A stretch of 64,000 nt of DNA from Escherichia coli (GTDB lineage: Bacteria > Pseudomonadota > Gammaproteobacteria > Enterobacterales > Enterobacteriaceae): NCBI RefSeq assembly GCF_024700885.2, contig NZ_CP117016.1. One strand, given 5' to 3'. The notes below the pieces were generated by a model, which saw only the letters and a program-made list of their open reading frames with translations, was not told the origin of the DNA and searched no databases. Within the stretch, counting starts at the first letter, position 1; every line of letters begins with the position of its first letter. The position numbers and the translations under genes were made by a program. Below are positions 1 through 64,000 of the stretch, one piece after another.

Positions 1-3000
1 AGCTGGATCTCGCCGCCAACAACGGTACGCAACATACGGTATTTTCCGGGCCGGAAGCCCGTCTCGCGGTATTTTGCGCCACGCTCTCGCAGCATGACAT
101 TAACTATCGTCGCCTGAGCGTAACCGGTGCGGCGCACTCCGCTTTACTGGAGCCGATACTCGATCGGTTCCTGGACACCTGCGCGGGACTGCACGCGGAG
201 CCGGGGCAAATACCGATTATTTCCACGCTCACCGCCGACGTCATTGATGAGTCAACGCTCAACCAGGCGGATTACTGGCGCCGACACATGCGCCAGCCGG
301 TGCGTTTTATCCAGAGTATTCAGGTGGCGCATCAGCTCGGCGCCCGCGTTTTTCTGGAGATGGGGCCCGATGCCCAGTTGGTTGCTTGCGGGCAGCGCGA
401 ATACCGCGATAACGCATACTGGATAGCCAGCGCCCGGCGTAACAAAGAGGCGAGCGATGTCCTCAATCAGGCCCTGCTCCAGCTTTACGCTGCCGGCGTC
501 GCCCTACCGTGGGCCGACCTGCTGGCGGGCGATGGACAACGTATCGCTGCGCCATGTTATCCGTTTGATACTGAACGTTACTGGAAAGAGCGCGTCTCCC
601 CGGCCTGCGAGCCTGCCGACGCAGCGCTGTCTGCCGGGCTGGAGGTGGCGAGTCGCGCCGCGACAGCGCTCGATCTCCCTCGCCTGGAAGCGCTTAAACA
701 GTGCGCCACGCGACTGCACGCCATCTACGTCGATCAACTGGTACAACGCTGTACCGGCGATGCCATTGAGAACGGCGTGGACGCCATGACCATCATGCGC
801 CGTGGACGTCTGCTGCCCCGCTACCAGCAGCTACTCCAGCGCCTGCTGAATAACTGCGTGGTCGACGGCGATTACCGCTGCACCGACGGGCGATACGTCC
901 GCGCCCGCCCCATTGAACATCAACAGCGGGAATCACTGCTGACGGAACTTGCCGGTTATTGTGAAGGTTTTCAGGCTATTCCCGACACCATCGCCCGTGC
1001 CGGCGATCGGTTATATGAAATGATGAGCGGCGCGGAAGAACCGGTGGCGATTATCTTCCCGCAAAGCGCCTCCGACGGCGTGGAAGTGCTGTATCAGGAA
1101 TTCAGCTTTGGCCGCTATTTCAACCAAATCGCCGCCGGGGTATTACGCGGCATTGTCCAGACGCGTCAGCCCCGCCAGCCGTTGCGTATTCTTGAAGTTG
1201 GCGGCGGAACCGGCGGCACCACCGCGTGGCTGCTGCCGGAACTCAACGGCGTTCCGGCACTGGAGTACCATTTCACCGATATCTCGGCGCTGTTCACCCG
1301 TCGCGCCCAGCAGAAATTCGCCGACTACGATTTTGTGAAGTATAGCGAGCTGGATCTCGAAAAAGAGGCGCAGTCTCAGGGTTTCCAGGCACAGTCTTAC
1401 GATCTTATCGTGGCAGCGAACGTGATTCACGCCACCCGCCATATTGGCCGCACGCTCGATAATCTGCGCCCCCTGCTCAAGCCGGGCGGGCGCCTGCTGA
1501 TGCGCGAAATCACCCAGCCAATGCGTCTGTTTGACTTCGTTTTCGGCCCGCTGGTTCTTCCGCTACAGGATCTCGACGCCCGCGAAGGTGAGTTATTCCT
1601 CACCACCGCTCAGTGGCAACAACAGTGCCGCCACGCCGGATTCAGCAAAGTGGCGTGGCTACCGCAGGATGGCAGCCCGAACGCCGGGATGAGCGAACAT
1701 ATCATTCTCGCCACGCTGCCCGGTCAGGCGGTTAGCGCCGTAACATTCACCGCGCCATCAGAACCCGTGTTGGGGCAGGCGCTGACGGATAACGGTGATT
1801 ATCTCGCCGACTGGTCTGATTGCGCAGGTCAGCCCGAACAGTTTAACGCCCGCTGGCAGGAGGCATGGCGTCTGCTTTCACAGCGTCATGGCGACGCTCT
1901 GCCTGTGGAACCGCCCCCCGTCGCCGCCCCGGAGTGGCTGGGGAAGGTTCGCTTAAGCTGGCAAAACGAAGCCTTTTCCCGCGGTCAGATGCGCGTTGAA
2001 GCCCGTCATCCTGCTGGCGAGTGGCTGCCGCTATCGCCCGCCGCGCCTCTTCCTGCGCCGCAAACGCATTATCAATGGCGCTGGACGCCCCTCAACGTCG
2101 CCAGCATTGACCATCCGCTTACCTTTAGCTTCAGCGCCGGTACGCTTGCGCGCAGCGACGAGCTGGCGCAATACGACATCATTCACGATCCGCACGCCTC
2201 TTCACGACTGATGATTGTTGAGGAGAGCGAGGATACGCTGGCCTTAGCGGAGAAAGTGATAGCAGCGCTCACCGCCAGCGCAGCCGGATTGATTGTGGTT
2301 ACTCGCCGCGCGTGGCGAGTCGAGGAAAATGAAGCACTCTCTGCATCCCATCACGCGCTATGGGCCTTGCTTCGCGTCGCGGCCAACGAACAGCCGGAAC
2401 GGTTGCTTGCCGCCATCGATCTCGCCGAAAACACCCCGTGGGAAACGCTGCATCAAGGGTTGAGCGCAGTCTCACTATCACAGCGCTGGCTCGCCGCACG
2501 GGGTGACACCCTTTGGCTTCCTTCACTGTCGCCCAATACGGGATGCGCCGCTGAATTACCGGCAAACGTGTTTACCGGCGATAGCCGCTGGCATCTGGTG
2601 ACCGGAGCGTTTGGCGGATTAGGCCGCCTTGCCGTGAACTGGCTCAGAGAAAAAGGGGCGCGACGCATCGCCCTGCTGGCGCCGCGCGTGGATGAGTCAT
2701 GGCTACGCGACGTGGAGGGCGGGCAGACGCGCGTCTGCCGTTGTGATGTGGGCGATGCCGGGCAACTGGCCACGGTTCTTGACGATCTGGCGGCCAACGG
2801 CGGCATTGCCGGAGCGATTCATGCCGCTGGCGTATTGGCTGACGCGCCCTTGCAGGAGCTTGATGACCACCAGCTGGCTGCCGTTTTCGCGGTAAAAGCG
2901 CAGGCGGCAAGCCAGCTGTTGCAAACCCTGCGCAACCACGACGGACGCTATCTTATTCTCTACTCTTCCGCTGCCGCCACCCTCGGCGCGCCGGGTCAGA

Positions 3001-6000
3001 GCGCCCATGCGCTGGCCTGCGGCTACCTGGACGGGCTGGCCCAGCAGTTTTCCACCCTTGATGCGCCGAAAACGCTCTCTGTCGCCTGGGGCGCATGGGG
3101 AGAAAGCGGTCGGGCGGCCACGCCGGAAATGCTGGCGACGCTCGCCAGCCGAGGTATGGGCGCGTTAAGCGATGCCGAAGGCTGCTGGCACCTGGAACAG
3201 GCGGTGATGCGCGGCGCCCCGTGGCGACTGGCGATGCGCGTTTTTACCGACAAAATGCCCCCGTTACAACAGGCTCTGTTTAACATCAGCGCCACAGAAA
3301 AAGCCGCAACGCCGGTCATTCCTCCTGCTGATGACAACGCCTTTAACGGCAGCCTGAGCGATGAAACAGCGGTGATGGCATGGCTGAAAAAGCGGATTGC
3401 GGTTCAGCTAAGGCTGAGCGATCCGGCGTCACTGCATCCAAACCAGGATCTGTTGCAACTCGGCATGGACTCGCTGCTCTTCCTTGAACTCAGTAGCGAT
3501 ATTCAGCACTACCTGGGTGTACGCATCAATGCGGAACGGGCGTGGCAGGATCTGTCTCCTCATGGACTCACGCAGCTTATCTGTTCTAAGCCAGAGGCGA
3601 CGCCTGCCGCTTCGCAGCCGGAAGTGTTGCGGCACGACGCCGACGAGCGTTATGCGCCCTTCCCTTTGACGCCCATTCAGCACGCCTACTGGCTGGGGCG
3701 AACCCACCTCATTGGCTATGGCGGCGTCGCCTGTCACGTCCTGTTTGAGTGGGATAAACGCCACGATGAGTTCGATCTCGCCATACTGGAGAAAGCATGG
3801 AACCAGCTCATCGCACGCCACGATATGTTGCGTATGGTGGTTGATGCCGACGGGCAGCAGCGAATCCTGGCGACAACGCCGGAGTATCACATCCCGCGTG
3901 ACGATCTGCGCGCGCTTTCCCCGGAAGAACAGCGCATCGCGCTGGAAAAACGGCGGCATGAACTGAGCTATCGCGTTTTGCCTGCCGACCAGTGGCCTCT
4001 TTTTGAGCTGGTGGTCAGCGAAATCGACGATTGCCATTACCGTCTGCATATGAACCTCGACCTTTTGCAGTTTGATGTGCAGAGTTTTAAAGTCATGATG
4101 GACGACCTGGCGCAGGTCTGGCGCGGTGAAACGCTGGCACCGCTCGCTATTACCTTCCGTGATTATGTGATGGCTGAACAGGCGCGCCGACAGACATCGG
4201 CATGGCACGATGCCTGGGATTACTGGCAGGAAAAACTGCCGCAACTGCCCTTAGCGCCAGAGCTGCCGGTGGTTGAGACGCCCCCGGAAACGCCACACTT
4301 CACCACCTTCAAATCGACGATCGGCAAGACAGAATGGCAGGCCGTGAAACAGCGCTGGCAGCAGCAAGGCGTCACACCGTCTGCCGCGCTGCTCACGCTG
4401 TTTGCCGCCACCCTTGAGCGCTGGAGCCGTACCACAACATTTACGCTGAACCTGACGTTCTTCAATCGCCAGCCGATCCATCCGCAAATCAACCAGTTGA
4501 TTGGTGATTTTACCTCCGTCACGCTGGTTGATTTTAACTTCTCAGCGCCGGTGACGTTGCAAGAGCAGATGCAACAGACCCAACAGCGCCTCTGGCAAAA
4601 CATGGCGCACAGTGAAATGAACGGTGTTGAGGTGATCCGTGAGCTGGGCCGCCTGCGCGGATCACAACGTCAACCGCTGATGCCGGTAGTGTTTACCAGT
4701 ATGCTGGGGATGACGCTGGAAGGCATGACTATCGATCAGGCGATGAGCCATCTGTTCGGCGAACCCTGCTATGTATTCACGCAAACGCCGCAGGTCTGGC
4801 TGGATCATCAGGTCATGGAGAGTGACGGCGAGTTGATGTTTAGCTGGTACTGCATGGACAACGTGCTGGAACCCGGCGCTGCCGAGGCGATGTTTAATGA
4901 CTATTGCGCCATCCTGCAAGCCGTCATCGCCGCCCCTGAAAGCCTGAAGACTCTCGCCAGCGGCATCGCCAGGCACATTCCCCGCCGACGCTGGCCGCTG
5001 AACGCGCAGGCGGACTACGACCTGCGGGATATTGAGCAGGCGACGCTCGAATACCCCGGCATCCGGCAGGCCAGAGCGGAAATAACCGAACAGGGCGCGT
5101 TGACGCTGGATATCGTGATGGCCGACGATCCTTCGCCATCAGCGGCGATGCCTGATGAGCACGAACTTACCCAACTGGCGCTGCCGTTGCCTGAGCAGGC
5201 GCAGCTTGATGAGCTGGAGGCGACCTGGCGCTGGCTGGAGGCGCGTGCGCTACAGGGGATCGCGGCTACGCTAAATCGTCACGGCCTGTTTACCACGCCG
5301 GAGATCGCCCATCGCTTTAGCGCAATAGTACAGGCGCTGTCCTCGCAAGCGTCTCACCAGCGTCTGCTGCGCCAGTGGCTACAGTGTCTGACGGAAAGAG
5401 AGTGGTTAATCCGCGAAGGTGAAAGCTGGCGCTGCCGCATTCCGCTCAGCGAGATTCCTGAGCCTCAGGAAGCGTGCCCGCAAAGCCAATGGAGCCAGGC
5501 GCTGGCGCAGTATCTGGAAACCTGCATCGCCCGGCACGACGCCCTCTTCTCCGGGCAGTGTTCTCCGCTGGAATTGCTGTTCAACGAGCAGCATCGCGTT
5601 ACCGACGCGCTGTATCGCGACAACCCCGCCAGCACCTGTCTGAATCGCTATACCGCGCAGATTGCCGCCTTGTGCAGCGCAGAACGGATTCTGGAGGTTG
5701 GCGCCGGAACCGCAGCCACTACCGCGCCGGTGCTGAAGGCCACGCGGAACACGCGACAGTCGTACCACTTCACGGACGTCTCCGCGCAGTTCCTCAATGA
5801 CGCCAGAGCCCGTTTCCATGATGAATCGCAGGTGTCTTATGCCTTGTTCGACATCAACCAGCCGCTGGATTTCACCGCCCACCCGGAGGCGGGTTACGAC
5901 CTGATCGTTGCCGTCAATGTGCTCCACGACGCCAGCCATGTCGTCCAGACGTTGCGCAGATTAAAACTGTTGCTGAAAGCCGGCGGACGTTTGCTGATCG

Positions 6001-7406
6001 TTGAAGCGACGGAGCGAAACAGCGTATTCCAGCTGGCGAGCGTGGGCTTTATTGAGGGATTAAGCGGATACCGCGATTTCCGCCGCCGGGATGAGAAACC
6101 GATGCTCACCCGCTCCGCATGGCAGGAGGTTCTCGTTCAGGCCGGGTTTGCAAACGAGCTGGCGTGGCCCGCGCAGGAATCGTCGCCGCTGCGCCAGCAT
6201 CTGCTGGTAGCGCGTTCGCCTGGCGTAAATCGCCCGGATAAAAAAGCCGTGAGCCGCTATTTACAGCAGCGCTTTGGCACCGGTCTGCCCATTTTACAGA
6301 TCCGGCAAAGAGAAGCGTTATTTACGCCGCTGCATGCCCCGTCTGATGCGCCGACTGAGCCAGCCAAACCCACGCCAGTTGCCGGGGGGAATCCGGCACT
6401 GGAAAAACAGGTGGCTGAACTCTGGCAATCGCTGCTGTCTCGCCCCGTGGCAAGGCATCACGACTTTTTCGAACTGGGCGGCGACAGCCTGATGGCGACA
6501 AGGATGGTCGCGCAGCTAAACCGGAGAGGGATTGCCAGGGCTAACCTTCAGGATCTGTTCAGCCATTCGACGCTGAGCGACTTCTGCGCCCATCTACAGG
6601 CGGCTACGTCAGGAGAGGACAACCCGATACCCCTTTGCCAGGGCGACGGTGAGGAAACCCTGTTTGTCTTCCACGCTTCAGACGGCGATATCAGCGCCTG
6701 GCTGCCGCTCGCTAGCGCGTTGAACAGGCGCGTTTTCGGCCTGCAAGCAAAATCGCCGCAGCGCCTTGCCACGCTCGACCAGATGATCGATGAGTATGTC
6801 GGGTGCATCCGTCGTCAGCAGCCTCACGGCCCTTATGTGCTGGCGGGTTGGTCGTATGGCGCGTTTCTTGCGGCGGGCGCCGCACAACGCCTGTACGCCA
6901 AAGGCGAGCAGGTTCGGATGGTGTTAATCGATCCCGTGTGCCGACAGGATTTCTGTTGCGAAAACCGGGCGGCCCTGCTGCGCCTGTTAGCCGAAGGACA
7001 AACGCCTCTGGCACTGCCCGAACATTTCGACCAGCAGACGCCCGACAGCCAGCTTGCCGACTTTATTAGCCTCGCTAAAACGGCCGGTATGGTGTCGCAA
7101 AACCTGACGCTGCAAGCGGCAGAAACGTGGCTCGACAACATCGCGCATCTGCTGCGTTTACTGACTGAGCATACGCCGGGCGAAAGCGTTCCGGTCCCCT
7201 GTCTCATGGTGTATGCCGCCGGGAGACCCGCGCACTGGACGCCAGCAGAAACCGAGTGGCAGGGCTGGATAAACAACGCCGACGACGCTGTGATTGAAGC
7301 CAGCCACTGGCAAATCATGATGGAAGCCCCCCACGTTCAGGCTTGTGCGCAACACATTACGCGCTGGCTTTGCGCAACCTCAACGCAACCGGAGAACACG
7401 TTATGA
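1..7406 (+). CDS. irp1: Yersiniabactin PKS/NRPS HMWP1, 5'-truncated at window edge (reading frame opens at nt 3; ORF-track Met at 288 is internal)
   Basis: Frame 3 is open from nt 3 to the stop at 7404-7406. Translation shows an acyltransferase motif (GAAHSALLEP), two SAM-methyltransferase motifs (LEVGGGTGG near 1195; LEVGAGTAA near 5695), a KR Rossmann motif (VTGAFGGLGR near 2600), carrier-protein serines (LGMDSLL near 3465; GGDSLMA near 6485), a cyclization-type D-rich motif near 4060 and a thioesterase GWSYG near 6850. Gene order matches the HPI. Confidence 0.9.
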   Translation, partial: LDLAANNGTQHTVFSGPEARLAVFCATLSQHDINYRRLSVTGAAHSALLEPILDRFLDTCAGLHAEPGQIPIISTLTADVIDESTLNQADYWRRHMRQPVRFIQSIQVAHQLGARVFLEMGPDAQLVACGQREYRDNAYWIASARRNKEASDVLNQALLQLYAAGVALPWADLLAGDGQRIAAPCYPFDTERYWKERVSPACEPADAALSAGLEVASRAATALDLPRLEALKQCATRLHAIYVDQLVQRCTGDAIENGVDAMTIMRRGRLLPRYQQLLQRLLNNCVVDGDYRCTDGRYVRARPIEHQQRESLLTELAGYCEGFQAIPDTIARAGDRLYEMMSGAEEPVAIIFPQSASDGVEVLYQEFSFGRYFNQIAAGVLRGIVQTRQPRQPLRILEVGGGTGGTTAWLLPELNGVPALEYHFTDISALFTRRAQQKFADYDFVKYSELDLEKEAQSQGFQAQSYDLIVAANVIHATRHIGRTLDNLRPLLKPGGRLLMREITQPMRLFDFVFGPLVLPLQDLDAREGELFLTTAQWQQQCRHAGFSKVAWLPQDGSPNAGMSEHIILATLPGQAVSAVTFTAPSEPVLGQALTDNGDYLADWSDCAGQPEQFNARWQEAWRLLSQRHGDALPVEPPPVAAPEWLGKVRLSWQNEAFSRGQMRVEARHPAGEWLPLSPAAPLPAPQTHYQWRWTPLNVASIDHPLTFSFSAGTLARSDELAQYDIIHDPHASSRLMIVEESEDTLALAEKVIAALTASAAGLIVVTRRAWRVEENEALSASHHALWALLRVAANEQPERLLAAIDLAENTPWETLHQGLSAVSLSQRWLAARGDTLWLPSLSPNTGCAAELPANVFTGDSRWHLVTGAFGGLGRLAVNWLREKGARRIALLAPRVDESWLRDVEGGQTRVCRCDVGDAGQLATVLDDLAANGGIAGAIHAAGVLADAPLQELDDHQLAAVFAVKAQAASQLLQTLRNHDGRYLILYSSAAATLGAPGQSAHALACGYLDGLAQQFSTLDAPKTLSVAWGAWGESGRAATPEMLATLASRGMGALSDAEGCWHLEQAVMRGAPWRLAMRVFTDKMPPLQQALFNISATEKAATPVIPPADDNAFNGSLSDETAVMAWLKKRIAVQLRLSDPASLHPNQDLLQLGMDSLLFLELSSDIQHYLGVRINAERAWQDLSPHGLTQLICSKPEATPAASQPEVLRHDADERYAPFPLTPIQHAYWLGRTHLIGYGGVACHVLFEWDKRHDEFDLAILEKAWNQLIARHDMLRMVVDADGQQRILATTPEYHIPRDDLRALSPEEQRIALEKRRHELSYRVLPADQWPLFELVVSEIDDCHYRLHMNLDLLQFDVQSFKVMMDDLAQVWRGETLAPLAITFRDYVMAEQARRQTSAWHDAWDYWQEKLPQLPLAPELPVVETPPETPHFTTFKSTIGKTEWQAVKQRWQQQGVTPSAALLTLFAATLERWSRTTTFTLNLTFFNRQPIHPQINQLIGDFTSVTLVDFNFSAPVTLQEQMQQTQQRLWQNMAHSEMNGVEVIRELGRLRGSQRQPLMPVVFTSMLGMTLEGMTIDQAMSHLFGEPCYVFTQTPQVWLDHQVMESDGELMFSWYCMDNVLEPGAAEAMFNDYCAILQAVIAAPESLKTLASGIARHIPRRRWPLNAQADYDLRDIEQATLEYPGIRQARAEITEQGALTLDIVMADDPSPSAAMPDEHELTQLALPLPEQAQLDELEATWRWLEARALQGIAATLNRHGLFTTPEIAHRFSAIVQALSSQASHQRLLRQWLQCLTEREWLIREGESWRCRIPLSEIPEPQEACPQSQWSQALAQYLETCIARHDALFSGQCSPLELLFNEQHRVTDALYRDNPASTCLNRYTAQIAALCSAERILEVGAGTAATTAPVLKATRNTRQSYHFTDVSAQFLNDARARFHDESQVSYALFDINQPLDFTAHPEAGYDLIVAVNVLHDASHVVQTLRRLKLLLKAGGRLLIVEATERNSVFQLASVGFIEGLSGYRDFRRRDEKPMLTRSAWQEVLVQAGFANELAWPAQESSPLRQHLLVARSPGVNRPDKKAVSRYLQQRFGTGLPILQIRQREALFTPLHAPSDAPTEPAKPTPVAGGNPALEKQVAELWQSLLSRPVARHHDFFELGGDSLMATRMVAQLNRRGIARANLQDLFSHSTLSDFCAHLQAATSGEDNPIPLCQGDGEETLFVFHASDGDISAWLPLASALNRRVFGLQAKSPQRLATLDQMIDEYVGCIRRQQPHGPYVLAGWSYGAFLAAGAAQRLYAKGEQVRMVLIDPVCRQDFCCENRAALLRLLAEGQTPLALPEHFDQQTPDSQLADFISLAKTAGMVSQNLTLQAAETWLDNIAHLLRLLTEHTPGESVPVPCLMVYAAGRPAHWTPAETEWQGWINNADDAVIEASHWQIMMEAPHVQACAQHITRWLCATSTQPENTL

Positions 7407-8503
7407 TGCCGTCCGCCTCCCCAAAACAACGCGTACTGATTGTGGGCGCCAAATTTGGCGAAATGTACCTGAATGCCTTTATGCAGCCCCCGGAGGGGCT
7501 GGAACTGGTCGGCCTGCTGGCGCAGGGAAGCGCCCGTTCAAGAGAGCTGGCTCATGCGTTTGGCATTCCGCTGTATACCTCGCCGGAACAGATAACCAGG
7601 ATGCCGGATATCGCCTGTATTGTCGTGCGTTCGACCGTCGCCGGAGGAACCGGTACGCAGCTTGCCAGACACTTTCTGACGCGCGGCGTACACGTCATTC
7701 AGGAGCATCCCCTCCACCCGGATGACATCAGTTCCTTACAAACGCTGGCGCAGGAACAGGGCTGCTGCTATTGGGTAAACACGTTTTATCCGCATACGCG
7801 CGCGGGACGCACATGGCTTCGCGATGCGCAGCAGCTGCGTCGCTGTCTGGCTAAGACGCCGCAGGTGGTCCACGCCACCACCAGCCGACAGTTGCTCTAC
7901 TCCACTCTGGATTTGTTGTTGCTGGCTCTGGGCGTTGATGCCGTCGCCGTGGAGTGCGACGTGGTTGGCAGCTTTAGCGATTTTCACTGTCTGAGACTCT
8001 TCTGGCCGGAGGGAGAAGCCTGCCTGCTGCTTCAGCGCTATCTCGATCCTGACGATCCAGATATGCATAGCCTTATCATGCACCGCCTGCTGCTGGGCTG
8101 GCCGGAAGGTCATCTTTCGCTGGAGGCGAGCTACGGCCCCGTCATCTGGTCATCCAGCCTGTTTGTCGCAGACCATCAGGAGAACGCCCACAGCCTCTAC
8201 CGCAGACCGGAGATCCTGCGCGATCTGCCGGGTCTGACGCGCAGCGCGGCGCCCCTGAGCTGGCGCGACTGCTGCGAAACCGTCGGGCCGGAGGGCGTCA
8301 GCTGGTTGCTACACCAGTTGCGCAGCCATCTGGCGGGCGAACATCCACCAGCGGCCTGCCAAAGCGTACATCAGATCGCGTTATCACGTTTATGGCAGCA
8401 GATTTTACGTAAGACCGGCAATGCGGAGATCAGACGCCTGACGCCGCCGCACCACGACCGGTTAGCCGGTTTCTACAACGATGATGATAAGGAGGCGCTG
8501 TGA
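7403..8503 (+). CDS. ybtU: Thiazolinyl imide reductase (yersiniabactin biosynthesis)
   Basis: 366-aa product starting MMPSASPKQRVLIVGAKFG; the ATG overlaps the irp1 stop (ATGA) and its own stop overlaps the ybtT GTG start. Position between irp1 and ybtT is conserved. Confidence 0.85.
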   Translation: MMPSASPKQRVLIVGAKFGEMYLNAFMQPPEGLELVGLLAQGSARSRELAHAFGIPLYTSPEQITRMPDIACIVVRSTVAGGTGTQLARHFLTRGVHVIQEHPLHPDDISSLQTLAQEQGCCYWVNTFYPHTRAGRTWLRDAQQLRRCLAKTPQVVHATTSRQLLYSTLDLLLLALGVDAVAVECDVVGSFSDFHCLRLFWPEGEACLLLQRYLDPDDPDMHSLIMHRLLLGWPEGHLSLEASYGPVIWSSSLFVADHQENAHSLYRRPEILRDLPGLTRSAAPLSWRDCCETVGPEGVSWLLHQLRSHLAGEHPPAACQSVHQIALSRLWQQILRKTGNAEIRRLTPPHHDRLAGFYNDDDKEAL

Positions 8504-9303
8504 CGCAATCTGCAATGTGCATACCGCTGTGGCCCGCCCGGAACGGCAATACTGCGCATCTGGTCATGTGCCCTTTCGCTGGCGGCAGCAGTAGCGCGTT
8601 TCGCCACTGGCAAGCTGAGCAACTGGCTGATTGCGCGCTTTCTCTGGTGACCTGGCCGGGGCGCGATCGCCTTCGCCATCTGGAACCGCTCAGAAGCATT
8701 ACACAACTGGCGGCACTGCTGGCGAACGAGCTGGAAGCATCCGTATCGCCTGACACGCCGCTTTTACTCGCCGGGCACAGCATGGGGGCGCAGGTGGCGT
8801 TTGAAACCTGCCGACTTCTGGAGCAACGGGGGCTTGCGCCACAAGGACTGATTATTTCCGGGTGCCATGCCCCGCATCTGCATTCTGAACGCCAGCTCAG
8901 CCATCGCGATGATGCCGACTTTATCGCTGAGCTGATAGACATTGGCGGATGTTCTCCTGAACTGCGGGAAAACCAGGAATTAATGTCGCTGTTTCTTCCT
9001 CTTCTGCGCGCTGATTTTTACGCCACCGAGAGCTATCACTACGACTCGCCCGACGTCTGTCCGCCGCTGCGCACGCCTGCGCTGTTATTGTGCGGCAGCC
9101 ACGATCGCGAAGCCTCCTGGCAGCAGGTCGATGCCTGGCGTCAGTGGCTGAGCCACGTTACAGGCCCGGTGGTGATTGACGGCGATCATTTCTATCCCAT
9201 TCAACAAGCCCGGTCCTTTTTTACGCAGATTGTCCGCCATTTTCCCCACGCATTTTCTGCAATGACCGCGTTGCAAAAACAGCCCAGTACTTCAGAAAGG
9301 TGA
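8500..9303 (+). CDS. ybtT: Type II thioesterase (yersiniabactin editing)
   Basis: 267 aa with an alpha/beta-hydrolase GHSMG motif; GTG start overlaps the ybtU stop. Confidence 0.85.
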   Translation: MTQSAMCIPLWPARNGNTAHLVMCPFAGGSSSAFRHWQAEQLADCALSLVTWPGRDRLRHLEPLRSITQLAALLANELEASVSPDTPLLLAGHSMGAQVAFETCRLLEQRGLAPQGLIISGCHAPHLHSERQLSHRDDADFIAELIDIGGCSPELRENQELMSLFLPLLRADFYATESYHYDSPDVCPPLRTPALLLCGSHDREASWQQVDAWRQWLSHVTGPVVIDGDHFYPIQQARSFFTQIVRHFPHAFSAMTALQKQPSTSER

Positions 9304-9306
9304 CGC

Positions 9307-10884
9307 ATGAATTCTTCCTTTGAATCTCTGATTGAACAGTATCCCTTACCCATTGCCGAACAGTTGCACCACTGGGCGGCCCGTTATGCCTCGCGAATTG
9401 CCGTCGTTGATGCAAAGGGGTCGTTAACCTACAGCGCGCTTGATGCACAAGTTGACGAACTTGCCGCAGGTCTGTCATCACTGGGTTTGCGTTCGGGGGA
9501 GCATGTAATTGTGCAGCTTCCCAACGACAATGCGTTTGTTACCCTGCTGTTCGCCTTGTTAAGACTGGGCGTTATCCCCGTGCTGGCGATGCCCTCGCAA
9601 CGGGCGCTGGATATCGACGCGCTGATTGAGCTGGCGCAACCCGTCGCTTACGTTATTCACGGGGAAAACCACGCAGAGCTGGCCCGACAGATGGCGCACA
9701 AACACGCCTGCTTGCGTCATGTTCTGGTCGCTGGAGAGACCGTGAGCGACGATTTTACGCCGCTCTTCTCCCTTCACGGTGAGCGACAGGCATGGCCGCA
9801 GCCTGATGTTTCCGCCACCGCGTTGTTGTTGCTCTCAGGCGGCACAACCGGCACGCCCAAACTCATCCCGCGCCGACATGCCGACTATAGCTATAACTTC
9901 AGCGCTTCTGCTGAACTGTGCGGCATCAGCCAACAGAGCGTGTATCTCGCCGTCCTCCCGGTGGCGCATAACTTTCCGCTGGCCTGCCCCGGTATTCTGG
10001 GAACGCTTGCCTGCGGCGGAAAAGTGGTGCTGACCGACAGCGCCAGCTGTGATGAGGTGATGCCTTTAATCGCGCAGGAAAGAGTGACTCACGTCGCCCT
10101 GGTTCCGGCGCTGGCGCAATTATGGGTGCAGGCCAGGGAGTGGGAAGACAGCGACCTTTCGTCGCTGCGCGTCATTCAGGCAGGCGGCGCCCGGCTCGAC
10201 CCGACGCTTGCTGAGCAGGTTATCGCCACCTTTGACTGTACCCTGCAACAGGTTTTCGGTATGGCGGAAGGCCTGCTCTGTTTTACCCGGCTGGACGATC
10301 CGCATGCCACCATTCTCCACAGCCAGGGGCGCCCGTTGTCCCCTCTGGATGAAATCCGCATCGTTGATCAAGACGAGAACGACGTCGCGCCGGGCGAAAC
10401 CGGGCAATTGTTAACGCGCGGCCCTTATACCATTTCGGGCTATTACCGCGCCCCTGCCCACAACGCGCAGGCCTTTACCGCGCAAGGGTTTTACCGCACA
10501 GGCGACAATGTCAGGCTGGATGAGGTGGGGAACCTGCACGTTGAGGGACGCATAAAAGAGCAGATCAACCGCGCCGGAGAAAAAATAGCCGCGGCTGAAG
10601 TGGAATCGGCACTGCTGCGTTTAGCGGAAGTGCAAGATTGCGCGGTGGTCGCCGCGCCGGACACGCTGCTTGGCGAGCGGATTTGCGCGTTTATCATCGC
10701 GCAGCAGGTGCCAACTGACTATCAGCAGTTGCGTCAACAACTGACCCGTATGGGGCTCAGCGCGTGGAAAATTCCTGACCAAATCGAGTTTCTGGACCAC
10801 TGGCCGCTCACCGCCGTCGGCAAGATAGACAAAAAACGCCTGACGGCTCTCGCCGTCGACCGTTATCGCCATTCTGCCCAATAA
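9307..10884 (+). CDS. ybtE: Salicyl-AMP ligase (adenylation enzyme)
   Basis: 525 aa with adenylate-forming enzyme motifs (SGGTTGTPK, GYYRAP, GDN, EGRIKEQINRAGEK). Confidence 0.9.
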   Translation: MNSSFESLIEQYPLPIAEQLHHWAARYASRIAVVDAKGSLTYSALDAQVDELAAGLSSLGLRSGEHVIVQLPNDNAFVTLLFALLRLGVIPVLAMPSQRALDIDALIELAQPVAYVIHGENHAELARQMAHKHACLRHVLVAGETVSDDFTPLFSLHGERQAWPQPDVSATALLLLSGGTTGTPKLIPRRHADYSYNFSASAELCGISQQSVYLAVLPVAHNFPLACPGILGTLACGGKVVLTDSASCDEVMPLIAQERVTHVALVPALAQLWVQAREWEDSDLSSLRVIQAGGARLDPTLAEQVIATFDCTLQQVFGMAEGLLCFTRLDDPHATILHSQGRPLSPLDEIRIVDQDENDVAPGETGQLLTRGPYTISGYYRAPAHNAQAFTAQGFYRTGDNVRLDEVGNLHVEGRIKEQINRAGEKIAAAEVESALLRLAEVQDCAVVAAPDTLLGERICAFIIAQQVPTDYQQLRQQLTRMGLSAWKIPDQIEFLDHWPLTAVGKIDKKRLTALAVDRYRHSAQ

Positions 10885-10893
10885 GCGCAAACC

Positions 10894-10960
10894 GACCCGA
10901 AACAGGTTGAAATAAACCCGTTTCGGGTAGCACTACTATTAGAAATAGTTATCATTTTCA
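10894..10960 (+). promoter_or_regulatory. fyuA upstream control region: inverted repeat (cccgaaac/gtttcggg, 10896-10927) and an AT-rich Fur-box-like sequence (agaaatagttatcattttc, 10941-10959)
   Basis: Read directly in the 130-bp ybtE–fyuA intergenic region; fyuA/psn is known to be Fur- and YbtA-regulated. Confidence 0.35.
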
Positions 10961-11014
10961 ATTCACCATTGTCGGTATTTTTGGCGTTTCGCCGTCTTAC
11001 AGGGACTCACAACA

Positions 11015-13036
11015 ATGAAAATGACACGGCTTTATCCTCTGGCCTTGGGGGGATTATTGCTCCCCGCCATTGCTAATGCCCAGACTTCACAGCAAGACGA
11101 AAGCACGCTGGTGGTTACCGCCAGTAAACAATCTTCCCGCTCGGCATCAGCCAACAACGTCTCGTCTACTGTTGTCAGCGCGCCGGAATTAAGCGACGCC
11201 GGCGTCACCGCCAGCGACAAACTCCCCAGAGTCTTGCCCGGGCTCAATATTGAAAATAGCGGCAACATGCTTTTTTCGACGATCTCGCTACGCGGCGTCT
11301 CTTCAGCGCAGGACTTCTATAACCCCGCCGTCACCCTGTATGTCGATGGCGTCCCTCAGCTTTCCACCAACACCATCCAGGCGCTTACCGATGTGCAAAG
11401 CGTGGAGTTGCTGCGAGGCCCACAGGGAACGTTATATGGCAAAAGCGCTCAGGGCGGGATCATCAACATCGTCACCCAGCAGCCGGACAGCACGCCGCGC
11501 GGCTATATTGAAGGCGGCGTCAGTAGCCGCGACAGTTATCGAAGTAAGTTCAACCTGAGCGGCCCCATTCAGGATGGCCTGCTGTACGGCAGCGTCACCC
11601 TGTTACGCCAGGTTGATGACGGCGACATGATTAACCCCGCGACGGGAAGCGATGACTTAGGCGGCACCCGCGCCAGCATAGGGAATGTGAAACTGCGTCT
11701 GGCGCCGGACGATCAGCCCTGGGAAATGGGCTTTGCCGCCTCACGCGAATGTACCCGCGCCACCCAGGACGCCTATGTGGGATGGAATGATATTAAGGGC
11801 CGTAAGCTGTCGATCAGCGATGGTTCACCAGACCCGTACATGCGGCGCTGCACTGACAGCCAGACCCTGAGTGGGAAATACACCACCGATGACTGGGTTT
11901 TCAACCTGATCAGCGCCTGGCAGCAGCAGCATTATTCGCGCACCTTCCCTTCCGGTTCGTTAATCGTCAATATGCCTCAGCGCTGGAATCAGGATGTGCA
12001 GGAGCTGCGCGCCGCAACCCTGGGCGATGCGCGTACCGTTGATATGGTGTTTGGGCTGTACCGGCAGAACACCCGCGAGAAGTTAAATTCAGCCTACGAC
12101 ATGCCGACAATGCCTTATTTAAGCAGTACCGGCTATACCACCGCTGAAACGCTGGCCGCATACAGTGACCTGACCTGGCATTTAACCGATCGTTTTGATA
12201 TCGGCGGCGGCGTGCGCTTCTCGCATGATAAATCCAGTACACAATATCACGGCAGCATGCTCGGCAACCCGTTTGGCGACCAGGGTAAGAGCAATGACGA
12301 TCAGGTGCTCGGGCAGCTATCCGCAGGCTATATGCTGACCGATGACTGGAGAGTGTATACCCGTGTAGCCCAGGGATATAAACCTTCCGGGTACAACATC
12401 GTGCCTACTGCGGGTCTTGATGCCAAACCGTTCGTCGCCGAGAAATCCATCAACTATGAACTTGGCACCCGCTACGAAACCGCTGACGTCACGCTGCAAG
12501 CCGCGACGTTTTATACCCACACCAAAGACATGCAGCTTTACTCTGGCCCGGTCGGGATGCAGACATTAAGCAATGCGGGTAAAGCCGACGCCACCGGCGT
12601 TGAGCTTGAAGCGAAGTGGCGGTTTGCGCCAGGCTGGTCATGGGATATCAATGGCAACGTGATCCGTTCCGAATTCACCAATGACAGTGAGTTGTATCAC
12701 GGTAACCGGGTGCCGTTCGTACCACGTTATGGCGCGGGAAGCAGCGTGAACGGCGTGATTGATACGCGCTATGGCGCACTGATGCCCCGACTGGCGGTTA
12801 ATCTGGTCGGGCCGCATTATTTCGATGGCGACAACCAGTTGCGGCAAGGCACCTATGCCACCCTGGACAGCAGCCTGGGCTGGCAGGCGACTGAACGGAT
12901 GAACATTTCCGTCTATGTCGATAACCTGTTCGACCGTCGTTACCGTACCTATGGCTACATGAACGGCAGCAGCGCCGTCGCGCAGGTCAATATGGGTCGC
13001 ACCGTCGGTATCAATACGCGAATTGATTTCTTCTGA
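11015..13036 (+). CDS. fyuA: TonB-dependent outer-membrane receptor for ferric yersiniabactin / pesticin
   Basis: 673 aa with signal peptide, TonB-box region, and a C-terminal aromatic residue ending the beta-barrel (…RIDFF). Confidence 0.9.
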   Translation: MKMTRLYPLALGGLLLPAIANAQTSQQDESTLVVTASKQSSRSASANNVSSTVVSAPELSDAGVTASDKLPRVLPGLNIENSGNMLFSTISLRGVSSAQDFYNPAVTLYVDGVPQLSTNTIQALTDVQSVELLRGPQGTLYGKSAQGGIINIVTQQPDSTPRGYIEGGVSSRDSYRSKFNLSGPIQDGLLYGSVTLLRQVDDGDMINPATGSDDLGGTRASIGNVKLRLAPDDQPWEMGFAASRECTRATQDAYVGWNDIKGRKLSISDGSPDPYMRRCTDSQTLSGKYTTDDWVFNLISAWQQQHYSRTFPSGSLIVNMPQRWNQDVQELRAATLGDARTVDMVFGLYRQNTREKLNSAYDMPTMPYLSSTGYTTAETLAAYSDLTWHLTDRFDIGGGVRFSHDKSSTQYHGSMLGNPFGDQGKSNDDQVLGQLSAGYMLTDDWRVYTRVAQGYKPSGYNIVPTAGLDAKPFVAEKSINYELGTRYETADVTLQAATFYTHTKDMQLYSGPVGMQTLSNAGKADATGVELEAKWRFAPGWSWDINGNVIRSEFTNDSELYHGNRVPFVPRYGAGSSVNGVIDTRYGALMPRLAVNLVGPHYFDGDNQLRQGTYATLDSSLGWQATERMNISVYVDNLFDRRYRTYGYMNGSSAVAQVNMGRTVGINTRIDFF

Positions 13037-13042
13037 TTATTG

Positions 13043-13075
13043 TAAAAGGGATACCGAAAAGGTATCCCTTTTACA
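13043..13075 (+). terminator. Rho-independent terminator after fyuA
   Basis: Perfect hairpin aaaagggatacc-gaaa-ggtatccctttt immediately 3' of the fyuA stop. Confidence 0.6.
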
Positions 13076-13551
13076 CCACTAGTTAAAACCAGTAACTCAG
13101 CAGAGTCGCAAAAAATATTAATCCATAGTGATTATTTAAACAATGAAATTGCGATTAGGATAAATAGATTTAACTTTCTCGTTCCTTTCTCTCCTTATAC
13201 TAAAGAAATAATCATATCAAAATAAAAATTCACAACAGTGCAACATTAAAAAATACAACCAACAAACAATCCTATATACAAGGCACATCTCCAGAATATA
13301 AAAGCACAGACAAACAACCTAAAAAAAACAACCCCATACATATAAATTATTTTATAGGTAAAATAGATTATATATTCTCATAGCTACCACAAACTATACT
13401 AGCCTGAACTATATTTATTCTGCTGCAATCAATGCATACATAACACAAATATCACTCAGGTACACTACTCAAACCACGCTGGGATTTTTCCTCAAGTTAT
13501 AATCATCACCCCGAAAATCATTCGGCATTTACTCATTAAATAGTCACCCCA
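13076..13551. other. AT-rich non-coding spacer at the HPI right end
   Basis: About 470 bp of strongly AT-biased sequence with no ORF of 60 codons or more, in sharp contrast to the GC-rich ybt genes. Confidence 0.5.
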
Positions 13552-13606
13552 GGTGATGCTGCCAACTTACTGATTTAGTGTATGATGGTGTTTTTGAGGT
13601 GCTCCA

Positions 13607-13882
13607 GTGGCTTCTGTTTCTATCAGCTGTCCCTCCTGTTCAGCTACTGACGGGGTGGTGCGTAACGGCAAAAGCACCGCCGGACATCAGCGCTATCTCT
13701 GCTCTCACTGCCGTAAAACATGGCAACTGCAGTTCACTTACACCGCTTCTCAACCCGGTACGCACCAGAAAATCATTGATATGGCCATGAATGGCGTTGG
13801 ATGCCGGGCAACTGCCCGCATTATGGGCGTTGGCCTCAACACGATTTTACGTCACTTAAAAAACTCAGGCCGCAGTCGGTAA
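13607..13882 (+). CDS. insA: IS1 InsA
   Basis: 91 aa starting [24 protein letters not shown] (zinc finger plus HTH). Confidence 0.9.
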
Positions 13883-14304
13883 CCTCGCGCATACAGCCGG
13901 GCAGTGACGTCATCGTCTGCGCGGAAATGGACGAACAGTGGGGCTATGTCGGGGCTAAATCGCGCCAGCGCTGGCTGTTTTACGCGTATGACAGGCTCCG
14001 GAAGACGGTTGTTGCGCACGTATTCGGTGAACGCACTATGGCGACGCTGGGGCGTCTTATGAGCCTGCTGTCACCCTTTGACGTGGTGATATGGATGACG
14101 GATGGCTGGCCGCTGTATGAATCCCGCCTGAAGGGAAAGCTGCACGTAATCAGCAAGCGATATACGCAGCGAATTGAGCGGCATAACCTGAATCTGAGGC
14201 AGCACCTGGCACGGCTGGGACGGAAGTCGCTGTCGTTCTCAAAATCGGTGGAGCTGCATGACAAAGTCATCGGGCATTATCTGAACATAAAACACTATCA
14301 ATAA
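13801..14304 (+). CDS. insB: IS1 InsB (expressed as an InsAB' fusion by -1 frameshift)
   Basis: 167-aa ORF overlapping the insA 3' end in the -1 frame. Confidence 0.85.
13856..13864 (+). promoter_or_regulatory. IS1 programmed -1 ribosomal frameshift motif (A6C)
   Basis: ttaaaaaac lies in the insA/insB overlap. Confidence 0.6.
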
Positions 14305-14319
14305 GTTGGAGTCATTACC

Positions 14320-14645
14320 CCGTATTGCAGTGTTATATTCTTCGCTAAATCTTTTATTTCTTTTAATGTTGCGTGATCCTGCATAGTCATTGTGACTAAT
14401 GTTAATTTAGTCTGTTCAAGTTTGAGCGCATTAAAGACTTCTAAATTAATTGTCGACGTAACAATTAATAGATGCTTAATTTTATGCAATTCAAGCGCCC
14501 GAATAACAGGAAAGATGGCCATAGCATCGCCAATCTGATCGGGAATATGTATGACAACAAAGTCTGTTTTTTCAATATTAAAATTATAAGCTTTATAATC
14601 GTAGTAACTAAATGCAATACGTCTCAACAATGATACTAAAAACAT
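14320..14645 (-). pseudogene. yeeL: Glycosyltransferase family 9 (heptosyltransferase-like) gene fragment, 3'-truncated by IS1
   Basis: Minus-strand ORF (MFLVSLLRRIAF…IHIPDQIGDAMAIFPVIRALE…) runs into the IS1 right end; position upstream of shiA matches yeeL in K-12. Symbol recalled from memory, not verified. Confidence 0.5.
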
Positions 14646-14959
14646 AACTAACCTCGCCTCCCTACTGGTTATAATGCAATGCAGTCTATCAGAATCATCA
14701 GGGTGCAATTTTGTGCATATGCGGACTTTTATGTTTCATATCTCGAACCTGTGGGCCATCTGCTTAATCCTTAAACAACACCAGCAACTCCTGCGCTTTC
14801 ATCTTCCATCGAATTTTTCATGTTGCCGCTAATCAGCCATAAAATCATTTGCAGATGCGCTCTGTCGAGGTAGTCTCATAAGGTTCGTTTATAGATCGAC
14901 GGCAATGTGAGTTACCTTTTCCATACTAATTATAAAAAGACAGTACAAACAGGATCATT

Positions 14960-16276
14960 ATGGACTCCACGCTCATCTCCACTCGTCCCGATGAAGGGAC
15001 GCTTTCGTTAAGTCGCGCCCGACGAGCTGCGTTAGGCAGTTTCGCTGGTGCCGTCGTCGACTGGTATGATTTTTTACTCTATGGCATTACCGCCGCACTG
15101 GTGTTTAATCGCGAGTTTTTCCCGCAAGTAAGCCCGGCGATGGGAACGCTCGCCGCATTTGCCACCTTTGGTGTCGGCTTCCTTTTCCGACCGCTCGGCG
15201 GTGTCATTTTCGGTCACTTTGGTGACCGACTGGGACGTAAGCGCATGTTAATGCTGACCGTCTGGATGATGGGCATCGCGACAGCCTTGATTGGTATTCT
15301 TCCTTCATTCTCGACCATTGGGTGGTGGGCACCTATTTTGCTGGTGACACTGCGTGCCATTCAGGGATTTGCCGTCGGCGGCGAATGGGGAGGCGCAGCG
15401 TTGCTTTCCGTTGAAAGTGCGCCGAAAAATAAAAAAGCCTTTTACAGTAGCGGTGTACAAGTTGGCTACGGAGTAGGTTTACTGCTTTCAACCGGACTGG
15501 TTTCATTGATCAGTATGATGACGACTGACGTACAGTTTTTAAGCTGGGGCTGGCGCATTCCTTTCCTGTTTAGCATCGTACTGGTACTGGGAGCATTGTG
15601 GGTGCGCAATGGCATGGAGGAGTCCGCGGAATTTGAACAACAGCAACATAATCAAGCGGCCGCGAAAAAACGCATCCCGGTTATCGAAGCTCTGTTACGA
15701 CATCCCGGTGCTTTCCTGAAGATTATTGCGCTACGACTGTGCGAGTTGCTGACGATGTACATCGTTACCGCCTTTGCACTTAATTATTCAACCCAGAATA
15801 TGGGGTTACCGCGCGAACTTTTCCTTAATATTGGTTTGCTGGTAGGTGGATTAAGCTGCCTGACAATTCCCTGTTTTGCCTGGCTTGCCGATCGTTTTGG
15901 TCGCCGCAGGTTTTATATCACAGGTGCGTTAATCGGAATGTTGAGCGCATTTCCTTTCTTTATGGCGCTTGAAGCACAATCTATTTTCTGGATAGTTTTC
16001 TTCTCCATAATGCTGGCAAACATTGCGCATGACATGGTGGTGTGTGTGCAACAACCGATGTTTACCGAAATGTTTGGTGCCAGTTATCGCTATAGTGGCG
16101 CTGGAGTCGGTTATCAGGTTGCCAGTGTGGTTGGTGGTGGATTTACACCTTTTATTGCCGCTGCACTCATCACTTACTTTGCCGGGAACTGGCATAGCGT
16201 CGCCATTTATTTGCTGGCTGGATGCCTGATTTCCGCAATAACCGCTTTGTTGATGAAAGACAATCAACGCGCTTGA
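14960..16276 (+). CDS. shiA: Shikimate transporter (MFS)
   Basis: 438 aa, multi-pass membrane protein with MFS motifs (GHFGDRLGRKRM); conserved position upstream of amn. Confidence 0.85.
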   Translation: MDSTLISTRPDEGTLSLSRARRAALGSFAGAVVDWYDFLLYGITAALVFNREFFPQVSPAMGTLAAFATFGVGFLFRPLGGVIFGHFGDRLGRKRMLMLTVWMMGIATALIGILPSFSTIGWWAPILLVTLRAIQGFAVGGEWGGAALLSVESAPKNKKAFYSSGVQVGYGVGLLLSTGLVSLISMMTTDVQFLSWGWRIPFLFSIVLVLGALWVRNGMEESAEFEQQQHNQAAAKKRIPVIEALLRHPGAFLKIIALRLCELLTMYIVTAFALNYSTQNMGLPRELFLNIGLLVGGLSCLTIPCFAWLADRFGRRRFYITGALIGMLSAFPFFMALEAQSIFWIVFFSIMLANIAHDMVVCVQQPMFTEMFGASYRYSGAGVGYQVASVVGGGFTPFIAAALITYFAGNWHSVAIYLLAGCLISAITALLMKDNQRA

Positions 16277-16377
16277 TAGCCTGGCGAAGATCATCCGATC
16301 TTCGCCTTACACTTTTGTTTCACATTCCTGTGACATACTATCGGATGTGCGGTAATTGTATGGAACAGGAGACACAC

Positions 16378-17832
16378 ATGAATAATAAGGGCTCCGGTCT
16401 GACCCCAGCTCAGGCACTGGATAAACTCGACGCGCTGTATGAGCAATCTGTAGTTGCTTTACGCAACGCCATTGGCAACTATATTACAAGTGGCGAATTA
16501 CCTGATGAAAACGCCCGCAAACAAGGTCTTTTTGTCTATCCATCACTGACCGTAACTTGGGATGGTAGCACAACCAATCCCCCTAAAACGCGCGCATTTG
16601 GTCGTTTTACTCACGCAGGCAGCTACACCACCACGATTACTCGCCCTACTCTCTTTCGTTCGTATCTCAATGAACAACTTACGTTGCTGTATCAGGATTA
16701 TGGTGCGCATATCTCGGTGCAACCCTCGCAGCATGAAATCCCTTATCCTTATGTCATTGATGGCTCTGAATTGACACTTGATCGCTCAATGAGCGCTGGG
16801 TTAACTCGCTATTTCCCGACAACAGAACTGGCGCAAATTGGCGATGAAACTGCAGACGGCATTTATCATCCAACTGAATTCTCCCCGCTATCGCATTTTG
16901 ATGCGCGCCGCGTCGATTTTTCCCTCGCGCGGTTGCGCCATTATACCGGTACGCCAGTTGAACATTTTCAGCCGTTCGTCTTGTTTACCAACTACACACG
17001 TTATGTGGATGAATTCGTTCGTTGGGGATGCAGCCAGATCCTCGATCCTGATAGTCCCTACATTGCCCTTTCTTGTGCTGGCGGGAACTGGATCACCGCC
17101 GAAACCGAAGCGCCAGAAGAAGCCATTTCCGACCTTGCATGGAAAAAACACCAGATGCCCGCGTGGCATTTAATTACCGCCGATGGTCAGGGTATTACTC
17201 TGGTGAATATTGGCGTGGGACCGTCAAATGCTAAAACCATCTGCGATCATCTGGCAGTACTACGCCCGGATGTCTGGTTGATGATTGGTCACTGTGGTGG
17301 CTTACGTGAAAGCCAGGCCATTGGCGATTATGTACTTGCACATGCTTATTTACGCGATGATCACGTTCTTGATGCGGTTCTGCCGCCCGATATTCCTATT
17401 CCAAGCATTGCTGAAGTGCAACGTGCGCTTTATGACGCTACCAAGTTAGTCAGCGGCAGGCCCGGTGAGGAAGTCAAACAGCGGCTGCGTACAGGTACTG
17501 TGGTAACCACAGATGACAGGAACTGGGAATTACGTTACTCAGCTTCTGCACTTCGTTTTAACTTAAGCCGGGCCGTGGCAATTGATATGGAAAGTGCAAC
17601 CATTGCCGCGCAAGGATATCGTTTCCGCGTGCCATACGGGACACTACTGTGTGTTTCAGATAAACCGTTGCATGGCGAGATTAAACTTCCCGGCCAGGCT
17701 AACCGTTTTTATGAAGGCGCTATTTCCGAACACCTGCAAATTGGCATTCGGGCGATCGATTTGCTGCGCGCAGAAGGCGACCGACTGCATTCACGTAAAT
17801 TACGAACCTTTAATGAGCCGCCGTTCCGATAA
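16378..17832 (+). CDS. amn: AMP nucleosidase
   Basis: 484 aa from the internal ATG (MNNKGSGLTPAQ…); the ORF-track N-terminal extension from 16222 overlaps the shiA 3' end and is discounted. Confidence 0.9.
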   Translation: MNNKGSGLTPAQALDKLDALYEQSVVALRNAIGNYITSGELPDENARKQGLFVYPSLTVTWDGSTTNPPKTRAFGRFTHAGSYTTTITRPTLFRSYLNEQLTLLYQDYGAHISVQPSQHEIPYPYVIDGSELTLDRSMSAGLTRYFPTTELAQIGDETADGIYHPTEFSPLSHFDARRVDFSLARLRHYTGTPVEHFQPFVLFTNYTRYVDEFVRWGCSQILDPDSPYIALSCAGGNWITAETEAPEEAISDLAWKKHQMPAWHLITADGQGITLVNIGVGPSNAKTICDHLAVLRPDVWLMIGHCGGLRESQAIGDYVLAHAYLRDDHVLDAVLPPDIPIPSIAEVQRALYDATKLVSGRPGEEVKQRLRTGTVVTTDDRNWELRYSASALRFNLSRAVAIDMESATIAAQGYRFRVPYGTLLCVSDKPLHGEIKLPGQANRFYEGAISEHLQIGIRAIDLLRAEGDRLHSRKLRTFNEPPFR

Positions 17833-18174
17833 TAAGTTATGAACCTTCTTATCAGAAATAGATGTGAAGGATTAAGTAAGACATCTGGCAAATAGCCTGC
17901 AATAAACGCGGGCTGTTTGCTTCCTTGGGCAGATGCGAGTTTTATTATCGTCTTAATGATTTCCACATATTAAAAGCAAGTATGCTTTCAAAACACAATT
18001 ATAAAAAATCCCGCCAACAACATTAGTTTTTATAAAATTAAATATAAGATTATGGCTTTAGAATATTTTTATTTCTAATAGACGAGATTTTTCCTGTTAT
18101 GATATAATATGCTGAATTAACACATGTTAACGATTTACCAGTAATGTAAATAAATTTTCGAGGAGATCATTCCA

Positions 18175-18891
18175 GTGGGACGTAAATGGGCCAATATTGT
18201 TGCTAAAAAAACGGCTAAAGACGGTGCAACGTCTAAAATTTATGCAAAATTCGGTGTAGAAATCTATGCTGCTGCCAAACAAGGTGAACCCGATCCAGAA
18301 TTAAACACATCTTTAAAATTCGTTATTGAACGTGCAAAGCAGGCACAAGTTCCAAAGCACGTTATTGATAAAGCAATTGATAAAGCCAAAGGCGGTGGAG
18401 ATGAAACGTTCGTACAGGGACGTTATGAAGGCTTTGGTCCTAATGGCTCAATGATTATTGCTGAGACATTGACTTCAAATGTTAACCGTACGATTGCTAA
18501 CGTTCGCACAATTTTCAATAAAAAAGGCGGCAATATCGGAGCGGCAGGTTCTGTCAGCTATATGTTTGACAATACGGGTGTGATTGTATTTAAAGGAACA
18601 GACCCTGACCATATTTTTGAAATTTTGCTTGAAGCTGAAGTTGATGTTCGTGATGTAACTGAAGAAGAAGGTAATATTGTTATTTATACTGAACCTACTG
18701 ACCTTCATAAAGGAATCGCGGCGCTAAAAGCAGCTGGAATCACTGAGTTCTCAACAACAGAATTAGAAATGATTGCTCAATCTGAAGTTGAGCTTTCCCC
18801 AGAAGATTTAGAAATCTTTGAAGGGCTTGTTGATGCCCTTGAAGATGACGACGATGTACAAAAAGTTTATCATAACGTCGCAAATCTCTAA
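18175..18891 (+). CDS. yeeN: YebC/PmpR-family transcriptional regulator
   Basis: 238 aa; GAGGAG RBS 9 nt upstream of a GTG start. Confidence 0.85.
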
Positions 18892-18900
18892 TTATATGTT

Positions 18901-18931
18901 AAAGAAATCTGTCTTTATGGCAGATTTCTTT
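18901..18931 (+). terminator. Hairpin terminator after yeeN
   Basis: aaagaaatctg…cagatttcttt inverted repeat directly after the stop. Confidence 0.45.
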
Positions 18932-19345
18932 AATCTCATATAATCCTTATAAAAATATAATGTTTAACTCGTCATATTGCTTATAAAAAATCCCCGTTCC
19001 CAGAGAAATAATATTTATTAAAATGGCAGGTCTTCTTTTTCTGATTACCGAAGACAAAGTGGCAATTACGTATAGTTTCCCGATAAAGACGCGACAGCTA
19101 CATCCCGCATAAGGCATTTTTCTCTTTATCTTTGTACGGTACTTCATGGAACAGAATTTTTGACCTTGTGAATCGTGATGTCTGTTGGGGAGGAGCAATT
19201 TGCTCACTGAAGCGTGAGACTCGATTAAGCGCACGAAACACAGAAATCAAAAAACCCGGCCACTTTTTTACAAACTGACCGGGTAAAAATAATTTTTATT
19301 TTTTAACTGCCTTGAGACTCATAGAGATGTCTCAAAACTAAAATT

Positions 19346-19421
19346 TGGCTCCTCTGACTGGACTCGAACCAGTGACATACGGATTAACAGTCCGCCGTTC
19401 TACCAACTGAACTACAGAGGA
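19346..19421 (-). tRNA. asnW: tRNA-Asn
   Basis: 76-nt reverse complement of the tRNA-Asn sequence ending CCA; differs from the two plus-strand copies at one D-arm position. Confidence 0.9.
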
Positions 19422-19521
19422 ATCGTGAGAACGAGGCGAATATTAGCGATGCCCACCCACAATGTCAAAGCCTGTTTTTTAAATTTGAAATCGTTTGCTG
19501 AAATAATCTGCATTTTGTTGT

Positions 19522-21009
19522 TTATTCCGACACAACTGGCTTTTTTTCACACTTTTGCGGTTCGGGTCGAGGGTATTTCCATAGCCAACGTCCAGTAACC
19601 ATTCGCCAGTAAAACAGCACGGCCCGCACAGCCCAGTCGGCAAACATTCCCATCCAGACACCAACCACACCCCAGCCAAGCATGATGCCCAGCACATAAC
19701 CGACGACAACCCGGCAACCCCACATGCTCAACATAGAAACCCACATAGCGTAACGGGCGTCACGAGCCCCCTTAAATCCAGCGGGTAGCACCCATGAGGC
19801 GGACCAAATAGGCATAAATAAAGCATTTAGCCAAATCAGAATCACAACGACATGTTTAACCTGTGGATCCTGGGTGTAAAACGATGCCATAACCCCGGCA
19901 AAGGGAGCCGTTAGCCAGGCGATGGCCGTTAATCCAAGAGTGGACAGCCAGAAGACATGCCGCAACTGAATCTCTGCTTGCGCTATCTGCCCTACCCCTA
20001 ACCTTCGGCCTGTAATGATCGTAGAAGCAGAGCCGAGCGCACTTCCGGGTAAGTTGATAAGAGCCGCAATTGAAAACGCGATAAAATTTCCGGCAATAAC
20101 ACTGGTCCCCATCCCGGCAACGAACATTTGGGTTAATAACCGACCACTGGTAAATAACACTGATTCGACACTCGCTGGAATACCAATCCCCATGACTTCC
20201 CAGATAATGCTAAAATTCAGCGGTTTAAAATAGCTCTTTAACGAAATCCTTAGCGCAGGATTAAAACCAATCGCCAGCACCCACAAAATTGCAACTGCGC
20301 CAATATAACGAGAAATGGTTAAACCCAACCCAGCCCCGACAAATCCCAGTCCCGGCCAGGAGAAAAGGCCGTAAATCAATATGCCGCTAATAATAATATT
20401 AAGAATATTCAGGCTACCGTTAATCAGTAGCGGTATTTTCGTATTCCCTGCACCACGAAGTGCCCCGCTACCAATCAAAGTGATGGCAGCTGCTGGATAA
20501 CTGAGTACCGTCAGCTCCAGATAAGTCAACGCCAGTGCTTTAACTTCTGTCGTGGCATCACCCGCGACGAAATCAATAATTTGCTCGCCAAAATGATGAA
20601 TAAGCGTTGCCAACAGTACGGCAAACAACGTCATGATCACCAATGACTGCCGCGTCGCCACCCTCGCTCGTCGTCGATCCCGCTTACCGAGACTAAATGC
20701 CACAACGACAGTAGTACCAAGATCGATAGCAGCAAAAAAAGCCATAATGACCATATTGAAGCTGTCCGCCAATCCCACGCCGGCCATCGCATCTTTTCCC
20801 AGCCAGCTGACCAGAAAAGTGCTCAGAACCCCCATCAACAGGACACAGGCATTCTCCATGAAGATAGGAACAGCAAGCGGGGTTATCTCGCGCCAGAACA
20901 ACACTTTGTAGCTCTTGCGTTTAGCGTGCCAGCGAGTGCCGTGAACAACCTGGCGTAAAGCAGAGGAGATATTCAAAGCCGACCTTAATTGCAGAAAGTG
21001 AAACCACAT
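19522..21009 (-). CDS. yeeO: MATE-family efflux transporter
   Basis: 495 aa from the MWFHFLQLRS start; multi-pass membrane protein. The upstream 51-codon extension in the ORF track is discounted. Confidence 0.8.
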   Translation of the reverse strand: MWFHFLQLRSALNISSALRQVVHGTRWHAKRKSYKVLFWREITPLAVPIFMENACVLLMGVLSTFLVSWLGKDAMAGVGLADSFNMVIMAFFAAIDLGTTVVVAFSLGKRDRRRARVATRQSLVIMTLFAVLLATLIHHFGEQIIDFVAGDATTEVKALALTYLELTVLSYPAAAITLIGSGALRGAGNTKIPLLINGSLNILNIIISGILIYGLFSWPGLGFVGAGLGLTISRYIGAVAILWVLAIGFNPALRISLKSYFKPLNFSIIWEVMGIGIPASVESVLFTSGRLLTQMFVAGMGTSVIAGNFIAFSIAALINLPGSALGSASTIITGRRLGVGQIAQAEIQLRHVFWLSTLGLTAIAWLTAPFAGVMASFYTQDPQVKHVVVILIWLNALFMPIWSASWVLPAGFKGARDARYAMWVSMLSMWGCRVVVGYVLGIMLGWGVVGVWMGMFADWAVRAVLFYWRMVTGRWLWKYPRPEPQKCEKKPVVSE

Positions 21010-21169
21010 TTCAAATAATGAGGGAGAATCAGCAAAGCTGCAAAGATTTTCGCCAACAAATTGTCTGCAAATGCAACAAACTGTTGATAGAAACGGCAAA
21101 CAGTTGGGGAATTTAAAAATCGGGTTTGACAAAAGATTTTTCGCCGTTAAGATGTGCCTCAACAGCGAT

Positions 21170-21245
21170 TCCTCTGTAGTTCAGTCGGTAGAACGGCGGA
21201 CTGTTAATCCGTATGTCACTGGTTCGAGTCCAGTCAGAGGAGCCA
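21170..21245 (+). tRNA. asnU: tRNA-Asn
   Basis: TCCTCTGTAGTTCAGTCGGTAGAACGGCGGACTGTTAATCCGTATGTCACTGGTTCGAGTCCAGTCAGAGGAGCCA. Confidence 0.95.
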
Positions 21246-21254
21246 AATTTCTGA

Positions 21255-21284
21255 AAAGCCCGCTTTTATAGCGGGCTTTTTGCT
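21255..21284 (+). terminator. Rho-independent terminator after asnU (bidirectional with cbl)
   Basis: aaagcccgc-ttttata-gcgggcttttt. Confidence 0.6.
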
Positions 21285-22233
21285 ATATCTGATAATCAAT
21301 TTCCTCTTCACTGTTTTCCATCACCTGGCGCTTGATATCCTCAACTGACAGTCCTGCATTACAAAGTTCCAGAAAGCGCCAGACATAGTTACGCTGAAGT
21401 TGTCCTCGCTTGAGTCCCAACCAGACAGTATTAGCATCGAAAAGATGCCGCGTATCCAGGCGGATTAAATTCTTTTCCTCTTGTTCACCGCTGGATTGTT
21501 CGGCAACTAATCCGATCCCAAGCCCAAGAGCAACATAGGTTTTAATGACATCAGAATCCTGCGCACTTAATACAATATCTGCCAGCAAACCTTTGCGGGC
21601 AAATGCGTCATCAATACGTGAGCGCCCCGTAATCCCCTGTCGGTAAGTGATTAACGGCCACTTCGCTATTGATTCCAGCGTCAATGGTGTAATTTGCGTC
21701 AAGGGATGATCGTGTGGAACAAGCAAACTATGGTGCCAACGAAACCACGGGAAGGCGACGAGCTGCGGGTCATTACTCAAACGCTCGCTGGCGATACCAA
21801 TATCAGCTTCGCCATTTTGCAACAACGTCGCAATTTCCTGTGGCGTACCCTGGATTAGCTCCAGCCGAACCTCCGGGAAAAGTTCGCGAAAAGCTTTAAT
21901 GACCTCAGGCAAGCTATAACGTGCCTGAGTATGCGTTGTTGCAATAGTGAGAACGCCAGACGTATCGTTGGTAAACAGGTCTGCAAGCCGACGAACATTA
22001 CTGGCTTCATTCAGAATACGTTCTGCAATGACCAGTAATGCTTTGCCCGGTTCAGTCATGCCCAGCAGTCGCTTACCTCGTCGAACAAATATTTCGATGC
22101 CAAGTTCATCCTCCAGTTCCCGAATATGACGGCTGACGCCGGACTGTGAGGTAAAAAGCATATTCGCAACCTCTGTCAGGTTGTAATCCTGACGTGCAGC
22201 CTCGCGGATTATCTTTAGTTGTTGGAAATTCAC
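21283..22233 (-). CDS. cbl: LysR-family regulator of the sulfonate/taurine utilisation regulon
   Basis: 316 aa with N-terminal LysR HTH; adjacent to nac. Confidence 0.85.
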   Translation of the reverse strand: MNFQQLKIIREAARQDYNLTEVANMLFTSQSGVSRHIRELEDELGIEIFVRRGKRLLGMTEPGKALLVIAERILNEASNVRRLADLFTNDTSGVLTIATTHTQARYSLPEVIKAFRELFPEVRLELIQGTPQEIATLLQNGEADIGIASERLSNDPQLVAFPWFRWHHSLLVPHDHPLTQITPLTLESIAKWPLITYRQGITGRSRIDDAFARKGLLADIVLSAQDSDVIKTYVALGLGIGLVAEQSSGEQEEKNLIRLDTRHLFDANTVWLGLKRGQLQRNYVWRFLELCNAGLSVEDIKRQVMENSEEEIDYQI

Positions 22234-22334
22234 GGTAAACTCCGGGCAGTTCAGATTTTCCGTTATTGTTAAAGTCTAATGCCCGGCATAACAAATAATA
22301 AAAACCCGCATCTTATTCCATCCCGATATAACGC

Positions 22335-23252
22335 TTAGCTCACCAATTGCCACTGCCTTTTTTCCATCACTGGAGAACTCATCACTGACATTAACAACTC
22401 TTTCACTGCCTGTGCCTGTGGTGATAAGTTCGCTCTGGCGGGTAAATTTAATGACAAAGAGAGACTCATGGAAGGTGTGGTAATGCGTGACATCCACCCG
22501 TTTACTGCGCCACATAACGAACGCGCGGCCGATTCGGGTAATACTGCAACGCCCATGCCGCTGGCAATCGCTGCGGTAAGCGTGGCAATAGACTCAATTT
22601 CACCAATGACTTTTGCCGTGAGTCGCCGTAGGGAAAAAGCCTCATCAACACGAAGTCTAACAGCACTGTAATCACTGGGAAGAAAGAGGTTCATTTGCGC
22701 AATAGCATTAACATCAACGCTTTGCCCCGGACAATCTTGAGTCCCTACCAGGAAAAGATCTTCTTTCAGTAAAGCCTGACTGGATACACCAGCCACAGGG
22801 GAATGCTCATAAATCACCGCCATATCGAGTTGGTGATTTATCAGTTTTTCGTTAAGCACTGCACCACTATTTTCATGAAGATAGATAACGACCTCCGGGA
22901 ATTCAGCGCGAACCGCCTGTAATAAGGGCATGGTGATGGATGACGCAGCGGTTCCTGGCGCAAAGCCAATCGAGACTTGCCCCGATAATGACTGACCAAC
23001 GTTATGCACCGCCAGTTGGGCCTGCTCACACTGACGTAAAATGGCCCGCGCATGGGTATAGAGAATTTTTCCGGCGTCTGTTGGCGTAACGCCCCGTTTT
23101 GTGCGAATCAAAAGTTGTTGATTTAACTCACCTTCCAGTGTGGCAACCTGCTGGCTGAGCGCTGGTTGTGCGATATGCAATACTTCAGCAGCCTGAGTCA
23201 GGCTACCAATATCTACAATTTTTACGAAGTATTTCAGGCGTCTGAAGTTCAT
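22335..23252 (-). CDS. nac: Nitrogen assimilation control protein (LysR family)
   Basis: 305 aa from MNFRRLKYFVKIVDIGSLTQAAE; a sigma-54 promoter lies upstream. Confidence 0.85.
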   Translation of the reverse strand: MNFRRLKYFVKIVDIGSLTQAAEVLHIAQPALSQQVATLEGELNQQLLIRTKRGVTPTDAGKILYTHARAILRQCEQAQLAVHNVGQSLSGQVSIGFAPGTAASSITMPLLQAVRAEFPEVVIYLHENSGAVLNEKLINHQLDMAVIYEHSPVAGVSSQALLKEDLFLVGTQDCPGQSVDVNAIAQMNLFLPSDYSAVRLRVDEAFSLRRLTAKVIGEIESIATLTAAIASGMGVAVLPESAARSLCGAVNGWMSRITTPSMSLSLSLNLPARANLSPQAQAVKELLMSVMSSPVMEKRQWQLVS

Positions 23253-23307
23253 GTTGCCTCCGGTTTTTGAGAATCGGCCCAAGTGCCGCCATTACTTACA
23301 ACCAGAC

Positions 23308-23324
23308 TGCAAGATGCTTGCCAG
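23308..23324 (-). promoter_or_regulatory. Sigma-54 (-24/-12) promoter of nac
   Basis: Minus strand reads TGGCAA-gcatc-TTGCA with canonical GG/GC spacing, about 55 nt upstream of the nac start. Confidence 0.5.
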
Positions 23325-23577
23325 TTTTATTTTGGCGTTGATGTACAAGCTAACCAACTGTCAAATAAGAGATTATGATAGATTCGTCATTGGCTCTTTT
23401 CACCAGCAGTCGCGTTCCCCTGCCCTATAAAAGGAGGGTATGCACCACGATGGTTCATTACCAATAAGATTGAAATCTCATCACTTTGTTGAAATTGACA
23501 GCAAACAAACAAAAAAATGCATTTCACCCTTTGACATCACCATGCACTGCCATTAATATGCGCCCCGTTCACACGAT

Positions 23578-23653
23578 TCCTCTGTAGTTCAGTCGGTAGA
23601 ACGGCGGACTGTTAATCCGTATGTCACTGGTTCGAGTCCAGTCAGAGGAGCCA
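23578..23653 (+). tRNA. asnV: tRNA-Asn
   Basis: Identical 76-nt tRNA-Asn sequence. Confidence 0.95.
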
Positions 23654-23658
23654 AATTC

Positions 23659-23688
23659 AAAAAAGCCTGCTTTCTAGCAGGCTTTTTG
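23659..23688 (+). terminator. Rho-independent terminator after asnV
   Basis: aaaaagcctgc-tttcta-gcaggcttttt. Confidence 0.6.
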
Positions 23689-23708
23689 CTTTCTAATTAC
23701 CAACGCTC

Positions 23709-24641
23709 TTAAAACATCTGTCTTGAACCAGAACTAATTTGCACAGGCATTCCCGATCGACGTTGCAACGCAGCATTTGCGCGATTCACATCAACTTCTT
23801 GCCCGTTGATAAACGCCCGCAAAGATGGGGTTACCGGCAATGGCACTTTTCGGTCAGACTCATATTCTGCACGATTGCGCGACAGCGGCTCATGAACTTC
23901 CAGCCAGTTCGAGCCATCTGGTTCAGTGGTGTATTTTACTGGCTGGTCGATAATTTGCACACGCGTTCCAACAGGAACATTATCAAACAGATATTTGATA
24001 TCGTCATTGCGCAGACGAATACAGCCCTGACTTACCCGAAGTCCAATACCAAAATTGGCATTGGTACCGTGGATGGCATACAACCTGCCAATATAAATCG
24101 CGTACAGCCCCATGGGATTATCGGGCCCCGCAGGAACAAATGCGGGCAAACTCTCCCCTCGTTTCGCATATTCGCGCCGAGTGTTCGGCGTTGGCGTCCA
24201 GGTTGGAGCTTCTTGTTTACGTTCAACGGTAGTCACCCAGTTACGCGGGGTTTCTCGCCCAGCCTGGCCGATACCAATAGGAAAGACTTCCACAGTATTA
24301 CTGTCTGGCGGGTAGTAATAAAGACGCATCTCAGCGACGTTAACCACAATCCCTTTACGAACAGTGGCGGGCAAAATCAGTTGCTGCGGAATGGTGAGTT
24401 GCGAGCCAGACTTCGGCAAGAAAACATCAGCGCCCGGATTCGCTTCCAGCATGTTACTTAACCCTTGCCCGTATTGTGCGGCAAAAGTCTCCAGCGGCTG
24501 GGTATTGTGATCAGGAACAGTTACAGTAAGCGACTGCCCCACCAAACGGCTACCCTCTGGAGGTAATGGATAAGTTACCGCCAGGCTAGTATGGCTGGCA
24601 AAAAGCAGAGCAAATGAGCAAAGAATATTTACACGACGCAT
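23709..24641 (-). CDS. ldtA: L,D-transpeptidase (YkuD domain)
   Basis: 310 aa from [15 protein letters not shown] (signal peptide); catalytic HGT…GCIRL motif. Confidence 0.8.
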
Positions 24642-24705
24642 CATGTCCCTTTCCTATGTCGCGAAAGCTATCCGTTAAGTATAGCTTTTATCAGACTTTT
24701 CGTTT

Positions 24706-25785
24706 TTAACTGTTCAAATCAGAAGTCGTATTCCCCGGTAGAACAATATTACTGGCAGCAAGTTCGCCCATGTTGTTATATATCGCACAGGCAGCTTCGA
24801 TGATGGGCATCGCCAGAGCTGCGCCACTCCCCTCACCTAAACGCATCTCCATATTGAGATAAGGCTCCAGCCCCAAATGCGACAGCGCTATACGCGCCCC
24901 TTTTTCTGCCGACAGGTGAGAAGGAATGAGATACGGTTTGATTGCAGGAGACATCTGGCAGGCTGCGAGCGCAGCAGCATAAGAAAGAAATCCATCCAGC
25001 AACACGGGTAAACCGCAGGAAGCAGCGCCTAACATCACGCCAGCCATTCCGACCAAATCAAATCCCCCCACTTTTGCCAGAACATCAACGCCATCCTGCG
25101 GATTTGGTTGATTCAACGTAATCGCCCGGCGCACAACATCAATTTTATTAGCCAGTTTATCTGTCGGCAGGTTTGCGCCAATCCCAACCACTTCTTCAGG
25201 ATCCCGGCCAGTGATTGTGCTGACTATTGCCGCTGCCGGTGTCGTGTTTGCCATCCCCAGTTCACCTACACCAAACAGCGTGACACCGTTTTTTGCCAGC
25301 TCCCGCGTATAACATATGACGTCCAAAAGCAACTTTTCAGCCTGACGGCGACTCATTGCCGGAGCTGAAGCAATATTGCCGCTACCTCGTGCGACACGCA
25401 TGTTGATAAGCCCGGGGATAGGCTCAGCACTATCAATACCAACATCAACTACGTGGACGTTAGCGCCCGCTTGTGCTGCCAGCACACACACGCCGGTTGT
25501 TCCGCGGGTCATATTTTCAGCCTGAATGGCTGTCACTTCTTTTGGGGAAATAGCGACCCCTTCCTCCCAGACGCCGTGATCGGCACACATAACCAGTACC
25601 GCTTTTTTGCCCACATGCGGTATGCCATTCAACCCCGGCATTCCCGCCAGTTGTATGGCAAGCGCCTCCAGCCTTCCCAGGCTACCAACAGGTTTGAGTA
25701 ACCCGTCAATATGCCGTTGTGCACGCGACATAGCGGCAGGATCGATAGCAGGGATCGTATTCAGTAAATCGGCAAGTGTTTGCAT
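24706..25785 (-). CDS. cobT: Nicotinate-nucleotide–dimethylbenzimidazole phosphoribosyltransferase
   Basis: 359 aa; conserved cobU-cobS-cobT operon. Confidence 0.9.
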
Positions 25786-25796
25786 GTCACGTCTCT

Positions 25797-26540
25797 TTAT
25801 AGCAGTGCCAGCAGGAAGACCAGTTCACCAAGCTCTATAGCAGCTCCCAGCGTATCGCCGGTTTGCCCGCCCAGCGTACGTTTGAGAAGCTGACCGAGGA
25901 TGAAAATCGCCACCATCGTCACCACCATAGCAGCCACACCATGCATACCCGGCAATAATACGGCAGCAAAAATAGCGGCTAAGCCGAGTGTGACGCAGGT
26001 TTGTCGCCCATCAATTTTGCCAATGAACACATTGCCAAGCCCTTCTTCCCGGGCATAACGATGACGATACATCAATAATGCGGCAGTCCCGCGGCTGACC
26101 GCACATGCTGCCGCCAGCGATGCAAGGATCGGTTCGCCACGCAGAGCCAACTCGCTTAATACCAGAATCTTTGCCAGTACAACAAAAATCAATGCCAGAC
26201 CGCCATGGGTGCCTAAACGGCTATCACGCATGATTTCCAACATGCGATCGCGGCTACGTGCAGAAAATACGCCATCACAGGTATCGGCGAGGCCGTCTAG
26301 GTGGAATCCCCCGGTCATCAGCGCCAGCACAAGTACGCTAAACAGTGCCGCCAGTGGTACGCCACACCATGCCTGCAGCACCATGAAGACCAGCCCGCTA
26401 ATCGCGCCAAGCAATAATCCAATTAAAGGAAAAGTAATAATACCGCGAGAATAATGCTCGAAATCCAGTCCCTGGGACCAGCGACGCAGTACAGGCAGAC
26501 GCGTAATAAATGAGAGCATCGCCCAAAATAATTTACTCAT
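25797..26540 (-). CDS. cobS: Cobalamin (5'-phosphate) synthase
   Basis: 247 aa from MSKLFWAML; membrane protein; start overlaps the cobU stop. Confidence 0.85.
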
Positions 26541-27082
26541 TTGATTTTTACTCCAATACCCGAAACCACCAGCCATACTTCATTTGCCGCAGCGGCCAGC
26601 TGCTGATTTACCCGCCCGGCAATATCACGAAAATGTCGTGCCAGACGACTCTCCGGCACAATCCCCATTCCCACTTCGTTAGTCACTAATACAACCTTTG
26701 CGGGGCAACGTTGGCAGGCAGCAATCAACGACTGAATCTCAGCATTAATCGCCTGTTCCATCGCCTGATAATCCCATTCATCAGGGTCTTTATCGCCGCC
26801 ATAATCAAACAACAGATTAGTCACCATTGTGGTAACGCATTCCAGCAACACAGCTTCATGCGGGTTAATGTCTGCATAAATTAATTCATCAAGATGTTGC
26901 CAACGCTCCACCGTGCGCCAGTGCGCCGGACGGCCTTGCCGATGATGTTCTATCCGTGCAGCCATCTCGCCATCAAGGATTTGCGAGGTGGCGATATACA
27001 GAACCTGTGAAGAGTCCCCAATAAGCGCCTCTGCGTGGCGACTCTTCCCGCTCCGTGCGCCCCCCGTCACCAAAATCATCAT
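26537..27082 (-). CDS. cobU: Adenosylcobinamide kinase / adenosylcobinamide-phosphate guanylyltransferase
   Basis: 181 aa with P-loop GGARSGKS. Confidence 0.9.
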
Positions 27083-28570
27083 ACCGACTCCTGATTCAAT
27101 TGTATGATGGTATTCATTGAACAGAACAATGGATCCCCCACCATTGCTGACCGCAAAACATTTACACGATCAATACTGCGCGTAATATAATTAAAAATCC
27201 AGCATTCTCAATCCATTACGAAAGAAGATGGCATTGTGGAATAGCCAGACTTCCTCGTGTTAACGTCCGACAAAATGCGTCATTGACAGCGGTTTCTGTG
27301 GATTGACACATTTCATTCAGATAATGAATTAATGCTACTGCCGGACCAACCAGCAAACGGGCATTGTGTTCTGAAATCCAGGCTATTGATTCAACGTCAG
27401 CGACAGATCTGCGCTGTAAAAGAACTTGTAAAACAACGCAATAGAATTATCCGGAATGGTGGCGACTATGCACTAGAACACCACAATTTCGCTCTCTCGG
27501 TAAGGCACTGTCACAGCATTCAACAGAATGTGACTTGCCAGATTTATTAGCGCCACCAGATGTTTAACCGGGTAACCACGACCCAGTCGGGGATATATTC
27601 CATCTTCTCGCTGACATCATCAAGAATAAAAAGGTTTATCACACTCAGAGCAACGTTCTTCAGCAGGCGGGATAATTCTTCAACATTTAAAAGATGTGTT
27701 ATTAAAGGCATACAAACTGGACGTATTGTATTTTCTTTTGGTGGTTGACCTAAGGTAGCAGTTTATCCTGATGCGCTGAGATTTCTGTAATATCTACGTC
27801 AACATTCTCCTCGAATAGAAAATGCAGCCTCGGCAAGTGATTCACATTTTTTAACAAAACGTTGTTAGCGTGCCATTTTCAGAAGCTCTCCAAGAAAGCG
27901 AATTCTTTTCTCAAATTCTGCATTCTCAGACACAGCTTTCTACTCCATGGCAATGGCCCAAATACGAAGTTGCTCAGGATCATTAGTGGTGCTGAGAAGT
28001 TAAATAACCATGCGGAGTACCACTCGTCATCACGTATTTATATATCATGAAGCTATTGTTGTGTTTTGTACATCAGTAGATGTATTCTGATATACTCCTT
28101 TTGCTAGACATAACCTTTCACCTGCTTGCAAAGCTTCTGTGTTCTGACATTGCCAAATTGTTGCAATTCTGTATCCAGCCTTCTTTCAGTCATAGCTTCG
28201 GGCCGCGATAAGACTCACTGATCTGACCCTGATTCCTCTTGCAGACTTTATAGACCAATTAAAATGCAGTTTCTGCAGGTCAACGTCTGACCATCATTGT
28301 CATCACTCTGGCCATTAGAGTAACCTTCTGCATTCATCCTTTTGTAAAAAGTTTATGTCAGTATCAGCAATTAACCGGACCTGATACTGATATGAGTCTT
28401 ACCGCATATACGGTCAATTTCAGCAATTAATTACATTATCCACGCCAAAGTGTTTGTCATCGCAATGATGGTACCTTCTTTCAGACACCATTTTTTCAAC
28501 TCCGTTTTCCACGGACCGCACTCTTATGTCAAGAGTGCGGTGATCCTACCCACGTAATATGGACACAGGC

Positions 28571-29393
28571 CTAAGCGAGGTTCTTGTTTTCAAATTGTTC
28601 CGGACTGAGGCCGCCACACCAACTGTGCCGCCGCCACCGATTGTAATCACATTCGATATAATTAAACACCGTTGCCCGCATTATTTCCCGGCTGATAAAG
28701 TGTTCTCCATGGATACATTCCACTTTCAGCGAATGAAAGAAGCTTTCCACGCAGATTATGCCGCTTCAGTTGCGCCTGATAATCTGCTGAACAGTACTGG
28801 CCTCCACGGTCCGTGTGAACGATAACGTTCCGGGGCCTCTTACGCCGCCATAGCGCCATCTGCAGGGCATCGCAGGCCAGTTGCGCCGTCATGCGTGGCG
28901 ACATTGACCAGCCAATAACGGCACGTGACCACAGGTCAATGACCACTGCCAGATACAGCCAGCCTTCATCTGTACGTAAGTACGTGATGTCTCCTGCCCA
29001 CTTCTGGTTCGGGCCACTGGCGTAAAAATCCTGCTCCAACAGATTTTCTGACACAGGCAGGCCGTGTGCGCGGTAGCTGACCGGGCTGAACTTCCGGGAG
29101 GCCTTTGCCCTCAGTCCCTGACGGCGCAGGCTTGCCGCCACGGTTTTTACGTTAAAGGGGTAACCCTGAGCACGCAGTTCATCCGTCAGGCGTGGGGCAC
29201 CGTAACGCTGTTTTGACCGGGTAAAAGCCGCGAGGACAACGCTGTCGCAGTGTTGGCGGAACTGCTGACGCGTGCTTATCCTTGTCCGCCGCTGACACCA
29301 CGTATACCAGCCGCTGCGGGCCACCCGGAGCACGCGGCACATTGCTTTGATGCTGAACTCAGCCTGATGTTTTTCAATAAAGACATACTTCAT
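28571..29393 (-). pseudogene. insF: IS3 OrfB transposase disrupted by an internal out-of-frame deletion
   Basis: Translation matches InsF up to …KRHNLRG, then about 13 residues are missing and the remaining C-terminus ([18 protein letters not shown]…ENKNLA) continues in another frame. Confidence 0.8.
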
Positions 29394-29689
29394 TTCAGGC
29401 GCTTCGCGAAGTATGTCGCGGCCTTTTGGAGGATAGCCAGCTCTTCATCCCGTTCTGCCAGCTGGCGTTTGAGACGTGCAATCTCGGTAGACATCTCCAG
29501 TTCACGTTCAGAAGACGTCTGCTGATTTTGCTGTTTACTGCGCCAGTTGTAGAGCTGTGATTCATACAGGCTGAGTTCACGGGCTGCGGCAGTAACACCG
29601 ATGCGTTCAGCAAGCTTCAGGGCTTCACTGCGAAATTCAGGCGAATGCTGTTTACGGGGTTTTTTACTGGTTGATACTGTTTTTGTCAT
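29390..29689 (-). CDS. insE: IS3 OrfA transposase subunit
   Basis: 99 aa starting [25 protein letters not shown]. Confidence 0.85.
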
Positions 29690-29775
29690 GTGAGTCACCT
29701 CTGACTGAGAGTTTACTCACTTAGCCGCGTGTCCACTATTGCTGGGTAAGATCACCTTATTGCTGCGCTGATAAT

Positions 29776-30606
29776 ATGGACCGCAAACCTATTGAAGATG
29801 TGATCTTCGAAATTAATAACTTTATCTCGCTCGGTGGTCGCACCATTGTTGATGCCACAGGGTCTGAGTCTATCGGACGAGATGCGCAGGCATTACGAGA
29901 AGTCGCATTAAAAACAGGTCTGAATATTGTTGCTTCCTCCGGTCCCTACCTGGAAAAATTTGAAAGCCAGAGAATTCATAAAACGGTTGATGAACTGGCG
30001 GCAACGATTGATAAAGAATTGAATCAAGGGATTGGCGATACGGATATTCGTGCCGGAATGATCGGTGAAATAGGTGTCTCACCGACATTTACCGAAGCCG
30101 AGCATAACAGCTTGCGGGCTGCCTCGCTGGCACAGATTAACAATCCTCATGTGGCGATGAATATTCACATGCCGGGCTGGCTTCGTCGCGGTGATGAAGT
30201 ACTCGACATTGTGTTAGGTGAAATGGGCGTCTCGCCAAATAAAGTCTCTCTCGCACACTCGGATCCGTCAGGAAAAGACGTGGCGTATCAGCGGAAAATG
30301 CTTGATAAGGGTGTCTGGCTGGAATTCGACATGATTGGCCTAGACATTACCTTCCCGAAAGAGGGAATAGCGCCAGGGGTGCAGGAGACTGCCGATGCCG
30401 TCGCTCATCTCATTGAGTTGGGATACGCCGATCAGCTTGTTCTCAGCCACGATGTCTTCCTTAAACAAATGTGGGCTAAAAATGGCGGTAATGGCTGGGG
30501 ATTTGTTCCAGATGTTTTTCTGGCCTATCTGGCGGAGCGCGGCGTCGATAAAACGATCCTCAAAAAACTCTGTATCGATAATCCCGGACGATTATTGACC
30601 GCATAA
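29776..30606 (+). CDS. Phosphotriesterase-related protein (amidohydrolase fold), probably N-terminally truncated by the IS3 insertion
   Basis: 276 aa with php/yhfV-like fold motifs; the reading frame is open back to the IS3 end at 29755 and lacks the N-terminal HxH metal-binding motif. Confidence 0.6.
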   Translation: MDRKPIEDVIFEINNFISLGGRTIVDATGSESIGRDAQALREVALKTGLNIVASSGPYLEKFESQRIHKTVDELAATIDKELNQGIGDTDIRAGMIGEIGVSPTFTEAEHNSLRAASLAQINNPHVAMNIHMPGWLRRGDEVLDIVLGEMGVSPNKVSLAHSDPSGKDVAYQRKMLDKGVWLEFDMIGLDITFPKEGIAPGVQETADAVAHLIELGYADQLVLSHDVFLKQMWAKNGGNGWGFVPDVFLAYLAERGVDKTILKKLCIDNPGRLLTA

Positions 30607-30613
30607 AACCATT

Positions 30614-30639
30614 ATCCCCCGGCACACTGCGCCGGGGGA
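30614..30639. terminator. Bidirectional hairpin terminator
   Basis: tcccccggc-acactgc-gccggggga between convergent ORFs. Confidence 0.5.
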
Positions 30640-30646
30640 TGTCAAT

Positions 30647-30990
30647 TAATACCCCGCCGTTAAATCATCCACCAAGCGCGAGTCGGATGCGCCGTACAAC
30701 TCACCATCCGACCCAACCATAATGCTTTGCGTGCTGCCCATCGCCTCATTCAGCGCCACTTTCTGACCTTTTGCTTCCAGCAGCTTGAGCGTATCCGGAC
30801 TAAACCCTTTTCAACACGCAGCTCGTCCGGCAACCACTGATGGTGGAAACGAGGCGCATTGGTCGCTTCGGCAACATTCATTCCACAATTGATGCTGTTC
30901 ACCACCATTTGCAGCACGGTAGTGATGATTCAGCTACCGGTAACAAAGTGAGTACATAAAGGCCATACTGTCACGAACAGTGCAAAAGTG
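30647..30990 (-). pseudogene. ggt: Gamma-glutamyltranspeptidase C-terminal fragment with frameshift and nonsense lesions
   Basis: Minus-strand translation …SIMVGSDGELYGASDSRLVDDLTAGY* and, in a shifted frame, …IITTVLQMVVNSINCGMNVAEATNAPRFHHQWLPDELRVEKG, matching the GGT small-subunit C-terminus. Confidence 0.6.
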
Positions 30991-31029
30991 GCTCTTCCGC
31001 AACCTAGGTGAAGATTTTCATGCCAGTGG

Positions 31030-32650
31030 ACTCATTACCCTCCGCCTAAGTAGTTCAAATCCGGCTCGACCATACATCTGGCGTATCAGCACCTTCAGGC
31101 GATTTACATGACCTTCGACAACACCATTACTCCAGCGACTGCTGATTGCCTCACATATAGCCGCAGCATCAGCTTCCATCCCCGCAGCTACGCACCGAAG
31201 TTCTGCTGAGCCGCTTTCGTGGACTCGAGTGAACCAGCTGCTTAGCTGTGATTTATTTTAGGTTTTCAGAATACGGTAGAACTCGAGTACCAGTTGCTGT
31301 GCTATTTTCAACTCCGGTTCTTTTTCACACATCAGACTAATAAATCGGGATGCATAATTTTCTTCGCCCCTGATTATTCTCCAGGGCATCAACCAGCGGC
31401 TTACCCGGAACACTGAAGGAAGTCTTGCGGCAGTAGTAACCGGTGGGTTCCAGCCTTTACGCCATTTGGCAACAGTATCCCTGACGATGGTTTCACTGCC
31501 TGTCCCCCCCCCTGGGCCACCATTTCCCGCCATATCCGGCTGGCATTATAATTACCACTTTCTCGTTGCTCTTTTAACCACTCCCTCCATGGGTCCAGAA
31601 GCCCTCGCTTTGGAGGCCGGGTTGACATTTCAGGGAATGTTCCTGAACGCACCCAGCGACTGACTGTCACTCGCGACAGGCCTGTAATACGGGATATTTC
31701 CCTGAAACTACATCCCTTGTTATGCAGGGCCATAACCTCTGTCCAATGCTGATGCCGTTTTTTGCGGGTTTGCTGTTTAAGGCGTTCCGGACGACGGAGC
31801 GATGCTACAGGCACAGATATTTCTGGCTCAGGTGATTTCTTCAGTGATAACTCTCTGACAACAAGACGTATCAGAGGCATATGTCTGTACATCATTCGTT
31901 CAGGCTCATCACCAATATTTTTTAGCAGGTGCCATCGATCGGCCACCTGTCTGGCCTGAGGTGCACCTTCACGTGCTGCTGTCGCATAGACTCCACTGCG
32001 ATCACGCGAGACAACCTGTATTTCCGGATATTTTCTGAACCAGGTCGCCAGCGTACGCTGATCACGGCCGGGAAGCAGGACGAGGGGACGGTGAGTATCA
32101 AGATTGACTATTAACATACCGCAGCAGTGGCCCCGATGCCACGCCCACTCATCAATACCGACATGAGGCGCGCCTGACTGTTTCGTCTCCGGGGTATTGA
32201 TAACCCTGCGAAGAAGAGTATCAGCACTGCAACGGAGACCCGCTGCCGTTGCAGCCCGTTTTCCAGCCTCACCTCCAGCTATTAATCCCAGTTGACGTTG
32301 TAAATTTTGTAACGCCTGTGAAGACTGTTGGTGTGAACCGGCGAAGGGAGCAAGCGACTCGGCAAAAATTTTACGTGAACAAGCTGGGTTACGGCAGTAC
32401 CAGTGGCGGACGGAAAATACAAGCCATAGCGTCTGTCCTGATCAGGGTAGATGCTGTATCCGGCGCCGACAACAACTATGAACAGAGTCGCTACGCTTAA
32501 AGCATTCAGGACATTGTGCTGTTTTGCGTTTTCCGTGGAGATGGAGGGTTATACCGTCAGAGCTAATAATTTGTCGACTGCATCGCCATCCGCAAGGTAA
32601 CTGTAGAAGTGTCTTAAGAGAGTGCATTGGGTTGCCCATAACTTAAAACA
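31030..32650 (-). pseudogene. ISL3-family transposase remnant (multiple frameshifts)
   Basis: Minus-strand fragments: zinc-finger N-terminus (CPECFKRSDSVHSCCRRR, 32442-32639), central region (VVSRDRSGVYATAAREGAPQARQVADRWHLLKN, 31401-32117) and C-terminus (SNGVVEGHVNRLKVLIRQMYGRAGFEL, about 31040-31130), split across three frames. Element boundaries are approximate. Confidence 0.55.
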
Positions 32651-32922
32651 GCTTAGATCCTTGTTCGCCAGAAAGTTTCATCCATTTTCTTCCACCCAGG
32701 TTGCGGAAGAACCACTTTTCATCCGTCGTTGACAGATGTGAAGTATGCGGGAGAAAAAGTGAATATCTAACTGTAATAACTCAGACCGGTACGAGTACTC
32801 GGGGCGTCTACAATCATTCAGGGCAAAGTGCTAAAATTTCTCTATCCCGGGATGCCCCTACCAACGCAGCACTCCCGGAGATATCATTACAGCTCTGCAA
32901 CTGATTTCCGCGACTGAACCGC

Positions 32923-45400: not shown

Positions 45401-45597
45401 TGGGGACTTCCACTGCAGGCAGCGGGATGACGTTCTCTCCCTCACAGAATGGCACATCACTGGACCTGCAGGCCGGACTGGAAGCCCGTGTCCGGGAAAA
45501 TATCACCCTGGGCGTTCAGGCCGGTTATGCCCACAGCGTCAGCGGCAGCAGCGCTGAAGGGTATAACGGTCAGGCCACACTGAATGTGACCTTCTGA
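42479..45597 (+). pseudogene. flu: Antigen 43 self-associating autotransporter with an apparent 1-nt deletion frameshift near 44768-44771
   Basis: Start MKRHLNTCYRLVWNHITGAF; passenger and beta-barrel domains present, C-terminus …GQATLNVTF. The reading frame shifts after …GGIARG (window cgtgggccacg; the +1 frame continues TPESSGSYGFVRLEGDL…). Confidence 0.8.
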
Positions 45598-45711
45598 CAG
45601 AACCATCGCCTCTCTGTGGTCCCGGTCATCATGACCGGGACCCGGACCGGCGCAACGGATCTTCAACGCCACATTCGCTGGCATTAACAATAACATGATA
45701 TTCATCACGGA

Positions 45712-48234
45712 GTGACTATGTTACAGATAGTCGGCGCGCTGATCCTGCTGATCGCAGGATTTGCCATTCTTCGCCTTTTGTTCAGAGCATTAATCAGCAC
45801 GGCTTCTGCGCTGGCAGGGCTCATATTGCTGTGTCTGTTCGGCCCGGCCTTACTGGCTGGCTATATCACCGAACGCATAACCCGGTTGTTCCATATTCGC
45901 TGGCTGGCAGGCGTATTTCTGACGATTGCCGGAATGATCATCAGCTTCATGTGGGGACTTGATGGTAAACATATCGCGCTGGAGGCTCACACCTTTGACT
46001 CTGTGAAATTTATTCTGACCACCGCTCTCGCCGGTGGTCTGCTGGCTGTTCCCCTGCAGATCAAAAACATTCAGCAGAACGGGATCACACCAGAAGATAT
46101 CAGCAAGGAAATTAACGGGTATTACTGCTGTTTTTATACTGCCTTTTTCCTTATGGCGTGTTCTGCATGCGCACCATTGATCGCGTTACAGTACGATATT
46201 TCACCGTCACTGATGTGGTGGGGCGGGTTGTTGTACTGGCTGGCTGCATTAGTGACGCTGCTATGGGCGGCCAGCCAGATCCAGGCGCTGAAAAAACTGA
46301 CCTGTGCCATCAGCCAGACACTGGAAGAACAACCGGTGCTCAACAGTAAATCGTGGCTGACCAGTTTGCAAAACGATTACAGCCTTCCTGACTCACTGAC
46401 GGAGCGCATCTGGCTGACGCTCATTTCTCAACGGATTTCCCGGGGAGAGCTGAGGGAATTTGAACTGGCAGACGGAAACTGGTTACTGAACAATGCCTGG
46501 TATGAAAGAAACATGGCAGGGTTTAACGAACAGTTGAAAGAGAACCTGTCATTCACACCTGATGAACTGAAAACGCTCTTCCGGAACCGCCTGAATTTAT
46601 CACCGGAAGCGAATGACGATTTTCTCGATCGTTGCCTGGACGGCGGTGACTGGTATCCCTTTTCAGAAGGTCGCCGTTTTGTATCATTCCATCACGTGGA
46701 TGAGCTTCGTATCTGTGCCTCCTGCGGGCTGACAGAAGTACATCATGCCCCGGAAAATCATAAGCCGGATCCGGAATGGTACTGCTCCTCTCTTTGTCGC
46801 GAAACAGAAACACTGTGTCAGGAAATTTATGAACGCCCTTACAACAGCTTTATTTCCGATGCAACGGCGAATGGTCTGATTCTCATGAAACTGCCGGAAA
46901 CCTGGAGTACAAATGAGAAAATGTTTGCTTCCGGAGGGCAGGGACATGGGTTTGCCGCTGAACGGGGAAACCATATTGTCGACAGAGTCCGTCTGAAAAA
47001 CGCACGGATCCTCGGTGATAATAATGCCAGAAATGGAGCAGACAGACTGGTCAGCGGAACAGAAATCCAGACGAAATATTGTTCAACTGCAGCCCGTAGC
47101 GTCGGTGCGGCATTCGACGGACAAAACGGACAGTATCGTTACATGGGAAATAATGGCCCCATGCAACTGGAAGTCCCCCGTGATCAGTATGCCGGCGCTG
47201 TTGAAACCATGAGGAATAAGATCCGCGAAGGTAAAGTACCCGGTGTAACCGATCCCGCAGAAGCGTCCCGGCTGATTCGTCGGGGACATCTGACTTATAC
47301 TCAGGCCCGTAATATCACCCGGTTCGGGACCATCGAATCGGTCACTTATGATATTGCCGAGGGTTCGGTTGTCAGTCTGGCGGCCGGAGGGATCAGTTTT
47401 GCCCTGACGGCATCGGTCTTCTGGCTCAGCACCGGCGATCGCGATGCTGCCCTGCAGACAGCTGCTGTCCAGGCAGGAAAAACCTTCACCCGCACACTGG
47501 CTGTCTACATCACAACCCAGCAACTCCACCGGCTCAGTGTTGTTCAGGGTATGCTGAAGCACATTGATTTTTCGACTGCCAGCCCGACTGTCCGACTGGC
47601 TCTTCAGAAGGGGACCGGTGCAGGAAATATCAGTGCCCTGAACAAAGTAATGAAGGGTACGCTGGTGACATCTCTGGCACTGGTAGCTGTCACAACCGGC
47701 CCTGACATGATCAAAATGTTGCGGGGACGGATCTCCGGTGCGCAGTTCATCAGGAATCTTGCCGTGGCATCTTCCGGTGTGGCAGGTGGAGCTGTCGGGT
47801 CAGTGGCGGGCGGGATACTGTTCAGTCCACTGGGACCATTTGGTGCACTGACAGGGCGTGTGGTTGGCGGTGTTCTGGGGGGAATGATTGCCTCCGCTGT
47901 ATCAGGAAAAATTGCCGGAGCGCTGGTTGAAGAAGATCGCGTCAAAATTCTGGCAATGATTCAGGAGCAGGTGACATGGCTTGCCGGCAGTTTCCTGCTG
48001 ACCGGACATGAGATTGAAAATCTGAACGAGAATCTGGCCCGTGTTATCGATCAGAATGCTCTGGAGATCATTTTCGCCGCCGGTATACAACAACGGGCCG
48101 CGACCAATATGTTAATCAAACCACTGGTGGTCAGTATCATCAGGCAACGCCCCGTCATGGAATATGATGCATCCCATCTCGGCAATATGGTTAACCGACT
48201 GGAAGAAGCATTACCCCCGGAGTTACCGGCATAA
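45712..48234 (+). CDS. yeeR: YeeR-like inner-membrane protein, long form (840 aa)
   Basis: N-terminal multi-pass membrane region, then a large soluble domain and a C-terminal glycine-rich hydrophobic segment; position immediately after flu. ATG at 45718 is an alternative start. Confidence 0.65.
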   Translation: MTMLQIVGALILLIAGFAILRLLFRALISTASALAGLILLCLFGPALLAGYITERITRLFHIRWLAGVFLTIAGMIISFMWGLDGKHIALEAHTFDSVKFILTTALAGGLLAVPLQIKNIQQNGITPEDISKEINGYYCCFYTAFFLMACSACAPLIALQYDISPSLMWWGGLLYWLAALVTLLWAASQIQALKKLTCAISQTLEEQPVLNSKSWLTSLQNDYSLPDSLTERIWLTLISQRISRGELREFELADGNWLLNNAWYERNMAGFNEQLKENLSFTPDELKTLFRNRLNLSPEANDDFLDRCLDGGDWYPFSEGRRFVSFHHVDELRICASCGLTEVHHAPENHKPDPEWYCSSLCRETETLCQEIYERPYNSFISDATANGLILMKLPETWSTNEKMFASGGQGHGFAAERGNHIVDRVRLKNARILGDNNARNGADRLVSGTEIQTKYCSTAARSVGAAFDGQNGQYRYMGNNGPMQLEVPRDQYAGAVETMRNKIREGKVPGVTDPAEASRLIRRGHLTYTQARNITRFGTIESVTYDIAEGSVVSLAAGGISFALTASVFWLSTGDRDAALQTAAVQAGKTFTRTLAVYITTQQLHRLSVVQGMLKHIDFSTASPTVRLALQKGTGAGNISALNKVMKGTLVTSLALVAVTTGPDMIKMLRGRISGAQFIRNLAVASSGVAGGAVGSVAGGILFSPLGPFGALTGRVVGGVLGGMIASAVSGKIAGALVEEDRVKILAMIQEQVTWLAGSFLLTGHEIENLNENLARVIDQNALEIIFAAGIQQRAATNMLIKPLVVSIIRQRPVMEYDASHLGNMVNRLEEALPPELPA

Positions 48235-48309
48235 CGGCTATTCTGCGCCTTTTACGCTTTATCACCTGATTTGTCAGTGTCATCGTCATGACTCAGAGAG
48301 GTAAATACC

Positions 48310-48765
48310 ATGATTCACCTGTTCAAAACCTGCATGATTACCGCCTTCATTCTGGGGTTAACGTGGTCTGCCCCACTCCGGGCACAGGATCAACGTTACA
48401 TCAGTATACGCAATACAGATACGATATGGCTCCCGGGAAATATTTGTGCTTACCAGTTCCGGCTGGATAATGGCGGAAACGATGAAGGATTTGGCCCCCT
48501 CACCATCACTCTGCAACTCAAAGACAAATATGGTCAGACGCTGGTGACCAGAAAAATGGAAACGGAAGCCTTTGGTGACAGTAATGCCACGCGAACCACA
48601 GACGCATTTCTGGAAACGGAGTGCGTGGAAAATGTCGCCACAACCGAAATCATTAAAGCAACTGAAGAAAGTAACGGCCATCGTGTCAGTCTGCCGTTAT
48701 CGGTTTTCAATCCCCAGGACTACCATCCACTGCTGATTACCGTTTCCGGAAAAAACGTTAACTGA
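48310..48765 (+). CDS. Hypothetical secreted protein (151 aa)
   Basis: Signal peptide MIHLFKTCMITAFILGLTWSAPLRAQ; AGAGAGG RBS. Confidence 0.5.
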   Translation: MIHLFKTCMITAFILGLTWSAPLRAQDQRYISIRNTDTIWLPGNICAYQFRLDNGGNDEGFGPLTITLQLKDKYGQTLVTRKMETEAFGDSNATRTTDAFLETECVENVATTEIIKATEESNGHRVSLPLSVFNPQDYHPLLITVSGKNVN

Positions 48766-48843
48766 TCCCTGAAGTCAGTTTCATGCTTCAGCCTCTGTCA
48801 CAACGCGTGGCAGAGGCTTTTTATTTATCAGGAGAAAACAGAT

Positions 48844-49077
48844 ATGCCGGGTTACACAGAGTATGTCCTGGCTGAAGGATCTTTCTCATACGGGCAGGCG
48901 GTTGCTGTCATAACCGCTTACCGCAATGTGTTTATCCAGGATGACCCGGGAATGCATTTCCGTCGGGTTATCCGCAACGCGGAAGGTCAGCGACGCTGGC
49001 GCTGCCGGAATTCTGAACCCGATGCCGGAAAGGTGCTTAATACGCGGCTCGCCAGTGACGGTCTTCTCAGACAATAA
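48844..49077 (+). CDS. DUF905-like small protein (YkfF/YpjJ-like)
   Basis: 77 aa; resemblance to small proteins of CP4-type islands recalled from memory; GGAGAA RBS. Confidence 0.45.
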
Positions 49078-49176
49078 ACGTCATTCATTTCACCCATCAG
49101 GCCGCGTCTTCTCCGGGAGACGTGGCTTTTTCATTTATTACACCAGTAAATCTTAACCACCGATAAGGAGCAAATT

Positions 49177-49995
49177 ATGCGACTAGCCAGTCGTTTTGGT
49201 TATGCGAACCAGATACGCCGTGACCGTCCGCTGACACACGAAGAACTGATGCACTATGTGCCGGGGATTTTCGGGGAAGATAAACACACGTCCCGAAGCC
49301 AGAACTATACGTACATCCCCACCATCACCGTACTGGAAAGCCTGCAGCGGGAAGGCTTTCAGCCATTCTTCGCCTGCCAGACCCGTGTGCGCGACCCGGG
49401 CCGCCGGGGATACACAAAACACATGCTGCGTCTGCGGCGGGCCGGAGAGATAAACGGAGAACATGTCCCTGAAATTATTCTGCTCAACTCTCATGACGGT
49501 ACCTCCAGCTACCAGATGCTGCCGGGGTACTTCAGGTTCGTCTGCCAGAACGGCTGCGTCTGTGGTCAGTCTCTGGGGGAAGTACGTGTTCCGCACCGGG
49601 GAAATGTGGTGGACAGAGTCATTGAAGGGGCTTACGAGGTGGTGGGCGTGTTTGACCGGATAGAGGAGAAGCGTGATGCCATGCAGTCGCTGGTCCTGCC
49701 GCCACCGGCACGCCAGGCGCTGGCACAGGCGGCACTGACTTACCGTTATGGTGACGAACATCAGCCCGTCACCACCGCCGACATTCTGACGCCGCGACGC
49801 CGGGAGGATTACGGTAAGGACCTGTGGAGCGCATATCAGACCATCCAGGAGAATATGCTGAAAGGCGGGATTTCCGGTCGCAGTGCAAAAGGAAAACGTA
49901 TCCATACCCGGGCCATTCACAGCATTGATACCGACATTAAGCTCAATCGCGCATTGTGGGTGATGGCAGAAACGATGCTGGAGAGCCTGCGCTGA
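49177..49995 (+). CDS. DUF932-domain protein (YafZ/YfjQ-like)
   Basis: 272 aa; typical member of the CP4-island conserved gene set; AGGAG RBS. Confidence 0.65.
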   Translation: MRLASRFGYANQIRRDRPLTHEELMHYVPGIFGEDKHTSRSQNYTYIPTITVLESLQREGFQPFFACQTRVRDPGRRGYTKHMLRLRRAGEINGEHVPEIILLNSHDGTSSYQMLPGYFRFVCQNGCVCGQSLGEVRVPHRGNVVDRVIEGAYEVVGVFDRIEEKRDAMQSLVLPPPARQALAQAALTYRYGDEHQPVTTADILTPRRREDYGKDLWSAYQTIQENMLKGGISGRSAKGKRIHTRAIHSIDTDIKLNRALWVMAETMLESLR

Positions 49996-50076
49996 TGCCG
50001 TTTCCCTGAGTGAGGGAATCATTCAGCTTTCGTTCCTGAAAAACACACATTTATTTGTTATTTAAGGAGTTATCTC

Positions 50077-50556
50077 ATGAAAACCGTTTCTCAGAATACC
50101 CCCACAATTTATTCAGCTACAACACCAGAGAATAATCCGCCTCAGTTGGTTGCCAGCCTCGTCCCTGATGAACAGCGCATCAGCTTCTGGCCGCAGCATT
50201 TTGGCCTCATTCCACAGTGGGTGACCCTGGAGCCCCGTGTCTTCGGCTGGATGGACCGTCTGTGCGAAGACTACTGCGGTGGTATCTGGAATCTGTACAC
50301 CCTGAACAACGGCGGGGCATTTATGGCACCCGAACCGGATGACGATGATGACGAAACATGGGTACTGTTCAATGCCATGAACGGTAACCGCGCAGAAATG
50401 AGCCCGGAAGCCGCCGGTATTGCCGCCTGTCTGATGACGTACAGTCATCATGCCTGTCGTACGGAGAATTATGCCATGACGGTCCATTATTACCGGTTGC
50501 GGGATTACGCCCTGCAGCATCCGGAATGCAGCGCCATTATGCGCATCATCGACTGA
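50077..50556 (+). CDS. Antirestriction protein (ArdB/KlcA family; YfjX/YafX-like)
   Basis: 159 aa with an acidic stretch (PEPDDDDDETW) and ArdB-like architecture. Confidence 0.65.
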   Translation: MKTVSQNTPTIYSATTPENNPPQLVASLVPDEQRISFWPQHFGLIPQWVTLEPRVFGWMDRLCEDYCGGIWNLYTLNNGGAFMAPEPDDDDDETWVLFNAMNGNRAEMSPEAAGIAACLMTYSHHACRTENYAMTVHYYRLRDYALQHPECSAIMRIID

Positions 50557-50571
50557 ATGGAGAGAAGCACA

Positions 50572-51048
50572 ATGCAACAACTTTCCTTTCTGCCCGGAGA
50601 GATGACGCCCGGCGAGCGCAGCCTCATTCAACGGGCCCTGAAAACCCTGGACCGCCATCTTCATGAACCCGGCGTGGCCTTCACCTCCACCCGTGCGGCA
50701 CGGGAATGGCTGATTCTGAACATGGCGGGACTGGAGCGTGAAGAGTTCCGGGTGCTGTATCTGAATAACCAGAATCAGCTGATTGCCGGTGAAACCCTCT
50801 TCACCGGCACCATCAACCGCACGGAAGTCCATCCCCGGGAAGTGATTAAACGCGCCCTGTACCACAATGCCGCTGCCGTGGTACTGGCACACAATCACCC
50901 GTCCGGTGAAGTCACACCCAGTAAGGCAGACCGGCTTATCACCGAACGTCTGGTACAGGCACTGGGCCTGGTGGATATCCGGGTGCCGGACCATCTGATA
51001 GTCGGTGGCAACCAGGTTTTCTCCTTTGCCGAACATGGTCTGCTTTAA
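50572..51048 (+). CDS. yeeS: RadC-like JAB-domain protein
   Basis: JAMM motif HNHPSGEVTPSKAD; start MQQLSFLPGEM with GGAGAG RBS. Confidence 0.8.
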   Translation: MQQLSFLPGEMTPGERSLIQRALKTLDRHLHEPGVAFTSTRAAREWLILNMAGLEREEFRVLYLNNQNQLIAGETLFTGTINRTEVHPREVIKRALYHNAAAVVLAHNHPSGEVTPSKADRLITERLVQALGLVDIRVPDHLIVGGNQVFSFAEHGLL

Positions 51049-51110
51049 CCCTTCACAACCACATCACACCTGTTTTCACTTTTATCTTCTGTCTTCAGAG
51101 GTATCCCATT

Positions 51111-51332
51111 ATGAAAATTATCACCCGTGGTGAAGCCATGCGTATTCACCAACAACATCCGACATCCCGTCTTTTTCCGTTCTGTACCGGTAAATACCGC
51201 TGGCACGGCAGTGCTGAAGCGTATACCGGTCGTGAAGTGCAGGATATTCCCGGTGTGCTGGCCGTGTTTGCTGAACGCCGTAAGGACAGTTTTGGTCCGT
51301 ATGTCCGGCTGATGAGCGTCACCCTGAACTGA
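51111..51332 (+). CDS. yeeT: DUF987-family protein
   Basis: 73 aa from MKIITRGEAMRIHQQHP; conserved position upstream of cbeA. Confidence 0.7.
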   Translation: MKIITRGEAMRIHQQHPTSRLFPFCTGKYRWHGSAEAYTGREVQDIPGVLAVFAERRKDSFGPYVRLMSVTLN

Positions 51333-51405
51333 GTGGGAATTCTGATGAGCAGAATTATCGCCACTACCGGACCATTCTTAGCCGATTTTCTGTAAGGATT
51401 TTATC

Positions 51406-51774
51406 GTGTCAGACACACTCCCCGGGACAACACTTCCCGACGACAATCACGACCGCCCCTGGTGGGGGCTGCCCTGCACCGTGACGCCCTGTTTCGGGGC
51501 ACGTCTGGTGCAGGAGGGTAACCGGTTGCATTACCTTGCCGACCGCGCCGGTATCAGAGGCCTGTTCAGCGATGCAGATGCGTACCACCTGGACCAGGCC
51601 TTTCCGCTGCTGATGAAACAACTGGAACTCATGCTCACCAGCGGTGAACTGAATCCCCGCCATCAGCATACCGTCACGCTGTATGCAAAAGGGCTGACCT
51701 GCAAAGCCGATACCCTCAGCAGTTGTGGTTACGTTTATCTGGCTGTTTATCCGACGCCCGAAATGAAAAATTAA
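51406..51774 (+). CDS. cbeA: Type IV antitoxin CbeA (cytoskeleton bundling-enhancing factor)
   Basis: 122 aa from MSDTLPGTTLPDDNHDRPWWGL; immediately upstream of the cbtA remnant. Confidence 0.8.
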   Translation: MSDTLPGTTLPDDNHDRPWWGLPCTVTPCFGARLVQEGNRLHYLADRAGIRGLFSDADAYHLDQAFPLLMKQLELMLTSGELNPRHQHTVTLYAKGLTCKADTLSSCGYVYLAVYPTPEMKN

Positions 51775-51862
51775 CTCTCCAGAATAGCCTTCTGCTACGG
51801 CCTGGTGTTTTCACCACGCCACTTTTCCATTTTTATATCTGCATATCAGGAAAATCTTCAGT

Positions 51863-52054
51863 ATGAAAACATTACCTGTATTACCCGGGCAGGCGGCCAG
51901 TTCTCGCCCGTCTCCTGTTGAAATCTGGCAGATACTGCTGTCCCGACTGCTGGACCAGCACTATGGCCTCACACTGAATGACACACCTTTTGCCGATGAA
52001 CGTGTGATTGAGCAGCATATTGAGGCAGGCATTTCACTGTGTGATGCGGTGAAC
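51863..52054 (+). pseudogene. cbtA: CbtA toxin gene truncated after codon 64 by insertion of a Mu-like prophage
   Basis: N-terminal 64 residues [64 protein letters not shown] are intact; the sequence then switches abruptly to a phage-end sequence starting TGATGCGCC at 52055. Confidence 0.8.
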
Positions 52055-52132
52055 TGATGCGCCGCGCGATAAATGCACTCTATCTTGTGCGATAAATGGC
52101 ATCCACGCGGCGTTTCATTATTTGAAAAAGAA

Positions 52133-52705
52133 TTACATTTCAGGTTGCGTTATGACAGTCCCAACAGGGTGATAGCGGTAGATCGTTGACAGTCCAATAT
52201 CATAGATAATTGCCAGCCGCTTTCTGTCATACCCTTTCTGGAGCAATCTTGCGATCTGCTCATGCTGCTCCTTCGTCAGTTTCGGGCGACGTCCTCCAAC
52301 TCTTCCTTGTGCTCGCGCAGCAGCCAGTCCAGCCAGCGTGCGCTCAACTATCAGTTCACGCTCCATTTCTGCCAGTGCACCCATCATATGAAAAAAGAAC
52401 CTTCCCATCGGAGTGCTGGTATCGATTGAATCCGTCAGACTGCGAAAATTGACACCTTTTGCGCGTAGCTCTTCTGTGAGAGCAATGAGGTGTTTCATTC
52501 TTCTACCCAACCGATCCAGCTTCCAGACCACCAATGTATCCCCTCTTTTAAGGCACTTTAAAGCGCGTTTCAGGCCTGGTCGTTCCGACTTGGTTCCGCT
52601 CATTTTGTCCTCAAAAATCTGTTCACATCCTGCGCACATTAATGCATTGCGTTGCAAATCTGTGTTTTGGTCATTTGTTGACACACGTATGTAGCCAATC
52701 AGCAT
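52133..52705 (-). CDS. Serine recombinase, DNA invertase of the Gin/Pin/Hin/Cin family
   Basis: 190 aa from MLIGYIRVSTNDQNTDLQRNAL (catalytic Ser in YIRVST), C-terminal HTH; AAGGGAG RBS. The ORF-track extension to 52834 is discounted. Confidence 0.8.
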   Translation of the reverse strand: MLIGYIRVSTNDQNTDLQRNALMCAGCEQIFEDKMSGTKSERPGLKRALKCLKRGDTLVVWKLDRLGRRMKHLIALTEELRAKGVNFRSLTDSIDTSTPMGRFFFHMMGALAEMERELIVERTLAGLAAARAQGRVGGRRPKLTKEQHEQIARLLQKGYDRKRLAIIYDIGLSTIYRYHPVGTVITQPEM

Positions 52706-52776
52706 TAAAAATACTCCCTTTTGAGTGGTTAAAGTACTGAGATAATGTGGGGAGGATTTGAGAGATAAACGTTGGT

Positions 52777-53205
52777 TTGGGGGAAGGCTCGGCGCTGCCC
52801 GTTGGTGTACCTGTTCCGTGGCCCACTGCCACACCGCCAGCAGGCTGGTTAAAGTGCGACGGGCGCGCCTTTACAAAAGAACAATATCCTGTTCTGGCCA
52901 GAGTCTACCCGACCCTCCGTCTTCCCGATTTGCGCGGTGAGTTTATCCGTGGATGGGACGACGGGCGAAAAGTGGATACAGGGCGCGATCTGCTTTCACG
53001 GCAGGATGGTACAAGTTTTTCTCATTACGCAGGTAATTTTGACATTGGGTCTGGTCATTCAATCAATAACTATGACCAAATCCTTGACAACCAACCTGGA
53101 TTCTCCCGTTTTTCATTTGCAGGTCCTTCGCGAGGCGATGGGGTTAATTATGTGACCATTCGTCCCCGTAACATTGCGTTTAATTACATCGTAAGGGCGG
53201 CATAG
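52777..53205 (+). other. Promoterless alternative tail-fibre C-terminal cassette B (no start codon of its own), inverted relative to the tail-fibre gene
   Basis: Begins with the same ~200-bp block (GEGSALPVGVPVPWPTATPPAGWLKCDGRAFTKEQYPVLARVYPTLRLPDLRGEFIRGWD) as the 3' part of the tail-fibre gene, then diverges and ends …RPRNIAFNYIVRAA. Confidence 0.6.
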
Positions 53206-53215
53206 AAACGTTGGT

Positions 53216-53677
53216 TTGGGGGAAGGCTCTGCATTGCCTGTTGGTGTACCGGTTCCATGGCCCACCGCCACACCGCCAGCAGGCTGGTTACAGTGCAACG
53301 GAGCTACGTTCACCAAAGAACAATATCCTGTTCTGGCCAGAGTCTACCCGACCCTCCGTCTTCCCGATTTGCGCGGTGAGTTTATCCGTGGATGGGACGG
53401 TGGTCGCAAGGTTGATACCGGGCGTGCGCTACTTTCATTTCAGGAAGGGACTATCGTATCCGGTTTTGATGATAATGATACCGGAGATATCAGTTCGCTC
53501 GGCTCTACACAATACGGATTTGGTGACGCTTTAACCTCTAATCAACTGGGGGTCTTAAATGGCAAAAAGTGGATATTTGATGCATCCTCTAAAGGTGCAC
53601 AAAGATATGACTGGTGGGCTTATGTATCAGCTCGCCCCCGCAATATCGCATTTAACTATATCGTGAGGGCGGCGTGA
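53216..53677 (+). other. Promoterless alternative tail-fibre C-terminal cassette C
   Basis: Same conserved block as cassette B with a different variable region; ends …RPRNIAFNYIVRAA. Confidence 0.6.
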
Positions 53678-53683
53678 TACCGT

Positions 53684-54298
53684 TCAGCCGGCAAGCGCCA
53701 GTGGCGCTTCCGGCCAGCTGATTTCAGGTGCCTTGCTGATATCCAGTGCGTTCAGCTCGTCGATATAATCCAGCACGGCGTTCAGTTTTGCCGTTTCTTC
53801 TGGTTTCAGACTGCGACCAGCACGCAGTTTGAGGTTGATAAGATCGACGGACGCCATCGCCTGTTTCACCCGTTGCTGGCGTTGCTGTCTGGCAACCTCC
53901 AGTTCTGCGGCTCGCTGCCGTTCAGTATCGGTTACCCACGCCTCACCGTTCCAGGTATCCCATGGCGTGGCTGGCTGTTTTGTGGTGGTGTCCGCCGGGT
54001 AATCACCCGGTTGGGTAATCAGAACGGGGTTACCGTTCTCCGTGCTGTATACCGTCTCGCCGCGGTGATCAGGCACATGCTCCCACCCGTTCAGCGTGGC
54101 AGTCCGGCAAACCACGTAACCCGAAATTGCTTCCGGCGGTGCATCGGCGCACGAATGTGCCGGAGTACCCACCCCAAGGGCGAGATACTCCACAGAGGAT
54201 GAGGTGTATTCCCGGGTTTCCTCGTCATAGTGATATACAGTGATATCGCCCGCTACAGTGGCGATACCGTTTTCATCCAGAACTGCAGTGTTACTCAT
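53684..54298 (-). CDS. Tail fibre assembly protein (Tfa; Mu U-like)
   Basis: 204 aa immediately downstream of the tail-fibre gene with ATGA overlap. Confidence 0.75.
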   Translation of the reverse strand: MSNTAVLDENGIATVAGDITVYHYDEETREYTSSSVEYLALGVGTPAHSCADAPPEAISGYVVCRTATLNGWEHVPDHRGETVYSTENGNPVLITQPGDYPADTTTKQPATPWDTWNGEAWVTDTERQRAAELEVARQQRQQRVKQAMASVDLINLKLRAGRSLKPEETAKLNAVLDYIDELNALDISKAPEISWPEAPLALAG

Positions 54299-55971
54299 TA
54301 AACTGCCCTCACAATGTAATTAAGTGCAATGCTACGGGGTCTGACAGTGATACCCTTCGCATACCCGCTTCTGATAGAGGTCAGAATAGTAGCCTGCATA
54401 CCATTGTCTGACATTGCCACGACAGGATCGCTGAATGTTGTCCCGTCCGGCATTTTAAAGCTGCCCTCACGAAGGTCTGTAATGGAATCTTCATTGTTGA
54501 ATCCCATGCCGACTATCCCCGAGGTTCCCGTAGTGTCCTGGTTATAATAATCCAGCATTGCTGTTCTTAACAGCGTTGCCCCTTGTGCGGACAGCAACTT
54601 ACGTCCTGTATCAACTTTGCGCCCGTCGTCCCATCCACGGATAAACTCACCGCGTAAATCGGGAAGACGGAGGGTCGGGTAGACTCTGGCCAGAACAGGA
54701 TATTGTTCTTTTGTAAAGGCGCGCCCGTCGCACTTTAACCAGCCTGCTGGCGGTGTGGCGGTGGGCCACGGAACAGGCACACCAACGGGTAGCGCCGAGC
54801 CTTCTCCTAAACCAAGGTAATTGAGGACATCTTTTATACTGCCCTTAGCGATAATAGCGCGACCAATAGCTGTAAGGGTTGCCAGCTCTGCGCGGTCTGC
54901 TCCGGTAAAATAAGGCAACCGATCTGCTGCAGTGGCAAGTCCTGCCAGAGCAGTGAGCGTGGCATCTGCCGGTTGTTTTCCGTTTGCCAGATCGTATGCA
55001 GCCTTGACCGCTTTCGGTGTGGCGGCCAGTATTTCAGACGTGCTGTTGATGGCACTGCTCAATTGTACGGTGCCTTTTGCCGTCAGCGAGGCAGCAGGCA
55101 CTCCCGTTATCTGACTCCACGGGTGAGTGTGGCTGACGGGCGCCTTGCCGGCTGCAAGGTCGTATGCAGCCTTGACCGCCTTCGGCGTGGCAGCCTCAGT
55201 TTCTGATTGACTGTCCGTGGCGCTGCTCAGTTGTACGGTGCCTTTTGCCGTCAGCGAGGCAGCAGGCACTCCCGTTATCTGACTCCACGGGTGAGTGTGG
55301 CTGACGGGCGCCTTGCCGGCTGCAAGGTCGTATGCAGCCTTGACGGCCTTTGGTGTGGCGGCCAGCGTTTCAGAGGTGCTGTTGGTGTCACTGCTCAATT
55401 GTACGGTGCCTTTTGCCGTCAGCGAGGCAGCAGGCACTCCCGTTATCTGACTCCACGGGTGAGTGTGGCTGACGGGCGCCTTGCCGGCTGCAAGGTCGTA
55501 TGCAGCCTTGACCGCCTTCGGCGTGGCAGCCTCAGTTTCTGATTGACTGTCCGTGGCGCTGCTCAGTTGTACGGTGCCTTTTGCCGTCAGCGAGGCAGCA
55601 GGCACTCCCGTTATCTGACTCCACGGGTGAGTATGGCTGACGGGGGCCTTGCCGGCAGCCAGGTCATATGCAGCCTTGACGGCCTTTGGTGTGGCGGCCA
55701 GCGTTTCAGAGGTGCTGTTGGTGGCACTGCTCAGTTGGGTGAACCCCTTAGCTGTCAGTGTCGCGTCCGGGTGGTTACGGGAACGTACGTGTTCAGCCAG
55801 TGACTGTGCGGCTTCCTCCGTTTTTTTCTTCAGCCATTTCGTCCTGTTTGCCAGTTGCCGGGGGGCTCGATTTGATATCCCGTCTGCACCACCCAGAACC
55901 GGATCTGATGTCTCCAGTTGATAGATATTTTCTTCCCACTTTTCTGTTTCATTCAGGTTTCCCATAATCAA
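54298..55971 (-). CDS. Tail fibre protein (Mu S-like) with internal tandem repeats and collar-type C-terminus
   Basis: 557 aa with five copies of a 56-aa repeat (TAKGTVQLSS…AATPKAVKAAYDLAAGKAPVSHTHPWSQITGVPAASL) and a C-terminus sharing the GEGSALPVGVPVPWP block with cassettes B and C. Confidence 0.85.
   Translation of the reverse strand: MIMGNLNETEKWEENIYQLETSDPVLGGADGISNRAPRQLANRTKWLKKKTEEAAQSLAEHVRSRNHPDATLTAKGFTQLSSATNSTSETLAATPKAVKAAYDLAAGKAPVSHTHPWSQITGVPAASLTAKGTVQLSSATDSQSETEAATPKAVKAAYDLAAGKAPVSHTHPWSQITGVPAASLTAKGTVQLSSDTNSTSETLAATPKAVKAAYDLAAGKAPVSHTHPWSQITGVPAASLTAKGTVQLSSATDSQSETEAATPKAVKAAYDLAAGKAPVSHTHPWSQITGVPAASLTAKGTVQLSSAINSTSEILAATPKAVKAAYDLANGKQPADATLTALAGLATAADRLPYFTGADRAELATLTAIGRAIIAKGSIKDVLNYLGLGEGSALPVGVPVPWPTATPPAGWLKCDGRAFTKEQYPVLARVYPTLRLPDLRGEFIRGWDDGRKVDTGRKLLSAQGATLLRTAMLDYYNQDTTGTSGIVGMGFNNEDSITDLREGSFKMPDGTTFSDPVVAMSDNGMQATILTSIRSGYAKGITVRPRSIALNYIVRAV
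54980..55810 (-). repeat. Intragenic tandem repeat, 168-bp unit, about 5 copies (336-bp higher-order alternation)
   Basis: The motif ttgtacggtgccttttgccgtcagcgaggcagc recurs at 55063, 55231, 55399 and 55567, with a diverged copy near 55735. Confidence 0.8.
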
Positions 55972-56546
55972 CTGCTCCCGTGGTTATAACTGCCATCATG
56001 GATGGCGGTATTGTTATAGCGAATGGCCACAGACTGATACTCCAGGCTGGCCAGATGGCAGCGGGCCGGTGCAAATGCAGCGAGCGTCTGACGCAGCATC
56101 GCGGCCTGATCGTTAGTAATGGGCTGTTTCAGAATAACGCGATAAACTGCCCAAGCGGCTGCATCTCCATGAACAAACAGTCCGTTATAGCTGCGATTGC
56201 CGTCGTAACTGAGACGACCTGTGCCTTCAATCAGATCCACTTCACCAAAGCCAAAACGGCGGATAACTTCCCGGATTGACCACGGCGTCCCTTTATACCG
56301 GTGCAGTTCGATGGCTGCTTTTATAAGCATGCGGCGAACATCGTCCGATTCCGCCAGCTCCCAGCCATCGCCAGACAGTGAGAACTGCTCGCCCAGCCAT
56401 GGCAGCGCGGAACTGTCGACGATATCGACGAGAAAGACCATCAGTACGCTCAGGTCGATGTTATCCAGCCGTCCTGCCAGTCTTCCCAGCGTCCTGAGAC
56501 TGATATCACCCTCAAGCGGTGGCGGGAGTTGTAATGGCTCAGTCAT
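55968..56546 (-). CDS. Tail protein (Mu gp48 / P2 gpI-like)
   Basis: 192 aa between the baseplate J-like gene and the tail fibre; start overlaps upstream gene. Confidence 0.65.
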   Translation of the reverse strand: MTEPLQLPPPLEGDISLRTLGRLAGRLDNIDLSVLMVFLVDIVDSSALPWLGEQFSLSGDGWELAESDDVRRMLIKAAIELHRYKGTPWSIREVIRRFGFGEVDLIEGTGRLSYDGNRSYNGLFVHGDAAAWAVYRVILKQPITNDQAAMLRQTLAAFAPARCHLASLEYQSVAIRYNNTAIHDGSYNHGSS

Positions 56547-57642
56547 CAGACACTCCAGTCATGTTAAGAGTGATTGCCGTACAGTTTGCCCATTCGTTTT
56601 CTGCCACCACCCGCAGTGCCGGTGTCACCAGTTCAACCTGGTACACCCCGGAAACGGACAATGCACTGATAATCTGGCTGGGGACAATATCGCGCCCCAG
56701 CGTGGCGGCACGTGATGCCACCCAGTTCTGTATGGCGCTGTTAGCGGCATCTTTTACAGACCTGGCATCCTGATCACGATAGATCGTAATCTTGGCTTCA
56801 ATGGTGTAATCCACCTTCACTGGTGTTTTAGCCCGCACTGTATCAGTGAGTGGCCTGACTTTCTCATCAGAGCAGAAACTCTCTACCAGCGTGAGAACAC
56901 CGCCGTCCGGCAGACCGGTACTGAGCAGCGGATACAGATCTACGGTCCCGGGAACCGGGGAAAGCACAGCAACATCGACAATGTTGGGATGGGCCTGCAT
57001 GGCATGAAAGCGGTATGCGCCACGGCTTCCGGCATTGGTGAATGACTCCGGGGCCAGCCTGATACGCTCCCGGAGCCTGTCATCGTCTTCCTGTTCTGAA
57101 CCGCCGGAACTGGCCGTCAGATTGCTCACCAGCAGGTCGACGTTATCAATCTCATCGAGTAACTGACTGACCTGCGCAGGTTGCCAGCCGTTACCAGCGG
57201 TACCGGGTTCGGTACAGGTGGACGTGACATTGACCAGCAGCAATCCGGCCTTCAGTACCACATCTGTATCGGTGGCAAAAATAACGCTGTCGGAAGCGCT
57301 GACGCGGGTGCCTGCCGGGATCAGCACATCAATGGCCAGTGCCTCATCTACGGAGAACTGGAGCGTGGTAGTGGCAGGCTGCGCGGCAAGACGGTATACA
57401 CCGACCAGTTCACCGAGGTAATCAATCATCGGCTCACGGGCAAAGGCGACCAGATTCTGCTTTGCTGCCTCCTGTACCGCAACCCTGACCAGCATTTCGC
57501 GATAGGCCCACAGATCAATCAGCAGACGTTCTGCCTGTGCCGGGTACAGCGTTTTGCCGGTATCCGCTTCATACTTCGCAATCATTTCTGCCGTGATTTT
57601 GTCGGCATCGCGTTCAATAAAATCGGGTTCTGTCAGCGCCAT
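56539..57642 (-). CDS. Baseplate J-like protein (Mu gp47)
   Basis: 367 aa; conserved position. Confidence 0.75.
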   Translation of the reverse strand: MALTEPDFIERDADKITAEMIAKYEADTGKTLYPAQAERLLIDLWAYREMLVRVAVQEAAKQNLVAFAREPMIDYLGELVGVYRLAAQPATTTLQFSVDEALAIDVLIPAGTRVSASDSVIFATDTDVVLKAGLLLVNVTSTCTEPGTAGNGWQPAQVSQLLDEIDNVDLLVSNLTASSGGSEQEDDDRLRERIRLAPESFTNAGSRGAYRFHAMQAHPNIVDVAVLSPVPGTVDLYPLLSTGLPDGGVLTLVESFCSDEKVRPLTDTVRAKTPVKVDYTIEAKITIYRDQDARSVKDAANSAIQNWVASRAATLGRDIVPSQIISALSVSGVYQVELVTPALRVVAENEWANCTAITLNMTGVSDD

Positions 57643-57980
57643 AGCAGCTCCTGAGTCCGGGTCTGTCCGTCTGAGCCTTTCCAGCTCACCCGGAGCGTAA
57701 GATGTTCGCCGTCGACGGCGGGTTTAACTGACATAAGCTGGCAGCGGGGCTCCCAGCGCCGGATGGCATCGACGGATTCGCGCACCACATGCGGAATGGC
57801 CCGGTCTACAGGCCAGTCGATATAAAGATGCAGATTGCTGCCGAACTCCGGGCGATGCGGGTCGCTGCCGCGGGGAGTCCGCAGGATAATTTGAATCGCC
57901 TGCCGGATATCATCCAGCCCCCGGACAATTTCGCCGGGAGCCTGCAGGGTCGGTTGCCAGAATACTGAGGTTGTTTTCAT
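57633..57980 (-). CDS. Baseplate wedge protein (GPW/gp25 family; Mu gp46)
   Basis: 115 aa; position between the spike and J-like genes. Confidence 0.7.
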   Translation of the reverse strand: MKTTSVFWQPTLQAPGEIVRGLDDIRQAIQIILRTPRGSDPHRPEFGSNLHLYIDWPVDRAIPHVVRESVDAIRRWEPRCQLMSVKPAVDGEHLTLRVSWKGSDGQTRTQELLWR

Positions 57981-58034
57981 GGGGGCAGTATTGCCCCCGT
58001 GCGGGAACGCTGATATTAAAGGCGTTTAAAAAGC

Positions 58035-58631
58035 TCAGTGGGAGTGGTGGCTGGAGTTTTCGCCATCAGACAACATACTGCCCGTGGCATGGGCATTCCC
58101 TTTAATCTCGATATTGCCATGGATGGTCGCGGTAACACCTTCACCACCAGAACCCGCCATGCCTCCTTCGTAAATCAGCTTACCCCTGACACGCAGATCT
58201 CCGGTAAGTTCGGTTTCCGGTGCGTCAATCGTGGCTTTCTGTGTTTTCAATACCACATCAGCACCACACTCAATGACAATATGCTCAATGCCGCCCCGGA
58301 TGGTCAGAGTGTGCGTCTTCCGGTTGTAGCTGTACTCTGCACCATCAGCAAACCGGGTTCCCCGGATATTTTTGTCACTGAACGGTGGTTTATCGACGTC
58401 TGAATACACCGCGCCCAGAATAACACCATCCTCGCCGTTGGCATCGAGCAGCACCTCAACCTGCTCCCCCACGTCAGGGAGCCAGTAATCTTTGTTATCC
58501 TGGGTATTGCGCTGCAGCACGTTAAGCCAGTTTGTGCGCAGGTTATCGCATTCAGGCAGACGAACGCGGGCCTGAACCCTGTCGGCATCAACGGCACTGA
58601 CCGTACCGACCTGACGAGTGACACCAGTCAT
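58035..58631 (-). CDS. Baseplate spike/assembly protein V-like (Mu gp45)
   Basis: 198 aa with a C-terminal glycine-rich tip. Confidence 0.7.
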   Translation of the reverse strand: MTGVTRQVGTVSAVDADRVQARVRLPECDNLRTNWLNVLQRNTQDNKDYWLPDVGEQVEVLLDANGEDGVILGAVYSDVDKPPFSDKNIRGTRFADGAEYSYNRKTHTLTIRGGIEHIVIECGADVVLKTQKATIDAPETELTGDLRVRGKLIYEGGMAGSGGEGVTATIHGNIEIKGNAHATGSMLSDGENSSHHSH

Positions 58632-59782
58632 TTTTTCTTCTCCTTAATCACCGTCGATGTACTGCCATCCGGGTGATAAACCGTGAGTTTCTGAGTTTTT
58701 TGTTTTTTCCCTCTTGTGACTGGCCCCCGTGCCACTTCCAGCTCTGTGGTGTAGCCGCTGTTACGGTCAAACGCATGGCGGGCAGTGGTTATGAGCCATG
58801 GCCCGGATAACTGCCCAAAACCCACCAGTTCAATTTTGTTGCCTGCTGTCAGTTGAGGTGTTCCCGTCAGCGTCAGGGAGCCGTTCTGCTGGTATTCGTT
58901 ATGTCTGGCCAGTGCTGAATCCGCTTTAATCCGGGCACTGTCCGGGTCGCTGACGCGGCTGTTAACTTTAAGTGAGTCAGCGCTGGTAACCTTACCACCT
59001 TTGAGCTTTTTGTCGCTTTCACGGGTACCACCATCAGCTTCGTAGACGATCAGTTTTTTACTGCTGCTTTTCTGGTGTTTTACCTTTGCAGATTTATAGA
59101 CCCGGTTGATGGTGTCACGCAGGGAAAAGCGGGCCACATCCTGCGGTTTTAACTGCCTGACCGGCTCCTGACTGCGCAGTGTGGCCAGATGAGAAAAAAT
59201 CAGCTGGTCACTGACCACTTTCACTGCATAACCATACTCGCTGGCCAGCCGGCGCAGAAAACCCACGTCGGTTTCAGCATACTGGGTCACCCGGTCGATT
59301 CTGATGGACTCAATGCTGCCCACCAGTTTCAGTCGGTGCTTTCTGGCAATCCGCCCCGCAACAGCTGCCAGCGTGGTGTTCTCAAAACCACGACTGGTTT
59401 TAGTCCGCAGGGCACTGTTAACCGAGGTGGCCACCCCACGGATAGAAACAACGGAAGCGGGCGAACTCACTTCGATCTCGTCTATAGAGAACGTACCGCA
59501 GGACAGCAGCTTCTCGCCCTGATAGCCCATTTTCAGCGTCAGCGTGTCACCCTTGCCCGGATACCATTTATCCAGCCAGCGGCCATCGGTGTCGTCCAGC
59601 TCCACCTCAATGGTATCGGACTCATTTTTGATGTTATCGCTCCAGGTCACACGGGTGACATAAGGCGCGATATCAGAGGTGATGTTTTTCTGCAGATACC
59701 ACAAAGTGAACACCGGTGTCAGCACATCGCTGACGCCGGTTAACGCTGATGTGACTTGCGCAGTGCTGTTTATCTCAGCCAT
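58628..59782 (-). CDS. Baseplate hub protein (phage late control D family; Mu P/gp44-like)
   Basis: 384 aa; position after the tail X-like gene. Confidence 0.7.
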   Translation of the reverse strand: MAEINSTAQVTSALTGVSDVLTPVFTLWYLQKNITSDIAPYVTRVTWSDNIKNESDTIEVELDDTDGRWLDKWYPGKGDTLTLKMGYQGEKLLSCGTFSIDEIEVSSPASVVSIRGVATSVNSALRTKTSRGFENTTLAAVAGRIARKHRLKLVGSIESIRIDRVTQYAETDVGFLRRLASEYGYAVKVVSDQLIFSHLATLRSQEPVRQLKPQDVARFSLRDTINRVYKSAKVKHQKSSSKKLIVYEADGGTRESDKKLKGGKVTSADSLKVNSRVSDPDSARIKADSALARHNEYQQNGSLTLTGTPQLTAGNKIELVGFGQLSGPWLITTARHAFDRNSGYTTELEVARGPVTRGKKQKTQKLTVYHPDGSTSTVIKEKKK

Positions 59783-59985
59783 GGGGCAATATCCTCTTCT
59801 GTACGGGCTTCTTCAGCCTCAATCACCGGGATCAGTAACAACAGCCCGGAGGGCAGCACCGGCGTGATGGCCACGTGCGGATTGGCGGCAATAATCCGGG
59901 GATAGCCCAGCGGGTCACCGTAGTACTGCCATGCCAGCGAATCCCAGCGCTCTCCGTCACGGGTAACATGTTCAAGAAACATCAC
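59770..59985 (-). CDS. Tail protein X-like (LysM-like)
   Basis: 71 aa; motif DSLAWQYYGDPLGYPRIIAANPHVA. Confidence 0.55.
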   Translation of the reverse strand: MMFLEHVTRDGERWDSLAWQYYGDPLGYPRIIAANPHVAITPVLPSGLLLLIPVIEAEEARTEEDIAPWLR

Positions 59986-60866
59986 ACACTCCTCGTCAGT
60001 ATTCTGGCGGCCATTGCACTTAATTCCGGAGACATGCGGTTGAATGCTGTGCCGGCGGCGTTAAGCTGCCCGGAAACGGTATCCAGAGCACCTGCAATAT
60101 TTCTTTTGTCCACACCACTCAGCGCAGACTGTGCCTGCTGTACATACGTGGCTGCTTCGCTGGCTGTTCTGGCCAGACTGATGGCATCGGGCATGGATTC
60201 AGAGAGTGCGTTAAACGCCGGAACACTTTTCCCCAGAGCCCCGGAGATATTACCCAGTCCGCTCATCAGCCCCGGCACACGGGTCAGTGCGACAACGGGG
60301 TTATCCTTCATTTTCTGTGTCACCCGAACGGCGCTGATAGTGGTCTGGAGTACAGACTGCGCCTGTTTCGCATAGTTGACGCCGTTGCGGATGAACTGCG
60401 CCACCCCTGAAGGTGAAGGTATGGCACCGGAGACCGCCCCGACACCCGGGAGCTTCGTGCGTATTGCCGGTGGTTGCAGAGGATTTTTCGGGTCACCGGT
60501 GTATTCCCGGAGAGACACGGTGGCACTGACAGCCAGCACGTTGCCGGTACTGTCAGTCTGCTCGCTGGTTGCAGTCACATCGGTAATCACGAACCAGCCG
60601 CGATAGTCACCGTTGCCGAAGACCAGCGCCAGTGCCTGATGGGCTTTCATGGCTGTTCGCAGTCTCGCCAGCTCCACATCGGGTACACAATAATGCTGAT
60701 GGAAAACCAGAGTTATCTGGATTTCGTCCAGCCTGTCGCCGACGAACTGCAGGCCAGGCTTACCCCCGATGCGGGCATGCTCCGCATAATCGACGCCGAA
60801 CGTGGCCTCGAAGCCGTCCCAGTAGGTAATCAGCTCAAACTCAATATCACCCAGTACGGCAAACAT
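59982..60866 (-). CDS. Tail protein at the Mu gpN / P2 gpU position
   Basis: 294 aa directly downstream of the tape measure gene; assignment is by position only. Confidence 0.45.
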   Translation of the reverse strand: MFAVLGDIEFELITYWDGFEATFGVDYAEHARIGGKPGLQFVGDRLDEIQITLVFHQHYCVPDVELARLRTAMKAHQALALVFGNGDYRGWFVITDVTATSEQTDSTGNVLAVSATVSLREYTGDPKNPLQPPAIRTKLPGVGAVSGAIPSPSGVAQFIRNGVNYAKQAQSVLQTTISAVRVTQKMKDNPVVALTRVPGLMSGLGNISGALGKSVPAFNALSESMPDAISLARTASEAATYVQQAQSALSGVDKRNIAGALDTVSGQLNAAGTAFNRMSPELSAMAARILTRSV

Positions 60867-63556
60867 CAGCGGTACTCCTTACGTTGTTTCTGAGCCAGCA
60901 GACGCTCCAGCATTTTTTCCAGCTCATGCAGACTCATATTCAGGGCACCAGTCAGTCCTGCAGGCGCTGTGGTTTCCCTGCCATTGAGGAAAAACTGAGG
61001 ATTAAAGCTGACCTGGATACCACCAGACGTTCCACCGCCGGTTGCAGCTGCACCACGGCCTGAATATCCGGCAGCCAGGATTTCAGGCGAGGGGATACGG
61101 GGAACATCCGGTGTCATCTCATTTGCCAGACGTTGCCCTGGTAAAATCGATGCCCGGGTGGAGAGCGGAATAGCGGGCATGGAAGACAAACTATTGATTA
61201 CGGCTCCGATCGCATTTTTAGCAGACGACATAAACCCATTGATATCGGGCAACGGCATACTGAAGCGAACACCTGAAGTGTTATCCCGTATTTCTGGCCC
61301 CTGGATGCTCACGGGCATTCTGGGGAGCAGTTCACTGGCCATTCGCTGCCCGGCCAGAGCTGCAAGCGGAGTGGTCCGCTGCAGGCCAATGGCGGCCCCC
61401 TGCGCGATATTGTCACCAAAGCCCATAAACACGCGGCTCGGCGAATGAATGCCCAGCTTTTCGCTGAACCAGCCACTGATGCTGTCACCCATTCCGGTTA
61501 CACTGGATTTGAGCGACTCCCATTTGTTTTTGATACCGTTAATCAGACCATCGACAAGATGGCCACCGAAGTCGGTAAACTTTGCCGGCAGATCAACACC
61601 AAGATATTTCAGCGCAGCTGCAAAGGCTTTATAGAGCAGGCCTGCCGGCGACCAGTTAATCAGTAACTTACCAATTCCCACAATGCCGCCGTTAAAGGCT
61701 TCCTGAATGTCTGCCCAGCGCTGTTTAAACCAGCCACTGACTGCCCCCCAGTTGCGGTAGATAAGGTAAGCTGCTGCCGCGACAGCGGTGATAACGAGAC
61801 CGATGGGATTCATCATCAGCGCACGTCCAATCCAGAGAACAGCACGTCCGGCGAGCATAATTCCGCGAACCAGCCCCCCGGAGAGCACGCCACTCAGTGT
61901 TCTGGCTCCTCTGGCGACGGCGCTAAATCCGGTCACCAGCCAGCGGAGCTTACCGCCTTGCCCCAGTGCGAGCGACAGACGAAGCCAGTTGGCCCGAAGT
62001 AAAACAGCATTTTTCCAGACACTTACAAAGGGGGAAATAAGGAGATTCAGCCCCAGTTTGAGACCAACAGTCGCTATCTTAATCGCAAGGAGCGCACTGA
62101 TGAGCTTAAAAGCCCCACTGACAAATTGCGGGTGAGTCGCTACCCAGTGTTTTGCCCCCTGAATGAGTGGAAGCAGTTCCTGAGTCAAAGAAATAAAAGA
62201 TGGAGCTAATTGATCGCCCAGCGTAATTGCCAGATCGCGACTGCTGACCATAAGTGTTTTAGTGGCTTCAAGGGGAGATTTCAGCCGCTGATCATAAGCA
62301 CTGGCAAGCAAATCGTTATCCGCAGCCCTGAGAGCACCGGCACGGATCTCTCGATATCTGTCCATGTTGGCCAGCATCGGGCGGATAAATGCCATGACCT
62401 GCATATCCGCGAACATATCGCCCAGACCAAAGTTTTTCGCCAGAGCCTGAAGTGCCTCATCTCTTGCCGTATCATTCTTTATTTTCATGGCTGATTTGAA
62501 GCCGGCCAGCGCTTCGGGGCTTTTGGCATTGAGGTAACGTTCTATAACACTCAACATCCCTTCAATCGGAGAGATCCCCGCAGCTTTATAACTCGCAATA
62601 GATCCCTGCAAATCAATACCCAGATCAGCAAACTGTTTCTGAGTATCGCGGGCAAAAATTTTGGTAAGAAAGTTTTTAAAATTATTGGCTGCTTCGTCGG
62701 TGGAACCTGCACCGATTTTTGCTATCTGGAGACTGGCCCCGATTTCAGCAACAGCCTCTTTTCCACTGGCAATACCCGCCATCATTGGGGCCAGGGACTG
62801 CATCCACTTGACCTGATCCGGGATTTCAAATGACCCCTGGTCACCGGCATAAGCCATAATATTCTGAACGGCACCAAAATCTCTGGCCGCACCTTTCAGG
62901 GAGTTTTGCCAGACTGCGGCCACTTTTGCCCAGTCCTGAGCAGACGTGCGTGTTGCCGTTGCCGCGCGGGCAATATCCGGCATCAGAAAACCGATATCTG
63001 ACACATTATCAATATTGTCGCTGATGAGTGAACCCACCGCCTCCTGCAGCTCATCCTGATACTGATTGTATTTAAGCGCCCAGCCTTTTATCTGTCCGGC
63101 AAGTCCATCCCGCGTTTTATTGTCATATTTTGCGGTGATCGACATATCAATCATTTTGTCCTGAAAAGACATGGACTGCTGAACGGCAGGGGAAACCGTA
63201 TGATAAACAGTCTGTGCCATGCCATACGCTTCAATCCCCTGACCATACAGCGCCATGCGGTTAGCTTTCAGCGCATCACTGGTAGCGGATGCCGCTGACA
63301 GACGGCGCTGCTGGCGCTCAATTTGCTCCATGGTGCGGCTTACCCGCAGCAGCTCGCTGTTGAGATGCTGCATCCGGGAAGAACCCAGTTGACCATAACG
63401 TTCTGTTGCACGGGTTAAAGCGTTCTGACGTTCCTGCAGGCGGCGTGAGGTATCGCTCAGGGAATCAAGCGCACGGCGGGTACCGCTCATTGCAGAACGG
63501 AATGTGCTACCAATCATCCCGCCGATAACAACGCCGACTGAAAACTGTCCCGACAT
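60866..63556 (-). CDS. Tail tape measure protein
   Basis: 896 aa, largely alpha-helical with hydrophobic central segments, located between the chaperone and baseplate genes. Confidence 0.8.
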   Translation of the reverse strand: MSGQFSVGVVIGGMIGSTFRSAMSGTRRALDSLSDTSRRLQERQNALTRATERYGQLGSSRMQHLNSELLRVSRTMEQIERQQRRLSAASATSDALKANRMALYGQGIEAYGMAQTVYHTVSPAVQQSMSFQDKMIDMSITAKYDNKTRDGLAGQIKGWALKYNQYQDELQEAVGSLISDNIDNVSDIGFLMPDIARAATATRTSAQDWAKVAAVWQNSLKGAARDFGAVQNIMAYAGDQGSFEIPDQVKWMQSLAPMMAGIASGKEAVAEIGASLQIAKIGAGSTDEAANNFKNFLTKIFARDTQKQFADLGIDLQGSIASYKAAGISPIEGMLSVIERYLNAKSPEALAGFKSAMKIKNDTARDEALQALAKNFGLGDMFADMQVMAFIRPMLANMDRYREIRAGALRAADNDLLASAYDQRLKSPLEATKTLMVSSRDLAITLGDQLAPSFISLTQELLPLIQGAKHWVATHPQFVSGAFKLISALLAIKIATVGLKLGLNLLISPFVSVWKNAVLLRANWLRLSLALGQGGKLRWLVTGFSAVARGARTLSGVLSGGLVRGIMLAGRAVLWIGRALMMNPIGLVITAVAAAAYLIYRNWGAVSGWFKQRWADIQEAFNGGIVGIGKLLINWSPAGLLYKAFAAALKYLGVDLPAKFTDFGGHLVDGLINGIKNKWESLKSSVTGMGDSISGWFSEKLGIHSPSRVFMGFGDNIAQGAAIGLQRTTPLAALAGQRMASELLPRMPVSIQGPEIRDNTSGVRFSMPLPDINGFMSSAKNAIGAVINSLSSMPAIPLSTRASILPGQRLANEMTPDVPRIPSPEILAAGYSGRGAAATGGGTSGGIQVSFNPQFFLNGRETTAPAGLTGALNMSLHELEKMLERLLAQKQRKEYR

Positions 63557-63631
63557 AGTGGTTAACCTCCGGGGAAGGTGAAAAGACGTGAGGGGATAAC
63601 GCAGAACAGCCGCTACTGGCGGCTGTCTGTA

Positions 63632-64000: not shown

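Follow-up and report, generated by a model that had tools for sequence, protein, structure and literature searches.

A Gin-type tail-fibre switch with three crossover sites and a single tfa gene in a probable Mu-like prophage of Escherichia coli

The G segment of phage Mu and the C segment of P1 are two-state, mirror-image switches. Mu has two crossover sites and two states, and each variable part of its fibre comes with its own chaperone (S-U and S'-U'). The Min system, found in p15B and in P1-like phage-plasmids, has more than two sites, tandem tip cassettes in the same orientation and many isomers. Six mix sites are reportedly present in p15B, as attributed to Sandmeier et al. 1992/1994. 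In the R64 shufflon, multi-site inversion swaps the C-terminal segments of the adhesin PilV. The enzyme responsible, Rci, belongs to the tyrosine recombinases and uses asymmetric sfx sites; both the enzyme and its sites are unrelated to those described below.

Two further published switches resemble the present one. Forde et al. 2014 (PLoS One, PMC4134206) described a fibre allele switch in prophage Phi2 of E. coli EC958 (ST131), with the inversion seen in PacBio reads. They reported two sites and one segment of 2067 bp, and drew a generic model of a mirror image with a cognate minor fibre gene. In the Enterobacter phage FRphi (Nat Microbiol 2026, PMC13418256) a Gin switch gives three C-terminal isoforms at 50:25:25, only one of which is infective on the tested host. 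Deletion of gin locks the state and abolishes rearrangement, and the paper makes no mention of tfa or of a chaperone.

We analysed a 64,000-nucleotide stretch of an E. coli chromosome (the window) for which an original prediction, made from the letters alone, had proposed a three-tip tail-fibre switch. The locus is very probably a host-range switch that acts on the tail fibre of a Mu-like transposable prophage, the same element as Phi2 of EC958/ST131. The two copies are 99.1% identical over 3.9 kb and encode the same invertase protein. The published sites "Phi2_3prime" and "Phi2_5prime" are, letter for letter, our siteB and siteH, and the published segment corresponds to our segments S1 and S2 together (PMC4134206). 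The novelty implied by the original prediction therefore does not hold: the locus is largely known biology, published as EC958 Phi2, and its layout is common in IMG/VR. The third site (siteC), the four isomers and the missing cognate tfa are not described in that study (PMC4134206); the present analysis adds siteC, the logic that links the four isomers and the question of how the fibre folds when tfa is antisense.

Mu-like transposable phages are recognised by 5'-TG...CA-3' ends that carry repeats bound by the transposase, by a 5-bp duplication of the target and by insertion into unrelated sequences. The right end of the prophage, at 52055..52132 (TGATGCGCCGCGCGATAAATGCAC...), extends 78 bp past the invertase stop codon, begins with TG and resembles the right end of Mu; it is the only end inside the window. 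Here it interrupts cbtA, where the CbtA Pfam match ends at model position 64 of 112. The identical end sequence adjoins unrelated host DNA in the two copies, the interior of cbtA in the window and a position beside aroA in EC958. The EC958 copy also has two fewer 56-aa shaft repeats. The prophage may be non-inducible.

The last gene before the right end encodes a serine DNA invertase of the Gin family (52133..52705, minus strand, 190 aa), as it does in Mu. It matches PHROG 125 "DNA invertase" with E = 1e-94 and aligns to Mu Gin at 77% identity across residues 1-181 (181 aa), which agrees with the Gin/Pin type originally proposed. Enzymes of the Gin/Hin/Cin/Pin (Din) family are small serine recombinases with an N-terminal catalytic domain, carrying the Ser9/Ser10 nucleophile, and a C-terminal helix-turn-helix domain. 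In this invertase Ser9 lies in the context MLIGYIRVSTNDQ, and MLIGY(I/V)RVSTNDQ is matched in the alignment with Mu Gin; the identity and the PHROG match place the enzyme in this family. Din systems also have a Fis-dependent recombinational enhancer in the 5' part of the invertase gene. Over the first 240 coding nucleotides the gene shares about 79% identity with Mu gin in a collinear layout, and by analogy inversion may require Fis and such an enhancer. Between the start codon and siteB lies a spacer (52706..52759) that lines up with its Mu counterpart between gixR and gin and has the same length. The promoter of the invertase should reside here, and the spacer sequence is not conserved across invertase lineages with the same architecture.

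All the parts named in the original prediction (invertase, two cassettes, tfa and fibre gene) are present at essentially the coordinates it gave. The tail-fibre gene (54298-55971, minus strand) consists of a constant part, Hc, and a variable part, Hv; its start is likely the ATG at 55965. Hc (54816..55965, minus) contains five Phage_fiber_2 repeats, seen in the DNA as 168-nt direct tandem repeats at 54977-55780. Hv (54298..54813, minus) is the expressed tip, 171 aa long, with a Pfam Collar match (PF07484, E = 1e-14). It is homologous to the T4 gp37 tip (2XGF) in both the N-terminal collar and the C-terminal NIAFNYIVR strand.

Two silent tip cassettes of the collar type are located on the plus strand. 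Cassette B (52774..53205, 143 aa, stop TAG) and cassette C (53213..53677, 154 aa, stop TGA) both match PHROG 523, tail collar fibre, with E = 1e-61 and E = 1.5e-66, respectively. The open reading frames were first called at 52777-53205 and 53216-53677, with TTG as start codons, but the site sequence (GGT TTG GGG GAA) produces these starts artefactually: in frame, coding begins at the GGT directly 3' of the TT core, at 52774 for B and 53213 for C. The NIAFNYIVR-like motif is kept in the Hv, B, C and D tips, so all of them belong to the gp37-like collar tips.

The locus has a single tfa gene (53684..54298, minus, 204 aa), convergent with cassette C and separated from it by 6 nt. Its ATG overlaps the stop codon of the fibre gene (TAATG), and a Shine-Dalgarno sequence, GAGGG, lies 7 nt 5' of it. 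By domain and position the product is a predicted chaperone of the Caudo_TAP type (lambda Tfa / P2 gpG), with Pfam PF02413 matched at residues 79-199 (E = 8e-27) and PHROG 105 at E = 3e-87. It has no detectable similarity to Mu U. No tfa is found behind B or C, as originally claimed together with the G-segment geometry and the two extra cassettes.

All three tips begin with the same block, and its inverted presence in the fibre gene was correctly foreseen; its length is 229 nt and not the ~200 bp suggested. Complementarity to 54590-54818 is 93% for the copy at 52769-52997 and 86% for the one at 53208-53436, far above chance. The abrupt start of the homology coincides at each of the three boundaries with a 26-bp gix-like site, the kind of site that had been expected there. 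Each has the form 12 + TT + 12 with an identical core: siteB (52760-52785, plus; GAGAGATAAACG TT GGTTTGGGGGAA, core at 52772-52773), siteC (53199-53224, plus; GGCATAGAAACG TT GGTTTGGGGGAA, core at 53211-53212) and siteH (54827-54802, minus, within the fibre gene; TCCTCAATTACC TT GGTTTAGGAGAA, core at 54815-54814). The left half of siteC overlaps the end of cassette B, and siteH is oriented opposite to the other two. Site length, TT cores and inverted partners follow the plan of Mu gixL and gixR, with one site at the constant/variable boundary of the fibre and equal spacing from site to invertase start.

The sites delimit two invertible segments. S1 (52773..53211, 439 bp) carries cassette B, and S2 (53212..54814, 1603 bp) carries cassette C, tfa and Hv. 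With three sites, two segments and one tfa, the locus is not a two-state mirror-image switch; in contrast to Mu, there are four isomers and three tips, the fibre tip is of the collar type on a P2-like baseplate gene set, and com/mom are absent. It belongs with the Min-type systems, in which nested or overlapping inversions between at least three sites in mixed orientation give more than two isomers. The array is minimal, however, having two silent cassettes, and is located in a Mu-like prophage of the chromosome. In the P1-like phage vB_EcoM-673R5 a B-like cassette (72% amino acid identity) adjoins the invertase, and AAACGTTGGTTTGGGGGAA precedes each tandem cassette. IMG/VR contigs of 65-97 kb contain up to 8 such cassettes and one tfa. 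Around close relatives of this invertase in IMG/VR, the commonest layout is one tfa with 1-7 tfa-less collar cassettes, and canonical mirror-image loci make up 11 of 41.

In the mechanism we propose, the Gin-family invertase would recombine the three sites at their TT cores. SiteH marks the boundary between Hc and Hv, and the other two sites head the oppositely oriented cassettes, so that inversions between oppositely oriented sites would interconvert four isomers, here called P, 2, 3 and 4. S1 is found inverted and adjoining Hc in isomers 3 and 4, and S2 is found inverted in isomers 2 and 3. The outcome would be three fibres with a common shaft and different gp37-like collar tips, which presumably change the receptor specificity.

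To assess activity, synthetic queries for the recombinant junctions were compared with 5,426 complete E. coli genomes. The junctions Hc|B, Hc|C, invertase|C, B-end|Hv and B-end|C were found in 158, 166, 181, 185 and 204 genomes, respectively, counts that take in related prophages (C-only and D-only variants, P1-like plasmids) and are not exact isomer frequencies. The best matches are one contiguous piece at 99.7-100% identity, and each predicted junction is present in more than 150 genomes. The junction counts do not tally with each other under simple bookkeeping.

Direct inspection identified all four isomers. Isomer P (Hc-Hv, then tfa in sense) is found in the window and EC958, isomer 2 (Hc-C, tfa antisense) in p4A, isomer 3 (Hc-B, tfa antisense) in p11A, and isomer 4 (Hc-B, the Hv fragment and tfa, all in sense) in U15A, AR_0086 and an IMG/VR locus, L011. 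The claim that tfa becomes antisense after any inversion is thus right for the single-inversion isomers 2 and 3 and wrong for the double-inversion isomer 4. In each isomer inspected the exchange of half-sites falls precisely at TT, and among these genomes (EC958, p4A, p11A, U15A, AR_0086 and L011) the left halves (z, a and t1) are seen in combination with every right half (Hv, B and C). Depending on the genome, the siteB left half is joined to Hv, B or C heads, and the siteC left half to C or Hv heads. The fusions preserve the reading frame, Hc-B in p11A, U15A and AR_0086 and Hc-C in p4A, and the fused reading frames are intact at 417 and 428 aa, the latter being Hc-C.

The long inverted repeats, 86-93% identical over 229 bp, could also serve as substrates for RecA-dependent homologous recombination instead of the invertase, and recombination between heads does happen, as the mosaic tip in one C-only relative (L013) demonstrates. 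We consider this origin of the inversions highly improbable. The exchange point falls within a 7-nt TTGGTTT that includes the core in six independent genomes, the polymorphisms of each head stay with their own variable part, and chimeras with their crossover placed at the core find matches of 100.0% identity along 627 and 731 nt. In addition, rearrangement in FRphi was abolished by the loss of gin (PMC13418256).

The cassettes might instead be inert duplications in a decaying shufflon, as the original prediction had offered as an option, with the arrangements being lineage variants that were fixed and no longer switch. Cassette loss does occur: in the C-only relatives a mosaic tip made of a B head and Hv (L013) indicates that the B segment was deleted, and 7 of 174 collar cassettes across the relatives are broken. 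However, the other 167 (96%) are intact, all with the TT core, and the silent cassettes are under purifying selection, with dN/dS between 0.07 and 0.15 overall (0.07-0.09 for B-type and 0.11-0.15 for C-type). Near-identical ST131 prophages show all four isomers between them, and even similarly named sister isolates differ in arrangement (p11A and p11B; 1435/1437 and 1436/1438), and both orientations are present in the PacBio reads of one EC958 culture (PMC4134206). The switch is active: the sites, the four isomers, the exchange exactly at the core, the intact fusions and the selection on the cassettes are all observed. Because of this activity, the intact fused reading frames and the purifying selection, decay is rejected, and its probability is close to nil. 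The three-tip switch stands, with inverted isoforms and conserved sites both found.

The four-isomer scheme also gives the 50:25:25 ratio of FRphi, because one tip is expressed in two isomers, although FRphi is a different phage in a different host, likened to ours here from its published description.

The remaining question is how the tips fold. In T4, the gp37 tip depends for its folding on gp57A together with either gp38 or lambda Tfa. Our leading reading, which we hold tentatively and at slightly less than even confidence, is that the single Tfa serves as chaperone to every collar tip, with co-transcription confined to isomers P and 4. If all tips need Tfa, isomers 2 and 3 would give virions with poorly folded fibres, unless there is an unmapped tfa promoter. 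In 81 sources, tips with a linked tfa and tips without one fall into no distinct classes: 6 of 20 tip types are seen in both situations, and the median tip length is 158 aa with tfa and 158.5 aa without. B-type tips in mEp043 and 500465-2 lie directly 5' of a Tfa that is 39% and 52% identical to the one described here.

The same sources can be read in the opposite way: Tfa would act on Hv alone, the B and C tips would fold with no help from it, and functional virions would come from each of the four isomers. B-type tips lack a downstream tfa in 13 of 14 cases and C-type tips in 9 of 9, while all 11 Hv-type tips have one. Relatives with one alternative tip (503046 with D, L013 and L014 with C) also have no second tfa. 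The TAATG overlap couples translation of tfa to that of Hv. Furthermore, cassette C can never have a sense tfa here, since tfa is always antisense to Hc-C, yet the C-type tips are under purifying selection. The scarcity of tfa behind B and C tips and the selection on C count against the shared-Tfa reading. We still find folding without Tfa rather unlikely, given the homologous Tfa directly behind some B-type tips, the tip types of equal length that occur both linked and unlinked, and the gp37-like collar fold of all tips with the chaperone dependence known from T4. In view of the first two of these observations, the "Tfa-independent tips" of the original prediction are overstated.

It is less likely still that tfa is expressed in every isomer, from a rightward promoter in or near the spacer between invertase and siteB, or inside the segment. 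In isomers 2 and 3 the Hv-tfa unit is read in the direction leading away from the invertase, a Shine-Dalgarno sequence precedes tfa itself, and by eye a weak match, TTGAGT-16 nt-TAATGT, can be found at 52721-52748. On the other hand, a promoter scan of both strands of 52000-56100 returned no consensus sigma-70 promoter, and none able to express tfa in isomers 2 and 3, and the spacer varies between invertase lineages that share the architecture.

Returning to a Tfa shared by all tips, tfa flips together with its segment. An inversion would then set the fused tip and the co-transcription of Tfa at the same time, adding an ON/OFF layer over the host range; the other outcome would be that collar tips able to fold with no chaperone of their own make up a large class. 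We offer this pair of outcomes as a possibility rather than as the expected result. Should Tfa be needed by the tips, virions with defective fibres would arise from half of the isomers, here and in the many larger arrays of the same kind. If true, such an ON/OFF layer could account for the single infective isoform of FRphi.

The invertase ORF (52133-52705, minus strand, 190 aa) is 77% identical to Mu Gin, carries the Ser9 motif and matches the PHROG family 'DNA invertase'. Beside it, on the plus strand, lie two tandem cassettes, B (52777-53205) and C (53216-53677), each matching a tail-collar fibre PHROG. These are followed on the minus strand by tfa (53684-54298, 204 aa), the only tail fibre assembly gene, with Caudo_TAP and PHROG matches, and by the fibre gene (54298-55971, 555/557 aa), which contains five Phage_fiber_2 repeats and a C-terminal Collar domain. 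The P2-type baseplate genes I, J, W, V and D come after the fibre gene. NCBIfam contributes a single name on this region, RadC in the left flank; neither the invertase nor Tfa has a specific family there.

A repeat finder returns two inverted repeats of 229 nt each, pairing 52769-52997 and 53208-53436 with 54590-54818 (93% and 86% complementary); between themselves, the two plus-strand copies form a direct repeat. In every block the homology starts sharply at a 26-bp element of the form 12 + TT + 12. The elements heading the cassettes are siteB (52760-52785, plus strand, GAGAGATAAACG TT GGTTTGGGGGAA) and siteC (53199-53224, plus strand, GGCATAGAAACG TT GGTTTGGGGGAA), while siteH (54827-54802, minus strand, TCCTCAATTACC TT GGTTTAGGAGAA), in the opposite orientation, heads Hv, the expressed variable 3' part of the fibre gene. 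The ORFs, the repeats and the three sites therefore confirm the original prediction of an invertase, two tandem cassettes and an inverted block in the fibre gene, with slightly corrected coordinates, and the gix/hix-like site suspected at the boundaries is found at all three with an identical TT core. The TTG from which each cassette ORF seems to start is site sequence (GGT TTG GGG GAA), and B and C are promoterless 3' gene segments with the reading frame open from the core.

The fibre shaft (54977-55780) is a 168-nt tandem repeat encoding the 56-aa Phage_fiber_2 unit. The window has two units more than strain EC958 (555 vs 443 aa), thus shaft length varies among otherwise near-identical prophages.

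Three sites give four predicted isomers if inversion takes place between oppositely oriented pairs. We assembled each recombinant junction with the crossover at the TT core and queried these against 5,426 complete E. coli genomes, requiring at least 80% coverage. The alternative junctions that had been predicted are present, and the top matches are each in one piece at 99.7-100.0% identity. The constant 5' part of the fibre gene, Hc, is joined to B in 158 genomes and to C in 166, the invertase to C in 181 and the end of B to Hv in 185, compared with 204 for the parental B-C junction; these are raw counts that take in relatives (C-only, D-only and P1-like arrays), and pieces may be joined in the matches, the head being present three times. 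Exact isomer frequencies were rejected as a reading of these counts, which are mutually inconsistent as simple sums.

Direct inspection recovers every predicted state. EC958 and the window have the parental arrangement, Hc-Hv with sense tfa. In p4A, Hc-C is followed by antisense tfa, Hv and B (isomer 2), and in p11A, Hc-B is followed by sense C and then by antisense tfa and Hv (isomer 3). The fourth isomer is found in U15A, AR_0086 and one IMG/VR locus (L011), where Hc-B, an Hv fragment and tfa are all in sense and C adjoins the invertase. The fused ORFs are intact (Hc-B 417 aa, Hc-C 428 aa), and the state differs between similarly named isolates (p11A vs p11B; 1435/1437 vs 1436/1438). In the inspected loci the three left half-sites are re-paired with the three right half-sites precisely at the core, and in all of them the head polymorphisms travel with their own variable part. 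At the level of sequence, this points to site-specific exchange and not to RecA recombination across the 229-bp repeats, which we reject, as we do the idea of an inert duplication. The locus is a real, active three-site tail-fibre switch of the Gin family, a minimal Min-type multiple-inversion array in a Mu-like prophage.

RefSeq/PGAP splits the recombined fibre genes of p11A, p4A and U15A into 'incomplete' pseudogene fragments despite intact ORFs (L002 3045-4094, L003 3045-4127, L004 6323-7372), apparently a systematic error in the annotation of invertible fibre loci.

Neither the locus nor this kind of switch is new, and the main facts on the locus have been in print since 2014. Forde et al. 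(2014, PMC4134206) described it as prophage Phi2 of EC958, with the crossover sites TCCTCAATTACCTTGGTTTAGGAGAA and GAGAGATAAACGTTGGTTTGGGGGAA bounding an invertible segment of 2067 bp and with a single culture yielding alternative PacBio contigs. That study, however, lists only the outer two sites, and its model is the generic one of mirror images, with a cognate gene for the minor fibre. Inversions and a 'translocation' in the fibre genes of these prophages are also noted in a preprint on wound isolates of ST131; the four-isomer scheme would explain this movement of cassettes between isolates. In the Enterobacter phage FRphi, a Gin-driven fibre switch has three isoforms at 50:25:25, deletion of gin locked the state, and related loci carry up to six paralogs (2026, PMC13418256). 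A 50:25:25 ratio would follow if two of four isomers expressed the same tip. What is new here is the internal third site, the four-isomer map, the population evidence and a sharpened, if modest, question on the single tfa.

The prophage is 99.1% identical to an element of ST131 strains such as EC958, with Mu-like head genes (DUF1320, Gp37) and P2-like tail genes. Its right end lies 78 bp past the invertase (TGATGCGCCGCGCGATAAATGCAC...) and is similar to that of Mu. In EC958 the same end adjoins the aroA intergenic region, whereas in the window the right end (TGATGCGCC...; 51863-52057 / 52055-52132) interrupts cbtA, a toxin gene of a CP4-like island, and the two locations fit a transposable Mu-like phage. 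The insertion truncates cbtA at residue 64 of about 112, and the Pfam CbtA_toxin match accordingly ends at position 64 of 112; upstream, both radC (50557-51048) and cbeA (51406-51774), which encodes the antitoxin, are intact.

The invertase occupies the place of gin in Mu, here without com/mom, and siteB is as far from the invertase start as gixR is from gin. The first 240 coding nt are ~79% identical to gin, whose Fis-dependent enhancer lies within that stretch. The spacer between invertase and site (window 52706-52759, compared with L011-L090) has a constant length of 57 nt; its sequences fall into at least three unrelated families, though the invertases are 84-100% identical.

The layout recurs among relatives. 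The close relative phage 503046 has one alternative cassette, which carries a fourth type of tip (D), and lacks a second tfa. In IMG/VR we found 80 loci with invertases 84-100% identical to this one, 41 of which extend 3 kb or more upstream of the invertase; a single tfa with two to eight collar tips occurs in 25 of the 41 and the canonical two-tfa mirror image in 11. A P1-like phage has the same tandem cassettes with AAACGTTGGTTTGGGGGAA ahead of each. One tfa with several tfa-less cassettes is therefore an ordinary architecture in this invertase lineage. A gix-like site followed by a collar cassette was found 174 times in 81 sources; 167 of these are intact, all with a TT core, and dN/dS is 0.07-0.15 for the variable parts of B and C against homologous cassettes elsewhere. 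By these measures, selection maintains the cassettes.

Relatives with the C cassette only (L013, 5306-5835; also L014) express a mosaic tip with B-type head polymorphisms in the first 70-145 nt and Hv in the remainder, which indicates that isomer 4 lost its B segment when its heads, which are direct repeats, recombined homologously. In the P1-like Escherichia phage vB_EcoM-673R5 (L007, 6031-8501) the same tandem collar cassettes adjoin a split invertase (Hin1/Hin2); the fibre gene and several of the cassettes are frameshifted, either through sequencing errors or through genuine decay.

The original prediction placed tfa antisense after any inversion. Isomers 2 and 3 bear this out; isomer 4 does not, its tfa lying in sense downstream of Hc-B (U15A, AR_0086). 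Because C and tfa are convergent on one segment, Hc-C never has a sense tfa downstream. Their stop codons (53675-53686) are separated by 6 nt, so that there is no room for a terminator, and late transcription through Hc-C would cross tfa antisense and then enter the invertase gene in sense. The tfa ATG overlaps the fibre stop codon (TAATG), with GAGGG 7 nt upstream of the ATG. By sequence, Tfa has no significant relative in the PDB and no similarity to Mu U.

A Tfa that is shared and required by all tips is, tentatively, the most likely arrangement. Expression of tfa whatever its orientation seems improbable, since the invertase-site spacer is unconserved across lineages and a consensus scan of 52000-56100 on both strands found no promoter able to drive tfa in the antisense isomers. 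The same scan favours the possibility that the B and C tips fold independently of Tfa, as does the observation that a linked tfa is almost never seen with B- and C-type tips and always with Hv-type tips. However, B-type tips in phages mEp043 and 500465-2 directly precede Tfa proteins 39% and 52% identical to the tfa product, 6 of 20 tip types occur both with and without a linked tfa, and median tip length is equal in the two groups. The Hv, B and C tips also look like the receptor-binding end of T4 gp37 (2XGF), down to the last strand, NIAFNYIVR, and that homologous tip needs gp38 or lambda Tfa. The evidence on Tfa independence points both ways, and we consider it less likely than a shared, required Tfa.

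Invertible tail-fibre tips decide the host range of temperate phages and repeatedly cause E. coli genomes to be misassembled and mis-annotated. How one tfa could serve several tips while antisense in half of the states bears on the engineering of phage or tailocin host range with collar-type tips.
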